From the IMG/VR virus record IMGVR_UViG_3300028897_000717, positions 1-54,931 of that record: a DNA stretch of 54,931 nucleotides, one strand, 5' to 3'. The DNA is from a virus (lineage: Duplodnaviria; Caudoviricetes). The notes beneath the pieces were generated by a model, which worked only from the letters and a program-made list of their open reading frames with translations, ran no database searches and was not told the DNA's origin. Positions 1 through 54,931 of this stretch are shown here, one piece after another; positions within the stretch are counted from its first letter, which is position 1, and each line of letters starts with the position of its first letter. The position numbers and the translations under genes were made by a program.

Positions 1-596
1 TCAAACAACTGCAATATATGAACAGAGTAATGATCCCAATATTTTTCGAGAAAGTAATGGTTGACGGACGCCATACGCCCTATCTTGTTTTCCTTTATAA
101 ACTTAATCAACTCATCTATTTCCATGGGGGGAGGAGAATTAACCCACTTTCTCTTTTCACGGTCAAACCCAAGTTTAACGTTTTTACATATAGCATCAGG
201 CAATGTTCGTTTTAACCGCTCAAACAGCGAACCATACCGCATGTCTTCCTGCACGTTCCAGTACAGCATGCGGTTCCAATCCTTTGCCACGCCCTTGAGG
301 TTTTCATGCGTTTCTATCGTATCATTGGTGTTGTTAATCAGTTTAAAAATGCGGTCGAAAACCTTGTTGTGCTTTTCCAATAGTGGTTTTGGGATAATGG
401 CATTTATCTGTTGTAATGGCATGGCATTAAACAAGTCAGATAGGTGATATAGTAACCATACCCCAAGGAAGTCTTTGCCCAACTTCCCGTTTCGTATGGT
501 GATTTCCTTCCACTTTGGACCGTCACCAACGTTCCACTTTAGGCATATGGCACCATGATTTTCTGTTACCGCTATCTCTGCTTCTTTTCGTCCCAT
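1..596 (-). CDS. hypothetical protein, truncated by the window edge
   Basis: Manual translation: ATG at 596 (MGRKEAEIAVTENHGAICLKW...), open to the left edge; GAGGGTGGTG upstream; absent from the ORF track. Confidence 0.7.
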   Translation of the reverse strand, partial: MGRKEAEIAVTENHGAICLKWNVGDGPKWKEITIRNGKLGKDFLGVWLLYHLSDLFNAMPLQQINAIIPKPLLEKHNKVFDRIFKLINNTNDTIETHENLKGVAKDWNRMLYWNVQEDMRYGSLFERLKRTLPDAICKNVKLGFDREKRKWVNSPPPMEIDELIKFIKENKIGRMASVNHYFLEKYWDHYSVHILQLF

Positions 597-708
597 TTCA
601 CCACCCTCACCTGATAGTAAACAGGGGGTTTCTTGTGTTTATAAAGGTTATTCAAGTTTAATGCCTTGTCACATTTTGTAACCCGCACCATGTGCGTGGA
701 CCCGTCTA

Positions 709-1812
709 TTATATGAAATTGAGGTGACGGGGTGGTTCGCCTTTTGGTTTTTCCAGTTTCGCCTCGCCTCTTTTTAGTTTCCATAAGAACTCGTTCACCT
801 TGTGTTGCAAGCATAATGACCCGCACATAGTCTTGGCATTGAAACGCTCCGATGCTAATTCACCAATAACTTGCCAGTATCTTTTGCCTTGCCAAATTCG
901 TTTGAAAGAATCATCGACGATACTACCAATGTGAAAGCGCGCATATCTTTCGCCAAAGAACATGCCACATGGAGCGACCAGACCGCTACCGCTAAATTGC
1001 ATAATAAAAGGAGGACCATAACAACGATCATATTCCCTCTTTCCCTCGCTTAAAATTTTTGACCATTTCGCCTTGACAAGATAATCAGGAGTGCTTAACG
1101 CCTCCGCTTCCGTTAGGATTGGGATTAGCTTTGGGTATTTATCGTACTCTACGCCTAAGTCTCCGTCTTCATTGTCACTGCAGTGCTTGAAGATAGTATA
1201 ATCCACCCCCAACTGCTTGCCCAGTCTTGCCAACGGTAAAACCTGGTCGGCAAAACTCGGGAGCGTGACCATCTGCAACCCTATGGTACAGTCGCACCCC
1301 AACTCCTTCTTTACCTTCATACATTGCCTTATTGTTTCCACAACGCGGTCGAACGCCGTAATAGAGCATCCGTGAATTTCTGCGTACCTATTCGGCATCG
1401 CCGCAGATATGTTAAATCGGAGATAATCAAGAGCAGGAAGAATATCCCAAAGATGGTCCCTTTTAAGTAGGAATCCATTCGTGCCAAGAGCCATTGAAAG
1501 ACCGTTCTGCTTGCCCCTGATAATCGCGTCATACAGGTGCGGATTACACGTGCTTTCTCCATCACTTACAAAGCTCACCCCTTTTACACCAATTTCGGCG
1601 GCATCATCTAAGAATCGAAATATTACATCTCGGGATAAATTGATATTAGTATTGGTCTGCACTTGGCCATAGCAAAATACACACCGATAGCTACATTTGG
1701 TGCCCATGCTACAGTCAATGGTTATTGGTGCTATACGCTCCCCTGCGAGCCACGCCTCAACCCTATCCCTATGCCACTGTAACTTATGCCCATCTAAAAC
1801 TAATTCGCCCAT
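709..1812 (-). CDS. radical SAM protein with SPASM/twitch-like C-terminus
   Basis: CSYRCVFC (CxxxCxxC), DGES motif, C-terminal Cys cluster; paralog of 6426..7448. Confidence 0.9.
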   Translation of the reverse strand: MGELVLDGHKLQWHRDRVEAWLAGERIAPITIDCSMGTKCSYRCVFCYGQVQTNTNINLSRDVIFRFLDDAAEIGVKGVSFVSDGESTCNPHLYDAIIRGKQNGLSMALGTNGFLLKRDHLWDILPALDYLRFNISAAMPNRYAEIHGCSITAFDRVVETIRQCMKVKKELGCDCTIGLQMVTLPSFADQVLPLARLGKQLGVDYTIFKHCSDNEDGDLGVEYDKYPKLIPILTEAEALSTPDYLVKAKWSKILSEGKREYDRCYGPPFIMQFSGSGLVAPCGMFFGERYARFHIGSIVDDSFKRIWQGKRYWQVIGELASERFNAKTMCGSLCLQHKVNEFLWKLKRGEAKLEKPKGEPPRHLNFI

Positions 1813-1815
1813 CCT

Positions 1816-2439
1816 TTACTCTGGTAATTCCTTTCTATACCCAAAGTTATCAAAAATCTTTGCGTCCTTTTTTAATACCAGGTCAACCAATTCATCATCG
1901 TAATAATATGCCGTCTCTCTGTGGTCGGATGTATTCATTACGCCCAAGTCACACAATTTTTGTTTCACCTCATATCCCATGTTCAGGATATCGGCAATCT
2001 GTTCCGTTAATCCATCCTCCATGCGGCATATTTTATCCAAGAGGCACGCTTGTGGCTTGTTCGGGTGAAACCATTGTATGATCATTCGTGCCGTCATGAA
2101 TCCCACACTATCATCAAATAAATTTGTCTTCACGTAAGTCCCCAACTGTTTTTGTGTTGGCAATAACATGAATTCCTTGAATGACATGCCCTTTAAACTC
2201 ATTGTTACAAGATTTGCCCACCAGCTCACGTACCAGTCAAAGGGGTTGCGCACAAAACCGAAACAGAATCTATTTGCTAAATCCACCCCAAAGAGTTCGT
2301 GTGCCTTATAAATTGGTGCATGTCGGTCATTGGTCATCACAACAATGTCGTAACTGGCGTAACGATTAAAAAATTCCCGCAGCAGTGTGCCACCCGTTTT
2401 GGGAAAGTGCGAGTATACAAATGTGCGCCCTATTATCAT
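1816..2439 (-). CDS. sulfotransferase-like protein (Sulfotransfer_2-like)
   Basis: HFPKTGGT 5'-PSB-like loop; FVRNPFDWYVSWW 3'-PB-like motif; ends ..FGY. Confidence 0.75.
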   Translation of the reverse strand: MIIGRTFVYSHFPKTGGTLLREFFNRYASYDIVVMTNDRHAPIYKAHELFGVDLANRFCFGFVRNPFDWYVSWWANLVTMSLKGMSFKEFMLLPTQKQLGTYVKTNLFDDSVGFMTARMIIQWFHPNKPQACLLDKICRMEDGLTEQIADILNMGYEVKQKLCDLGVMNTSDHRETAYYYDDELVDLVLKKDAKIFDNFGYRKELPE

Positions 2440-3275
2440 TCTTTATCCCTAGTCAGATACCAACATGCCCTTAAGGCCAACCTAGCCGAAAACCCTACCA
2501 ATGGTATAAACGGTCGTTGTACTTTTTCTAATATGGGAATTTTGGGATTCCACTTCCCCTTTATTCTTATTTCATCGGCATTGTCCCATTCTGTGGATTC
2601 AATCATTGTGTAATACCATAGAGGGTGAAGTGTCCAACCAGAAAATATATTAATCATTGTATGAACCACATCTTCGTATGATGCCAAGTATACTGATTCA
2701 TGCGATATGCTTTTTGATCTATGGTCTGGCCTGTCAGTTGCCACCCTATCTTTACGGTCACGATGAAATATTTCGCTCTCTATAATTATTGTTTTCACTG
2801 AATCGGAAATAAGTCTTACTATTTCAGTCCATGGGTTTGTCATATGGTAAATCAAACCGAGGCATGATATAACGTCATAGTTATTGTCTGGTGTAAAATT
2901 GCGTACATTGGTTGTATGCCACTTTATTCGGGTTGTATCTATATTGGGGATTCGGTCTTTGATTTTATTCCATTGCTTCCTGAAATCCAGGCGTCCCTCA
3001 ACTGCGGTGACATGTTCTGCCCCTGCCCGAATATATTCTATAGGGAAATGTCCTGCATTGGAGCCCAAGTCAAGTATGCTTTTGCCTTCAAATAGGTCTC
3101 TGCGACTATTGATCCACAATGTCAGGGGTCCCAAGCGCCCATTATAATCGCCACCCAATAAAGTGCCATCATCCAATATCTGATTAATAAGCGAACCATT
3201 AAGGCAGTTTATAACGCCTGAACGCTTATATATGCCATCATCTCCTATTGGTAATCCCGTTCTATAAAAAGACAT
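2436..3275 (-). CDS. class I SAM-dependent methyltransferase
   Basis: ILDLGSNAG motif I, VTAVE, YDVISCLGLIYH. Confidence 0.85.
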   Translation of the reverse strand: MSFYRTGLPIGDDGIYKRSGVINCLNGSLINQILDDGTLLGGDYNGRLGPLTLWINSRRDLFEGKSILDLGSNAGHFPIEYIRAGAEHVTAVEGRLDFRKQWNKIKDRIPNIDTTRIKWHTTNVRNFTPDNNYDVISCLGLIYHMTNPWTEIVRLISDSVKTIIIESEIFHRDRKDRVATDRPDHRSKSISHESVYLASYEDVVHTMINIFSGWTLHPLWYYTMIESTEWDNADEIRIKGKWNPKIPILEKVQRPFIPLVGFSARLALRACWYLTRDKE

Positions 3276-3758
3276 TTACACCCTTATGTATGCTGGTTTC
3301 TTGCTTTTAATAAACTTATCAATCAAAATATCAAACCTATCTGCATCGTAGTATGGGTCATAAACCTTCATACCTATCATATCTATGAGTTTTATGTCAT
3401 CCTTGCCGCAACAATGGCAATCGCCAAGGAATCGAAAGTAATCATCACATCCGGTTGCAATGAATTTGACTGGCAATTCCTGTAGTACAACATCATTTCG
3501 TATCTGCTCAAGCGCTCTGTAAACGAGAAAGTTCACTATGCTATAAACAACTGGTCGCATGCCTGCAAGCGCCATCCCTGCAGCTATCCCGACCATGCCC
3601 TGTTCGGCAACCCCGCAATTGGTTATCCGTTCTGGCATTTCATCATGCATTTTATCAATGGCGCCAAAACCCATATCCCCCACAAGCAAATGATAACGCT
3701 CGTCTTTTCTGAAATAGGGGACTAACTGGTCTATTATGATTTTGCGGTAGTTGCTCAT
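3276..3758 (-). CDS. transketolase-like pyrimidine-binding subunit (short, no C-terminal domain)
   Basis: NCGVAEQGMVGIAAGMA, RALEQIRND. Confidence 0.88.
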   Translation of the reverse strand: MSNYRKIIIDQLVPYFRKDERYHLLVGDMGFGAIDKMHDEMPERITNCGVAEQGMVGIAAGMALAGMRPVVYSIVNFLVYRALEQIRNDVVLQELPVKFIATGCDDYFRFLGDCHCCGKDDIKLIDMIGMKVYDPYYDADRFDILIDKFIKSKKPAYIRV

Positions 3759-4505
3759 TTATAGGCGCAATTCATCCTGTGTTGGTAAACGATAATGAAA
3801 CTTCGGTACATTCTCTGCCACTAACAGGCCATACCCCTTAATTGTTTCTGCCATAACGCAATGGGGGAACTTGTCACCCACATACATATTTAGCGTTTCA
3901 ATTAATTCTGCCATATCATGTCCGTTACATATTATGGGCCACAACCCAAAACCGCTTAACCGCCTGCGTAGCGAATCATTAAACCTATCCATTACATTAA
4001 TTCTGAAATCCATGGCCTGCAAGCGGTTATCGTCCACTATTATTGCAAGGTTGTTTAATTCATGCTTGACGGCAAACTGAATGGCTTCCCAGTTGCTCCC
4101 TTCCTGCATTTCGCCGTCTCCTACAATACAAAAGACTCGACCCTCATGACCCAGTACCTTTTTTCCGAAGGCCGCGCCTACCGCTATCGGCAGTCCGTGT
4201 CCCAACGAACCGCACCCTGCGGTTATCCCATAATTCAAGTTGCGGGCGGAACAACCGGGAAGCTCAAAGTTTAACCATACCTCTCTCGGTATTTTGCCTA
4301 AGTCGGTAAGTATGGCATAAAGTCCATAACACCCATGTGCCTTGCTAAATATCAATTCATCATGGTCACCCATAACCTCGTAATACAGGGCAACCAATAT
4401 ATCCACACAGGACAGGGATGGCGCTATGTGCCCCTGCTTATTGCGCACAGCAACATCTATGACTTCACGCCTTATTTGGTCTGCTTTATTTTGATGGGGT
4501 TCCAA
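3759..4505 (-). CDS. transketolase-like N-terminal TPP-binding subunit
   Basis: GHIAPSLS, SKAHG, GSLGHG, GDGEMQEG...N TPP motif. Confidence 0.92.
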   Translation of the reverse strand: MEPHQNKADQIRREVIDVAVRNKQGHIAPSLSCVDILVALYYEVMGDHDELIFSKAHGCYGLYAILTDLGKIPREVWLNFELPGCSARNLNYGITAGCGSLGHGLPIAVGAAFGKKVLGHEGRVFCIVGDGEMQEGSNWEAIQFAVKHELNNLAIIVDDNRLQAMDFRINVMDRFNDSLRRRLSGFGLWPIICNGHDMAELIETLNMYVGDKFPHCVMAETIKGYGLLVAENVPKFHYRLPTQDELRL

Positions 4506-4593
4506 TTGGTCCGTGGCCTCCGCCTTTCCCTTTCCCCTTACCCTTGCCCTTAGATTTGATTTTTCCGCCAGGACAGTTTTTCTTTTTTGCCAT
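4486..4593 (-). CDS. 35-aa Lys/Gly-rich basic peptide
   Basis: GGAGG RBS; MAKKKNCPGGKIKSKGKGKGKGKGGGHGPIGTPSK; fills an intergenic gap. Confidence 0.6.
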   Translation of the reverse strand: MAKKKNCPGGKIKSKGKGKGKGKGGGHGPIGTPSK

Positions 4594-4651
4594 CATTTCC
4601 TCCATTAATTGTAAAGCGTTATGTGTTCCCAATCGAAATAACTGTTGAAAT

Positions 4652-4972
4652 CTATCGTCTTAATCCTATACCTGCAGGAGCGCCAGGAACAGTTTTGTTG
4701 AAGTCGAAAGGGACGTTTACACTGTGCCCCCATATGTTTCTGGCATTTACCTCAATATGGTGATTGCCATTGGATATGCCTGCCAAGTCCATGAGAATAA
4801 CAACTGTTTCACCGCCAACGTCCGTCTCTGCGTATGGCACATAAGTTGGCGCTCCATCAAAAATGACTTCATATTCGTCAACGTCAGTTTGCGGGTCACA
4901 CACGAGAAATGGGTTTGCCATTGCAAATGCTGGCAATAAAACAATGGCAACAATTAAAAATAATGTTTTCAT
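4652..4972 (-). CDS. small exported protein, FN3/Ig-like
   Basis: Signal peptide (..PAFAMA), GGAG RBS, VNARNIWG..S FN3-like strand pattern. Confidence 0.7.
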   Translation of the reverse strand: MKTLFLIVAIVLLPAFAMANPFLVCDPQTDVDEYEVIFDGAPTYVPYAETDVGGETVVILMDLAGISNGNHHIEVNARNIWGHSVNVPFDFNKTVPGAPAGIGLRR

Positions 4973-4984
4973 ATGGTTATCTCC

Positions 4985-5713
4985 TTATTTAAATGATTCT
5001 TTATACACAGGAAACATATTGAATATAAGTCTATCGCGATTTAAAACCTCTTGCACCATGTCGTTATCATAATATTCAGTCCAATGCTTTTTGCCCTTGG
5101 TAATATTTGCCTTTGGGAAATTCCTTAGAGACCCTATGTGTTGGGGTGATAATTCAATGGTTTCACTTAATAGTTTATACAAAACATTGGGAATCCCAAA
5201 CTCCATGGGCACTATTGCGTCGGCTAATTGTAAGTTTTTAAACTCCGTAACCCACTCATGGTTTGGCATCCTTAAAGTTCTAGCGATATCATAAAACAAC
5301 ATAACAAACCTTACCGTAAACGACCCCATATCCTTGGGAAATCTATTCTTGTGTGTATCCCTCAGATATTCGGTCTCATATGGTAATTGGTCTACGGGAT
5401 CCATAAATACATAATCCATGAAACTCATATTCTTCCGTTTGCGTAGTCCCTTGTACCAAATAGTTACATACCAATCTAATGGGTTGCGGACAAAACCAAA
5501 CTTGAAACATGTATGGATATCAAAGTAATTTATGAAACTTAGTGGTTTGTGCCAATACCCACTCTTATCTATTTTTGTTGGCACTCCATCCGTCGGTTTA
5601 TAGACGATCTCGAAATTATCCTCAATCCACTTCTTTACGCTGGTCCCGCCAGTATGTTGCAAATGAACAAATATCGCGTGCTTTTCCGTGTCCGGGTTTT
5701 TAAATATTATCAT
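4985..5713 (-). CDS. sulfotransferase-like protein
   Basis: HLQHTGGT, FGFVRNPLDWYV; start moved to MIIFKNPD to match its tandem paralog. Confidence 0.7.
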   Translation of the reverse strand: MIIFKNPDTEKHAIFVHLQHTGGTSVKKWIEDNFEIVYKPTDGVPTKIDKSGYWHKPLSFINYFDIHTCFKFGFVRNPLDWYVTIWYKGLRKRKNMSFMDYVFMDPVDQLPYETEYLRDTHKNRFPKDMGSFTVRFVMLFYDIARTLRMPNHEWVTEFKNLQLADAIVPMEFGIPNVLYKLLSETIELSPQHIGSLRNFPKANITKGKKHWTEYYDNDMVQEVLNRDRLIFNMFPVYKESFK

Positions 5714-6426
5714 CGCAACATATCCATATACATTGGGAACGCCTTGAATATCAAGCGATCTCGCCACACGACTTCGCGCACCATTGCGTCATCATAATAT
5801 TCCTGCCAAGGTTTTCGTTCTGTGCTGTTTTCATGCGGAAATTCCGTATCGTTCTTGAACCCAAGTGTATCAGTCAAGAGTTGCCGCAATATGCCTATAT
5901 GTCCTAATTCCATTGGTGCTATCGCATCCGCAAGGCATAATTCCCGCCAACGGGAACGCCAATTAGGGTCTATTACTATCTTTGCTAAATCAAAATAAGC
6001 AGTCAAAAAACGCCACGTAAGCATGCCTATATTTTGTGGTATCCTCTTAAAAGACTCAAACACTACTCTCGTATTCCCATAAGCGTAGGGCAACTGTTCC
6101 GAAACAGGCAAAGACATAAAGTGTTTAAAACTCCATGATTGGCGTTCCTCCCCCCTTCTATGCCAATACGATACATACCAATCAAATGGATTACGTATAA
6201 AACCAAACTTAAAGCACATCTGAATCTCATAATTTTGTGCCAAACATAGTGGTTTATGCCAATAACCACTCCTATCAACCATGCTATCTGTTACTACTCC
6301 ATCGCCAGGTTCGTAAACAATCCTGTAGTTTTGCTCCAACCACTTTTTTGTGCTGCTCCCTCCAGTATGCTGCAAGTGGGTAAATATTGCTCGCTTGCCC
6401 GTGTCTGGATTTTCAAAAATAACCAT
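5710..6426 (-). CDS. sulfotransferase-like protein (tandem paralog)
   Basis: HLQHTGGS, FGFIRNPFDWYVS; clear similarity to 4985..5713. Confidence 0.7.
   Translation of the reverse strand: MVIFENPDTGKRAIFTHLQHTGGSSTKKWLEQNYRIVYEPGDGVVTDSMVDRSGYWHKPLCLAQNYEIQMCFKFGFIRNPFDWYVSYWHRRGEERQSWSFKHFMSLPVSEQLPYAYGNTRVVFESFKRIPQNIGMLTWRFLTAYFDLAKIVIDPNWRSRWRELCLADAIAPMELGHIGILRQLLTDTLGFKNDTEFPHENSTERKPWQEYYDDAMVREVVWRDRLIFKAFPMYMDMLR
5941..5956. repeat. 16-bp palindrome copy 1, TTCCCGCCAACGGGAA (intragenic)
   Basis: Exact arms TTCCCG/CGGGAA. Confidence 0.9.
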
Positions 6427-7448
6427 TATATAAAATTTACGTGCTTTGGCGGTTCCTCTTTCAGCGCCCATAAATAACGGTTGCAGGCATCCATCCTACA
6501 CATCTTGCGACACTCTGTGCAATCAGGTGTGGGTTTGTTTATAGTCCACACCATATCGCTAAACGGTTGTTTCTTGATATTTCCATAGTAGAACGCCTTA
6601 TTCCCCAGGTGAGCGCTACATGACCATAATCCGCCCCCACTATCTAAGTATGCCCAGAAAGGTAGGGCATAGCATTTGTCATATGCACGCTCTGCATTGT
6701 CTGCCGTGTTTGTGCGGTATATTATGGGGAACCCATCAATTTCGACCCTCTCTGTCCAAGAGGAATAATCTATGTCTCCATATGGGGCATCACTTGAGGG
6801 GTGCTGCGAGTACGGTTTTATTACCAGATAATCCATGCCAATGTTTTTTGCCATTTTAGCCAACTCAAACACTTCGTCCCTATTTTCGGGCAACCAAAGC
6901 ATCTGAAAACCCAACACACACGGATATTGATTACGCTCCCTGATAGACGCCGCTCGTTCCATGTTTCTTAATGTCTGATAAAATTTGTTTTCCTTAACGC
7001 CGTGTAGTTTGGCATACGTGCCCGGAAATCCAGCATCCACGCTCGTCTTTATCCAGTGGCAGTACGGGAGTATCTTTTCGGCAAGTTCCTGTTTTAGCAA
7101 TCCGCCATTAGTGGTTATGGCCACATCTAAACCGCTTAACACGGCAGTTCTCACTATTTCCGCAATATCCCCATGAAGCAACGGTTCCCCTTCTCCCGCA
7201 AACATAACGCTCTTGGTGCCTACCCCTGCCATCTCACCGAATGTGGCCTCAAGCAACCCAATATCTAGTTTGCGTCTCTTGTATCCCATAAAGTCAAGGG
7301 CACAAAAGACACATCGGTGTTGGCATGCCCCTATCGGGCTAATCTCCACATATATTGGCCCTATCGGTTCTCCGTTCAACCACTTGGTGATTCTTTTGGG
7401 GTGAAATTGTAATTTTTGGCTATCAATATAATATTTATCCATTGACAC
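6426..7448 (-). CDS. radical SAM protein with SPASM/twitch-like C-terminus
   Basis: CQHRCVFC, GEGEP; N- and C-termini shared with 709..1812. Confidence 0.9.
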   Translation of the reverse strand: MSMDKYYIDSQKLQFHPKRITKWLNGEPIGPIYVEISPIGACQHRCVFCALDFMGYKRRKLDIGLLEATFGEMAGVGTKSVMFAGEGEPLLHGDIAEIVRTAVLSGLDVAITTNGGLLKQELAEKILPYCHWIKTSVDAGFPGTYAKLHGVKENKFYQTLRNMERAASIRERNQYPCVLGFQMLWLPENRDEVFELAKMAKNIGMDYLVIKPYSQHPSSDAPYGDIDYSSWTERVEIDGFPIIYRTNTADNAERAYDKCYALPFWAYLDSGGGLWSCSAHLGNKAFYYGNIKKQPFSDMVWTINKPTPDCTECRKMCRMDACNRYLWALKEEPPKHVNFI

Positions 7449-8427
7449 ATCTCAAATCAAAACGTCTACAACCATATTGACTATGTATATATTCATGGCA
7501 TGTGTTACATACTGTTATGCATATATCTATATCTACAGATTCAATGGGGTTCTGTTTTATACCTTCTAGATGATGACAATGGAGGCTTTTATTGTCCCCG
7601 CATATTTGGCATTCCCAACCATCACGCTCAAATACCATTTGGCGTAATTCGGGTTGCACTTCTCTTGCAGAATATTTTTCTCGTCCCCTGAGAAATTTTC
7701 GTTGATTAAAGGTGGGACATTCATTTTTGCATTCATCAGAGCAATATAATCGAGACTCTCCGTGATTTACTAAATGTGTTACTCGTATCCGGTTACGGAC
7801 AGCGTTTTGAGTGGGGGTAAACCAGATGCCACAATAAGCGCATTTTACTTGTAAAATATTTGTTTCTGTAGGTTTCCTCCGAACGTCTTCCATAAATTTG
7901 ATTTGTTTAGCATAAGTATCATATGCACATAATTGGCGTTTTTTTACACCCCCCTTCCAACTTGATGACTTTTCTTTTTTCCTTGAGTTTTTTTGGAACC
8001 AAAGCAACCAACAAGTCTTATTACAAAAGAAATGTTTATTTCTTTTGAGAGCATAAGGGGTAACCATCTTAGGTTTTTTGCAGTTACTACATGCTACTTT
8101 GATTTTGGTAGATTTTCGTTGATAATTCCCCTTGCTTAACCATGAACGAAAACATTTTTGGTCACAGAAAAAATGCTTATTACGTTTTGCACGAGAGGGG
8201 TGAACAAATTTTTTTGTACCACACTCGCCACATTGAACTTCAATGCTACTAAATTGAGGGTTATTTGTTCCTCTGGTATTTTCTGATAACCATAATGCTT
8301 GGCACTTACTGTCGCAAAAATGTCTTTTAGACCTAACCGCACGAGCAAGTGTTAATCTTTTTGGTTTATTGCAGTATGCACACAAGACTTTGACTCTTTC
8401 TTTTCTTTCTTTTGTATGCTGTCTCAT
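7435..8427 (-). CDS. HNH homing endonuclease with repeated Cys (Zn-binding) modules
   Basis: Repeats of CxxC...HFFCxxxC; C-terminal RDGWECQIC..LHCHH...CITVCNTCH. Confidence 0.85.
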   Translation of the reverse strand: MRQHTKERKERVKVLCAYCNKPKRLTLARAVRSKRHFCDSKCQALWLSENTRGTNNPQFSSIEVQCGECGTKKFVHPSRAKRNKHFFCDQKCFRSWLSKGNYQRKSTKIKVACSNCKKPKMVTPYALKRNKHFFCNKTCWLLWFQKNSRKKEKSSSWKGGVKKRQLCAYDTYAKQIKFMEDVRRKPTETNILQVKCAYCGIWFTPTQNAVRNRIRVTHLVNHGESRLYCSDECKNECPTFNQRKFLRGREKYSAREVQPELRQMVFERDGWECQICGDNKSLHCHHLEGIKQNPIESVDIDICITVCNTCHEYIHSQYGCRRFDLRCVNG

Positions 8428-8500
8428 GTCTTATAAATACCCAAATCGCTCCATAGCCAGTTTAAATTTTGATCGCTTTTTCCATGTATTATCATGGCCA

Positions 8501-9289
8501 TTATATTGGTTGTATGTTAGTTGCGGGTCTAAATTCTGCCTCGATACCCTGCCTTAATTCTATTGGTTTTGCCTCTGGCGGTGTCCGTGGATAACCAAAC
8601 CTGTCAAACAAGTATTGTTCCCTATGAAGAATTTCGCTTACTGCGCGCTCATCATAATAATCGCATATAGCCTTATTCGGGTCTTTCCTAACAGATGGCG
8701 TCAAGTTGTATGGTTCGGCCTTTCGTAAACCTGCCTCCTGTTCGGGGGATAGTTTGAAAATAAACTCATTGAATATGTCTACCACTTGTTCTACGAGTCC
8801 ATCTTCCAATCTTATTATCTTATCGGCTAGATCACTACCGTCATCATCGAGAAACATGAATTTAAACCACTTGGTCATCATACCATCCTTTATGTCTCCC
8901 TCGTTCCATACCCTCTGGTGGTGTGGCCAATTAATGGGTCTGCATTCATCCTGGTTTAATAGGTACTCACTAAATCCTACTGGCCTGTCTGTCACAGAAC
9001 CGTCAAAACTAAATTGTGCTATAGACCACCATGACACCCACCAATCGAAAGGGTTTTTTATTATGCCCCAACGATAAGGTGGGTCTGTAATGCGGTAGGG
9101 GCGATTTGGACCGTTATATATCCAATCACCAAGCCATTTACGAATGAAGGTTCCGGCGCACTTGGGCATATGAATGAAACCAAAATCAGTATGCACGTAG
9201 GTGAATTTTCGATAGGAATACGTGTCGAACTTGTTCTTGCGCCTATTCATGTGCTGAATGTATTCCCAGGCTATTTGGCTTCTAATCAT
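8501..9289 (-). CDS. sulfotransferase-like protein
   Basis: FIHMPKCAGT, IIKNPFDWWVSWW, FDRFGY. Confidence 0.7.
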   Translation of the reverse strand: MIRSQIAWEYIQHMNRRKNKFDTYSYRKFTYVHTDFGFIHMPKCAGTFIRKWLGDWIYNGPNRPYRITDPPYRWGIIKNPFDWWVSWWSIAQFSFDGSVTDRPVGFSEYLLNQDECRPINWPHHQRVWNEGDIKDGMMTKWFKFMFLDDDGSDLADKIIRLEDGLVEQVVDIFNEFIFKLSPEQEAGLRKAEPYNLTPSVRKDPNKAICDYYDERAVSEILHREQYLFDRFGYPRTPPEAKPIELRQGIEAEFRPATNIQPI

Positions 9290-9516
9290 TTTGACTTACA
9301 ACAAAAATCAACGCAAGCATCGGGGCGGTTCTCGTAAATGCCACAAAGATTGTCCTCGGTTAAGTGTGGACAGTCTTTATCAAACACAAACATCATCTTC
9401 TTTACTGTATGCCCCGTGCGCACCGATAAAAATTTAGCCGCTTTTGGAGGAAGTGTAATTGAATACTTATTGCCTTTCCTGCAACACTTTCCGCATTTAT
9501 CACAATCCTCTTTCAT
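9286..9516 (-). CDS. YkgJ-like CxxCxxCC cysteine-cluster protein
   Basis: CDKCGKCC...CPHL...CGIYENRPDAC. Confidence 0.8.
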   Translation of the reverse strand: MKEDCDKCGKCCRKGNKYSITLPPKAAKFLSVRTGHTVKKMMFVFDKDCPHLTEDNLCGIYENRPDACVDFCCKSK

Positions 9517-10358
9517 GTTGACCTCAAGGTAATGGCACATGAGCCATACTCCTGAAATCTATTATTCTTGATTTTTACATCACACTCATTGCATGAGGGG
9601 GTTTGGCAATTTCTAAATTTGAACCCTATTTCAAGGTCTTCATCTAATATGTGTCCAATCGGGTTAATCCCCGCATACAAATCCCTGTGGCATCTATGTA
9701 AGTGCCCATCGGGTGCTATCAGTATTTCAGTATTCTTACATTCCACATCTTTTACTTTTCCACGCATAACTCTTGGATACTTATATGTTCCGTATAGTTG
9801 TCCATGATACTCACCCAAAAACTGCTTGGTGCGAAAATCAACTCCCGCAAGCAATGCAGTACGTTTCAATATCTCAATGCCAACATTAGGGTGATCCACA
9901 ACAAACAACCCTATATCATATCCCGCTCCCTGTAATGCCAGTATGCGTCTCAACAATACATCATAGTCTGCCCATTCGGGATGATAGCTAACTCTAATAG
10001 ATGCATAGGGGACGTTTCTCTGTAGTCGCCCTGGCAGTATTCTTTTTATGAAATCATCCAAATCAAACGTAAGGTTGGTAAGAATATCTATGTAGAATTC
10101 CGGTCTCACACCTTCTATGATATCCAACCATCCCTTGTAAACGCTTGGTTCTCCACCCTGTAGCGTCAACGGCACCATAAGCGAGCGGGTAATGTTTAAG
10201 CGGTTCAATCCCTCCACCCATTGTTCTGGGGTTAATTCCCGTCGACGGGAAAGTTTTCCGTGCCTATTGATGCAGTAGATACACTTATAGTTACAGCGTA
10301 ATGTTAGAAACACGCCCACATAAGTCAAATCGTTTGGCACATCAATTTTTGGTAACAT
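9513..10358 (-). CDS. radical SAM protein
   Basis: CNYKCIYC, GGEP. Confidence 0.88.
   Translation of the reverse strand: MLPKIDVPNDLTYVGVFLTLRCNYKCIYCINRHGKLSRRRELTPEQWVEGLNRLNITRSLMVPLTLQGGEPSVYKGWLDIIEGVRPEFYIDILTNLTFDLDDFIKRILPGRLQRNVPYASIRVSYHPEWADYDVLLRRILALQGAGYDIGLFVVDHPNVGIEILKRTALLAGVDFRTKQFLGEYHGQLYGTYKYPRVMRGKVKDVECKNTEILIAPDGHLHRCHRDLYAGINPIGHILDEDLEIGFKFRNCQTPSCNECDVKIKNNRFQEYGSCAITLRST
10236..10251. repeat. 16-bp palindrome copy 2, TTCCCGTCGACGGGAA (intragenic)
   Basis: Perfect palindrome. Confidence 0.9.
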
Positions 10359-11344
10359 TATAAGTATCCAAAGTTTTCCATTGTGGCAGTAAACCTATCG
10401 CGTTCTGGTTGTTCTATATCCTCAATCTTGATTGGTACAACCCTCATTGAGTCTTCACATTCTCTTTTTACCCTGTCTTCCATCATCTCTGTCAGAGCAG
10501 TCGGTGAAACAAATGGATAATTAGATAGCATCATTCCAGCAATAATGCCTGGGTTCTCCACAATCATTTCATATTTGACATATTGGGCATCGCCCAGTGT
10601 ATCCATTTGCGCTCTCCATATATGAGCACATCTCGTTATATTATTCCACTCACCCCATAGCTCTCTAGCCTCTGAAGATACATACCACGGGCAATATGTT
10701 TCCGGTATAAACCAATTCAGTAAGGGAAGGGTTGGATGGGTAACGCCATCAGGTGTAGCAAATTTTAATTTTACATAATCTGCCACGACATCAAGACCGT
10801 TTCTAACCACGATCATGAATTTTACTTTCGGAAAAATCTTTCTTATCGTTGCCATGTGTGGAAATCCATCCACCAAATCGGAGATAAATAAGGGACGTTC
10901 CTCTATTATTCGAACAATGGCAGCACCATTGTCTGAGTTGTTTCCATGTCTCCTTTCAATCAATCGTTCTGCACATGTGGCCCATGCCCAATCTTTGTAA
11001 AGTAAATGGCGGGGATCATCGCACAAATATATCCCCCTAACCATTGGCACACAATGATCGTATAAAAGTGATAATCGGATAAGTGGGGATAATGTTTTAA
11101 GGGCATCGTTTGATGCGTGCGGGGGGATAAGTTTAAACAAGGCTGGATGATTTAATCTATAAACATATTTCATGGTTGCAACTATCGCAGCAATCCAGGT
11201 CAGGCCAGTTCTTGCCACACCAGTTATCAGCAACATATTGTCAAGCATGCTTCTTTCTAACGGTAGTTGCAAGGCAAGCCCCTTATGATTTTCTTCAATC
11301 ATGGTGCCCCTTTCATTTTCAAAATCGTGCTTATCAGGCAACAA
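10358..11344 (-). CDS. sulfotransferase-like protein (P-loop type)
   Basis: ITGVARTG, IVVRNGLDVV, KYE; paralog of 35082..35972. Confidence 0.7.
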   Translation of the reverse strand: MLPDKHDFENERGTMIEENHKGLALQLPLERSMLDNMLLITGVARTGLTWIAAIVATMKYVYRLNHPALFKLIPPHASNDALKTLSPLIRLSLLYDHCVPMVRGIYLCDDPRHLLYKDWAWATCAERLIERRHGNNSDNGAAIVRIIEERPLFISDLVDGFPHMATIRKIFPKVKFMIVVRNGLDVVADYVKLKFATPDGVTHPTLPLLNWFIPETYCPWYVSSEARELWGEWNNITRCAHIWRAQMDTLGDAQYVKYEMIVENPGIIAGMMLSNYPFVSPTALTEMMEDRVKRECEDSMRVVPIKIEDIEQPERDRFTATMENFGYL

Positions 11345-12275
11345 GCCTGCGCGTCTCCTCGTTGACGGTCTGCGCCGAAATAGCTTTCATGCAGGGTTCG
11401 GTGAACTGGCAGGTAGGTTTTAGACAGGGCATGTGCCCGCATATGTCGGGGGCAATTATCTTTTTGCCATTCTTGTATAGGTATACTTCGTGAGGAGATG
11501 TGGGGCCAAACAGCGCAACCGTCTTTTTCTGCATCGCGATAGCCAAGTGCAACCCAAGGCTATCGTTCGTTATGATTGATTTGCAACTGTGAATCCAATC
11601 CATATAAGTTCTTAAATCATTCTCCCCCTCCTGCCATGACACCTCCCTGATGTTTCCATCCAATAAACTGTATAATTCATTCCACCTCTCCGTGGGCCAT
11701 GCCTTGTTTGGCCACTTTCTGCCCACGCGATGATTTAATCCAACCTTAAATCTTACTTCGCTTTTTGGTTTATATCCGAGCACGTACGGCTCGCCATTCC
11801 ATTTCCGATCTAGCATTTCAAACAGCACATCCTGCCACGGGCGGGTGGCGTACCGTTTACGCTCATAGCTGCTATACGTCAAGAAAGCATTCACGCTATC
11901 CTTGTATGCCCTAGCAGTTCCAGTCTCAGGGTCAAACCTAAATCCGCATTTCTCCCATGCGTGAATCCTGTCCGCCAATGCGCACATCCCCGGTGTCTTT
12001 TCCAGATTTATCATAAGGTCATAGCGTTCGGACTCCAACTGTAACAACGAATCCCAATGCCTGATAAGCACGCGGTCTATCATTGGGTTGTTTTCAATGA
12101 GCGGGTAGGCAGATTCCTCTACAAGCCATGTAATATTATAATCCTTCAGGCAATGGAGTATTACCGTGGTGCGCAACACATCCCCAAGGCTGGGTGTTCG
12201 TCCTATCTCTGGATCCAGTGTTTCAGAATTGCCAAGTTTCAGGATAAGGGCCTTTAGCACCCCCATTGCCTCCAA
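11334..12275 (-). CDS. glycosyltransferase family 9 (heptosyltransferase-like)
   Basis: LGDVLRTT, KAWP, ITNDSLGLHLAIA, ALFGPT. Confidence 0.9.
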   Translation of the reverse strand: MEAMGVLKALILKLGNSETLDPEIGRTPSLGDVLRTTVILHCLKDYNITWLVEESAYPLIENNPMIDRVLIRHWDSLLQLESERYDLMINLEKTPGMCALADRIHAWEKCGFRFDPETGTARAYKDSVNAFLTYSSYERKRYATRPWQDVLFEMLDRKWNGEPYVLGYKPKSEVRFKVGLNHRVGRKWPNKAWPTERWNELYSLLDGNIREVSWQEGENDLRTYMDWIHSCKSIITNDSLGLHLAIAMQKKTVALFGPTSPHEVYLYKNGKKIIAPDICGHMPCLKPTCQFTEPCMKAISAQTVNEETRRLVA

Positions 12276-12895
12276 GAATCTTTTTCGTAACCGAAAGCGT
12301 TAAACATGGGTCTTTCTTTATAATACACTGCTTCTGCCAATTGTTCCGTGTAATGGGCATCCCTGACGGAGCTATTCTGTCTTTCTCCGTTGTAACTTTT
12401 GCCCGTTACACGTTTTAAAATATTGCCTATCCCGTCCTCAAACCTGTAAACGGTCACATCGGGCGGTTTAAGCGTTCCACCAAATTGTACCCACCAACGA
12501 TAAAACATGAATCCCTCCTTGGCATTCTTTTGATGCCATAAGGCGTATTTCATCTTTTCTCCTTGTTTCATGCGTAAGTGTACTTTTGGCGGGTCTAGTT
12601 GGTGCGGGAGTGCCTTTGCATAATCTTCAAAGGCCATTCTGTCACTATACATCCAACTCCAGTAGGACATGTTCCAATCGTATGGGTTCCTGACAACCGT
12701 CCACATGCCAGCATTCCATAAGTCCGATCTCTCAATGAATAGCTGTTTGGCATGTCCGTATGCTGGATGCTGGTACTCATAAACGTCCCTGTATCCTTCT
12801 GCCCCTGGTGATTCATCCCCCATAAGGCAAAAGTCGGGTTGCCTTAGTTTCGCTTTTATGTATGTGCCACCCGTTCTTGGAAAATGGATAAACAT
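12254..12895 (-). CDS. sulfotransferase-like protein
   Basis: FIHFPRTGGT, VVRNPYDWNMSYW, FNAFGY. Confidence 0.7.
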   Translation of the reverse strand: MFIHFPRTGGTYIKAKLRQPDFCLMGDESPGAEGYRDVYEYQHPAYGHAKQLFIERSDLWNAGMWTVVRNPYDWNMSYWSWMYSDRMAFEDYAKALPHQLDPPKVHLRMKQGEKMKYALWHQKNAKEGFMFYRWWVQFGGTLKPPDVTVYRFEDGIGNILKRVTGKSYNGERQNSSVRDAHYTEQLAEAVYYKERPMFNAFGYEKDSWRQWGC

Positions 12896-13497
12896 TACGT
12901 TTTCCAGATTTTATACGGCAATGTTAACGCCTTGACCGCATTTGGGATGTGACTTACTGTTTGCCCAACAATGAACGTCTCTCTTTGTTCGTACAGATCG
13001 CTAATTACCAGTTTGATTGCATGTTTTAAACGTTCTGGCACTTCCGAGGAACCGCCATAACCGCACAAGTATTGCACGGCTATCGGGTTTACGTTGTGGA
13101 GAGATTCTGTTGGCCAACTCTCGTTGTATTCCAAAACTATGCGCCCTGGTTCGCTCACCGAATCACATCTATACACCGTGGTTCCCATGGTAATGGTGCT
13201 ACTGTCAATATCAACGTATGTCACTATGGGGGCAGTTTCGGTAGAAAACGGCGGGTAAGGCAGTTCTATCGTGTCATTATTACTTGGCCAAGCATCTATG
13301 TAATACTTCACGGTCTGGCGTATCAAGCGCCTGCCAGTCATGTCTTCAACCTGTCCGCGAGCCACCTCTATAAGACTATTCAAGTAATCATCGTGTGCCG
13401 TTTCGCCTATCTCTATCCTTAGATGGTGCTTAACATCCTCCAGGTCTAGCGGTTCTGCGGTAGAGGCAGTAACAACATCAACTCTCAAATCTCGCAT
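12895..13497 (-). CDS. head-tail connector protein (gp6-like)
   Basis: EPLDLEDVKHHLRI..D.YL..LI..AR..VE..TGR; VP..LKHAI......YEQRE. Confidence 0.9.
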   Translation of the reverse strand: MRDLRVDVVTASTAEPLDLEDVKHHLRIEIGETAHDDYLNSLIEVARGQVEDMTGRRLIRQTVKYYIDAWPSNNDTIELPYPPFSTETAPIVTYVDIDSSTITMGTTVYRCDSVSEPGRIVLEYNESWPTESLHNVNPIAVQYLCGYGGSSEVPERLKHAIKLVISDLYEQRETFIVGQTVSHIPNAVKALTLPYKIWKT

Positions 13498-13500
13498 TCA

Positions 13501-13869
13501 CTACCTCCTCTTTAAGTACACACGGTTGAAGTCAAGCTGTTTCTTTAGCGGATTCAGCGTCGAACCAGAAACAGTCGCTAAAATGTTAAACTCCAACCCA
13601 TAGTGTCCAGGATTGATCTGTGTAGTCCACGTCATGCGAAGCACCATTTCGTTGCCGTCTAACGATTTAGTGACAACCATTTTACTAGAAGATACGGTTG
13701 TCCCCATCTGCTTTTCCCTAACGGTATAACTCATCATGGTAGACCCATAGGGAAGCATTCCATCGTTCTTCTGTGAACTCGTTGCCACAGTAACCCTAAA
13801 GCGGTAGGGCACGTTGCTCGAACCAGGCTGCAAGTTTATCTTGCCTGTGCCTTGAAAATCGTCGGCCAT
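13501..13869 (-). CDS. putative virion structural protein, Ser/Thr-rich
   Basis: Position in the morphogenesis operon; beta-rich composition. Confidence 0.55.
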   Translation of the reverse strand: MADDFQGTGKINLQPGSSNVPYRFRVTVATSSQKNDGMLPYGSTMMSYTVREKQMGTTVSSSKMVVTKSLDGNEMVLRMTWTTQINPGHYGLEFNILATVSGSTLNPLKKQLDFNRVYLKRR

Positions 13870-13883
13870 TTACGGCCCCCTTA

Positions 13884-14285
13884 TTAGGTCGATGTAGCTG
13901 GGTCTAACACATGAACCGACCATGCGGGAACGGTCAGCGTGTCTGACGTACTCAGACTTCTACTTGAGCATTTCGTGATAAACACCAACATATTCGTGCT
14001 GAAAAGCCCCACGTGTGTTGCCACCATGGTAGTCGCCTTTCTCGCCGAAATATCCGATGTCTGGTCAATGGTGATTTTCCGACCACTGATAGACGAATCT
14101 GTCGGTCCCGTAAAAGTGACATCACCCTGAGCCGCCAACCCAACCGCAAATGCCGTAGAGGTGCAGTTAATGTATGCGGGCGGATCGGAAGACCATATCC
14201 CGAGTCTCAGGTGTGCAGTGGAACCACCGGAAGATATCCAGTTTAAGAGGGCATCAAGCGCGGTGTCATTGCAATAAAGTGCCAT
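13884..14285 (-). CDS. putative virion structural protein, Ser/Thr-rich
   Basis: GGAGG RBS; composition and context typical of phage fibre/accessory proteins. Confidence 0.6.
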   Translation of the reverse strand: MALYCNDTALDALLNWISSGGSTAHLRLGIWSSDPPAYINCTSTAFAVGLAAQGDVTFTGPTDSSISGRKITIDQTSDISARKATTMVATHVGLFSTNMLVFITKCSSRSLSTSDTLTVPAWSVHVLDPATST

Positions 14286-14409
14286 GTTTCAATACCTCCA
14301 AGTTTAATTTCGTTTACGACCACAAATGACCCCGGATTGAACTTCAAGCGTAATGTGTCGTCCACCCCTATCATTCGGTCTGTCCTTCGGTTTTCTCTTG
14401 AAAACCTTT

Positions 14410-16890
14410 CTAATCAGCTTTCGTAACAAAGTAGTAATCCCCCTTTTCTCCACTGTAATAATTATACCCAACGGATGCCGTAGCAAAATAGTACGGTGCC
14501 GTATTGGTGGTAAATGTTGCCAGTCCAAAAATGTAACCCACCCATGACAGGAACGTGCTCATCTTTTTGGCAATGGTCTTGTAATACACAGTCGCCGTCT
14601 GTATGCGCCAGTGAATGGGTATCGCCATCTTGTTTGCTATATGTTGACTTATCAGGTTCTTTGCGTTTATTGTCAGATGATAGAGCGGGGTGAATATGTT
14701 GGTTATATTTTGGCTTATGGCGTTCTTTGCTATAAGTAATACCCACCTCAAAACCACGCCCCTATCGGTAATCAGTTGAAACAGTGCATTCTTGGTGTCC
14801 AGCACAAACATTGCGGCAGTCACGGTCGGAGTAACTATATGCTGTGATAATACATTCTTTGCATATATAGCAATCCAACTTGTTACCTTAGTCACCCTTG
14901 CTATATTCATAATGATAGCATTCTTGGCAACCAACTCGAATACTGCGGCAACCCTAGATACTTGTACTATGTGTTGAATTATTGCCGCTTTAATGCTTGC
15001 CACCCAATATGCAGAAACTATTGCCCTGTTAGCTATGTGCTGTAAAATTGGGTTCTTTGCCGAAAGCGAAAATACGGAAGCAACTATTGTTGGTGTTGCT
15101 ATGGTTTGCGACAAAATATTCTTAACCACAAATCCAATGTTAAATAGCACGGTTTTTCGTTCAGCTATATGCAAAACTAGAGCGTTCTTCATAACAAGGC
15201 GAATGGCCTCGGCAGCCACAACAACAAGGTTGATTTTTCTAACTATATGCTGATGTATAGCATCCTTTACGCCCTTGATCGAGAATACAGCGGCAACGAT
15301 TCCTCTCTGTACAACATGCTGCGATAAGGCATTTTTGATAACTAGGGCTAAAATAGAAATCGCCACGTTAACCTTGCTTGCCACATGCTGATGCAGAGCA
15401 TTCTTGGCATTTATCAAAACGCTGACAAGCACTACACCACGTTGACTTATCGCCTGCGAAATGCCTGCCTTTGCATTGATTATCAGGGCAAACAATACGG
15501 TCTTCTTTTCGGTGATTACCTGCTGTATGGCATCCTTGGCATAAATTGCCACAACCGTCCAAATTACCGTAACCCTCTCTGTTATGTGCTGATGCAGGAC
15601 ACTCTTTATCACTATGCCCACATGCCTGAGATTGTAGATGCCGCTCTCTGATATGTGTTGATGTATGGCATTATTCAAAATAAGCAAGCGCTTGAAATTG
15701 TTCGCCCTGCTGGAAATAAGTTGCAAGAGTGCGTCCCCGGATGGGACAATTCTCTTGAAATTGTTTGCTCTCGCAGATATATGCTGGAACAACAAGGACT
15801 TGACTGCCATTAAAATCTTAAAGTCATTGGCCCTAGATGCTATGTGTTGAAAAAGTAATGACTTAACAGTCATCAAAATCTTGAAATCATTTGCGCGGGC
15901 AGATATGTTTTGCAGGATGGCATTCTTTGTCAACATTAGAAATTTGAAATTATTTGCCCTGCTCGCTATGTGTTGGTGTATTAACGTCAATGCCCCAATG
16001 GTTATTCTGAATCCGCTCAGTCTGTTTGAAATATGCTGATGTAAAACATTCTTAATGGTTAGCGTTATTTCTTCGCCACCCCCAACGACAATGTTGAAAG
16101 TAGTCGCAAAATGTTTCACAAACGCTGTCTTTATAACCATCAATATCTTGAAGGCATTCGGGCGTTGCGTGAAATGTTTCATAAAAGCATCTTTGATGCT
16201 AAAAAAGATTCTGAATCCTGCTATTCTATCTATAATGTGTTCATGGAAAGCTGTCTTAATCACCATGAGAATTCTGAAAGCGTTCGGGCGCATGGAATAG
16301 AACCGATGTATAGGCGCTAAGACGGAAAAGAATATGCGGAAGCTAGTTACCCTATTTGCAAAGTGTTTTAAAAAGGCAACGTTTACAAGAAGTGCTCTCT
16401 TGAAATTATTGGTTCGGTCAGAAAAGTGTCGCAATATGGTGTTATTCAGGGTGAAGAATATACGAAACCCAAGTATTCTACCCGTTATGTGTTTAATAAA
16501 GGTTGCCCTAACTATCATAGTCCTCTTGAAATTGTTGGGCCGTATTACCATGTGTTTTATTATGGTTCGTTTAATGACTATTAATATTTTAAAAGCATTC
16601 GGGCGCTGTGCAAAATGTTTTAGATAGGTATTATTGAGCGAAAAAAACAAACGAAAACTGCTTATGTGGTCGTTTATGTGTGGAAGTATTGCATCTTTTA
16701 CAGTCAGTATATGTGCTGGTTTCCAAAAATCGTCAGGAGTACTTGTCCACTTATCAGCAATTGTATCCAACCACTCATCAACCCCTGCATCTGCTGCAGC
16801 ACTAATAGCCTTTATTTCAGCAAAAAATTTATGAAATGCAGCCTTTATCGTCATCGCGATTTTGAAATTATTTGGTCTCTGGACAAACAT
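14410..16890 (-). CDS. 826-aa repeat protein (21-26-aa units), basic and hydrophobic
   Basis: Tandem units such as RPNAFKILMVIKTAFVKHFAT and KNAxxQHI. Confidence 0.75.
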   Translation of the reverse strand: MFVQRPNNFKIAMTIKAAFHKFFAEIKAISAAADAGVDEWLDTIADKWTSTPDDFWKPAHILTVKDAILPHINDHISSFRLFFSLNNTYLKHFAQRPNAFKILIVIKRTIIKHMVIRPNNFKRTMIVRATFIKHITGRILGFRIFFTLNNTILRHFSDRTNNFKRALLVNVAFLKHFANRVTSFRIFFSVLAPIHRFYSMRPNAFRILMVIKTAFHEHIIDRIAGFRIFFSIKDAFMKHFTQRPNAFKILMVIKTAFVKHFATTFNIVVGGGEEITLTIKNVLHQHISNRLSGFRITIGALTLIHQHIASRANNFKFLMLTKNAILQNISARANDFKILMTVKSLLFQHIASRANDFKILMAVKSLLFQHISARANNFKRIVPSGDALLQLISSRANNFKRLLILNNAIHQHISESGIYNLRHVGIVIKSVLHQHITERVTVIWTVVAIYAKDAIQQVITEKKTVLFALIINAKAGISQAISQRGVVLVSVLINAKNALHQHVASKVNVAISILALVIKNALSQHVVQRGIVAAVFSIKGVKDAIHQHIVRKINLVVVAAEAIRLVMKNALVLHIAERKTVLFNIGFVVKNILSQTIATPTIVASVFSLSAKNPILQHIANRAIVSAYWVASIKAAIIQHIVQVSRVAAVFELVAKNAIIMNIARVTKVTSWIAIYAKNVLSQHIVTPTVTAAMFVLDTKNALFQLITDRGVVLRWVLLIAKNAISQNITNIFTPLYHLTINAKNLISQHIANKMAIPIHWRIQTATVYYKTIAKKMSTFLSWVGYIFGLATFTTNTAPYYFATASVGYNYYSGEKGDYYFVTKAD

Positions 16891-16891
16891 C

Positions 16892-17038
16892 CTATCGTAA
16901 CCTTATCCGTAAAACAGGATGGGATTTTCCCGTTGGCGGGAATATTAGCGTTTTTATGTCAGATACTAATTGATATACGGCATTCTTTACCTTAATGATT
17001 GTTTTGATCCTTATGTTGTTTGGGCAACTCACTATCAT
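16892..17038 (-). CDS. 48-aa protein carrying one copy of the repeat of the downstream gene
   Basis: MIVSCPNNIRIKTIIKVKNAVYQLVSDIK...; ATGA overlap with the upstream stop; absent from the ORF track. Confidence 0.6.
   Translation of the reverse strand: MIVSCPNNIRIKTIIKVKNAVYQLVSDIKTLIFPPTGKSHPVLRIRLR
16927..16942. repeat. 16-bp palindrome copy 3, TTCCCGTTGGCGGGAA
   Basis: Exact arms. Confidence 0.9.
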
Positions 17039-17619
17039 TTAAAAATCGGGTTAATACAGTCACATATATGCATTGTGGAACCCGCCGCAGTTTCAACTTG
17101 TGCCCCCCCTGCGCTATGAGAGGTTAATGCCGCATCTGAATTCCTCAAAAAAAGGTAATATGTGGTTCCATCTTTTGCGCCAGCAGTGAATTGGACAGCA
17201 AATTGAAAGTCGGTATAATATGCCTGATCCAAATCCAACTTTTCACTATCATCCGAACTTTCCGTGTATTCACCGTTCTGCCACGTCCCTGTTGGGTCGG
17301 TCAAAGCTGCCAAATCGGCTGTTGGTTCACCATGGGTTAGGTTAGCGCCATCCGTTATAATTATATCGGAGCTATTGGTTAAAACCTGTGATGCTCCCGC
17401 CGCATTATCTGCTTCATTGACAAACAATTGCCAATAATCATTTCCTGTACCATTGGCATTGCCCTCAACCACTCGGATGCGCACCATGAAGGTTTCTTCT
17501 TTGCTTTGCCCGCTTCTCTTGCTATTCTCCGAACCCCATGTAAGATCGTTGCAATCAGTGCTTGAAGCATCGTTATTGCCGAAAATCCAACCAAACTGAT
17601 CTAGGTCTGGTGCAGTCAT
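17035..17619 (-). CDS. acidic putative virion protein
   Basis: Coupled ORF in the structural region; D/G/S/T-rich. Confidence 0.6.
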   Translation of the reverse strand: MTAPDLDQFGWIFGNNDASSTDCNDLTWGSENSKRSGQSKEETFMVRIRVVEGNANGTGNDYWQLFVNEADNAAGASQVLTNSSDIIITDGANLTHGEPTADLAALTDPTGTWQNGEYTESSDDSEKLDLDQAYYTDFQFAVQFTAGAKDGTTYYLFLRNSDAALTSHSAGGAQVETAAGSTMHICDCINPIFK

Positions 17620-17987
17620 TACCTGAGTACCCCACCAATGTCAGTCACGTGCCTTAATTTACCCTTGTGTGTTCCACGAACGCATTCAAAAATCAGTGCA
17701 CACCCTTTTTTTGCCCTACTAGGTTCGGGCAACACAACGCATTTAAACGGTTTTGAACTGGCTCGTTTGTTTTCCATGTTCCAATAACACTTTGCATCGG
17801 GGGTAAGCATGGGGCAATTTCCACAACATTTTTCACGTCGCTCTGTTGGACACGCTTCGCACCCTTGCACTTTGATCCACAAATCGTCTGGTTCATAAAC
17901 ATTCATGTACGCAATTGGACTTGGATCACCAACTGGACACAGTGCCAACATTTTATCGTTCAGTTTAATCCCAGTTAAATCCGCCAT
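17619..17987 (-). CDS. Cys-cluster protein (YkgJ-like)
   Basis: GCEAC...KCC..CPML....C...KPFKC. Confidence 0.55.
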   Translation of the reverse strand: MADLTGIKLNDKMLALCPVGDPSPIAYMNVYEPDDLWIKVQGCEACPTERREKCCGNCPMLTPDAKCYWNMENKRASSKPFKCVVLPEPSRAKKGCALIFECVRGTHKGKLRHVTDIGGVLR

Positions 17988-18696
17988 CGTCTTCCCAATC
18001 AAACCCACCGTGACTGTAAAACTCTCCCTCTGGTATTCCCGCCGCCGTGGAGCCTAACCGAATCTGAGCATAACCAAGGCTGTCAAACGTTGCCCCGTCC
18101 TTTATGGTGTTCCACAATGCACTATCACATGCCGATATGGTTGCCCCCGTCCTGTATCGTATCTGATCTGGTATTCTGCACGATTTTCTGCTGTACTTTT
18201 CGAGTTGCAGTTTTACCGTGCCCCTGCCCGTGTTCCACACGTAGGACTGCATATATTCGCCCTGATCCATAGCCAAGCGTTCACTTGCCACATTGCCGAC
18301 CACCTGACCCGTGCCAGACCAACCAGGGGTGAACGGGCCCAGATAATAACCGCCCCCAAAGTGCCGCATCAACTCATCGGGGTCCATCCCGTATGCCCAT
18401 GCGACCGAGCCAAAGGGCAACCCAAAGCGCCCGTAAAAGGACTTAGGTTTGGTTTTGAATATAACGTTCAACACGCTAAGAATATTTTGCGATTCAAAGA
18501 GCGTGACATCAGATTCGGCAATGTGCTGCATAAGTGCGGTTAGGACGGGAATGCTTATGGGTTGCACCCGAAGCGTTTCAACAATATCCTGCAATATGGC
18601 GTTTCGAGCATTTATGGGAACGGTGTCCAGTGGGTACCAGAAATCATCATCGGTATCCATCCAGGTATCATCATAATCTACAAAAAAATCGCTCAA
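17965..18696 (-). CDS. hypothetical virion-associated protein
   Basis: Acidic/Trp-rich termini; repeat-like segments NARNAILQDI and ALMQHIAE. Confidence 0.6.
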   Translation of the reverse strand: MSDFFVDYDDTWMDTDDDFWYPLDTVPINARNAILQDIVETLRVQPISIPVLTALMQHIAESDVTLFESQNILSVLNVIFKTKPKSFYGRFGLPFGSVAWAYGMDPDELMRHFGGGYYLGPFTPGWSGTGQVVGNVASERLAMDQGEYMQSYVWNTGRGTVKLQLEKYSRKSCRIPDQIRYRTGATISACDSALWNTIKDGATFDSLGYAQIRLGSTAAGIPEGEFYSHGGFDWEDDGGFNWD

Positions 18697-19974
18697 TCAA
18701 TCGCCCCCGTGCATGGTCGCCTTATTAGATATGATGCCAACCCCGCTTATGGGCGAAGCCACGTTCACCTTATCGGCAATGTTCACTGTTGCACTTGATG
18801 TTGTAATGGTATAACCCGGACATGAATTCAAATTGAATATTGCCGTTTCACTTCCCCCCTCATATTTTCCATCCTCAATCGGTGTGAGCGTTACATCAAC
18901 ATAAATGTTGCCATCCGCTATCGTTTGCGGACTTGAAATGGTCTGGTAGTCGGTACCGTTCGTCGCCGTACCGCCCATGGAGATAGTACAATTTAATGCC
19001 CCGGTCGAATTCGAACGCGTTATGCGATATGTACCCGTCCCCCCATCTTCTGTTGCCGATGCATCCGTTGCCGTAACGCTGACGCTTGGGGTTTCGCTTT
19101 CAGGGCCAATGTATGTGGTGCTAACCACATAATCATCAAGTTCAAAAGTCCAATTTCCATTCCAGGTGTTACCTGAATGAATATAAGTAACAACATCACC
19201 CCCAAGACAAGTTATGGTAAGATTTTCAGAATGACTTGTATAATTCACCGTCATAGTGCCCTTACTAACACCATCAATCCAAAGTTGAACTATCGCTTGG
19301 GTGGGCTGAATATCCAACATATATTCCCAAGAATGCCATTCTCCGTCATTCATATCCTCCAAATAAATTCTACCGCCTGAAAATTCTCTATATGCTGCAC
19401 TAAAACCAACAAACTGACTTCCCAAATCGAAGTAGCCCTTTAAAAATGCTTCAGTTGGACCACCCCCATCACGACACCAAACAAAACGGGGAATTTCATC
19501 ATGTCCAGATGATACGCAATCAATGTCGCAGAAAGTATTAACTGTAACACGGTGAAATTTGACACAATTTTCACTTGTATCATAATTAAAGCCAGATGGA
19601 ATTTTCAGATAAAATCTCCAATAAACTTTTAATATTTCTGATACATCGCCACACGGAGCATAGGTAAGATAACCTGCATAACTATCAATGCTACAGCTTC
19701 CACATCTTCTATGCTTGAATGATTTTCCAGAACCCCCTCTACCGGGAGCGGTTATTTCCGAAACTTCATCATTTCCCGCTCCACCACAATCACAGCCGTT
19801 AGTACAACTATCATCGTATGGTGCCCCGAATGCCCTATGATCCCAAATTCCGTATTTGCCGTCAGCACAGACCCAACTTTCAACACTATCGAAATTGTCT
19901 GAGGCTATTTCAGCACCAAAAACGGAAGAAGGAATCGCTAGAATAATAAAAACAAAGAAAATTAATCGTTTCAT
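18697..19974 (-). CDS. exported protein: jelly-roll (lectin/lyase-like) domain plus Calx-beta-like domain
   Basis: Signal peptide MKRLIFF..VFGA; DGEWHSWE..VQLWIDG; VSVTATDASATE...IED...EG.ET. Confidence 0.7.
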   Translation of the reverse strand: MKRLIFFVFIILAIPSSVFGAEIASDNFDSVESWVCADGKYGIWDHRAFGAPYDDSCTNGCDCGGAGNDEVSEITAPGRGGSGKSFKHRRCGSCSIDSYAGYLTYAPCGDVSEILKVYWRFYLKIPSGFNYDTSENCVKFHRVTVNTFCDIDCVSSGHDEIPRFVWCRDGGGPTEAFLKGYFDLGSQFVGFSAAYREFSGGRIYLEDMNDGEWHSWEYMLDIQPTQAIVQLWIDGVSKGTMTVNYTSHSENLTITCLGGDVVTYIHSGNTWNGNWTFELDDYVVSTTYIGPESETPSVSVTATDASATEDGGTGTYRITRSNSTGALNCTISMGGTATNGTDYQTISSPQTIADGNIYVDVTLTPIEDGKYEGGSETAIFNLNSCPGYTITTSSATVNIADKVNVASPISGVGIISNKATMHGGD

Positions 19975-19978
19975 AATC

Positions 19979-20758
19979 CTACATTGGGTCATTAGCCTTA
20001 TAAGATTCAATGAAATAAACATTCCTTATCCTAATTTCGCCCGTACAGATGGCACCTGATTCATACTCTCCTATTCTAAAATGATCGGGTGCTGGATCAA
20101 CACTACCCAGGGTTTCCGCATCTGCCGAGTTCCAAAAACCATTTGCGTAAATCACGTGCTCATTGGCTGCGGTGGACCACGAATAAGCAACCCTCTCCCA
20201 TTCTCCCTCACTGAGTGCAGCATCAGAGGGAACATCATCCCACCCACCATTAAAATGAATACCCAACACTGTGTCGTTAGCTAGTACCATGAGTTGTGTG
20301 CTATCAGTGTTAACTGACTCATAAACACCACATTGAGCAGTTGGGGAAGTAACAATCCAGAGATCCATCCATACCGTACCGATGTCGGCATCCAAGGGGG
20401 CACCGCTAGTAAATTCCATTCGCTCGTCAGAGTCATTAATGGTAGCATAATCAGAAGTAACGGTGAGTCCAGTTACCACCCCTGCCTCGGAAGTTGTCCC
20501 AGAATCCCAACAACCATAGTTGGCACCACTTGGATGTTGCCCATTCCATGCAAATTTGTAAGTACCGGATGGACAATCACCACCCGCCGCCGCAACCGCC
20601 ACACCATCCGCAGTGCTAATGTTTGAGGTAAATCCGTCCATGTCCGATGCTGTGGTTATGCTCGTACCATCCTTGGTATCTACATCGGCCCATATTGGCA
20701 ATACTGCCAAAAACCAGCAAAACAGAAATGCTAAAATTATAGCTTGACTTTTTCTCAT
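19979..20758 (-). CDS. exported ConA/LamG-like protein
   Basis: Signal peptide (..PIWA); GEWERVAYSW....VIYANG; FRIG. Confidence 0.65.
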   Translation of the reverse strand: MRKSQAIILAFLFCWFLAVLPIWADVDTKDGTSITTASDMDGFTSNISTADGVAVAAAGGDCPSGTYKFAWNGQHPSGANYGCWDSGTTSEAGVVTGLTVTSDYATINDSDERMEFTSGAPLDADIGTVWMDLWIVTSPTAQCGVYESVNTDSTQLMVLANDTVLGIHFNGGWDDVPSDAALSEGEWERVAYSWSTAANEHVIYANGFWNSADAETLGSVDPAPDHFRIGEYESGAICTGEIRIRNVYFIESYKANDPM

Positions 20759-21258
20759 TGCTCAAACGTTCCGTCGTTACCGCCCGTGAGAACATCCGCC
20801 TTGAATTTGTTCCATATCAGGGTACGCAATCCCACGCCTATCATTGTATCAACGTCCTGCGCTCTTATCAGAAACTTAAACACGTCAGAAAAGCATGTGC
20901 TTATCATGTCATCACACGTGCCAGTGCCCGCCCCCGTACAGCATGCCCATGGCACTTCAACGTCGGTGCATTCTGCATTTGTGCCTTCCACCTCAATATC
21001 CCTACAACTCCACGTTTTCCACTGTGACCGTCGTCCGAAATAAAGCGGGTCGCCCGTAGCATCATCACGCCAGTAATATGAAACGACCATGGTTTTTGTT
21101 TCTGCATCTATCAGGGTTATCTTCCATCTCAGATTTTGTGAGGTGGGGTTTGATAGGGTTTCGGGGTTATCCAAAACCACCGTGTCCGCAAAACTTGTCT
21201 TTATCGCTAGACTTGATAAAACCAACAAGCCAATAATTAAAACAAACAATTTTTTCAT
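20755..21258 (-). CDS. exported hypothetical protein with a Cys motif
   Basis: Signal peptide MKKLFVL..SFA; AECT...PWACCTGAGTGTC. Confidence 0.65.
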   Translation of the reverse strand: MKKLFVLIIGLLVLSSLAIKTSFADTVVLDNPETLSNPTSQNLRWKITLIDAETKTMVVSYYWRDDATGDPLYFGRRSQWKTWSCRDIEVEGTNAECTDVEVPWACCTGAGTGTCDDMISTCFSDVFKFLIRAQDVDTMIGVGLRTLIWNKFKADVLTGGNDGTFEQ

Positions 21259-21272
21259 TCTTTCATCCTCCT

Positions 21273-22496
21273 TTATTCCACAAGTAGCCAATGGCCAGTA
21301 ATATTGAAAAATACTTCGTCAACCGATATCGCTTTCCCGACTACCTGTATGCAATCAGTAGAAGTTGCGGGGGGATCATCATCAATGTCACCATTTGCGG
21401 TATCGTCTAAGTAAAGCGTATCTCCAGGGGTGAGTTCTTCAGGCCAACCGTCATTTCGCACGAAACCACGAATCAAAACCACTATCTCCTCTGTATCCTG
21501 ACACGGCCAACCACCACCCCCGGGACATTCAACCGCCACACCGAAAGCAGGGAATAGTGCGTTGTCTGCATCTGCCTCGTCAAATTTTCCGTCAGAAGCC
21601 AAATACACAAGGGCAAATTGAGCAATATCGGAGCCCGCCAGTAATCCCCTGACCGCTATTCCGCTCCAATTATCATCCGCCATCATGTCGGGGGCAGCGT
21701 CTAACACTATCTGTGTTTTTGTTTCGTCTCCCCCTATCTCAAGCAATATGGCAGCAGCATCGCCAGAATTGGTTGCCTTTATGATATGTTTCTGTACGGG
21801 ACTATCCCCAACATCGTCCGTCGCCTGCCACGAGGACCAATCCGCAGAGGCAGTGCCCGTCTTGATTGATTTGCCGTCTGCCAAATTTATATCAAGGTTG
21901 AATATCCACCCGTTGGCAGAACTTTCAATAGTGTTGGATTGATTATCCTGTCCTAAAATCTTACCCCCATCAGCCAAGTAGAGGTCGGCAAACTCATTGT
22001 CTGCATTTCCGAGGGTTGCGCCATCGGATGCATCAGGTAAAAAGGCAGTCACCGCATAGACATTGGTTCCCCATACGTTTACCAGTTCCCATTCGCCACT
22101 GCCCGTATCTGGCGCTATGACCGTGGGCACCGATTCGCCCGCCGAGGCGTCGTCGTCAAAGGAATAAATGAACACCGCATTGCCATAGGTTCCATCGGCA
22201 TTCGTCACAACAAATCCCACGTCCTTGTCTGACGGGTTTGCAACGTTATCGAGGTCTCCTGCCGCACCGCCCGTGTGACTTCTTGCGGGATAAAAATTGG
22301 CACCCGCCTGTTCTGCCATGAGCATAGCTTGGCGTCGCATTTTTTCGACTATCAAGTTGAACTGTTTTTCCGAATCCGCCTTCAGCGTCTTTACGTCATT
22401 TTCCAACTGAGTCAGTCTGTTTGTATCTACTAACGAAACTCCCGCACAACCAGAAAGGAAAACCGTAATCAGCAATAATAGTAAAACTTTTCTCAT
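21273..22496 (-). CDS. putative lipoprotein with fibre/cement-like domains
   Basis: Lipobox LSGC, coiled coil, domain shared with 22969..23577. Confidence 0.65.
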   Translation of the reverse strand: MRKVLLLLLITVFLSGCAGVSLVDTNRLTQLENDVKTLKADSEKQFNLIVEKMRRQAMLMAEQAGANFYPARSHTGGAAGDLDNVANPSDKDVGFVVTNADGTYGNAVFIYSFDDDASAGESVPTVIAPDTGSGEWELVNVWGTNVYAVTAFLPDASDGATLGNADNEFADLYLADGGKILGQDNQSNTIESSANGWIFNLDINLADGKSIKTGTASADWSSWQATDDVGDSPVQKHIIKATNSGDAAAILLEIGGDETKTQIVLDAAPDMMADDNWSGIAVRGLLAGSDIAQFALVYLASDGKFDEADADNALFPAFGVAVECPGGGGWPCQDTEEIVVLIRGFVRNDGWPEELTPGDTLYLDDTANGDIDDDPPATSTDCIQVVGKAISVDEVFFNITGHWLLVE

Positions 22497-22503
22497 TCCG
22501 TCC

Positions 22504-22959
22504 TCACATGAACACGAACAATATGTTGTCCTTATCGGTCGCCTCCCAAATTCTTTTTTCCATGGGCGTCGTGTCGATAAGGTGTATTTTCTCTTCATTG
22601 TCTATAAATATGTTTACGGCATGCAGCTTGGCCATCCCGCGAAGCAAGTTTCCAAAGGCAAACCCCATGGTCACGGGAAACTCCTGGTCAACGGGTAATG
22701 TGCGTTCCTGATTGGGGTCTAACGGATAGGCGGCAAGATAGCGCTTGCGCCTGGTTTCAGCCAAAAACTGCAAGGCAAAATTATCGCAATCTGAAAACAG
22801 TGGCACAAACCTCATGTCTGGTATTCTGCTGGTTTTCAGCAACACTTCTGCCTGTCTAAGTGGTAGCGAAAAATATGTATTGTCCCATAACCATATGTAT
22901 TCAAGGTGCGGCCATTGCTTTGCGAGAATCTTGCGTATCTGTTTGCTGGATATTTTCAT
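22504..22959 (-). CDS. putative papain/transglutaminase-like (MOA lectin C-terminal-like) protein
   Basis: DCDNFA...HAVN..I...IDT Cys-His-acid pattern. Confidence 0.5.
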   Translation of the reverse strand: MKISSKQIRKILAKQWPHLEYIWLWDNTYFSLPLRQAEVLLKTSRIPDMRFVPLFSDCDNFALQFLAETRRKRYLAAYPLDPNQERTLPVDQEFPVTMGFAFGNLLRGMAKLHAVNIFIDNEEKIHLIDTTPMEKRIWEATDKDNILFVFM

Positions 22960-22968
22960 AAATAGTCC

Positions 22969-23577
22969 CTATTCAGTACCTACTAAAGCACCAGTTGGTT
23001 GTATGTAAACAACGTTTGTGCCGTTGTAATATTCCAATCTATTATCCGTAGTGTCATACCAAATCCATCCCTCACTGGGAGAACTTGGGGTTGCGGAATT
23101 GTTTACCAATATGTAAGCGTCTCCTGAAGCATCGCTCTCCACGGCATTGGCATGTACATCACATAACAACCACGCCCCGCTCCCGCCCGTGTCGGGTTCT
23201 ATCACTCTAGGGTCGGACTCAGAAGATGTGTTGTCCGAATCGTATATGTAAAAATACAAGTCAACATTTGACCCGCTGAGAATCGCCACCACTCCCAAAT
23301 CGCCATCGCTCAGATTCGCACCGTTTATGCCATCAAGAGCGTTCGTGCCACCAGTCCTTGTGTTACGCCACCACGCCTTGCGTGCCCCTGCTTCTTCCGC
23401 TAATAACATGGCGGTAGCAGGTGCAATCTTGCCGTCTATGGATACCGACCATTTCTCAAGTCTTTCAACCCGTGCAACCAAATTCTCATAGTCTGCACTT
23501 GGCACAATGGTCATGCAACCAGACAACAAAAATGTTGTAAATATTAGTAAGGAGCACAACTTTTTTATTGTATTCAT
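22969..23577 (-). CDS. putative lipoprotein, paralog of the 21273..22496 N-terminus
   Basis: Lipobox LSGC; AMLLAEEAGA..TGG..LD..ES.P.VI.PDTG; C-terminal GWIWYDTTDNRLEYYNG. Confidence 0.65.
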   Translation of the reverse strand: MNTIKKLCSLLIFTTFLLSGCMTIVPSADYENLVARVERLEKWSVSIDGKIAPATAMLLAEEAGARKAWWRNTRTGGTNALDGINGANLSDGDLGVVAILSGSNVDLYFYIYDSDNTSSESDPRVIEPDTGGSGAWLLCDVHANAVESDASGDAYILVNNSATPSSPSEGWIWYDTTDNRLEYYNGTNVVYIQPTGALVGTE

Positions 23578-23585
23578 ATTAAAAT

Positions 23586-23657
23586 CTTGCCAACCCCGCA
23601 CGTATCAACGGGAGGGTGAAAGGAGGGAAAGCCCCTCGAACGCACAGGGTCAGCAAG
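23586..23657 (-). ncRNA. candidate structured RNA: 18-bp stem with an inner hairpin exposing CCUCCUUUC
   Basis: Stem pairs fully only on the minus strand (5 G-U pairs). Confidence 0.45.
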
Positions 23658-23665
23658 CCGTTCCT

Positions 23666-24079
23666 TTAAGCCGATGTTGACCCACCTGATGGCGTCACCC
23701 CGTCAATGTAAAGCGTCAACGTGAAAGATTTCTGCGTGCCACTCATAACAATCCACGGTTTCTCGTCAACAAACGGATATGACACAAACAGCGCCGTTGT
23801 CAGTGGAACGTAGGTCGTCGTTTGAGCATCAACCGCAGGGTGTTTGGGAAATAGCATGAGCGCCGTAGTCTTGCTGGGTGTCGCCTGAATTGCCCGTCTG
23901 GATAAATCGGTAGCACCTGCGTGTATAGCCCAATACTTGTTCGTGCTTCCGCCTGCAGCCGACACACGCACGGCATAAAGGGTGCCATTTATAGGCGCAC
24001 CCTTATGAGCTACCTTGCCGCCAGACCATGTGGTCGTCTCAGAGCTAATAGATATTGTTTGTTTGGTAAAATACCCCAT
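23666..24079 (-). CDS. putative virion protein, Thr/Ser-rich
   Basis: Head-module context and composition. Confidence 0.6.
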   Translation of the reverse strand: MGYFTKQTISISSETTTWSGGKVAHKGAPINGTLYAVRVSAAGGSTNKYWAIHAGATDLSRRAIQATPSKTTALMLFPKHPAVDAQTTTYVPLTTALFVSYPFVDEKPWIVMSGTQKSFTLTLYIDGVTPSGGSTSA

Positions 24080-24082
24080 TGT

Positions 24083-25855
24083 TTATTCCTTTTTGTCGTC
24101 ATCCTGTTTCTCTATGGCTGGATAGAGTTCCATTACAGGTTCCTTTGGTGATTCATTTCCCGTTGGCGGGAATCCCAGTTGCATATCGGGGGGTTCTATG
24201 TCTTGGTCGTAACCAGGTCCCTCCGTAAAGGTTAACAACTTGCGGTTATGTAACCACGTCTGGTTTATGTAGTTCATATTTTCCAGAGCACCTAGAATAC
24301 TCAACCGCCCATCGTGTCCCGCCTGCTCCTGTTGTGCCAACTGCTCCACGCGTTGTCTCAATTCCCGGCGTCTTCCGTCTATCTTTTGGCGCATCAATGA
24401 ATCATCTTCGAACGGGTACAACCATGTAGTTTTAAGCATATCTGACTGCGGGGGGATATAGACGTTGATACCCAATCCACGTGCCCAACCTATAAAAAAT
24501 TCACAAGATGGACGTTGCTCACTATTATGAGAAGCAAAACCTTCTGCGACATAAGTCCCATCTGATGTTTTCAAACCTATAACAGTTTGTTCGCCTATAT
24601 CTTTAATGCTTTTAACGCCTACTGCATCTTTACGGTACATAACCCCAAGCATGTCTGGTTTGAAATTCTCCATCAATCGACGTGGTCTAATTTGCCCCAA
24701 AAATCTCAATATTTCTGGACGTCCACCTTTAATGTTATAAGTTATAATATTTTTGTTTTTACTAACAATAAAATCAAAACCAAGTCGTCTTAGGGATTCA
24801 TCAACTTGTCCGAGCATTCCGTTATCTTTTTGCGTAAACTGAAGACGAATAGATTTGTTGTGGGTATTAGGTCTGTAATTTTGTGGACAGCAACCTTCCC
24901 CATCGAAAGCAGCCGCGAGATAACCAGCATCCCATGAGTTGTCTTCCTTCCATACATCTAATAGTTTCGCAATTTTTGATGGTCGGTCTGGACGATGATG
25001 TGGTGTAACTAATTGTTCTGTTTTGCGCCACTTGTACTCATTTTCAGGGTAAGTTAACCATCTATGTAATTTTGATGAAATCAATTCCGTTCCATCCTCT
25101 AAACATATCTCACAACATGGTTGTTTTAATTCAATTGTTTTCTCTACTGTTGTACAACGCCATTGCCGTTTATTCCCATAGGTTGGCATAAGCGTCCCAG
25201 GATGTTCATCAAATGCAATCAACTTATCCCCAACTTTAACTGCACCAATATCAACCCATTCCAAGTTTGCGTTTAGCACTTTAGTATATGGACTATTACA
25301 ATATTCGGAGTCAGTAGCCATATCAACTCCAAAAATATACACATGTTTAAACCCTGCCGTCGGGTCTCCCGTAGCCTCCCGCGCCTTGACCGTCTCATAA
25401 ATGGCGAGCGCTATCTCCCACGAAATACTGTTGGTAAAATAGCGCCCAAAATAGTCTATGATTTCGTCCTTGGGGTAGGGAATGGAGAGGGGTACGTCCG
25501 GTTCCTTGCGCTGCATGTAGATGGGAAACGTGGTCTGCTGTGCGAGCCAATCGTGATGTGCATGGTCTCGCACAGCCATGTCGTATTCCCTTCTTGGGTG
25601 TATCTGAAACCACCGCGTGGCATACTGCACCAGCAACGGGAACTGGAGATAGAGTTGGTTCAATCCCCAGAACTCCGTGTCAGGGTCAGTAAAATATGCC
25701 CTGGCATCGCCCATGGAACTCGGAGCGAACCCGATTATGGCCACCTTGTTTCGCACAAGAGGCAAACCGCCCTCCTGTAAGTAATGACCATTGGTTAGTA
25801 ATCCCCAAGGTTGGGGCGCCTGTTGTACCTGTCCTTTTGCGGGTTTGTCCGCCAT
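24083..25855 (-). CDS. intein-containing glycosyltransferase-like protein (sialyltransferase/Maf-like fold)
   Basis: VAIIGFAPS..WGLN..TNSI...ALAI...VYIFGVDM; strong RBS; transferase call is an inference. Confidence 0.6.
   Translation of the reverse strand: MADKPAKGQVQQAPQPWGLLTNGHYLQEGGLPLVRNKVAIIGFAPSSMGDARAYFTDPDTEFWGLNQLYLQFPLLVQYATRWFQIHPRREYDMAVRDHAHHDWLAQQTTFPIYMQRKEPDVPLSIPYPKDEIIDYFGRYFTNSISWEIALAIYETVKAREATGDPTAGFKHVYIFGVDMATDSEYCNSPYTKVLNANLEWVDIGAVKVGDKLIAFDEHPGTLMPTYGNKRQWRCTTVEKTIELKQPCCEICLEDGTELISSKLHRWLTYPENEYKWRKTEQLVTPHHRPDRPSKIAKLLDVWKEDNSWDAGYLAAAFDGEGCCPQNYRPNTHNKSIRLQFTQKDNGMLGQVDESLRRLGFDFIVSKNKNIITYNIKGGRPEILRFLGQIRPRRLMENFKPDMLGVMYRKDAVGVKSIKDIGEQTVIGLKTSDGTYVAEGFASHNSEQRPSCEFFIGWARGLGINVYIPPQSDMLKTTWLYPFEDDSLMRQKIDGRRRELRQRVEQLAQQEQAGHDGRLSILGALENMNYINQTWLHNRKLLTFTEGPGYDQDIEPPDMQLGFPPTGNESPKEPVMELYPAIEKQDDDKKE
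24157..24172. repeat. 16-bp palindrome copy 4, TTCCCGTTGGCGGGAA (intragenic)
   Basis: Exact arms. Confidence 0.9.
24524..25300 (-). mobile_element. intein (259 aa) with one LAGLIDADG motif
   Basis: SEY|CNSPYTKVL...YVAEGFASHN|S; YLAAAFDGEG. Confidence 0.92.
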
Positions 25856-25880
25856 GTCCTCCTCCTTTCCATGAACGATG

Positions 25881-26537
25881 TTAGCCAGTGCAACTCGAAA
25901 ACGTGAATGCTGCGTTTGGCGTTACAGTTACAATTGACGTGCCTGCCACGCTGGTAATGTACCAACGGTTGGATGAGCCAGCATGCAAATGAAACACTGT
26001 TGGTCTTCCGGTAGCTTTGACCGTCTTACCATGATCCGACGTAAACGCTATGGTTGTAACACTTGTTCCCAGTCTAACCGGATAAACAAGCGCAGACGTT
26101 GAGGTACCCATAGACCTAATCTCGATCTTGGCACTCGTGTCCACGGCTATGCGCATGTGGGCGCCCTTTCTCGGTTGGTCAATGTAATGTATGCCACCAT
26201 TACCCGTACCCTGGGTCGTTTGAATGATGTTCAACCCATAGGGTTTCAACCTCTCGCCAGTGGTTGTGGTAGTGAAAATGCTCTGATCCGTATAGTACGA
26301 ACTTGACTCAAAGACCATCCTGCCACCAGAACTAATCCTCAACAGTCCGCCATTCCCCGTTCTCATGGAACCAAGGTTTAGGATCGTGCTGCCGGCTTTC
26401 GCCTGTAACAGACCAGCAGATTCAATTTGAATTTCGCCACCACTCTCCACGTCTATGTAAGCGCTAGTGGGAACAATAAGTTTCCCGTCTTGCGAACGAT
26501 AAACAGAATATTCATGGTGTCCTATTTCTGTAGACAT
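25881..26537 (-). CDS. putative head fibre/decoration protein, Ser/Thr-rich
   Basis: GGAGG RBS; downstream of the capsid gene; S/T/G-rich. Confidence 0.6.
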   Translation of the reverse strand: MSTEIGHHEYSVYRSQDGKLIVPTSAYIDVESGGEIQIESAGLLQAKAGSTILNLGSMRTGNGGLLRISSGGRMVFESSSYYTDQSIFTTTTTGERLKPYGLNIIQTTQGTGNGGIHYIDQPRKGAHMRIAVDTSAKIEIRSMGTSTSALVYPVRLGTSVTTIAFTSDHGKTVKATGRPTVFHLHAGSSNRWYITSVAGTSIVTVTPNAAFTFSSCTG

Positions 26538-26577
26538 CTAATTAACCTCCTTGCGATTTATTTCTAACCGCCAGGGG

Positions 26578-27003
26578 TTAGCTAGAACCTAGTTTCAATG
26601 TGGACCATGCCTGCAAATTAACCTTCGCCTCCGTGGAACCCAATCGTGATCCCCTGTACTGAATCGGGATAACAAAAGTCCCGGAACAGGTCAGCGTTGC
26701 AAGCTGCACGTACCGCCTGATTGGTCTGTAAAAATCAACGGCACCAATGTCGCCCCTTGGGTGCGTGCTATCTTTCCAGTGAACCGAGTTGGTCATCGTA
26801 GTTGCCCAGGCACCTGCGGTTGATGTGCCAGTGCATTCCCTCAAAATTAGGGTGCCGGAACTAGACATTCTGGTCGTCCCCGGATGCAAGATAAACAGAC
26901 AACCGTCCCAACCCTGCATATCTAAGAACGTAGACTCATATGCTGTAATAGTACCAGTGCTGCCACGTCCTCCAGTTATTTTTACGTGTTCAAGTAAACC
27001 CAT
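26578..27003 (-). CDS. putative capsid decoration protein
   Basis: First structural gene after the MCP; DMQGWDGC..RRYV; about 24% Ser+Thr. Confidence 0.65.
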   Translation of the reverse strand: MGLLEHVKITGGRGSTGTITAYESTFLDMQGWDGCLFILHPGTTRMSSSGTLILRECTGTSTAGAWATTMTNSVHWKDSTHPRGDIGAVDFYRPIRRYVQLATLTCSGTFVIPIQYRGSRLGSTEAKVNLQAWSTLKLGSS

Positions 27004-27021
27004 TTCGTTATTTCCTCCTAG

Positions 27022-27708
27022 TCAATTAAAAATATCTTTCTCTCTAAGTCGAACTATGTGAAAGTCAGGATGGAACGCCTGAATTTCCTTCTGGCGCTCC
27101 ACATCCTGTTGTTTAAGTTTGTTACCAACGTAGTGGTGCTCCTCATCCCACTCCATAATGAGTTTCAAGTCAGGATTGTAATAATCCACCCAATAACCCA
27201 ATTCGGATATAGAATGCTCACCACCATTCGTGGCATACTCTCCTGAAGTGCAGTGTTTAAGATCGAAAAGATAAAACCAAGCGCAAGCACGAGGATTGTA
27301 ATTAGGTGGGGGAGACATAATTTTGTAACCGTTTTTTATCGCATCTTTCATATAGGTATTACCTATTCTCATCTGCGAATATTTACGTTTAGTCTCCTCA
27401 CTATGTTTACAACCCAAAGCCCATTTATTATTTTTATTACGCTCAATGACTCCTTGTTTTTGCTTATCAGAAGTCGTTTTGCCATACATCGGATTATTTC
27501 TACCAGATTTCACTATACTTAATTTCCTTCTGGTTTCATCTGTTGCTGGCGAACGATATTTATGCGCTTCACTCATTTTCTTGCGCGTTTCCTCTGATAC
27601 TGGTGCACGTTTTTTCCATGCATTACGCATTTTTTGCCGCGCTATTTCAGAATGTTTTTTACCGAAGAATGGATTTTTTTCTCCAGTATATCGACCTTTT
27701 TCAACCAT
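27022..27708 (-). CDS. NUMOD3-repeat homing endonuclease (Vsr/EDxHD-like nuclease)
   Basis: NPFFGKKHSE, SEETRKKMS repeats; VDYY...IMEWDEEHH. Confidence 0.8.
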   Translation of the reverse strand: MVEKGRYTGEKNPFFGKKHSEIARQKMRNAWKKRAPVSEETRKKMSEAHKYRSPATDETRRKLSIVKSGRNNPMYGKTTSDKQKQGVIERNKNNKWALGCKHSEETKRKYSQMRIGNTYMKDAIKNGYKIMSPPPNYNPRACAWFYLFDLKHCTSGEYATNGGEHSISELGYWVDYYNPDLKLIMEWDEEHHYVGNKLKQQDVERQKEIQAFHPDFHIVRLREKDIFN

Positions 27709-27721
27709 AGTTTTATTATGA

Positions 27722-27747
27722 TGTGACGTACCAAACGATACGTCACA
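27722..27747. terminator. inverted repeat after the capsid gene (terminator or operator)
   Basis: TGTGACGTA-N8-TACGTCACA. Confidence 0.4.
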
Positions 27748-27758
27748 GAATTAAATAA

Positions 27759-29093
27759 TTACGCTGTAGTGGCTGAACAACTAAAAGCATTTTGTCTAAT
27801 CGGTGCCCCATCGACCTCCATCCGGCCGATGTAACCAATTTCATTCGTCTCTGCATATAGTTGATCGAGTACTCTCACTCGCATGTCAAGGGCCGTGTAA
27901 ATTTCGTAATACTGAAAATTACCGAACACCGCATAACGAGTAGAAGCTGCAGGGGTTGTATAATCTTGGGCATATTCGCTCTCCTCAACTGGGTAGCCAA
28001 GGATAGTGTCGGGTTTTACGCCAAAGCCTGCAACCCAAAGATATTGACCCGATCCATCTTTTAAGCGCCTAATCGCTGTCACCAAGGTTCTATGCATGAT
28101 CCAACGACATCCTGCTCGCCACTGTTTCTCAACATTACCGACCACCTCGATCAAATTGTCCGCCTTGATTGCTGAGCTAGTGTTGGCTGTGTTCACGTTT
28201 CTCCCAGACGGGATGCCGTAATCGCTGGCCGTAAAAATCCCCAACGGTTTGCCTGCACCGTCGCCAGTCATGAACGCCTTCTCTTCCGTGACGGCAAACT
28301 TGTATGACATTCTGTCTCTCACCAAAGCCTCAATGCCACCCATAACGCCAGCATAACGAACTAGGGTTTCAGAAACCTTGATCCTCTTGGCACTGGGGTG
28401 CGGATGAAACGCACGACCCTCAAACTTCAGGTCGCCCTGCGTGCCAGTTCTGATTTCTGCCGTCCAGTCACTGTCTGCAAGGTCGGTGTCAAGCACTGGT
28501 CGCTGAATTTCCGCCGCCTGTGGCATGTCATAGGTTTTGCAAATGTTGCGCATGAAAGTCAGTCTTTTCAGGTCGGCAATCAAGTCGCCCACAAACGCAA
28601 CCGGGGCCACAAGAAAACCACCATAAGTGTCATGGTCCATCTGCAAGGTGTTTGTTCTAAGTTCAGGCGTGCCCAAGCGTGCCCGAAATTCATCGGCAGA
28701 AATGCTCGTTGCCAAGAACTGGTCAAACGCATTTCGATACTCGGGGGTATCGTAAATACTCACAATGCGCTTTTCTTCCTTCTTGTCTTCTTTCCTGTCC
28801 TCTGGTTCCGGTCTAATGGCGCCAGTCTCAACCTGCTTTAGCAGTTCGTCGCGGTTTTCAAGTTTTTCTTTCCGCGCTGCCGATTCCTTTAGTTTGTCCA
28901 GTTCGGTGCGCTTCTCGTTGATCGCGGTAGTTAGTTCGTCAAACCTCTTATCCATGTTCTGGTAATTGGTTTCCTCATCGGCGTTAAGATCCCTCTTTTC
29001 CTCACCCGCCTTATTCAAAAGCGCCTTCTGGTCCTCGTGTATTTTGTTTCGTTCTTCGTGTAACTCTTTTAATGCTTTTTCAATTTCTTGCAT
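27759..29093 (-). CDS. major capsid protein, HK97 family (N-terminal delta domain)
   Basis: Coiled-coil N-terminus; GGFLV, TGDGAGKPLGI, LKDGSGQYLW, ILGYPV, FGNF. Confidence 0.95.
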   Translation of the reverse strand: MQEIEKALKELHEERNKIHEDQKALLNKAGEEKRDLNADEETNYQNMDKRFDELTTAINEKRTELDKLKESAARKEKLENRDELLKQVETGAIRPEPEDRKEDKKEEKRIVSIYDTPEYRNAFDQFLATSISADEFRARLGTPELRTNTLQMDHDTYGGFLVAPVAFVGDLIADLKRLTFMRNICKTYDMPQAAEIQRPVLDTDLADSDWTAEIRTGTQGDLKFEGRAFHPHPSAKRIKVSETLVRYAGVMGGIEALVRDRMSYKFAVTEEKAFMTGDGAGKPLGIFTASDYGIPSGRNVNTANTSSAIKADNLIEVVGNVEKQWRAGCRWIMHRTLVTAIRRLKDGSGQYLWVAGFGVKPDTILGYPVEESEYAQDYTTPAASTRYAVFGNFQYYEIYTALDMRVRVLDQLYAETNEIGYIGRMEVDGAPIRQNAFSCSATTA

Positions 29094-30150
29094 TGTCGTC
29101 CTCCAAAATACCGGCCTCTCTGGCCTTCAACTTTAACTTCTCCCTCAGAATTTTCACCTGGTACATCGGCACCTCGGTTTCCTTCTCATCCTCTTTGGCG
29201 GTCGCGCCTTCAGGATCGGATACTGTTTCATCTTTTGCCTCTGCCTTTTCCTCGGCAGGGGGGTCATCAACCTGCCCCTCATCGACGGTCGCGTCTTCGG
29301 GGATCAATTCGTTTAATGCCTCAACCGTCTTGGCGATAGCGCCACGGTCTTCGTCATCTAAATCCAAATCGTATTCGAGCCTTATAAGGGCCCGCTCTAC
29401 ACTTTCATAGTCAACGCCCACGCGTTGTAAAACACTTCGGGCGGTTATACTTGTTTGTGGATATGCAGGCCATGTAACTGCGGACACATCCAAAATTTCT
29501 ATTTCTTCAAGTGTCCGAATATTTTCTTTTCCCTTCTTTTCCCAACTATCGGAAACCGTCCGAAAACCAAAAGACATTTGCGTAATATCACCTCGCTCAA
29601 TGCTTGCGACTAAATCACGATGCCAACTTATATTCATGTCTGGAATGATTTCACATTGCAATCCTTCGGCATCCTCTTTTAGTTTTAGTGTTCTGGCACT
29701 TTTGCGACCTAACACAAAATTTCGGTCATGGTTCCACAGCGCCCGAACATCCGACTTGCGTAAACTTTTCTTGGTCGCCCCAGGGCTTACCTTTTCGCGA
29801 AAACCCCCAAGGTCTAAAGACAATTCGTTGAATACTATTGGGGTGCCAACTAATTTAATCTTGTCCCCATCACGTTCAGCGCGCAATTCCGGGCCTTCGT
29901 GCATCCTCATTTCAAACTTGGATGTTTTTGCTTGGTCTTCATCGGATAATATTTTTCTCAAGGTATCCTGATCTTTCTTTGTCATTTTCCCATCCTCACG
30001 TTTTTTATTTTTGCTTTTCCGCCAACTATCGTAACAAACCGCCAAACGTTGCTTGTTATCCTTAAATTCTTTTTTCATAGTGTCATTGGACATACAGCGT
30101 TCAATAAATTTTGTTTCTGGTTCATTCTTCTTCGGTTTAGGAATTGGCAT
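29080..30150 (-). CDS. prohead maturation protease, HK97 family
   Basis: LGGFREKV, VRALWNHD, MSFGF, DVSAVTWPAY. Confidence 0.95.
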   Translation of the reverse strand: MPIPKPKKNEPETKFIERCMSNDTMKKEFKDNKQRLAVCYDSWRKSKNKKREDGKMTKKDQDTLRKILSDEDQAKTSKFEMRMHEGPELRAERDGDKIKLVGTPIVFNELSLDLGGFREKVSPGATKKSLRKSDVRALWNHDRNFVLGRKSARTLKLKEDAEGLQCEIIPDMNISWHRDLVASIERGDITQMSFGFRTVSDSWEKKGKENIRTLEEIEILDVSAVTWPAYPQTSITARSVLQRVGVDYESVERALIRLEYDLDLDDEDRGAIAKTVEALNELIPEDATVDEGQVDDPPAEEKAEAKDETVSDPEGATAKEDEKETEVPMYQVKILREKLKLKAREAGILEDDNARN

Positions 30151-30997
30151 TGTTATTCTCTAATGACATAGCTAAACATGGTTGGAAGGGTGTTTTTAGT
30201 TTTGCCCCCTTACTCTCGTTTTCTTTTGCCCATATAGGGCGTAAATTTTCCAGTGCCCAACAACGCTTGAAATCAATGTCATTTGCTGTAATAAAATTAA
30301 AAGCATCAATGGGGACAATATGGTCAATGTGCCATTCCCCATGATTCGCCCAAGTCATATCTGTGTCGAACTGATTTTCTAAATGTCGAATTAATTCATC
30401 TAACGTATAACCAACCAAATCTTCCCAGTGGTGATTTAATTTTCTGCCTTTCAATGTTTGATATATGTAATTGGAAATCGTTCGTTGTAATTTCCATTTC
30501 GGATCAATTTTTCGGCGCTCTCTCGCTAATCTATTTTGTCTTTCTCTGCCTACCTTTTTAAATTCTTTGATTTTTTCTGGATATTGTTCCCTGTATGCTT
30601 TGTTTTTGGCGGCTATTTTGTCCTTGTTTTTATCGCGCCATTTTTTCTGTCTTGCCCTGGCTTTTTCTGGATTTTTCCAATAGTCCCTTTTAGCTTGAGC
30701 ACGAAATTCTTCAATGTGATTTGCTCTATGCTTCCTTCTTTTGGCATTTACCTTATCTCGGTTTGCTGCTCGCCATTCCCTGGTACGTTCACGACTTTTT
30801 TCGGGATGTGCTTTCTGGTATTCAGAAATTCTCTTGTTAATGCGGTCCTTGTTTTTCTGGTAATATTCACTTTGGTATGCATGCCAACAATCTAAGCAAG
30901 TGCCCGCACGCCCATCCTTGCATGACTTATTTTTCACAAATTCATCAAGGGATTTTTCTACATTACATTTTTTACATTTTTTGGTTTTTACTGACAT
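30137..30997 (-). CDS. HNH endonuclease
   Basis: N-terminal CxxC, basic helical repeats, WHIDHIVP...NLRPIWAKENESK. Confidence 0.85.
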   Translation of the reverse strand: MSVKTKKCKKCNVEKSLDEFVKNKSCKDGRAGTCLDCWHAYQSEYYQKNKDRINKRISEYQKAHPEKSRERTREWRAANRDKVNAKRRKHRANHIEEFRAQAKRDYWKNPEKARARQKKWRDKNKDKIAAKNKAYREQYPEKIKEFKKVGRERQNRLARERRKIDPKWKLQRTISNYIYQTLKGRKLNHHWEDLVGYTLDELIRHLENQFDTDMTWANHGEWHIDHIVPIDAFNFITANDIDFKRCWALENLRPIWAKENESKGAKLKTPFQPCLAMSLENNNANS

Positions 30998-31000
30998 AAA

Positions 31001-31040
31001 ATAAAAAAGCGACTCATGCTTCCGCCCGCACGGTCGCTCT
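31001..31040 (-). terminator. terminator-like hairpin with a UGCGGG loop motif
   Basis: AGCGAC..GUCGCU followed by a U tract. Confidence 0.5.
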
Positions 31041-31092
31041 ATAATCCTCTTTGGTTTATGTTAAACTATATGTAGTGCAAAATTAATACCAA

Positions 31093-34000
31093 TTAGCCTG
31101 GAGTTAAGCCGCAATCACACGAGTGGTGGAGTGGCGGGTGCCCAACCGACCGCCGTATACGCATGGGGACTAAATCACCTTTCGGTTGAAAATCCCCCTG
31201 CAACACAAAGTCTTGCCCCCTTGAAACCACCTTGCCATCTAGTTCTCTGCAATAAGGGCATGATTTGCCACGTGCTCTCCACACAAGTCTGTATCCCGCC
31301 CCAAGAAATATCATTGAAGCAACAGCATTACCTATTTGACTGCCTTCATTCGTGGCTATTTTACCGTGTCTCTTTTCTGCCCACTCGTCCGCCCGTTTTT
31401 CCACGTCCTCTGCCAACATTGCAGGGTCACTCTCTCGTAGCATTTGACGCAATTGCCCAAGGGAAGATTTAATGTGTCGCCCGCTATACGTATCCAAATA
31501 CTCATCAACAAACTTTTTTAGTTCGGGCGTCATTTCGGGTTCTAACTGTATTTCGGAGTGTGCCTCTTTCTGTATGGCATCTACGTAAGACATGACCACG
31601 GGTTTGAACATGCGTTTTATTTTGTCGGGCAGGTCGAAATAAAATTGCTCCATCCATTCCTCAAAGGACAAAAGGTTTCGTTTGGTCAAGTGCTTTTCTA
31701 CCGCTCGCTTTACGGCATTAGCTTCCAAGCGCACAAAGCGTTCTGCGGCGTCAAGAAACAACCCGTAAAAACTGCCCCGTATCCTGTGGCGGTTCATGGG
31801 AAATTTGCTATCGTCCTTGTCACCTTCTCCAAGCAATAATTGCTGGTCTTCCTCTATATTACCTTCCGGCAACTCGGAGAGTTCCGCCTCCATTGCACCC
31901 GCCCCCAAAAACATGTTAGATGGAGTCATGTTCATGGGTACGAGATAAACGTCCCCGCCTTCCTCTATCGGGTTCATGTCTTCAAGCTCGCGAATATCGT
32001 TGGCGGAGAGCCATCCCCATTGGCGTGCAGTGGAGTAATACTTACCTCTGCCTTCAATGTCACCACGCAACAATCCGCTAAGATTATGTTTAAAAAAGTA
32101 ATCTAGTTGATCATTTTCTGGTAACAACTGTGTGTTGTAACATTGTTCTAGTCGTGATGCCCAAGGAACTATAGAATGCTTGGTAAAAAATAAATCTTGT
32201 TTTTCTATATTGGAATTATGAACCACCACGCCATTAGCAATAAATGAGTGTGTCTGATTCACTTCTAAATCATACACTGGTTCGTAAATTCCCTTTTCAA
32301 TGCTCACAATTCTTGCGAGTTCACAATTTTCAAGATCAAAATTTTTGCCACCCCATAATGGGTATGCTCGTCCTTTTTTATCAAATGGTTTGCCATTCTT
32401 AAAGCGTTCCACATAAACGGGAGTATGTGAACCAATTCTACGATTAGAACCTGGATCTGAGCATGTAAATGTCCACAACGGATTCTGTGCTTTTGCACCA
32501 TTCGGCAAAATAGTTTCACGATTTGCAAAGCGTATATTTGTAACTGGGATGCCTAACCCCATACAAATATGACGAATCTGGGACAATAATTTACCATTAC
32601 ACGAATGAAATGCTATCCGGCCTTTTTTATCAACAGAACCATCGGCATCTAAATATCCACGCAAAAAACCCAACTGTAAATCGGCACCCAACTTAAAAAC
32701 CCAGCTCGGAACACTTTTAGTGTGAGCATTGCCACTGAATCCAAGCGCAATCAATTCATCACAGGCACTCACCGAACTAAATCGTGTTTGTCTTTCGCCT
32801 TCTTGTAGTTTGATTTTTCTTTTTGGTGACTTTTTAGCTTTTGTCTTCCAACTACGACCAGCCAAAATGCCCTCTATTGTATCCTTGCTAACCCCATATC
32901 TTTTGGCTATTACTGCGGATGAATTTTCAAATTTTGACTCAAATCTTATTTGATTAACATCACTCCATTTTAGTTTTGCCATGCAATGAGCTTCGCCATG
33001 GCGGTATATCTGCCCCCCCTGCCGAAAAAGTGACCTCATGACATCACGATAATAATCCATATATGTGGCCACCCTGGAACGTGCTATCGTTACATATCCA
33101 GAACTACTTTGTGATTTGATAATATTCCCATCACCCAACAATAACCCGCAAAACTCCATAAATGGAATAGTTGCTTTCCGTGTTGGCGTCTGATCTGAAT
33201 TCATGTCTGGCAAACATTTTAGATTAACTATGGTATCGCCAACTTTTAACATGTCAGCCCTAATCCATTCGTTTTGCCAAAACACCCTTTTTTGTGGTCC
33301 TAATATGTAATACGGAAAAAAGTGATGATATTTTCTCCTAACAAGTATGGGGTGGCGACCATTACAGCGAATTGTTCTGTTCTCGGTTTTAATGGTATAG
33401 ATTCGATCAATTCCCGTACAACTAGACTTGTTTACTTTGGATAATTTCCATTGTCGAAACGCTTTAAGACTCCAAACATTTTCTCCCGCCCTAATTTCCG
33501 CAATTGGTTTTGGTCCTGATTCAGTATAAACTTCCACTTCGGCAGGTAAACAATATGTAGCCTTATCTAAATCTCCCACAAGATGGGGTGGTACTTTAAA
33601 TAATCCAGCAATTTGTTCACGTTGGAACTTTTGCCCTTCCAGAAATTGGCTGTCTCTCGGCGGTATTCCTATCTCCTTGATTTCCATCCCTTCATCAAGT
33701 ATGGCTATTCGGTGCGCTGCATCCAAACCTCTATGCATTTTCTCCCAACTTTTGCGTAAATTTTCATGCCCCCGATCACCTAAATCCCCTGGATGCGTTA
33801 TAACTGCACTAGGTCTGGCATCATTGGCAAAAAATTTGGCTGCATATTTTTCCATGGCTAACCCAAGTGCTATCGCTTCACGTGACATAGAAAGTGGACC
33901 ATATCCCTGCACACCGTCAAAACCTAAACCAGGGATATGTAGGCAATCGCGCCTAGTTAATAAACGTTCTTGTCCATTTTTCAATGCAAACCGATAAAGC

Positions 34001-34455
34001 AATTGACCATTTGGCATGCGTTCAATTTCCATTCTATCTGGACGTAATGGCCACAATTCAATAAGTTGACCACGCTTATCAAGAACTTTATTGCCATAAA
34101 AGTTTCCCCAAGAATTCAGGTGAACCATCATTATTTCACGCAATTGTTGAGCAGTCATTTCTGGGTTTGGTTTGCGATAAAGCAATTGATAAAGTGGATG
34201 ATCGGTTGCCTTATCTTTCCCTTTAGCACCATTTTCACGATGTTTGAAAATATGGAGAGGTAAAGATGCCACAGCTTCGGCTAGAACACGGATGCAAGAA
34301 AACACAACAACATATTTCATTGCGTCTTCTTCACTCAGATTTTCACCCGTGTGCGTCTGTATCCCGCTACCCAGTCCCCAAAGTTTCAGGTTTGTGTTGC
34401 TAGTTCGTGTCTCCCGTTTTCCGTCCCCTTTCAAGAAACGTGTCAGGTATCCCAT
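31093..34455 (-). CDS. portal protein (HK97 family) with intein, fused to a MuF/gp7-like domain
   Basis: VASLPL, PNPEMT, GLGFDG, KVPPHLVG; C-terminal SCPYCRELDG..HPPLHHSCDC. Confidence 0.93.
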   Translation of the reverse strand: MGYLTRFLKGDGKRETRTSNTNLKLWGLGSGIQTHTGENLSEEDAMKYVVVFSCIRVLAEAVASLPLHIFKHRENGAKGKDKATDHPLYQLLYRKPNPEMTAQQLREIMMVHLNSWGNFYGNKVLDKRGQLIELWPLRPDRMEIERMPNGQLLYRFALKNGQERLLTRRDCLHIPGLGFDGVQGYGPLSMSREAIALGLAMEKYAAKFFANDARPSAVITHPGDLGDRGHENLRKSWEKMHRGLDAAHRIAILDEGMEIKEIGIPPRDSQFLEGQKFQREQIAGLFKVPPHLVGDLDKATYCLPAEVEVYTESGPKPIAEIRAGENVWSLKAFRQWKLSKVNKSSCTGIDRIYTIKTENRTIRCNGRHPILVRRKYHHFFPYYILGPQKRVFWQNEWIRADMLKVGDTIVNLKCLPDMNSDQTPTRKATIPFMEFCGLLLGDGNIIKSQSSSGYVTIARSRVATYMDYYRDVMRSLFRQGGQIYRHGEAHCMAKLKWSDVNQIRFESKFENSSAVIAKRYGVSKDTIEGILAGRSWKTKAKKSPKRKIKLQEGERQTRFSSVSACDELIALGFSGNAHTKSVPSWVFKLGADLQLGFLRGYLDADGSVDKKGRIAFHSCNGKLLSQIRHICMGLGIPVTNIRFANRETILPNGAKAQNPLWTFTCSDPGSNRRIGSHTPVYVERFKNGKPFDKKGRAYPLWGGKNFDLENCELARIVSIEKGIYEPVYDLEVNQTHSFIANGVVVHNSNIEKQDLFFTKHSIVPWASRLEQCYNTQLLPENDQLDYFFKHNLSGLLRGDIEGRGKYYSTARQWGWLSANDIRELEDMNPIEEGGDVYLVPMNMTPSNMFLGAGAMEAELSELPEGNIEEDQQLLLGEGDKDDSKFPMNRHRIRGSFYGLFLDAAERFVRLEANAVKRAVEKHLTKRNLLSFEEWMEQFYFDLPDKIKRMFKPVVMSYVDAIQKEAHSEIQLEPEMTPELKKFVDEYLDTYSGRHIKSSLGQLRQMLRESDPAMLAEDVEKRADEWAEKRHGKIATNEGSQIGNAVASMIFLGAGYRLVWRARGKSCPYCRELDGKVVSRGQDFVLQGDFQPKGDLVPMRIRRSVGHPPLHHSCDCGLTPG
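32215..33552 (-). mobile_element. intein (446 aa) with LAGLIDADG endonuclease
   Basis: ATY|CLPAEVEV...FIANGVVVHN|SNIE; GLLLGDG and RGYLDADG. Confidence 0.95.
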
Positions 34456-34456
34456 A

Positions 34457-34624
34457 TCAACTCTTTAGTAGCGCCATTACCCCGAACAAAAACATAACTA
34501 ACCCTGCCACGAACACGCCCCACCATGGGTTGCCAGTGAGTTGCCATACCGCCACCGCCAGTGCAGCCATGCCGCCCGTGGTTATAATGTCTGTCATGTC
34601 AGGAGGTTCTATGCTGAAGTTCAT
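34457..34624 (-). CDS. small membrane protein upstream of the portal
   Basis: Manual translation MNFSIEPPDMTDIITTGGMAALAVAVWQLTGNPWWGVFVAGLVMFLFGVMALLKS; start could be 34597. Confidence 0.65.
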   Translation of the reverse strand: MNFSIEPPDMTDIITTGGMAALAVAVWQLTGNPWWGVFVAGLVMFLFGVMALLKS

Positions 34625-34976
34625 CCGCCGTGGGTTCTTCGTATGTGGTTCCCGGCCATAATTTTCCGCCAGGTATGTATATCAATCGTGATTCCTTGAA
34701 TCGCTCCCGCGCCATGTTGCGCCATTCTCGCTTCGGGGAAACAAGGGCAATAATAACCTCTATCCCCTGCGCCTCGGCAATTTCCGCAATGCCCGCAATC
34801 ATCATTATGTGCTCCAAGCGGGCACCATCCGCATAACCGGGATCCCGTATCTTGTCCCTAACCTCGTCACCATCAAGGATAAGCACAGGTTTACCCTCTG
34901 CCCGTAATTGCTCGGCAAGTCTATTGGCGTGGTATGTCTTTCCCGCGCCTGCTCTGCCTGTTATCCAGTGAATCAT
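34599..34976 (-). CDS. cysC: adenylylsulfate (APS) kinase, short phage type
   Basis: WITGRAGAGKT, LDGDEVR, ALVSP, YEEP. Confidence 0.88.
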   Translation of the reverse strand: MIHWITGRAGAGKTYHANRLAEQLRAEGKPVLILDGDEVRDKIRDPGYADGARLEHIMMIAGIAEIAEAQGIEVIIALVSPKREWRNMARERFKESRLIYIPGGKLWPGTTYEEPTADELQHRTS

Positions 34977-34979
34977 AGA

Positions 34980-35080
34980 AAAAAAGAAAGGGAGGCATAA
35001 CGAGATGTTGCGGGCCATCCCGCATTGGCCTCCCCTAAATTGGACTCAGACAACTCTAGCCCGGGGCGTCAGAGTCCAAA
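34980..35080 (-). terminator. tandem hairpins; the second has an inner UGCGGG/CCCGCA stem and a U tract
   Basis: UUGGACUC..GAGUCCAA, then GGGAGGC..GCCUCCC-UUUCUUUUUU. Confidence 0.55.
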
Positions 35081-35081
35081 C

Positions 35082-35972
35082 TTAATATCCCAATTCCTTC
35101 TTTAACGCCAAAAACCGTTCCCGCACAGGTTCCCTAATCAAACCCGCTATATCGGGGTACTCGCTTAGCTTGTGTTTTCTGATACTCTTTATGTGCCGCT
35201 TGGTTATCTCTGTTGGTTCAAGATTGTACTTCACGGCTAAAAATTCTGCGAACCGCCCAGGTGACGTGCATAAATCTTCGTATCTTATGTTTTGGCAGGC
35301 GTCGTTTTCGTGCGAAAACCTGAGCCACTCTTTCGTCAACGTTGTCACGACACAGGCAGTCCGCGTTTCAACATTCCAATCTTTCCAAAGAGCTTTGTCA
35401 TTATCATCTATATACCATGGTACATTAATGCAATTATTATACCTATCTACATAATCAACTACCGTCGCCATAAATTCGTCCGTCCACCAACCACGTTTTA
35501 TCATAGAATTTATAATCGCATTTGGATCACGTGTGATATGCAAAAATCGGCAACCAGGAAATATATCAATTAACGATGGCAAAAGCATCTGGCTTTCTAG
35601 GGTCTTTAAAATAAATAACGGATTTTCTCGCTCAATATAATCTAGCACTTCCCGTCTACGGGAATATTGACCGTGAAAATTGTTAGTGTAATAATTGCCT
35701 ATCCATGTATCCTCATTCTCGTTGGGGTTTTGATTTCGACCAGAAATTTGTGGAACAATATAATCCTCAAAAAGCATCCCAAGGAATATCTCATTATCAA
35801 GTGGATAACCAGGATAATATTTGAGTGCAGCTGGTTCATAGAGAAATACAGTTGGCTTCATAGATGCAAGAAGGCGGAGCAAAACACTCGTTCCACTCCG
35901 CCCTATCGCAATTATAAACAAAACACGGTTTGCAAATAAATCAATATAATTGGTTGGTATTTGCAAACTCAT
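35082..35972 (-). CDS. sulfotransferase
   Basis: IIAIGRSGTS, YEP, HITRDP...S, IRYEDL. Confidence 0.85.
   Translation of the reverse strand: MSLQIPTNYIDLFANRVLFIIAIGRSGTSVLLRLLASMKPTVFLYEPAALKYYPGYPLDNEIFLGMLFEDYIVPQISGRNQNPNENEDTWIGNYYTNNFHGQYSRRREVLDYIERENPLFILKTLESQMLLPSLIDIFPGCRFLHITRDPNAIINSMIKRGWWTDEFMATVVDYVDRYNNCINVPWYIDDNDKALWKDWNVETRTACVVTTLTKEWLRFSHENDACQNIRYEDLCTSPGRFAEFLAVKYNLEPTEITKRHIKSIRKHKLSEYPDIAGLIREPVRERFLALKKELGY
35649..35664. repeat. 16-bp palindrome copy 5, TTCCCGTCTACGGGAA (intragenic)
   Basis: Exact arms. Confidence 0.85.
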
Positions 35973-35980
35973 CCTTAACA

Positions 35981-36040
35981 CACCTGACCGAACCGCAACA
36001 TACCATGCCTCACCTTACCGGACCTTACCCGACCATGACA
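35981..36040. repeat. degenerate pentamer tandem array (NRCCN x12)
   Basis: cacct gaccg aaccg caaca tacca tgcct cacct taccg gacct taccc gacca tgaca. Confidence 0.7.
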
Positions 36041-36044
36041 TAAA

Positions 36045-36813
36045 TTAGACACTACATCTCTCCCTTATCTCTGCCCTTACTTCCCCCTCCCCTGCAGTCA
36101 CATGCTTTTGCGTGCTCCCCATTGCCGCCTCAACCTCTCTTGCCTGCCTTACAAAACGTGCAAGCTCATCTGGTCGCAAGCTTACCGCATGGTCTGGGCA
36201 ATCCTCGCACAACTGCGAGTGTACGTGTACCTCCACATATTGTGCCCCAAGTGCAATGGCTGATATTACTATATGTATATCACGTGTGTGCGAGCTAAAC
36301 CCGTTGAACCAGGGGTTTCTTAACACTGCAAGGTTGGTCTGTTCGGGTGGGCAGGGGTAAAGGCTCGTGCATTGCAAAACGTACTTGGGGTTGAGTATCC
36401 GCACCGCTCTCTCGACCTCAATCATGAAGCACATTCCCGTTGACAGGATTACCTCACCGTTTATTGAATCGCTCGCCTCGCGTATTTTACGCATAAACTT
36501 TTCGTTACTTGCAAACCCAGATGCAACCTTCCACCGCTTCATGCCCAATCCGCGCAAAAAAGTTATGGCCTCATAATCGAACGGGGTTGCAAACCAAGCT
36601 ATGTTTTTTCTTTTGCAGTAGTCATCTAAATCAAACCACTGCATGGCAGTGAATTCGTAATCCTTGTATTTCGGTTGGGTGCCAAAGTAACATTGGAATT
36701 TTACTACGTCAGCGCCCGCCCGCTTTGCCATGTTTGCTAAACGCTTGGCTTGCCAAATATCGCCATTATGGTTGATGTCAACCAACCTCAGCAACTATTA
36801 GTGTCTGAGGCAT
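36045..36813 (-). CDS. neuB: nonulosonic acid synthase (NeuB/LegI family), frameshifted near the 5' end, no C-terminal SAF domain
   Basis: MPQTLIVAEVG* in one frame and INHNGD..ADVVKFQ..TPFD..ILSTGM..QCTSLYP in the next. Confidence 0.85.
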
Positions 36814-36830
36814 TAGGGCATCACCTCCTT

Positions 36831-36846
36831 TTCCCGTTGACGGGAA
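36831..36846. repeat. 16-bp palindrome copy 6, TTCCCGTTGACGGGAA (between a stop codon and the neuB RBS)
   Basis: Exact arms, intergenic. Confidence 0.9.
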
Positions 36847-37059
36847 TCATTGCTTATTACTTATCTCCTCCCACTTCCGCCACACCAACGCCTTAAACTC
36901 CTCATCATCGGCATCCAATAGCATGCCTACCGTGGCAAGAAGCGTCACGTATTCTGGCACTTCCTCACAATCGTCCAACTCCTTGGGTAGTGCAAGTTCC
37001 TTGAACCCATCCCTGTTGGCCACGAGCGCCATGTCGTCTTTTTTAAGGCGGAGTATCAT
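36847..37059 (-). CDS. hypothetical protein
   Basis: Translationally coupled ORF. Confidence 0.6.
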   Translation of the reverse strand: MILRLKKDDMALVANRDGFKELALPKELDDCEEVPEYVTLLATVGMLLDADDEEFKALVWRKWEEISNKQ

Positions 37060-37286
37060 TTTTGAAATACTCGTTTTAATGTTTCCTCTAATACGTGCTC
37101 AAATGGTGCTTCTAGTTTTTGTTTTCTGGCTCTATTGCATATAATATTAGCTAAGATGCTATATTTTATTGGTTTTGTATCACCAAAAAAATCACATGCA
37201 GCATCTTGGACTATTTTCCATAATTCATGTTTACATAAGACTATTGCCGTATCACCACACTTTTTATCAGACCAATAAAATTCCAT
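37056..37286 (-). CDS. hypothetical protein
   Basis: Coupled ORF, GGAG RBS. Confidence 0.6.
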   Translation of the reverse strand: MEFYWSDKKCGDTAIVLCKHELWKIVQDAACDFFGDTKPIKYSILANIICNRARKQKLEAPFEHVLEETLKRVFQK

Positions 37287-37756
37287 TATGTACTCCTTAA
37301 CAATCCATACCGCTTCATAAAAAACCTTGCCCTGCTCGGCGTGAGATCCAACTCTCTCGCCACGCCCGCAATGGTGGTTGTCTGCTTGAACGCCTCCTCC
37401 ACGGCCATGCGCACAAGACAGTCAAGTTTTGGTTCGGGCAGGCGTTGGTATATGTTGCTGAAATCCTTCTTGCACCGCTTACTCACATAGAACGGGCCGG
37501 GGTCGCAACTCCTGAATCCCGCCGTGTCTGGTTTGGGTAATAGCTTGCGTTGCTCGCCCGCCTGTAACGTCTGCTGTGTTCTATCGCCCTGCTTTTGAAA
37601 CGTGAACGCAAGGGGCCCTATAATGTTTATGTTTAACCCTGGACCTTCCGTACCCCGAATAACATCCTTGACCGTGGGGAGAATCTGTGTGAGAATCAGC
37701 TTTACATCTTTGTGCTGTTCTATTACTATGTCAGGAAGGCGTTCGGTAGTAGTCAT
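37286..37756 (-). CDS. putative DNA-binding protein with a C-terminal Fis-like HTH
   Basis: EAFKQTTTIAGVARELDLTPSRARFFMKRYGL. Confidence 0.6.
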   Translation of the reverse strand: MTTTERLPDIVIEQHKDVKLILTQILPTVKDVIRGTEGPGLNINIIGPLAFTFQKQGDRTQQTLQAGEQRKLLPKPDTAGFRSCDPGPFYVSKRCKKDFSNIYQRLPEPKLDCLVRMAVEEAFKQTTTIAGVARELDLTPSRARFFMKRYGLLRST

Positions 37757-37907
37757 TTGTATTTCCTACAATCATTTGTACACATGCATACAAACCATTG
37801 CATGTATTTATACAAATATTGAATACGCCCACATAACCAAGCAGTCCATTGCCATTTATGTTCATGGTGTACATAATCACTACAAGTCCAATAAAAATTA
37901 ATTTTTC
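37757..37907 (-). promoter_or_regulatory. AT-rich intergenic region with TGTA..TACA inverted half-sites
   Basis: TTGTA-N5-TACAA, TTTGTA-N8-TACAAA, TGTA-N4-TACA. Confidence 0.4.
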
Positions 37908-38765
37908 TCATTTCAGCAATAACTCCTTTACTTCACCAAAACTAGCAGGTAACTCGCTACTCGTACATCGCACCCCGTGAGCATCCTCTATTATTTCGTG
38001 TAGCTTTTCCCCCGCCCTTAATCCAACATCCCTTAACTCCGCATTCGGGTGTATCACCTTTGCCACGTCCCTTATCCTTGCGCTTGCCATGCTTGGAGTG
38101 AATATCTCCCCGCCCTGCATGCTATCAAGGCACTGAAAGGCGAATTCTGCCGCGTCATTCAGAGATATCCAAAACCGTGTACTGCGCAAATCATGTATGG
38201 GTAGTTCCTTCTTACCTTGGTGCTTTAGTAGGTTGAAATACTCGACAACGTTTCCTCTCGATGTAACAAAATTTCCATATCTAACCACGCTTATAATTAT
38301 CTCAGGGGCATATGCCCTGCATGCAAGTGCCAACTGTTCCGCACACATTTTGGAAGCACCATACAGGTTACATGGACTACACGCCTTATCACTGCTAACA
38401 ATAAGCACCTTTTTCACGTTATTATCTATGGCCATTTCTACAGTATTGAGCGTGCCTATGATGTTGGTCAATACGGTTTCTCTCGGGTTATAATGAGACA
38501 CGTCTATGTGTTTTAGTGCGGCTGTATGCAATACCCAATCAACACCTTTGAGCGCCCGATAAAGCCTGTCCCTATCCCTTACATCGCCTATAAAGTACCG
38601 TATCTTATTCTCAGGGTCAGCAATTCTGCGGCGCATCTTTACCTGTGCATCCTCACCACGGGAATAGACTATGAGTTTTTTGGGTTCCCTGCTAAGTGCT
38701 TTTTCGATAAAGCGAGTTGCTAAACTGCCTGTACCGCCCGTAATTAAAATCGTTTTACCTTTCAT
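37908..38765 (-). CDS. NDP-GlcNAc 4,6-dehydratase (PseB/FlaA1-like)
   Basis: TGGTGS, HTAALKH, SSDKA, YGASK, VRYGN, GEKLHE. Confidence 0.92.
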   Translation of the reverse strand: MKGKTILITGGTGSLATRFIEKALSREPKKLIVYSRGEDAQVKMRRRIADPENKIRYFIGDVRDRDRLYRALKGVDWVLHTAALKHIDVSHYNPRETVLTNIIGTLNTVEMAIDNNVKKVLIVSSDKACSPCNLYGASKMCAEQLALACRAYAPEIIISVVRYGNFVTSRGNVVEYFNLLKHQGKKELPIHDLRSTRFWISLNDAAEFAFQCLDSMQGGEIFTPSMASARIRDVAKVIHPNAELRDVGLRAGEKLHEIIEDAHGVRCTSSELPASFGEVKELLLK

Positions 38766-39775
38766 ACCTCAAACCCACCCAATGTATCTATCACGTCCTG
38801 TATCTGGTTTATTACCGTTGTGTCCTGACTGCCCGCAAACAGTAACCCCACCGCCCGTTCATTTACCGTCCTTGGCGTGTGGTACATTTTGACGTTCAGA
38901 GTTGACTTTGATAATAGCGTGTCTGCCGAGCGGTTGAACAAGTTATTCAACCAGCACTCTTTTGGTGGCGCAACCTCTGTGTACGTTGTTACAAGACTGC
39001 CACTATCCCCTCCCGCACACATCGCCCCCGCCATTAATTGATTGACAAACAATGCATTGCGTCCGTTGCCATAGTCCACCTTAACGGTCACGTCCGTCTG
39101 TCGTATTTCGTCTATTGTATGTCCCGTGGTGCGCCCGTACTTTTGCACCTTCATGCCCAAGAACGCCTTACGGGTATTCACCACCTCGCCTATCTCAAGC
39201 ACCCTGTCATCAACAAACTCAGGTGTTGCCCACGCAAGGGCAGCATCCACAAAGTTTACACCCCCATCAAAGTATATCTCCTTGAAGCTGTGGAGGTGCG
39301 CTATCACGTCATCAGAATTACCATGATCGTAAATCCCCGGTTGCAGGATGGGATCCCCTATGTTGGCATTATTCTCTGCGGCGAGGATATGGTTGTTGCT
39401 CAGTATCATGGGTTTTCCGTCCTTCATTACCCACATTCCGAGGGTTCCTGCAGTGATGGCAGGGTGACCTATGCTTACGCCCCCAGGGGCGGGACGCCAT
39501 CTATCCTTCGGGTTTGCCTGAATGGTTTTTATCACGCCCGTTTCAATAACGTCCGTTCTAATATCATCACCCAAATCCTTGGGTACAATTTCATCTGGTT
39601 TTAAGTCCTGTGGAGGAATCTTTTTGCTTACCCCGACCACAACGCACAACTCATCTGTGCGCTTACCGCCCATTTCCTTGTATCCTATGCCCACGCTAAC
39701 CACGTTGGGTTTCCCAAGCAGTGTGTCTGCCCACGCCTTTTTTGCTATACGCATTTCATTTATGCTTTTGTTCAT
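38762..39775 (-). CDS. trypsin-like serine protease (Nal1-like)
   Basis: AGTLG, LSNNHI, VDAALA, GRTTG, GGDSGS. Confidence 0.85.
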   Translation of the reverse strand: MNKSINEMRIAKKAWADTLLGKPNVVSVGIGYKEMGGKRTDELCVVVGVSKKIPPQDLKPDEIVPKDLGDDIRTDVIETGVIKTIQANPKDRWRPAPGGVSIGHPAITAGTLGMWVMKDGKPMILSNNHILAAENNANIGDPILQPGIYDHGNSDDVIAHLHSFKEIYFDGGVNFVDAALAWATPEFVDDRVLEIGEVVNTRKAFLGMKVQKYGRTTGHTIDEIRQTDVTVKVDYGNGRNALFVNQLMAGAMCAGGDSGSLVTTYTEVAPPKECWLNNLFNRSADTLLSKSTLNVKMYHTPRTVNERAVGLLFAGSQDTTVINQIQDVIDTLGGFEV

Positions 39776-40183
39776 CTAATCCTCCAGCAACCCCCATGCT
39801 CGAATTTCTTCATTCGTTAATTTTCTTAAAGCTCGTCCTTTTAATATGATTTTTCGCCTAGTTTCTTTTTCTTCTTTTACACGTCTAGCATCCCACTCTT
39901 GGTGTCTTTCCCACCATCCTGCTAATTTTCTTGCAGTTTTATTGTGAGCATCATATATAATATTTTCAACTTCATCCTCTGTTAGAGACCTACATGCTTC
40001 ACATAACATTTTTGTAGCCTCATCTAACCTATTAGTATTCCCATAATAATGATTTGCGGCTTCATGTACCCATTCTGGTATTTCTTTATTAATTTTGGGG
40101 TAAATATATTCCAATAATTCACATACTCTTATTGATTCGAGTTCTTGTCCACTCGCTTCTAAATAATCGCTTTGGCAAGGCAT
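39776..40183 (-). CDS. hypothetical phage protein
   Basis: AAGGAG RBS; MPC..D...LC...WW..HQ..D pattern. Confidence 0.7.
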   Translation of the reverse strand: MPCQSDYLEASGQELESIRVCELLEYIYPKINKEIPEWVHEAANHYYGNTNRLDEATKMLCEACRSLTEDEVENIIYDAHNKTARKLAGWWERHQEWDARRVKEEKETRRKIILKGRALRKLTNEEIRAWGLLED

Positions 40184-40197
40184 AATTCATTCTCCTT

Positions 40198-41223
40198 TCA
40201 CAAAATTATTTTTATTGTTTTACACACTTCCAATATATCCTTTTCCTCACATCTTGTGCTAACGGGAAGGCAAAGCCCTCGCCCATAGATATCCATGCTG
40301 TTCGGGTATTTTGTCAGGTCGGGTTCACAATATACTCCCTGCATGGGTAAGGGTTTGAATATTCGGCGTGTAGGCACACCATTTTCCTCTAGTTTGTATT
40401 GCAACCTATCCGCAGGCATTTCAAATGTGGCCGCCGTATACCACCAATTAGGTGAGACATGTTCCCCTATCGTTTCCTGAAAGCAAGCAACTTTACTTAG
40501 CTCGTTTCGATAAATTAAATTGAACTTCCTTTTTTTCGCAACGAACTCGTCCAGTCTGTGTAGTTGTGCCAACCCCATTGCGGCACTCAACCCCGTCATG
40601 CGGTAGTTGTATCCCAATATGCCCAACTCATTGTTTGTGCCGGGGTAGACCATTTTCCCGCCAACGGGAACGCCCACCAACGCTCCGCCCCCGCCCGTGG
40701 TGATAATCTTGTTCGCATTAAAACTAATAGCTGAATAGGGGAGGGAGCACACATCCTCGCCCCCGTTTATCGTTGTACCTAATGCTTGGCAGGCATCCCA
40801 TATCACTTGCGCTTCTGGGTTCTGATAATACCATGCCGAATCGCAAGGGTTGCCGTACAAATGGACGGGCATGTAGATATCGGCATCGTTAACCTCGTCA
40901 ACCTCCATTAACCACGTATCGGGATTCACGTCATGAAATTCAATCTTTAGTCCACAGTATTTTGCAACATTCGCTGTAGCGGGGAAAGTTAATGCGGGCA
41001 AATGTACGGTCTGGTAATCATATTTTTTCATGCATAGCAGGGCAAGGTGTAACGCCGCCGTGCCAGAATTGGTACACAACACATCACTTCCCAATCGCAA
41101 CCCAAGTGCCGCCTCAAACACGTCAATTGGTTCACCTATTGTAGATATCTCACCATCCAGTATTGCCTCGGATACGTTTTGACATTCAAGTTCGCCTAAG
41201 TTGCATTTATCCAGATAAATCAT
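40198..41223 (-). CDS. DegT/DnrJ PLP-dependent sugar aminotransferase (LegC-like)
   Basis: NSGTAALHLAL, PVHLYG, DACQALG, SFNANKIITTGGGG, GYNYRM. Confidence 0.93.
   Translation of the reverse strand: MIYLDKCNLGELECQNVSEAILDGEISTIGEPIDVFEAALGLRLGSDVLCTNSGTAALHLALLCMKKYDYQTVHLPALTFPATANVAKYCGLKIEFHDVNPDTWLMEVDEVNDADIYMPVHLYGNPCDSAWYYQNPEAQVIWDACQALGTTINGGEDVCSLPYSAISFNANKIITTGGGGALVGVPVGGKMVYPGTNNELGILGYNYRMTGLSAAMGLAQLHRLDEFVAKKRKFNLIYRNELSKVACFQETIGEHVSPNWWYTAATFEMPADRLQYKLEENGVPTRRIFKPLPMQGVYCEPDLTKYPNSMDIYGRGLCLPVSTRCEEKDILEVCKTIKIIL
40655..40670. repeat. 16-bp palindrome copy 7, TTCCCGCCAACGGGAA (intragenic)
   Basis: Exact arms. Confidence 0.9.
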
Positions 41224-41432
41224 ATTTCTATATCAAGTATGGGGCAATAATATTCACATTCCCCGTTCTCATAGGGATAACCAATAAAATAACTCTGGTA
41301 TTTTTCATCTGGGGTTGCCAAATAACGATAACAATTTTCGCGCAGTGGACAAACTTCAGGTTCCGTAATACCTATTTCTATTGATATTTCAAATTGAGAA
41401 TTATCCCCTCTACACATTGTTATATCAACCAT
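41220..41432 (-). CDS. small Cys-containing phage protein
   Basis: DITMC...CPLRENCYRY..QSYF..CEYY. Confidence 0.7.
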   Translation of the reverse strand: MVDITMCRGDNSQFEISIEIGITEPEVCPLRENCYRYLATPDEKYQSYFIGYPYENGECEYYCPILDIEI

Positions 41433-41595
41433 TGTTTCCCTCTTCTAGCTTTCGTACCTGTGCATCAAACCATTCTTCTTGTTTACGTTTGCGTTTCTCG
41501 TAGGCATTTATCCAATCTATTATTTCATTAATTTTTTTCTGACATTCATTTATCTTGTTATCAACATGACTCCAAACGTAGCTAATTTTTTCCAT
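41425..41595 (-). CDS. 56-aa hypothetical coiled-coil protein
   Basis: Manual translation MEKISYVWSHVDNKINECQKKINEIIDWIN...; fills the gap and overlaps both neighbours. Confidence 0.55.
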   Translation of the reverse strand: MEKISYVWSHVDNKINECQKKINEIIDWINAYEKRKRKQEEWFDAQVRKLEEGNNG

Positions 41596-41845
41596 CCATC
41601 ACCGCCTTCATCCCACCTAAGCACCTTGGACACTCCTGCCTTGCCTCATCAAGCGTGAGCCATTGCGTGGGTTTGGGTTGTTTATGTTGACAACCAGTAA
41701 ACAACCATACTAATAGCAATACTGGAATGCCAATCATTGCCACAGTAATAAGCCAATTAATGAACCTATTCCAATAATGGTTCTCAATTTTTACAATTTT
41801 ACCGTTTTCTTTTGTAATAGTCCGCCCAGACCTATATATATCCAT
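41582..41845 (-). CDS. hypothetical membrane protein
   Basis: One hydrophobic segment ending FTGC. Confidence 0.6.
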   Translation of the reverse strand: MDIYRSGRTITKENGKIVKIENHYWNRFINWLITVAMIGIPVLLLVWLFTGCQHKQPKPTQWLTLDEARQECPRCLGGMKAVMDGKN

Positions 41846-42951
41846 TACGTTTGCCTCCTTACCTTCACAAACTCTTCCTTCAACCTAAAAGGTTTACTCA
41901 CCACCACACCCTGCACCTCACGTGGCGTAAAATCCCCTGTCTCCTCTATCAAGTCCCAATTTGTGTGCTCGCGTATCACGTTCCAATAGTCCTTGTCGCT
42001 CATGCCGAAATAGTCGAGGAATTCTTTGTGATGTTCTATGGGGTATTCGTCATCGTACATCTCGCACTGTAAAATACATATGTCTCGTGTTTCAAGTTCA
42101 GCCCTGATAAGTATGCTTAAATCACTCGTGGCACGTCCGAAGCCGTATTTTACAAATTGGAGGTACTTATGAATCGACTCAAGGGAATCCGATATCTGGC
42201 ATCTTCTTTCTAGTGTACCAATACTTCTGACTGGTCTAACTTTCATGCCTATTGATTCAGCAAATGCGGCATGCTCTAGGGGGTTCCAATTTTCGAAATT
42301 GCTCCATTGTGTAAAAAATATCTTATCAAATTCGTCATCTGTTGGCATATCCCAATCAAGATGGTCATAATAATAGTGCTTCATTAACCATTCTTTCGAT
42401 ATGGGGTCTCGCCAATCTTTCTGCTCATTCCCTGAATATTCGACTTCACCATCTTCCCCGTAAACACAAATCGCTTGTTGCCCTAGTTGTGCAGTTTGAT
42501 TGATAACCACGGCAGACACGGCGGTTTCCCAAGGGTGTTTTGGCCTCCCCTGTTCAACAAAATATTTCCTAGCAAGGGATCGGTACTTTTCTTCTTTTAA
42601 CTCAATATTAATGCGCTGCCATGATCGACACATGTTTTCTCTGTTCCATTTCCCTATTTCAGTTTCCATGTGTGGCAAAACAATCATGAGTATAGGGTCT
42701 GCCCACCCCATTTTCTTTACTCTGTATGCAACCCAAATAGAATCCTTTCCACCACCGAAAGGTATAGTTGCAATAGGGTGCCTATTATGCAAAGAACGAA
42801 AATAATTCTGTCTAGCATTCCAATCTATTTCTTTCTTCCTTTTAGCCCAGGTACATGCTCCACAAATTTGTCCATCATACCAGGTGATGCGTGGTCTCGT
42901 ACTGGGGGTGAGGCATGATTTACAGAAAAAAACTTCGCTGCTTTGTGTCAT
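41845..42951 (-). CDS. N-acetyl sugar amidotransferase (WbpG/PseA/PtmG-like)
   Basis: CKSCLTPSTRPRI..CGAC, GGKDS PP-loop, YGEDG, KYGFGRAT. Confidence 0.85.
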   Translation of the reverse strand: MTQSSEVFFCKSCLTPSTRPRITWYDGQICGACTWAKRKKEIDWNARQNYFRSLHNRHPIATIPFGGGKDSIWVAYRVKKMGWADPILMIVLPHMETEIGKWNRENMCRSWQRINIELKEEKYRSLARKYFVEQGRPKHPWETAVSAVVINQTAQLGQQAICVYGEDGEVEYSGNEQKDWRDPISKEWLMKHYYYDHLDWDMPTDDEFDKIFFTQWSNFENWNPLEHAAFAESIGMKVRPVRSIGTLERRCQISDSLESIHKYLQFVKYGFGRATSDLSILIRAELETRDICILQCEMYDDEYPIEHHKEFLDYFGMSDKDYWNVIREHTNWDLIEETGDFTPREVQGVVVSKPFRLKEEFVKVRRQT

Positions 42952-43783
42952 ACTTGAAGCCGTATCTTTTATTCATGATGGACCTATAAAATCCCTTATG
43001 CCATTCTCGGCGCACATTTGCCCTTAAATTACATTGACCACATAAGGATATCAAATTAGTTGGTGCACAGTTTTGTTTATCATAATCTATGTGATGCAAA
43101 ACTATTAGAGTGTCCTTATGTTTGCAATATGGGTTTAAACATTGATTGCCATCACGCTCCTTGAGTTCGGATTTATATTCTTCATCTGTCCAGGCGTTAC
43201 AATATTGGAGTGACTTGGTTCCGCCATTCCATGCGGTATTGTTCGGTCCACACATCCACGCTGAACGGCATGAGCGGTCGCAAAAAAGATGGGCGTATTT
43301 CTCTATATATTTAGGTAACCTCTCAATTGTTTTCCCGCAACATTCACATTGCACTTCAATTAAAGTTGTACGTGCTCTCGCTAAACAATCCTTGCTACAA
43401 AAATGTTCATCATATTCATTGAATTGCGATTTCGACCGTCGTAGTAATTTCCCGCAATAACCACAATTAGTTTTAATTGGTCCACCGTGCCAATTCGGGT
43501 TATTCTCCGGGATGCTCTCCCACTTCTTAAAGCACCCCACACTACAAAACCAATTATTTGTTTTCTTATGCTTCAGTCTAAATTTGCCAACTTCAAATTT
43601 AACGCCACAATTAGAGCATACAACAGATATCTTTCTTTTAGGTTTTTTCCTATCAATGCTCATTAATTTATTTTTACATTGTTGAGAACAAGTTCGCCGT
43701 ACTTTAGTATTATAATGATTTTGTATCCATGCAAAATAATCACCGCAAATTTCACATGGTATGACCATTAACTCCTGTTTCAC
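42920..43783 (-). CDS. HNH homing endonuclease with Cys repeats
   Basis: CxxC..FCS..C repeats; HHIDYDKQNC..NLISLC..CN. Confidence 0.85.
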   Translation of the reverse strand: MKQELMVIPCEICGDYFAWIQNHYNTKVRRTCSQQCKNKLMSIDRKKPKRKISVVCSNCGVKFEVGKFRLKHKKTNNWFCSVGCFKKWESIPENNPNWHGGPIKTNCGYCGKLLRRSKSQFNEYDEHFCSKDCLARARTTLIEVQCECCGKTIERLPKYIEKYAHLFCDRSCRSAWMCGPNNTAWNGGTKSLQYCNAWTDEEYKSELKERDGNQCLNPYCKHKDTLIVLHHIDYDKQNCAPTNLISLCGQCNLRANVRREWHKGFYRSIMNKRYGFKYDTKQRSFFL

Positions 43784-44370
43784 ACATTTTCCCCATTCTT
43801 CACAACCGTGTTCTCATTTATCCTCGCCATCAGAAACACTGTGGCGTTCATTCCTATCAAACAATCGTTTCCTATTATTGCCCCGCCCCCTATGGTCGCC
43901 CCTGGCCCAACGTGAACGTTGCTCCCCAATCTGCAATCATGGCTCACTATTGCTCCTGTGTTTATCAGACAGTTATCGCCTATCCTCGCCCCCGTCTGCA
44001 CTATCGCCCCCTCTAGCACCTGACACCCTTCACCAAATATTGCACTTTCTGACACTACGGCGGAGGGATGTATCAGGGTTGGTAATTCGTATCCCGCCTT
44101 TTTTAATCGCCTGAACACTTTGCGCCTGACCAAATGTTTCATCGCCCCACCCACTCCGCACGTTCCCATGTGGTATCCCTGCTCATACCAATATTCTAAG
44201 TCTGTACGGTCGCCGTCCTGATAGAATACCATGTGCCATGTGGGGGAGTTTGCCAACAAGAGGTCTTTCACCACCATGGCGTGACCGCCCTTGCCGTATA
44301 TTAATATCTTATTCGGAAGCCAAACGCTTGACAGCCTCAATGATATCCTTCCTCCCTGGCAACACCTCAT
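43780..44370 (-). CDS. NeuD/PglD-family sugar acetyltransferase (start uncertain)
   Basis: IYGKGGHA, LIHPSA, hexapeptide repeats, VSHDC. Confidence 0.9.
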   Translation of the reverse strand: MRCCQGGRISLRLSSVWLPNKILIYGKGGHAMVVKDLLLANSPTWHMVFYQDGDRTDLEYWYEQGYHMGTCGVGGAMKHLVRRKVFRRLKKAGYELPTLIHPSAVVSESAIFGEGCQVLEGAIVQTGARIGDNCLINTGAIVSHDCRLGSNVHVGPGATIGGGAIIGNDCLIGMNATVFLMARINENTVVKNGENV

Positions 44371-45211
44371 TCTCTAGTTTCATTGAGCACGGCACTATGC
44401 CATCGTTCCCCAAGCGCATTGCCTTCTTGAGTATCCCCCGCTCCGCGCATTGTGCTATTGCCTCTGCGCCTATGCTTGCGAATGGGGTGCCTTCTTCTAC
44501 CGTTAGCAATTTGCCCGTTTTCCTTACAGAGTCAAACAATACATCTCCCGCCAACGGGAAAATGCGGGTAGGACATATAATATCCGTAGTTGTTTTATTC
44601 CCTATTGCATCAAGCACTTCTCTCAACATTTCGCCATATGTAAATATCGTCATGTCCGAATACGGATAGATGTAATTGTTTTTAAGTACAATGTCCTGTT
44701 CATATAATGTCTTGTATTCAAATACTATTTGTGGAGTTCTCTGTGGTTTGTATAACCCCAAAAAATATGTTTCCCTGTTTATGGCATATACCTTTATATT
44801 GGGTATCCCCACAAAGAACCGCTCAAGACTCTGACTGTGCGTGGGCCCGTATCCCCTGCGCCCGCCCATCGGGGTGCGTATCACTATGGGCAGGTCTATC
44901 CGCTTGCCGTACATTTCGGGTATCTTGCTCATGTGGTTTAGCAACTGGTCTAGGCAGAGTGTGAGAAAATCGCCCATCATGATTTCAAGAATTATCTTGT
45001 GCCCGTTTAATGCCAAACCTATTGCGAGGCCCGTTATCGCCTGTTCGCTTATAGGGGTGTTGAGTACTTGAGTTGGAAATTCGTTCACTAGTCCCTTGGT
45101 GACCCCGAACGCCCCGCCCTGTGGTGAGGCAACGTCTTCACCCAGTAATATGCATTGCGGGTCGGAGAGTTCCCGCCTAAGTTCGTTGCGTATGGCGTGT
45201 TTTATTTTCAT
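44309..45211 (-). CDS. TPP-dependent dehydrogenase E1 beta-like subunit
   Basis: LGEDV, NTPISEQ, GPTHSQ, VEEG. Confidence 0.9.
   Translation of the reverse strand: MKIKHAIRNELRRELSDPQCILLGEDVASPQGGAFGVTKGLVNEFPTQVLNTPISEQAITGLAIGLALNGHKIILEIMMGDFLTLCLDQLLNHMSKIPEMYGKRIDLPIVIRTPMGGRRGYGPTHSQSLERFFVGIPNIKVYAINRETYFLGLYKPQRTPQIVFEYKTLYEQDIVLKNNYIYPYSDMTIFTYGEMLREVLDAIGNKTTTDIICPTRIFPLAGDVLFDSVRKTGKLLTVEEGTPFASIGAEAIAQCAERGILKKAMRLGNDGIVPCSMKLENEVLPGRKDIIEAVKRLASE
44545..44560. repeat. 16-bp palindrome copy 8, CTCCCGCCAACGGGAA (1 mismatch, intragenic)
   Basis: 15/16 match to the consensus. Confidence 0.8.
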
Positions 45212-45444
45212 AGTTTTTCTAGCTTTTTGCCACACCACGGACAAAACAACCATTCTCTTAGGTATGCTTCATTCGGAGCAATAAATACACCTCTTGCTTG
45301 AGGATGACTTAAATGTTTTATCCATCCATCACATCGACAAAATGTTATGCTAATTTTATCTTTGCTGTTCAAGCCAATCCTCCGCCCACAGGCGTTCCAA
45401 TTCTTCTTTGCTTCTTGTCTCCTTGCCTCTACTGTGGGGGCCAA
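45208..45444 (-). CDS. small Zn-finger hypothetical protein (start uncertain)
   Basis: FCPWCGKKL; fills the gap between E1 alpha and beta. Confidence 0.45.
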   Translation of the reverse strand: MAPTVEARRQEAKKNWNACGRRIGLNSKDKISITFCRCDGWIKHLSHPQARGVFIAPNEAYLREWLFCPWCGKKLEKL

Positions 45445-46120
45445 GACGGTTTTTCCAAAATTCCATTATATATGGTTCTTGATTTACTCTTGATAATTGA
45501 ATATTTGCTTTGATTTTTCTTGGCCATTCATTTGGATAACTATCATAAAATTGGTGCCACATTCCAAAGGTATCAGCGATATTACCTATAACGGGATAAA
45601 ACTCTTGTTGTTGTGTATACATTGCCCATGCATTGGCTTCGATAACAATAATTAATGGAACCTTAAAGGCATCAATAAAATTCATCGTCTCATACACCAC
45701 TCCCTGCCCCATCGTGCCATCCCCGATAAAGCATACCACAACGTTTTTCTGCTTGCGTCGCTTGAACCCCATAGCCACGCCCGCTGCTATTGGCACCATT
45801 CCCCCCTGTATGCCATTGGAGTAGAATCCCTCAGCGTGTAAGTGCTGGCTTCCGCCTATCCCTCCACAACACCCATTTGGTTTTCCTTTGAGTTCGGCAA
45901 GCAACCCGTCAAAATCGCCCGTCCATGCAAGATAGTGCCCATGCCCCCTGTGGTTGCTGAATATCACGTCACCCTTCTTTAAGGCGTTCATCACGCATAC
46001 GGCAGTCCACTCCTGACCCAAACATGTATGAAACGTGCCGGGGATAGTCGGGTCGGCAAGAATCTTTTGCTCAAAGTCCCGTATGGCAAGCGCCTGTTTT
46101 ACCAAGTCCTCATGTTCCAT
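45356..46120 (-). CDS. TPP-dependent dehydrogenase E1 alpha-like subunit
   Basis: GQE, NHRGHGH, GGSQH, GDGT...N, HS. Confidence 0.9.
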   Translation of the reverse strand: MEHEDLVKQALAIRDFEQKILADPTIPGTFHTCLGQEWTAVCVMNALKKGDVIFSNHRGHGHYLAWTGDFDGLLAELKGKPNGCCGGIGGSQHLHAEGFYSNGIQGGMVPIAAGVAMGFKRRKQKNVVVCFIGDGTMGQGVVYETMNFIDAFKVPLIIVIEANAWAMYTQQQEFYPVIGNIADTFGMWHQFYDSYPNEWPRKIKANIQLSRVNQEPYIMEFWKNRLGPHSRGKETRSKEELERLWAEDWLEQQR

Positions 46121-46458
46121 CTATCTATTGCTTCCTCTTCGTTTACCGCACGGGCACCAAGCGCACCGCACACTTTACACTTTACCCTGAATCCCGTATC
46201 TGTTGCCTTGAGTACGTGTGGGTTGTTGACAGTCAGTAGGTCAATACCTAACTCAAGTGAGGCACAAAACGGGCAGGGGTCTGTTTTCACCTTCACCCCC
46301 GTTGGCCAATGGCGTTTTTCAAATTGCGCTAGCATGAGTTCAAGTTGTTCATGCTCCTCCCGCTCTGGTGTGGTCCATCGTTCCTTGTCGTGCAGTTCCC
46401 GTCGACGGGAAACCTTTTCATGATATTCCTTCTCTGTTTTAATCGGTTCCATAATCAT
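46099..46458 (-). CDS. HigA-N-like domain fused to a Lar-like Zn ribbon
   Basis: PIKTEKEY...FEKRHWP; PCPFC...VKCKVCGALG...EEAIDRWN.R. Confidence 0.6.
   Translation of the reverse strand: MIMEPIKTEKEYHEKVSRRRELHDKERWTTPEREEHEQLELMLAQFEKRHWPTGVKVKTDPCPFCASLELGIDLLTVNNPHVLKATDTGFRVKCKVCGALGARAVNEEEAIDRWNMRTW
46396..46411. repeat. 16-bp palindrome copy 9, TTCCCGTCGACGGGAA (intragenic)
   Basis: Perfect palindrome. Confidence 0.9.
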
Positions 46459-47554
46459 AAAACTCCTTTCTCACACTCAACCCCTCATTGAGTTTTGCCT
46501 TGATAATTTCATGTATCTTCCTTGCCGCACCCTTACCCATATATTTTAGTGGATAGTCATTTCTTACCCATTGTTGGAAGGTCTCTTTAAATAGTAACCT
46601 AAGCGCCCAGCGAATACCCTTAATGTTGCACTCTATAACGCTCAATGCCATTAACCTTCCCTTCTGTCTATCCCCAACATTAATGGTCGGCACCCCTATG
46701 GCGGGCATTTCGTATATCCCCGCACTTGAGTTCCCTATCAGTGCATCCGATGCCCTACACCGCTCAAGAAACTGTTCTCGGTTCATATCGAGAAAATGCC
46801 AGTTGTGCCGATTCTCACACACCTTCTTAAACGCCTCGTTTATCCACCGCCCCCCACCATCGGCATTGGCACTGGCAAAGTATATGGTCTCGTCTCGTTT
46901 TTCCAATGCGTCCAGTAACAAATGCACTTCCTTTTGTTGCTCAAGTCTGTCCGTTAGCGTGTTCGGGTGCCACGCCACAACGAATTGCCCGTATCGCCTG
47001 CCCAACCACTTGCGCTTTTTAAGGCCGTCCAGTGCAATAAAACCCACGTTAAACACTTTGTCTGGAAATTCGCCTAGCTGCATGACTCGCTTGCTATATT
47101 CCTCACAGTATGTGAAATGCAGGGACGCCAACTTTGTTATGCAATGGCGCCATGAGTCATCAAGACTTCCCGCCGTAACCTCACCCCCAGATATATGCGC
47201 AATGGGCACCCGCAACATTCTTGCCGCCATACAACATGCTAGGGTTTCACTTCTGTCGCCCAGCACCACAAGCACACCAGGGTTCTGTCTTGCAAGCGCA
47301 CGGACGCACATATCTATGGCATTACCCGCACTGGCGGCCACTGCCAACTCACTATCGCTATCGTAAAGAATGTCAAACCGCTCACTTATGGGAAAATCAA
47401 TATCAGAGATAGTTAGACCAAACGAGGGAGCCAAGTGTGAACCCGTTACAAAAAGACATAGTTCCGTTTCGGGGTCGTCATGTACGCATTTGACAAGTGG
47501 ACGAATAAGGCCCCAATCAGCACGCGAAGTGGTAAGCACTCCTACGCGGAACAT
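46439..47554 (-). CDS. neuC: hydrolysing NDP-sugar 2-epimerase (NeuC/LegG family)
   Basis: SRADWG, TGSHL, LGDRSE, HISGGE, IGNSSAG, GDRQKGR. Confidence 0.93.
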   Translation of the reverse strand: MFRVGVLTTSRADWGLIRPLVKCVHDDPETELCLFVTGSHLAPSFGLTISDIDFPISERFDILYDSDSELAVAASAGNAIDMCVRALARQNPGVLVVLGDRSETLACCMAARMLRVPIAHISGGEVTAGSLDDSWRHCITKLASLHFTYCEEYSKRVMQLGEFPDKVFNVGFIALDGLKKRKWLGRRYGQFVVAWHPNTLTDRLEQQKEVHLLLDALEKRDETIYFASANADGGGRWINEAFKKVCENRHNWHFLDMNREQFLERCRASDALIGNSSAGIYEMPAIGVPTINVGDRQKGRLMALSVIECNIKGIRWALRLLFKETFQQWVRNDYPLKYMGKGAARKIHEIIKAKLNEGLSVRKEFYDYGTD

Positions 47555-48213
47555 GTTAACCCTCCATCCACTACCAAACTTACTCCCGTCATATACGCAC
47601 CTGCCTCGCTTGCGAGAAACAATACGGGCCCCACCAAATCTTTGGGTTCCGCCATGCGCCCAAGGGGAACTTTTGCCTGATATTTTTTCACGAACCTAAA
47701 ATCCTGCTTGGCATCCAGTACCCCTCCCGGCAAAATAGCATTCACCCTTATCCCGTATTGCCCATACTTACACGCCAAATGCTTGGTTAATGCCACCACG
47801 CCCCCTTTTGCCAAAACGTACTCCCCGCTAGGCGGTTTCACGGTTGTGCCCCAATAAAGCGAAGGATCGTGCCCTGCCACACCGTATATGCTACCAAAAA
47901 GTATAATACTACCTTGTACCTTGTGCTTTAACATGCTTTCACACGCCATTTCTGCCGTTTCAAACCATCCCAATGTATGCGCCTCAAAATCCGTCGGGTA
48001 CGTACAATTAACAAACACGTCTATCTTCTGTGCTTTATTGAATAGCTGTTGTCTACTTGCGGGATACCCTATGTTGAATGGGATATCCCCGCCATCCTTA
48101 TCGGCATTTATGACATCGGCATTCACCTCTTTGAATCCATGAACCAAGGCTTTCCCTATTAAACCACTGCCACCAGCTATGATTACTCTCTTGTTTTCTA
48201 GGTCGTTAAACAT
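47542..48213 (-). CDS. SDR oxidoreductase (PtmA-like)
   Basis: GGSGLIG, SIYG, YxxxK (YVLAK), IRVNAILPGG, VDGG. Confidence 0.9.
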   Translation of the reverse strand: MFNDLENKRVIIAGGSGLIGKALVHGFKEVNADVINADKDGGDIPFNIGYPASRQQLFNKAQKIDVFVNCTYPTDFEAHTLGWFETAEMACESMLKHKVQGSIILFGSIYGVAGHDPSLYWGTTVKPPSGEYVLAKGGVVALTKHLACKYGQYGIRVNAILPGGVLDAKQDFRFVKKYQAKVPLGRMAEPKDLVGPVLFLASEAGAYMTGVSLVVDGGLTCSA

Positions 48214-48334
48214 ATTTTATTATCAAAAATGCACTCACCCAACCAACAGCAATAGCATTCCACCATCGTTTTGGTTCTTGCACTAAAAAAATAACATTAA
48301 CAATAAGTAATAAAATCAATACAACATCCCGCAT
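48206..48334 (-). CDS. 42-aa membrane peptide
   Basis: AAGGAG RBS; MRDVVLILLLIVNVIFLVQEPKRWWNAIAVGWVSAFLIIKYV. Confidence 0.55.
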   Translation of the reverse strand: MRDVVLILLLIVNVIFLVQEPKRWWNAIAVGWVSAFLIIKYV

Positions 48335-48345
48335 ATTTTTCTCCT

Positions 48346-48361
48346 TTCCCGTCAACGGGAA
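48346..48361. repeat. 16-bp palindrome copy 10, TTCCCGTCAACGGGAA (between a stop codon and an RBS)
   Basis: Exact arms, intergenic. Confidence 0.9.
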
Positions 48362-48658
48362 TCAATCCCTCACAGCACCTTTTGGTAAACTATGGTCTAT
48401 CTTCCCAACTGGTTCAAACAATGAAAACCCCAAAAAATAAATAGGGGCAACAATGGTTTCGATTAAAATCACACTCCAAACAACATTCCCCCATATTACT
48501 TCATATTCTATGTTTTCATTACGTTTACTTCCTTCATTTAACAACCCATAGGTACCGTAAGTAACCCCATCTATTGTTTTACGATCACCACATCCATATA
48601 AACTTGTCGTTGCTACAAATAGAAATATTAAAAATATGACAAACATTTTTACTTTCAT
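48362..48658 (-). CDS. putative phage lipoprotein/membrane protein
   Basis: LYGC lipobox; second hydrophobic segment. Confidence 0.7.
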   Translation of the reverse strand: MKVKMFVIFLIFLFVATTSLYGCGDRKTIDGVTYGTYGLLNEGSKRNENIEYEVIWGNVVWSVILIETIVAPIYFLGFSLFEPVGKIDHSLPKGAVRD

Positions 48659-49380
48659 GGTTCCTCCTTTTTTAAAATATACCTCTTCATGAGCGCCTCA
48701 CATACATGGAACCCAACCTCGTCATCTATATCTACAAACGACCATGGGGGCATGATGAACGGCATTGAAAAGCCGTCCAGTGCAGTTTTTTTGGATTCGT
48801 CCTTCAACCAGGATGCCCTGTACACAAATATGCTATTGTTCTGATCCCACGTCTGCGGAAATTCCTGCCTACTTAATCCGTACTTTATCTTAACCCGCCT
48901 GTAACTCTCCGTGCCCTCGTCAAATTCCACAATGTTCCAATATGGACTTCGCCTAGACTCGACCACGCTATACACGCATGCAAAATTATGTTCCCGCCAT
49001 AAATCGAACGCTCCCTGTATGTGTTCCTTGGTACGCAAAGGGTTACATGCATCAAGGTCTATAATACAGTCATATTCCACACACTGTATCCGCTCCATTT
49101 CCTTTACGGCATATCTCAGGGTCGCCATTTTCGGGGTGTCGTCCCGTGAAACGTATTCGGGGCGTCCTATAACCGCACACCTCATCATGCTGTCCAGTTT
49201 TCGTCCCGCAAGCAGTTGCACCTCAAGGTCGTCAGAGCATACAACTATATGCTGACCCGCCCACTCTTTTGCTTGGTCTATCGAATATTCAATTAAGGGG
49301 CGATTGCATAAAACCCTTGTGTGTTTGTTTGCCAGACCCCTGGAACCCGCTCTGGCCAGAACTGTGGTTAGGACATTCAT
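48655..49380 (-). CDS. neuA: CMP-nonulosonic acid synthetase (acylneuraminate cytidylyltransferase)
   Basis: ARAGSRGLANK, RP, NPLR, RQ, DIDD. Confidence 0.9.
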   Translation of the reverse strand: MNVLTTVLARAGSRGLANKHTRVLCNRPLIEYSIDQAKEWAGQHIVVCSDDLEVQLLAGRKLDSMMRCAVIGRPEYVSRDDTPKMATLRYAVKEMERIQCVEYDCIIDLDACNPLRTKEHIQGAFDLWREHNFACVYSVVESRRSPYWNIVEFDEGTESYRRVKIKYGLSRQEFPQTWDQNNSIFVYRASWLKDESKKTALDGFSMPFIMPPWSFVDIDDEVGFHVCEALMKRYILKKEEP

Positions 49381-49615
49381 TGCAACCTCCAAATTTAATC
49401 CTTGGTATGGGGACTTCCTTTATAGTGTTGTCCTCAAGATTTAGCTCGTAAAGTTTGCCTGTGAACGTGCGCCCGTCCAGATACTCCTGGCTCTCCTGCG
49501 TCCACATGTGAACCGCAGCATGTTCAGGGGAGTCTACGATACCCTGTTGGACGGGTTGATTCTGTATCCCACCCATTGTCCACGTCATAAAAATGACCAA
49601 AAGATAAAGTTTCAT
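49289..49615 (-). CDS. hypothetical protein
   Basis: GAAAGGAGG RBS; hydrophobic N-terminus. Confidence 0.55.
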   Translation of the reverse strand: MKLYLLVIFMTWTMGGIQNQPVQQGIVDSPEHAAVHMWTQESQEYLDGRTFTGKLYELNLEDNTIKEVPIPRIKFGGCNECPNHSSGQSGFQGSGKQTHKGFMQSPLN

Positions 49616-49628
49616 TGATTCCCTCCTT

Positions 49629-49835
49629 TCATACCTCCCATTTTTCGGCAAGATGCCGTTCTTTCACAATTTCGATAAATCGGTTGTACTCAAGCCAACG
49701 CTTTAGTTGACGGGCACATTCGGGACAATACATGCTCGCCTTGCCCTCCTCGCCCCGCTCACGCAATAAATAGCTAGGCGTTCTGCCAACGTTTAGATAG
49801 TTTCCACATGCGTGGAAGTTTCTGCACTTTTGCAT
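49629..49835 (-). CDS. small Zn-finger hypothetical protein
   Basis: C....C and CPEC. Confidence 0.55.
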   Translation of the reverse strand: MQKCRNFHACGNYLNVGRTPSYLLRERGEEGKASMYCPECARQLKRWLEYNRFIEIVKERHLAEKWEV

Positions 49836-49838
49836 GGT

Positions 49839-51815
49839 CTAATTCCCGCCAACGGGAAAAGGTAAAAAATCCTGTGCTAAATCGTCTATCGGCATCTCAC
49901 AGTAGTCAGGGTTTAACTCTATCCCTATGGCCCTGCGCCTGAGTTTCTTGGCTACTATCAGGGTGCGCCCGCTTCCCATGAACGGGTCAAGGACTGTGCA
50001 GGGGACAATTTTTGCATTCTTAAGATTATTGAGTACGTCATAGCCTTGCTTTAAAATACAGCTACAGGTAGGCTTCCAACCGATGGTCTTGGATTCAGGT
50101 GGGTTTATCATTGTTCCACTTGCGGGAGTTCCAGCTGCATAGCCCATTCCCATCTTTTCACGCCTGTCTGACCGCCTTATAACCATTGGTTTATTTTCTG
50201 TAATCCTCTTCCACGGGCTCCCACACTCAGGGCAGCACCCTTTCTCGCTTGTGCCAGCCAATATGCACGTTCTTGGTATTTCTTCTGGAAATGTGGCAAA
50301 ATGGGCTTCCGGAAAAGGCTGTGTCGTGATTGTCCAGACGGAGCGTTTGTTGCGTGTATCAGTATAAATTGGGGTTCCATCTGGTTTATATGCTCCACTA
50401 TGACCCTTTATACCGGATCCTCCACCAGCCATTTTTGAAGTATAATATTTTCTTAAACCTTGAGCATAAGGGCTTTTTATTTTATCTGGAGCATTTGGGC
50501 CAGTCGGATAATTAGCCTTTTCTTTCACCGCATCCGCATCATAGAAATACCTTGCGCTCTTCGTCAGCAGGAATATGTATTCATGGCTCCTAGTGGGCCT
50601 GTCTGTGACCGATTCGGGCATGGGGTTCGGCTTCGACCATATTATATCAGACCTCAACCACCACCCGTCTGCTTGCAGGGCAAGGGCTACACGCCACGGG
50701 ATGCCGCAGAGGTCTTTTGGTTTGAGATTGACATTTGGGAGCGGATTGGTTAAACTTTGGTATGCCGAGTCCAAAGAAACCTTGTCCAACTTGTGATGGT
50801 TTGATGCATCCGCAGGCTTCTCAATGCCACAAGTGCAAACCGACTTATCTAAGGACTGCTGAACACCGTCAATTAATGAGTAACCGCAAAAAAGGCAGTA
50901 AGCATGCTTACCCCTCTGCCAGCACTCGCCCAGAAGTCGCTGAAAAAATAAGTCAGGCATGGACTCCAGAAATGCGTGAAGCAGCTCGTCTTCGGGGTAA
51001 AAGAAACGCTCTGAATCCCGAATGGAGGTTAAAATGTGGTTCTCCAAAAGAGAAAAATCCGATGTGGCAAAATGGTAATTCTCTAATTCCTTACTCTCCT
51101 GGTTGGGCAAGGAAAGTGAAGAAATTAGCTTGGAAACGAGCAAACCACCGTTGCGAAATCTGTTTTTCTGATAAACCTCACGACACCCATCACATAGATT
51201 TTCGCAAAGACAACCACAATCTTGAGAATCTCCAAGTGCTCTGCCGGAAGTGCCACAAGAAACTTCACATGGAACACCTCCACGCTCAAACGATTTAGAT
51301 AAACCAGGGTTTTTATGATGTTCCTTGTACGCCCTGCCACTTCCCATATAAGAATCTCCGAGATTTAAAAAAACCGTCCCGTCCTTCCTCAGCACCCTTC
51401 GCACTTCCCTGAATATCTCTACCATGTGCTGTATATATAGCTCCGGGGTGGGTTCAAGGCCGAGAGAGCCCTTCCACGCGTTGCATTTGAGGCAGAATTG
51501 ACCCGCTATAGTTCTTTCTCTTGTTTCCTTTTTCACACCGTGCGCTCCATAAATGGCTCCGGCATGTTGTCCATCATCTATACATTTGGGGCCATTTTCC
51601 CATTCATGCTCACATCCCTGCGAGTGATCAATTTCACAGCCACAAGGCCATATCTGCGGCTCAATCCCATAATCCCTAAGCCCCCAATATGGAGGGCTAG
51701 TAACCACACAATGCACACTCTCCCCCTCCATCTGCTTCAGTACATCAAGCACATGGCCATTGTAGATTGTGATTCCTGCGTGGTCGTAATGCGGTTTTAT
51801 TTTAATTCCCGCCAA
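49839..51815 (-). CDS. N4/N6 DNA methyltransferase (beta class) with a ~190-aa insertion
   Basis: TSPPYW, NLGDSY, KPKDL.GIPWR, HFATFP, LDPFMGSG. Confidence 0.92.
   Translation of the reverse strand: MAGIKIKPHYDHAGITIYNGHVLDVLKQMEGESVHCVVTSPPYWGLRDYGIEPQIWPCGCEIDHSQGCEHEWENGPKCIDDGQHAGAIYGAHGVKKETRERTIAGQFCLKCNAWKGSLGLEPTPELYIQHMVEIFREVRRVLRKDGTVFLNLGDSYMGSGRAYKEHHKNPGLSKSFERGGVPCEVSCGTSGRALGDSQDCGCLCENLCDGCREVYQKNRFRNGGLLVSKLISSLSLPNQESKELENYHFATSDFSLLENHILTSIRDSERFFYPEDELLHAFLESMPDLFFQRLLGECWQRGKHAYCLFCGYSLIDGVQQSLDKSVCTCGIEKPADASNHHKLDKVSLDSAYQSLTNPLPNVNLKPKDLCGIPWRVALALQADGWWLRSDIIWSKPNPMPESVTDRPTRSHEYIFLLTKSARYFYDADAVKEKANYPTGPNAPDKIKSPYAQGLRKYYTSKMAGGGSGIKGHSGAYKPDGTPIYTDTRNKRSVWTITTQPFPEAHFATFPEEIPRTCILAGTSEKGCCPECGSPWKRITENKPMVIRRSDRREKMGMGYAAGTPASGTMINPPESKTIGWKPTCSCILKQGYDVLNNLKNAKIVPCTVLDPFMGSGRTLIVAKKLRRRAIGIELNPDYCEMPIDDLAQDFLPFPVGGN
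49843..49858. repeat. 16-bp palindrome copy 11, TTCCCGCCAACGGGAA (3' end of the MTase)
   Basis: Exact arms. Confidence 0.9.
50762..51298 (+). CDS. HNH endonuclease nested antisense inside the methyltransferase
   Basis: CPTC..CHKC, NUMOD-like segment, KNPMW.NG, RCEIC...THHIDFRKDNHNLENLQVLCRKCH. Confidence 0.85.
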   Translation: MPSPKKPCPTCDGLMHPQASQCHKCKPTYLRTAEHRQLMSNRKKGSKHAYPSASTRPEVAEKISQAWTPEMREAARLRGKRNALNPEWRLKCGSPKEKNPMWQNGNSLIPYSPGWARKVKKLAWKRANHRCEICFSDKPHDTHHIDFRKDNHNLENLQVLCRKCHKKLHMEHLHAQTI

Positions 51816-52629
51816 CGGGAAACCTCGCCTTGAACTCCAATATTTTTGACAGCAACCGTGTCGCCTCCTCCACGTTTGGTGACGGTTCCCGCCCTGCCTT
51901 AACGCAATCGAAAAAGTATTCCAACTGCCTTAAAAACATTTCGTCCCGTTCCTCTTCGCTCACGCGCAAATCTATATACTCCCCGTCAGCAACTATGTAC
52001 CGTTCCTCTTTATCCGCTGCCATATCCAGTGCTATATGACTACTACACCCGCCCTCGTGAAACAGCATAAAATTTGACCAAAACCGTTCGGTGTAGCCAT
52101 GCATTGCTAAAATCGGCCCGAAAAGCCATGAAGCGTAATCAAGTTCGTGGGACAGCTCAAGCATTACGTGGTTCAAATCCCTCTGCCCCGGCCATTTGCT
52201 GGCATCTGTGGCACACACTATGGTTGCGCCCCTTATGCCCCCTGCCTGCCCCTTTAATTCCTGCAGGCGTGGGTGAAAGCGCATGTTGTATCCAACCATG
52301 GATATCTTGCGGTGTTTAAAGAGTTTTATGCGCAACGCCAATAAACCCTTGGTCTGGTTGGATACGGGTTTCTCCACAAAAACGTGACTTGGCAACATTG
52401 CACATAGCAGGGCCCGCCCCGTATGGTATTGCGTGGGGTTTGTAATAAAGCAGATATCGGGTTTCAATTGCTCCACAAAATCCCATGAGTTGGTTTCATA
52501 AACACCAATAGCAGACCCGTTGCCGTTCCCAGAACGGAAGGCGTATAACTCATGTTCTGGAAAGTTGTCCCGAAGCAGGCGGACATGACGTTTTCCTATG
52601 CTACCGAGACCGCAAAATAAAATATTCAT
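51802..52629 (-). CDS. Gfo/Idh/MocA oxidoreductase (PtmF-like)
   Basis: GLGSIGKRH, FVEKP, GYNMRFHP, ELSHELD. Confidence 0.9.
   Translation of the reverse strand: MNILFCGLGSIGKRHVRLLRDNFPEHELYAFRSGNGNGSAIGVYETNSWDFVEQLKPDICFITNPTQYHTGRALLCAMLPSHVFVEKPVSNQTKGLLALRIKLFKHRKISMVGYNMRFHPRLQELKGQAGGIRGATIVCATDASKWPGQRDLNHVMLELSHELDYASWLFGPILAMHGYTERFWSNFMLFHEGGCSSHIALDMAADKEERYIVADGEYIDLRVSEEERDEMFLRQLEYFFDCVKAGREPSPNVEEATRLLSKILEFKARFPVGGN
51806..51821. repeat. 16-bp palindrome copy 12, TTCCCGCCAACGGGAA (oxidoreductase 3' end / MTase start)
   Basis: Exact arms. Confidence 0.9.
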
Positions 52630-52640
52630 TTCGCCTCATG

Positions 52641-52735
52641 CAAAGAAAAAGGGCACAATACAGGATGGAAAAGCAGGCGCCCGCATCTGCCCTTCTTCTT
52701 TGGTCGTGATCCCCAACTGGCCAGGTCGGGAAATC
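52641..52735 (-). terminator. tandem hairpins after terL; 15-bp stem with a UGCGGG loop motif
   Basis: CAAAGAAGAAGGGCA..UGCCCUUUUUCUUUG. Confidence 0.55.
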
Positions 52736-52776
52736 GGTTAAATGTATTTCAACTCCTCGGGGTTGTCCCCGTCACG

Positions 52777-54462
52777 CTACCTCCATTGTATGTATGGTAA
52801 TTCTTTTGGATTTGGCCCGTCATACTTGCTTTTCTTTGGACCCTCATGTTTAAGTGCCCTATCTAATGCCATAATGGTGGCTACAACACCATCAATTTTC
52901 TCCTTACTTTTAGATTTGTCTGGTTTTACGGCCATGGTTGGATCAAATGTTACAACAACGTTATTTATCATCCATCTAAGCACTGGATTTCCGCCATGTG
53001 ATATTTGTCCCTTAAACACAAGGTTTTTTAACTCTTTGGTTGGATGAGACATTGATTTATAACCCTGCCCAAAAGATATCAAGTGTCTTGCAGCATGTTG
53101 CTTGCTTTCATCCTCAAACCCCATTGCCTGCAAATCCTGGATAATCTTTGATGCCCCCCACCTGTCAAAAGCAATTTCTTTTACATCGTATGTTTGCGCT
53201 ACTGTATCTATCGTGTTTATGACATAAGCATAGTCTAAAACCTCTCCTGGCGTGGTTTCTATATATCCTTGGTTTACCCAAATATCGTAATTGACCCCAT
53301 CCTTTCTAATCCGCTCTTCCATCCCTACTTCTGGAAGCCAAAAATAAGGCAAGATAATATATTTACCGTTATCTTTTTCCGGAGGAAAAACCAAAACAAG
53401 TGCGGTAACATCTAGGGTACTCGCTAAATCCAAACCACCATAGCATTCCCTGCCTTTTAATTTATCTAAACTGATTGGTTCAATGCCACATTTTTCCCAT
53501 TTCTCAAGGGGAATAAATGATTTAACATCGCTTATTGGAATGTTCAGGCGATAACGCAAAAAATCCGCGTATTCAATTGGATCGTATTTGGCACTCTCAT
53601 AATCCCTTCTTACTCGTTCAATGGTAAAAATATGACCAATAGATGGGTTTAAGTCTTTCCATAGTTTTTCATCACCTGGATTATCTTTTTCTTTGTCCCC
53701 AATATAAAGAACTGGCAAAAAACTATTATCAGCTACCGTGCCACTTTCAATTGCTTGTGCTTTTTCTCTTTGCCTCCACCAAATTGATTCCTTATTGTAG
53801 ACTCCAGCAGTTGTCATGACAAAAACCAATTGTTGCGCCCTAGCATAATCGGTCCCGGAGGTTAGGACCCGCCAAAGCTCATCATTCGGTTGTGCATGTA
53901 ATTCATCAAATATAATGGCCGATGGATTAATCCCGTGTTTTGTATATGCCTCCGCCGATAGCACTTGATAAAAGCTATTGGTCTTGTAATCTATAATCCG
54001 CTTTCTGGAATCTATCACTTTCAGTCTTTTATTGAGTGTTCTGTGCTTCCTAACCATCTCCGCAGCTACATTGTAGACCAGCGACGCCTGCTCGCGGTCT
54101 GCGGCTGCAGAATATACTTCTGCACCGTCCTCATCATCACCCACTAACATATATAAGGCTAAAGCTGCCCCTAATTCCGTTTTTCCATTTTTTTTAGGAA
54201 TTTCTAAATAGCATGTTCTGTATTGTCTATAGCCATTTTCATTAAGCGTCCCAAAGAACGGTTCAATAACCCTCTCTTTTTGCCATTTCAACAATTCAAA
54301 TCGTTTCCCGTGCCACTCACCTTTTGTGTGACAACATAGTGTTTCTATAAATGTTTTTACATGACAGACAGGACATCTATTACGCTTCTTCCCCTTGAGA
54401 ATTATTGGAACTCGCTTGCATTCTATACATTTGGTTTTCTTCTCATTAAAAAACAGCATCAA
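52777..54462 (-). CDS. terL: terminase large subunit
   Basis: IPKKNGKT Walker A, IIFDELH Walker B, GGLDL, FDRW, KIDGVVA. Confidence 0.97.
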   Translation of the reverse strand: MMLFFNEKKTKCIECKRVPIILKGKKRNRCPVCHVKTFIETLCCHTKGEWHGKRFELLKWQKERVIEPFFGTLNENGYRQYRTCYLEIPKKNGKTELGAALALYMLVGDDEDGAEVYSAAADREQASLVYNVAAEMVRKHRTLNKRLKVIDSRKRIIDYKTNSFYQVLSAEAYTKHGINPSAIIFDELHAQPNDELWRVLTSGTDYARAQQLVFVMTTAGVYNKESIWWRQREKAQAIESGTVADNSFLPVLYIGDKEKDNPGDEKLWKDLNPSIGHIFTIERVRRDYESAKYDPIEYADFLRYRLNIPISDVKSFIPLEKWEKCGIEPISLDKLKGRECYGGLDLASTLDVTALVLVFPPEKDNGKYIILPYFWLPEVGMEERIRKDGVNYDIWVNQGYIETTPGEVLDYAYVINTIDTVAQTYDVKEIAFDRWGASKIIQDLQAMGFEDESKQHAARHLISFGQGYKSMSHPTKELKNLVFKGQISHGGNPVLRWMINNVVVTFDPTMAVKPDKSKSKEKIDGVVATIMALDRALKHEGPKKSKYDGPNPKELPYIQWR

Positions 54463-54896
54463 TCAAGCAAATCCTCTCCCTCACCTTCTTTGGGTTTCCC
54501 AATAGTCAACCCAACACGATTTACGGGTGACATACCGAACTGTTTAGAATATTTTTCAAATAACTGATAAAGAAGCCTGGCCCTTTTCTCTAATTTTGCT
54601 TTTTCTTCCGCATTCTGTTCATCTGCAATCAAACCATGAATCTCAATTATAAATGCACGTATTTGACATAAGATAGCCAGGGTATCTTCATCCAATTCCG
54701 TAAATAATCCAACCTTGTTAAGACGTTCGGTTAATCGTTCCCATACTTTTTTCGCTTCTTCACTAATATCCGAAGGACAGGATGGAATTATTGTCTCCGG
54801 TTGCGGTTCTTTGACGTTTTCTGGATCTGGGAGACTATGAGAACGCACTCCTTCTAATTTTCTTAATGCTGTTGGTTTATATGCTTTCTTGCTCAT
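54459..54896 (-). CDS. terS: terminase small subunit (P27-like)
   Basis: KPTALRKLEG, EAKKVW, FGMSPVNR; overlaps the terL start. Confidence 0.9.
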   Translation of the reverse strand: MSKKAYKPTALRKLEGVRSHSLPDPENVKEPQPETIIPSCPSDISEEAKKVWERLTERLNKVGLFTELDEDTLAILCQIRAFIIEIHGLIADEQNAEEKAKLEKRARLLYQLFEKYSKQFGMSPVNRVGLTIGKPKEGEGEDLLD

Positions 54897-54931
54897 CTAA
54901 AAATCCTTAAATGGGAAATCTTGCGTCTACT

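Follow-up and report, generated by a model that had tools for sequence, protein, structure and literature searches.

The methyltransferase locus and its nested HNH gene

The window, by which we mean the whole 54,931-nucleotide stretch of the Caudoviricetes record IMGVR_UViG_3300028897_000717, carries a DNA methyltransferase gene on its minus strand within which a second open reading frame lies entirely enclosed on the plus strand (50735..51298), specifying 187 amino acids when read from a TTG codon and 178 when read from the ATG at 50762 (Table 1). A preliminary description of this DNA had noted an HNH endonuclease gene antisense to the methyltransferase, had called it the only convincing plus-strand gene and had remarked on an odd insert between the methyltransferase motifs NLGDSY and KPKDL, and we confirm each of these observations. 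The window has 52 open reading frames of at least 150 amino acids, 49 on the minus strand and three on the plus strand; of these three, the HNH gene alone has a family match. The stretch from NLGDSY to KPKDL is 208 amino acids long, compared with 26–56 (median 36) in 95 insert-free relatives, and the gene carries approximately 207 extra codons there. The genes for both terminase subunits, TerS and TerL, are found 1–3 kb from the locus.

Table 1. Coordinates of the methyltransferase gene, the HNH gene and associated features in the window
Feature	Position	Strand	Basis
DNA methyltransferase gene, presumed beta-class N6/N4 (PF01555), 658 aa, read through the insert	49839..51815	minus	ORF call and Pfam
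Methyltransferase N-terminal core, residues 1-156, last motif NLGDSY	51348..51815	minus	alignment; AF2 model
Insert as read in the methylase frame (residues 157-363), made up of what is left of the native loop and the antisense cassette	50727..51347	minus	alignment
HNH endonuclease gene, 178 aa plus stop	50762..51298	plus	Pfam, PHROG, homologue alignment
Cassette promoter, sigma-70-like: TTGACA, 17 nt, TAAACT	50728..50756	plus	scored 10/12
C-terminal core of the methyltransferase, beginning at L364/KPKDL and running to its stop	49839..50726	minus	alignment; AF2 model

The product of the plus-strand gene matches 12 HNH families in PHROG (best 1.1e-9) and the Pfam HNH profile with E 5e-4, the latter at 20.6 bits, slightly below the cut-off of 21.4. 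An N-terminal zinc ribbon (CxxC..CxxC) precedes an HNH core formed by C131, C134, H143, H144, N156, C161, C164, H165 and H169, so that the catalytic His/Asn/His residues and the CxxC...CxxC zinc site of the HNH superfamily (PF01844, His-Me finger) are both present; in an alignment of 19 sequences H143/H144, N156, H165/H169 and the cysteines C131, C134, C161 and C164 are invariant. Among PDB entries, a profile built from the family matches a group II intron maturase in its HNH (En) domain (6me0, 1.1e-5). The AF2 model of the protein has a mean pLDDT of 80.5, and a Foldseek search of this model against the PDB gave no match at E <= 0.001, the top weak ones being HNH nucleases (Cap5, E 0.05; 5h0m, E 0.32). 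Homologues number 81, with identities of up to 72%. A tblastn search of 50,697 phage records returned nothing at E <= 1e-5, and hence no cultured phage with the element was identified. Nucleotide diversity at the first, second and third HNH codon positions is 0.319, 0.316 and 0.580 respectively (57 sequences, 163 columns); this concentration of variation at third positions indicates selection on the HNH as a protein, and bears out the earlier suggestion that the plus-strand frame is under purifying selection. The HNH gene is real, and conserved as a protein.

The host gene matches PF01555 (N6_N4_Mtase) in three stretches with E 1.1e-40 (140.4 bits, cut-off 26.7). Motif IV, (S/D)PPY, occurs as SPPY at residues 40-43 and the AdoMet-binding FxGxG motif lies towards the C-terminus, an order which we take to be that of the beta-class. 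Across 45 aligned methylases, 19 of them with the insert, there is little or no variation in SPPY, NLGDSY, KPKDL and the D-F-G residues towards the C-terminus (D610, F612 and G614 are invariant), and PF01555 was found on the open reading frame covering the HNH gene in all 15 read-through loci that were scanned. Because the domain is present in every one of these loci and the catalytic motifs are conserved, we take the host gene to be a live methylase, the enlarged product of which would be active. The AF2 model of the methylase has pLDDT >90 over most of residues 10-40 and 120-150 and <50 at residues 161-202, 218-309 and 311-360. In the methylase frame the insert encodes a peptide with an amino-acid diversity of 0.70 over 57 sequences, making this the least conserved of all frames; this diversity and the low pLDDT suggest a passive linker that is probably disordered.

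A promoter with predicted leaderless translation

The putative promoter in the window scores 10/12 and ends 5 nt before the ATG of the HNH gene; compared with the family consensus, its -10 hexamer (TAAACT) is the weaker. Of 60 related loci, 37 have at the homologous place an extended -10 that matches in five or more of six positions. Where five or more positions match, the -10 is positioned precisely 6 nt upstream of the ATG in 35 loci out of 39; the background rate of such a -10 is 0.00028 per position. This close spacing predicts an mRNA that lacks a leader, from which the HNH protein would be expressed in most of the family. Three loci (L153, L154 and L158) have a Shine-Dalgarno leader instead of the leaderless arrangement.

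The methylase frame is kept free of stops

There is no stop in the methylase register over the 178 HNH codons of the window, while the remaining two antisense frames contain 5 and 10. When the order of the HNH codons was shuffled, 11.3 stops were expected and none of 2000 shuffles was free of them; when only synonymous codons were permuted, 9.5 were expected and none of 1000 permutations was stop-free. The figure of about 8 stops by chance that was originally put forward is thus of the right order.

The related loci were collected through the HNH protein alone, so that no ascertainment bias attaches to the state of the methylase frame. In 79 of 91 rows of this collection a member of the HNH family occupies the same site of a methylase gene in antisense orientation, and the methylase frame contains zero stops. 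Over 57 sequences, the methylase register has 0 stops and the remaining two antisense frames have 195 and 455, whereas synonymous permutation across the family leads one to expect 4.3 per sequence (median P(0) 0.003).

The avoidance can be traced to individual codons and dipeptides. Codons that would create a stop on the opposite strand if followed by an A (xTT, xCT and xTC) precede an A-starting codon in 0 of 744 cases, and are used at 36–84% elsewhere; phenylalanine is followed by an A-starting codon in 0 of 86 cases. At the corresponding phase of 9,858 codon junctions, the stop-giving trinucleotides TTA, CTA and TCA are each absent, compared with 145.5, 183.1 and 43.9 expected (0 against 372 in total), and control trinucleotides at the same phase do occur (ATA 124, GTA 56, ACA 256 and GCA 281). 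Stop avoidance on the opposite strand is specific and is maintained by selection, as had been proposed for the element in the preliminary description. The empty risky-codon class and the missing stop trinucleotides seem explicable only if ribosomes translate the host gene across the parasite. Neither the window nor dozens of its diverged relatives have a stop there, and the methylase would thus be read through without splicing. The peptide encoded in the methylase frame is, to judge from the same comparison, selected for the absence of stops alone.

The expectation that homologues would likewise lack stops in the methylase frame stands for the 79 rows and fails for the other 12, in which the frame is not open and 1–7 stops occur in the same register. 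Hence, read-through is not obligatory for persistence of the element. Several of the 12 have a methylase split in two at the same site, the split relatives being L005, L007, L083, L161 and L163.

Distribution of the insert and evidence for mobility

Methylases that bear the insert are scattered among those with the short loop. Of the 120 closest relatives of the window methylase 97 could be scored, 95 with a short loop and two with a long one, the window itself being one of the two, although a comparison set chosen for relatedness to the window methylase is biased towards insert-free neighbours for the window. The window methylase is sister to an insert-free methylase (P0083) with a support of 97. 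A tree of 20 insert-bearing and 22 insert-free rows, obtained by a quick search and with long branches for several rows, rejects a single clade of insert-bearing methylases (AU p = 0.00037). Furthermore, HNH identity is uncoupled from methylase identity (R2 = 0.045 over 595 pairs). When the methylase gene was compared by blastn with distant phage methylases, all ten matches began at query nt 1090-1093, that is, from codon 364 to 365, right after the insert; conserved DNA of the methylase gene family therefore starts exactly at the insert edge.

These features suggest that the HNH gene is selfish and of homing type, has spread between diverged methylases at one site, and may still be homing. 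The alternative is that the module is fixed or domesticated, having been acquired once or a few times and inherited with the methylase through repeated losses, and is retained because the HNH protein or its antisense transcription serves the phage, for instance by assisting the nearby terminase as a nuclease or by regulating how the methylase is expressed. The proximity of TerS and TerL in the window is compatible with such a role, but no terminase match was found among the scanned flanking open reading frames of 15 other read-through loci, where the neighbours are helicases, NinG, C5 methylases and others. Domestication would also account for the HNH being better conserved than the part of the host gene compared (mean identity 58% and 51% respectively), and for the lack of near-identical HNH copies in diverged methylases: no pair of loci combines HNH identity >85% with diverged methylases, so that recent transfer is not demonstrated. 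Counts of changes on the trees cannot separate gains from losses, and so accommodate either history. Against domestication stand the 95 of 97 scorable close relatives without the insert, the uncoupled identities and the rejection of a single insert-bearing clade. A site adjoining the most conserved DNA of a gene, as here, is, moreover, typical of homing targets. We regard domestication as unlikely on this evidence.

Several other sequences were examined in the course of these searches. The stretch 50300-51800 was matched by four DNA metagenome runs, three of which may be the source of this DNA, and by no RNA run among those listed. The cultured phages phiPSA1 and BgManors32, in which the methylase match fell into two pieces, proved to have ordinary methylases of approximately 410 amino acids. 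In L003 a long C5 methylase adjoins an N6/N4 methylase; its middle is enlarged and repetitive, and contains no antisense open reading frame resembling the family. A low-depth contig (X2) joins position 50693 to 51391, skipping 697 nt, with 88% likeness and just 30 nucleotides on one side, and most likely represents a related insert-free methylase from another organism.

Splicing, protein processing and chance

An insert within a conserved gene could be removed before the enzyme is made, and the preliminary description had offered an unrecognised intron as the alternative to its own view that neither intron nor intein is needed. On this alternative, the insert is a self-splicing intron or a translational bypass element with an antisense endonuclease, and is absent from the mature methylase. 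HNH genes are often carried by phage group I introns (PMC11855218), and a ribozyme core might be too divergent for Rfam. Nevertheless, a search of both strands of 49800-51900 against Rfam gave nothing at E <= 1, which leaves the insert without the covariance-model ribozyme core of a group I or group II intron. The insert region is 621 nt long, of which the HNH frame with its stop takes up 540 nt and the promoter 29 nt, leaving no room for a separate ribozyme core. A segment that is spliced out or bypassed could contain stops in the exon frame at no cost, yet the great majority of loci are stop-free and carry a codon signature specific to stops. We consider an intron or bypass element very unlikely.

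An intein, or removal by some other processing of the protein, would explain why the insert is in frame within a conserved enzyme, and one related methylase (L093) has a weak intein-like and LAGLIDADG match elsewhere in its gene. An intein would, however, have Hint splicing blocks, a first Cys/Ser, a final His-Asn and a Cys, Ser or Thr after it; in the window methylase Pfam detects PF01555 alone, and the residues after the insert are L364/K365, in agreement with the early remark that intein termini are missing. The predicted disorder of the insert also speaks against an intein, and a peptide in the least conserved of the frames, with the diversity given above, cannot hold conserved splicing blocks. 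This makes an intein extremely improbable, and the view that the element needs neither kind of splicing is upheld.

That the open frame arose by chance or through base composition in a decaying methylase can be dismissed, the likelihood being close to nil: long antisense frames do arise by chance in GC-rich DNA, and the GC-rich L005 and L083 have an open in-register antisense frame, but the window HNH has a GC content of 46% and an expectation of many stops, the open frame in read-through loci is always the methylase register (the very register that is interrupted in the broken rows), the methylase motifs are still conserved, and the proportion of open rows together with the counts of risky codons and stop trinucleotides effectively refutes it.

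Interpretation and relation to known systems

To our knowledge, homing endonuclease genes have been thought to survive within genes solely by means of self-splicing introns or inteins, and otherwise to reside between genes. The reading offered in the preliminary description departs from this and is largely supported, the comparative tests that were run having come out in its favour. We envisage a compact mobile cassette of approximately 0.6 kb, comprising a promoter, a leaderless ATG and a zinc-ribbon HNH frame, which would lie reversed in a variable surface loop of the methyltransferase. The HNH gene would have a promoter of its own driving transcription in the direction opposite to the methylase and would act as a homing-type selfish gene, moving among diverged methylases at one site, while selection on synonymous codons and dipeptides would keep the methylase frame free of stops and make an intron or intein unnecessary. 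Ribosomes translating the methylase would then read approximately 200 unconserved, probably disordered codons before reaching the C-terminal catalytic half. We hold this account as a whole, that is, a reversed and self-promoted HNH cassette of homing type that is read through by its host methylase without splicing, to be probable. We lean, with rather less assurance, towards a broader proposition: that such elements form a distinct and widespread class of splicing-free homing genes, defined by an antisense cassette of approximately 0.6 kb in one permissive loop of beta-class methyltransferases and by codon-policed read-through, with the split host as the alternative outcome.

The closest known system is the ‘hidden HNH’ element ShiLan, which sits within DNA methylase genes of actinobacteriophages (Gosselin et al. 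2023, PMC9957025; Arsenault, Gosselin and Gogarten 2025, PMC11855218). From what the accessible text of these reports describes, the two elements share an insertion of approximately 200 codons at a conserved site of a phage DNA methylase with no stop in the methylase frame, a zinc-finger HNH protein in another frame, the lack of intron or intein features and an in-frame peptide predicted with low confidence; both also have a patchy distribution, an AU test that rejects one clade, and distances of element and host gene that are uncoupled. The ShiLan HNH is encoded on the same strand in the third frame, with a GTG start 18 bp into the insert and no ribosome-binding site detected, and the available portion of the paper contains none of the words promoter, antisense or opposite strand (PMC11855218). 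In contrast, the HNH of the window family is on the opposite strand in every locus examined, where it has its own conserved extended -10 promoter set for a leaderless ATG and is not a third-frame product of the methylase transcript. It also differs in having no close relative among the phage records searched, and in being common in uncultured phages from environmental metagenomes. The window element is an opposite-strand, self-promoted variant of the same-strand ShiLan arrangement. Our literature searches found no antisense homing endonuclease gene that is read through by its host gene, with the qualification that the ShiLan survey, which covers similar elements in other phages and in prokaryotes, could include opposite-strand cases.

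Two further comparisons help to delimit the element. Homing endonucleases of introns and inteins resemble it in placing the gene of a site-specific nuclease in the conserved site of a useful gene while sparing the host; they differ in depending on RNA or protein splicing, whereas the window element would avoid harm by remaining translatable on the other strand. Free-standing phage homing endonucleases that split their host are exemplified by mobE, which resides in the nrdA gene of the Aeromonas phage Aeh1 (Crona et al. 2010, PMC3045599). The mobE gene is reportedly an HNH gene that brings its own expression signals into the gene of a conserved enzyme. Both mobE and the window element combine an HNH gene and its expression signals within an enzyme gene without an intron or intein, and the split-methylase relatives resemble the mobE/nrdA arrangement; unlike nrdA, the host is unsplit and read through in the window and in the 79 open rows, where the element is antisense to it.

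Long antisense overlapping gene pairs have also been put forward for bacteria such as E. coli O157:H7 (PMC9927249). As portrayed, these pairs resemble the window pair in encoding two proteins on opposite strands with more than 170 codons shared, and differ in that one partner here is an invading gene of known fold rather than a de novo frame, and that the second frame appears to be selected merely to lack stops and not for its sequence.

If the broader proposition is correct, few long antisense overlaps between genes of prokaryotic viruses would be as well supported as that of the methylase and HNH genes, which would represent a third way, beside introns and inteins, for a parasite gene to inhabit a gene of an essential type. 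ShiLan hinted at this third way of surviving; the window and some 80 related rows exhibit it in a cleaner form, with the opposite strand, a promoter of its own and a measurable signature. The locus would also offer a natural system in which one DNA is under selection for protein on one strand and under a bare no-stop constraint on the other, and in which one could study how much random peptide an enzyme loop tolerates and whether parasite and host are coupled in their expression through convergent transcription. For annotation the consequence is immediate, since gene callers give either the methylase or the HNH gene at such loci, and never both.

A nested gene pair in the methylase gene

The window is the full IMG/VR record of 54,931 bases (completeness estimate 30%), and 52 ORFs in it reach 150 aa, 49 of them on the minus strand. 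One of these encodes a DNA methylase that also matches PHROG phrog_67 (4.1e-68), and nested within it on the opposite strand is an ORF matching 12 PHROG HNH families (best 1.1e-9), which scores slightly below the Pfam HNH cut-off (20.6 against 21.4 bits). The preliminary description regarded this as the only convincing plus-strand gene, in keeping with which the two remaining ORFs of this size class on the plus strand both lack a family match. It also reported that the methylase frame is stop-free across the 178 HNH codons, and this was reproduced: the methylase register contains 0 stops and the other two antisense frames 5 and 10, while 11.3 were expected in that register after shuffling codon order and 9.5 after permuting synonymous codons, zero never being reached under either null. 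The other two plus-strand ORFs are likewise antisense and nested within minus-strand genes, the longer within a UDP-GlcNAc 2-epimerase gene, and neither matches Pfam.

Coordinates of the features discussed (window positions unless a related locus, L, is named)
Feature	Coordinates	Strand	Match or remark
N6/N4 DNA methyltransferase, 658 aa	49839..51815	-	PF01555, three matched stretches, E 1.1e-40
HNH ORF nested in methylase gene	50735..51298; conserved ATG start 50762, giving 178 aa	+	PHROG HNH families
N-terminal Cys-rich module of methylase gene	51505-51654
Antisense ORF, 188 aa	39038-39604	+
Antisense ORF, 247 aa	46623-47366	+
Weak second HNH-like match	7477-7650	-	E 6e-4, 24% identity
ORF containing this match, 330 aa	7435-8427		no Pfam family
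Sugar-nucleotide gene run	40198-49392	-	DegT/DnrJ aminotransferase, PglD-like hexapeptide acetyltransferase, E1/transketolase-like subunits, UDP-GlcNAc 2-epimerase, short-chain dehydrogenase, CTP_transf_3 cytidylyltransferase
Split-methylase regions	L005:1481-4019, L163:1370-3600, L007:2173-3866, L083:244-2113, L161:3-2064
L093 methylase, 816 aa	891-3341	-	carries antisense HNH

Recurrence in related loci

Related loci were sought in three DNA collections with the HNH query alone, so that the other strand was not selected for. The scored set comprised 91 rows, the window and 90 loci, several of them being one contig present in two collections. In 79 of the 91, the antisense reading in register with the methylase was free of stops and belonged to a long ORF, and all 15 of the stop-free ORFs covering the HNH that were scanned were PF01555 methylases. 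Throughout the related loci the insert lies between NLGDSY-type and KPKDL-type motifs, with the HNH on the strand opposite to the methylase. Stops in the methylase frame of relatives, which the preliminary description held would count against its reading, are thus absent from 79 of 91 rows, and the same rows and scans supply the antisense HNHs that it had proposed to look for at this loop of other methylases.

The 12 other rows, in which the frame is not open (1-7 stops each), serve as a natural control. In L005, L007, L083, L161 and L163 the methylase parts before and after the insert flank the HNH at the same site in different frames, and the methylase is therefore split or dead; the contigs of L150 and L165 carry the C-part only, L147 has a weak N-part match only, and L119 and L129 gave no match. 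Since open-frame and split rows occur at one site, the outcome would be either read-through or a split gene.

In many loci (L001, L088, L089, L097 and others) the HNH has no stop of its own beyond the conserved core, and the ORF continues until it meets a stop that the methylase's conserved NLGDSY codons produce when read in antisense, at 20 nt inside that motif. Elsewhere in its gene, the L093 methylase has weak Intein_splicing (28.9 bits, below cut-off) and LAGLIDADG_3 (26.3 bits) matches, and may be host to two different selfish elements.

Selection on the two strands

Selection was analysed in 57 non-duplicate embedded HNH copies. Across the three positions of the HNH codons, nucleotide diversity is 0.319, 0.316 and 0.580 in turn, the third corresponding to position 2 of methylase-frame codons; the excess at this position indicates that the HNH reading is the one selected for amino acids, and bears out the purifying selection on the plus-strand ORF that the preliminary description proposed to test in both frames. 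Amino-acid diversity is 0.70 for the methylase-frame peptide, the least conserved reading, against 0.43 for the HNH.

Nevertheless, the methylase frame contains 0 stops over the 57 copies, whose other antisense frames have 195 and 455. A stop in this frame arises only when a codon beginning with A comes directly after an HNH codon ending TT, CT or TC; codons with these endings stand before an A-starting codon in 0 of 744 cases, their usage elsewhere being 36-84%, and Phe, both codons of which are of this kind, does so in 0 of 86. At the stop-forming phase (9,858 junctions) TTA, CTA and TCA were each observed 0 times, with 145.5, 183.1 and 43.9 expected, and the neighbouring trinucleotides ATA, GTA, ACA and GCA occur 124, 56, 256 and 281 times. 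By these counts the avoidance signature is stop-specific, for which selection for translation through the insert is the only explanation we find, as the preliminary description had supposed. Judged from sequence, the nested gene pair is real, and comparative support for selected read-through is strong.

The insert is neither a recognizable intron nor an intein

An intein, of which the preliminary description had seen no termini, is rejected, because PF01555 is the sole Pfam family in the window's methylase and the insert is followed by Leu/Lys. An unrecognised intron is also rejected: an Rfam scan covering both strands of 49800-51900 gave no match at E <= 1, and the HNH ORF with its stop (540 nt) and the promoter (29 nt) fill most of the 621-nt insert region. 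In insert-free relatives the corresponding position is taken by a loop of variable length (26-56 aa), consistent with the tolerant loop first proposed. The AF2 model of the 658-aa methylase has a confident core (191 residues at pLDDT >= 90), and pLDDT is below 50 at residues 161-202, 218-309 and 311-360.

The gene varies in a second region, the N-terminal Cys-rich module; its presence varies among methylase homologues, and in contigs of two metagenome runs (X2, X3) 148 nt of it are replaced by 187 other letters.

Mobility

The loop is short in 95 of the 120 relatives closest to the C-part of the window's methylase; two, one of them the window itself, have a long insert, and the motif patterns used left 23 unscored. 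A C-part tree in which 49 rows bear the insert and 95, chosen around the window's methylase, lack it implies 19 trait changes, at least four forced by well-supported branches; a subset of 20 and 22 rows, sampled randomly after 14 long-branch rows were dropped, implies five, at least three forced. Both trees came from quick searches and include some long branches, and on them gains are not distinguishable from losses. The subset tree groups the window's methylase and P0083, which has no insert, as sisters (support 97), and an AU test on these rows rejects a single clade of insert-bearers (p = 0.00037). HNH and methylase identities are uncoupled (R2 = 0.045; 595 pairs, 35 loci), and no near-identical HNH pairs were seen among the compared loci. 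In blastn comparisons to distant phage methylases, 10 of 10 matches start at query nt 1090-1093 (codon 364 to 365), the insert's edge, so that the cassette of HNH ORF and promoter adjoins the most conserved DNA of the methylase gene family.

Expression signals and the HNH protein

The predicted HNH promoter in the window (TTGACA, 17 nt, TAAACT; 10/12 matches) ends 5 nt upstream of the HNH ATG. A -10 hexamer with at least 5/6 matches, for which the background rate is 0.00028 per position, is present in 39 of 60 embedded loci, with a TGn extension in 37 of the 39 and a spacing of exactly 6 nt upstream of the ATG in 35. With this spacing, transcription is predicted to begin on the first base of the ATG and, from known promoter geometry, the HNH mRNA would be leaderless; three loci have a Shine-Dalgarno leader instead.

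A search at E <= 1e-3 gave 81 homologues of the HNH, with full-length identity up to 72%. A 19-sequence alignment shows an invariant N-terminal CxxC..CxxC ribbon and core (C131, C134, H143, H144, N156, C161, C164, H165, H169), and the family profile matches the group II intron maturase HNH (En) domain in the PDB (1.1e-5). Foldseek with the AF2 model (mean pLDDT 80.5) gave weak matches only, none at E <= 0.001, the top ones being HNH nucleases. On this conservation, we conclude that the HNH is a real protein under selection. The window has a weak second HNH-like match within a 330-aa ORF.

Relation to known systems

The closest published case is ShiLan, a ~200-codon insertion in actinophage methylases that adds no stop to the host frame, hides an HNH on the same strand in the third reading frame, lacks intron and intein features and is patchily distributed, according to the accessible portions of its descriptions [PMC9957025, PMC11855218]. 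The window's element follows the same logic and is a new version of this recently described insertion. As far as those portions extend, it differs in that its HNH is opposite to the methylase; in its conserved predicted promoter, whose position fits a leaderless start ("promoter", "antisense" and "opposite strand" are absent from the ShiLan paper); in belonging to an HNH family without a match in 50,697 phage records; and in having split-gene relatives, reminiscent of mobE/nrdA of phage Aeh1 in the portion of that account available [PMC3045599]. In our literature search we met no account of a homing endonuclease gene that lies antisense to its host gene and is read through.

Directly downstream of the window's terminase and methylase genes is a run of sugar-nucleotide genes that looks like a nonulosonic-acid-type pathway.
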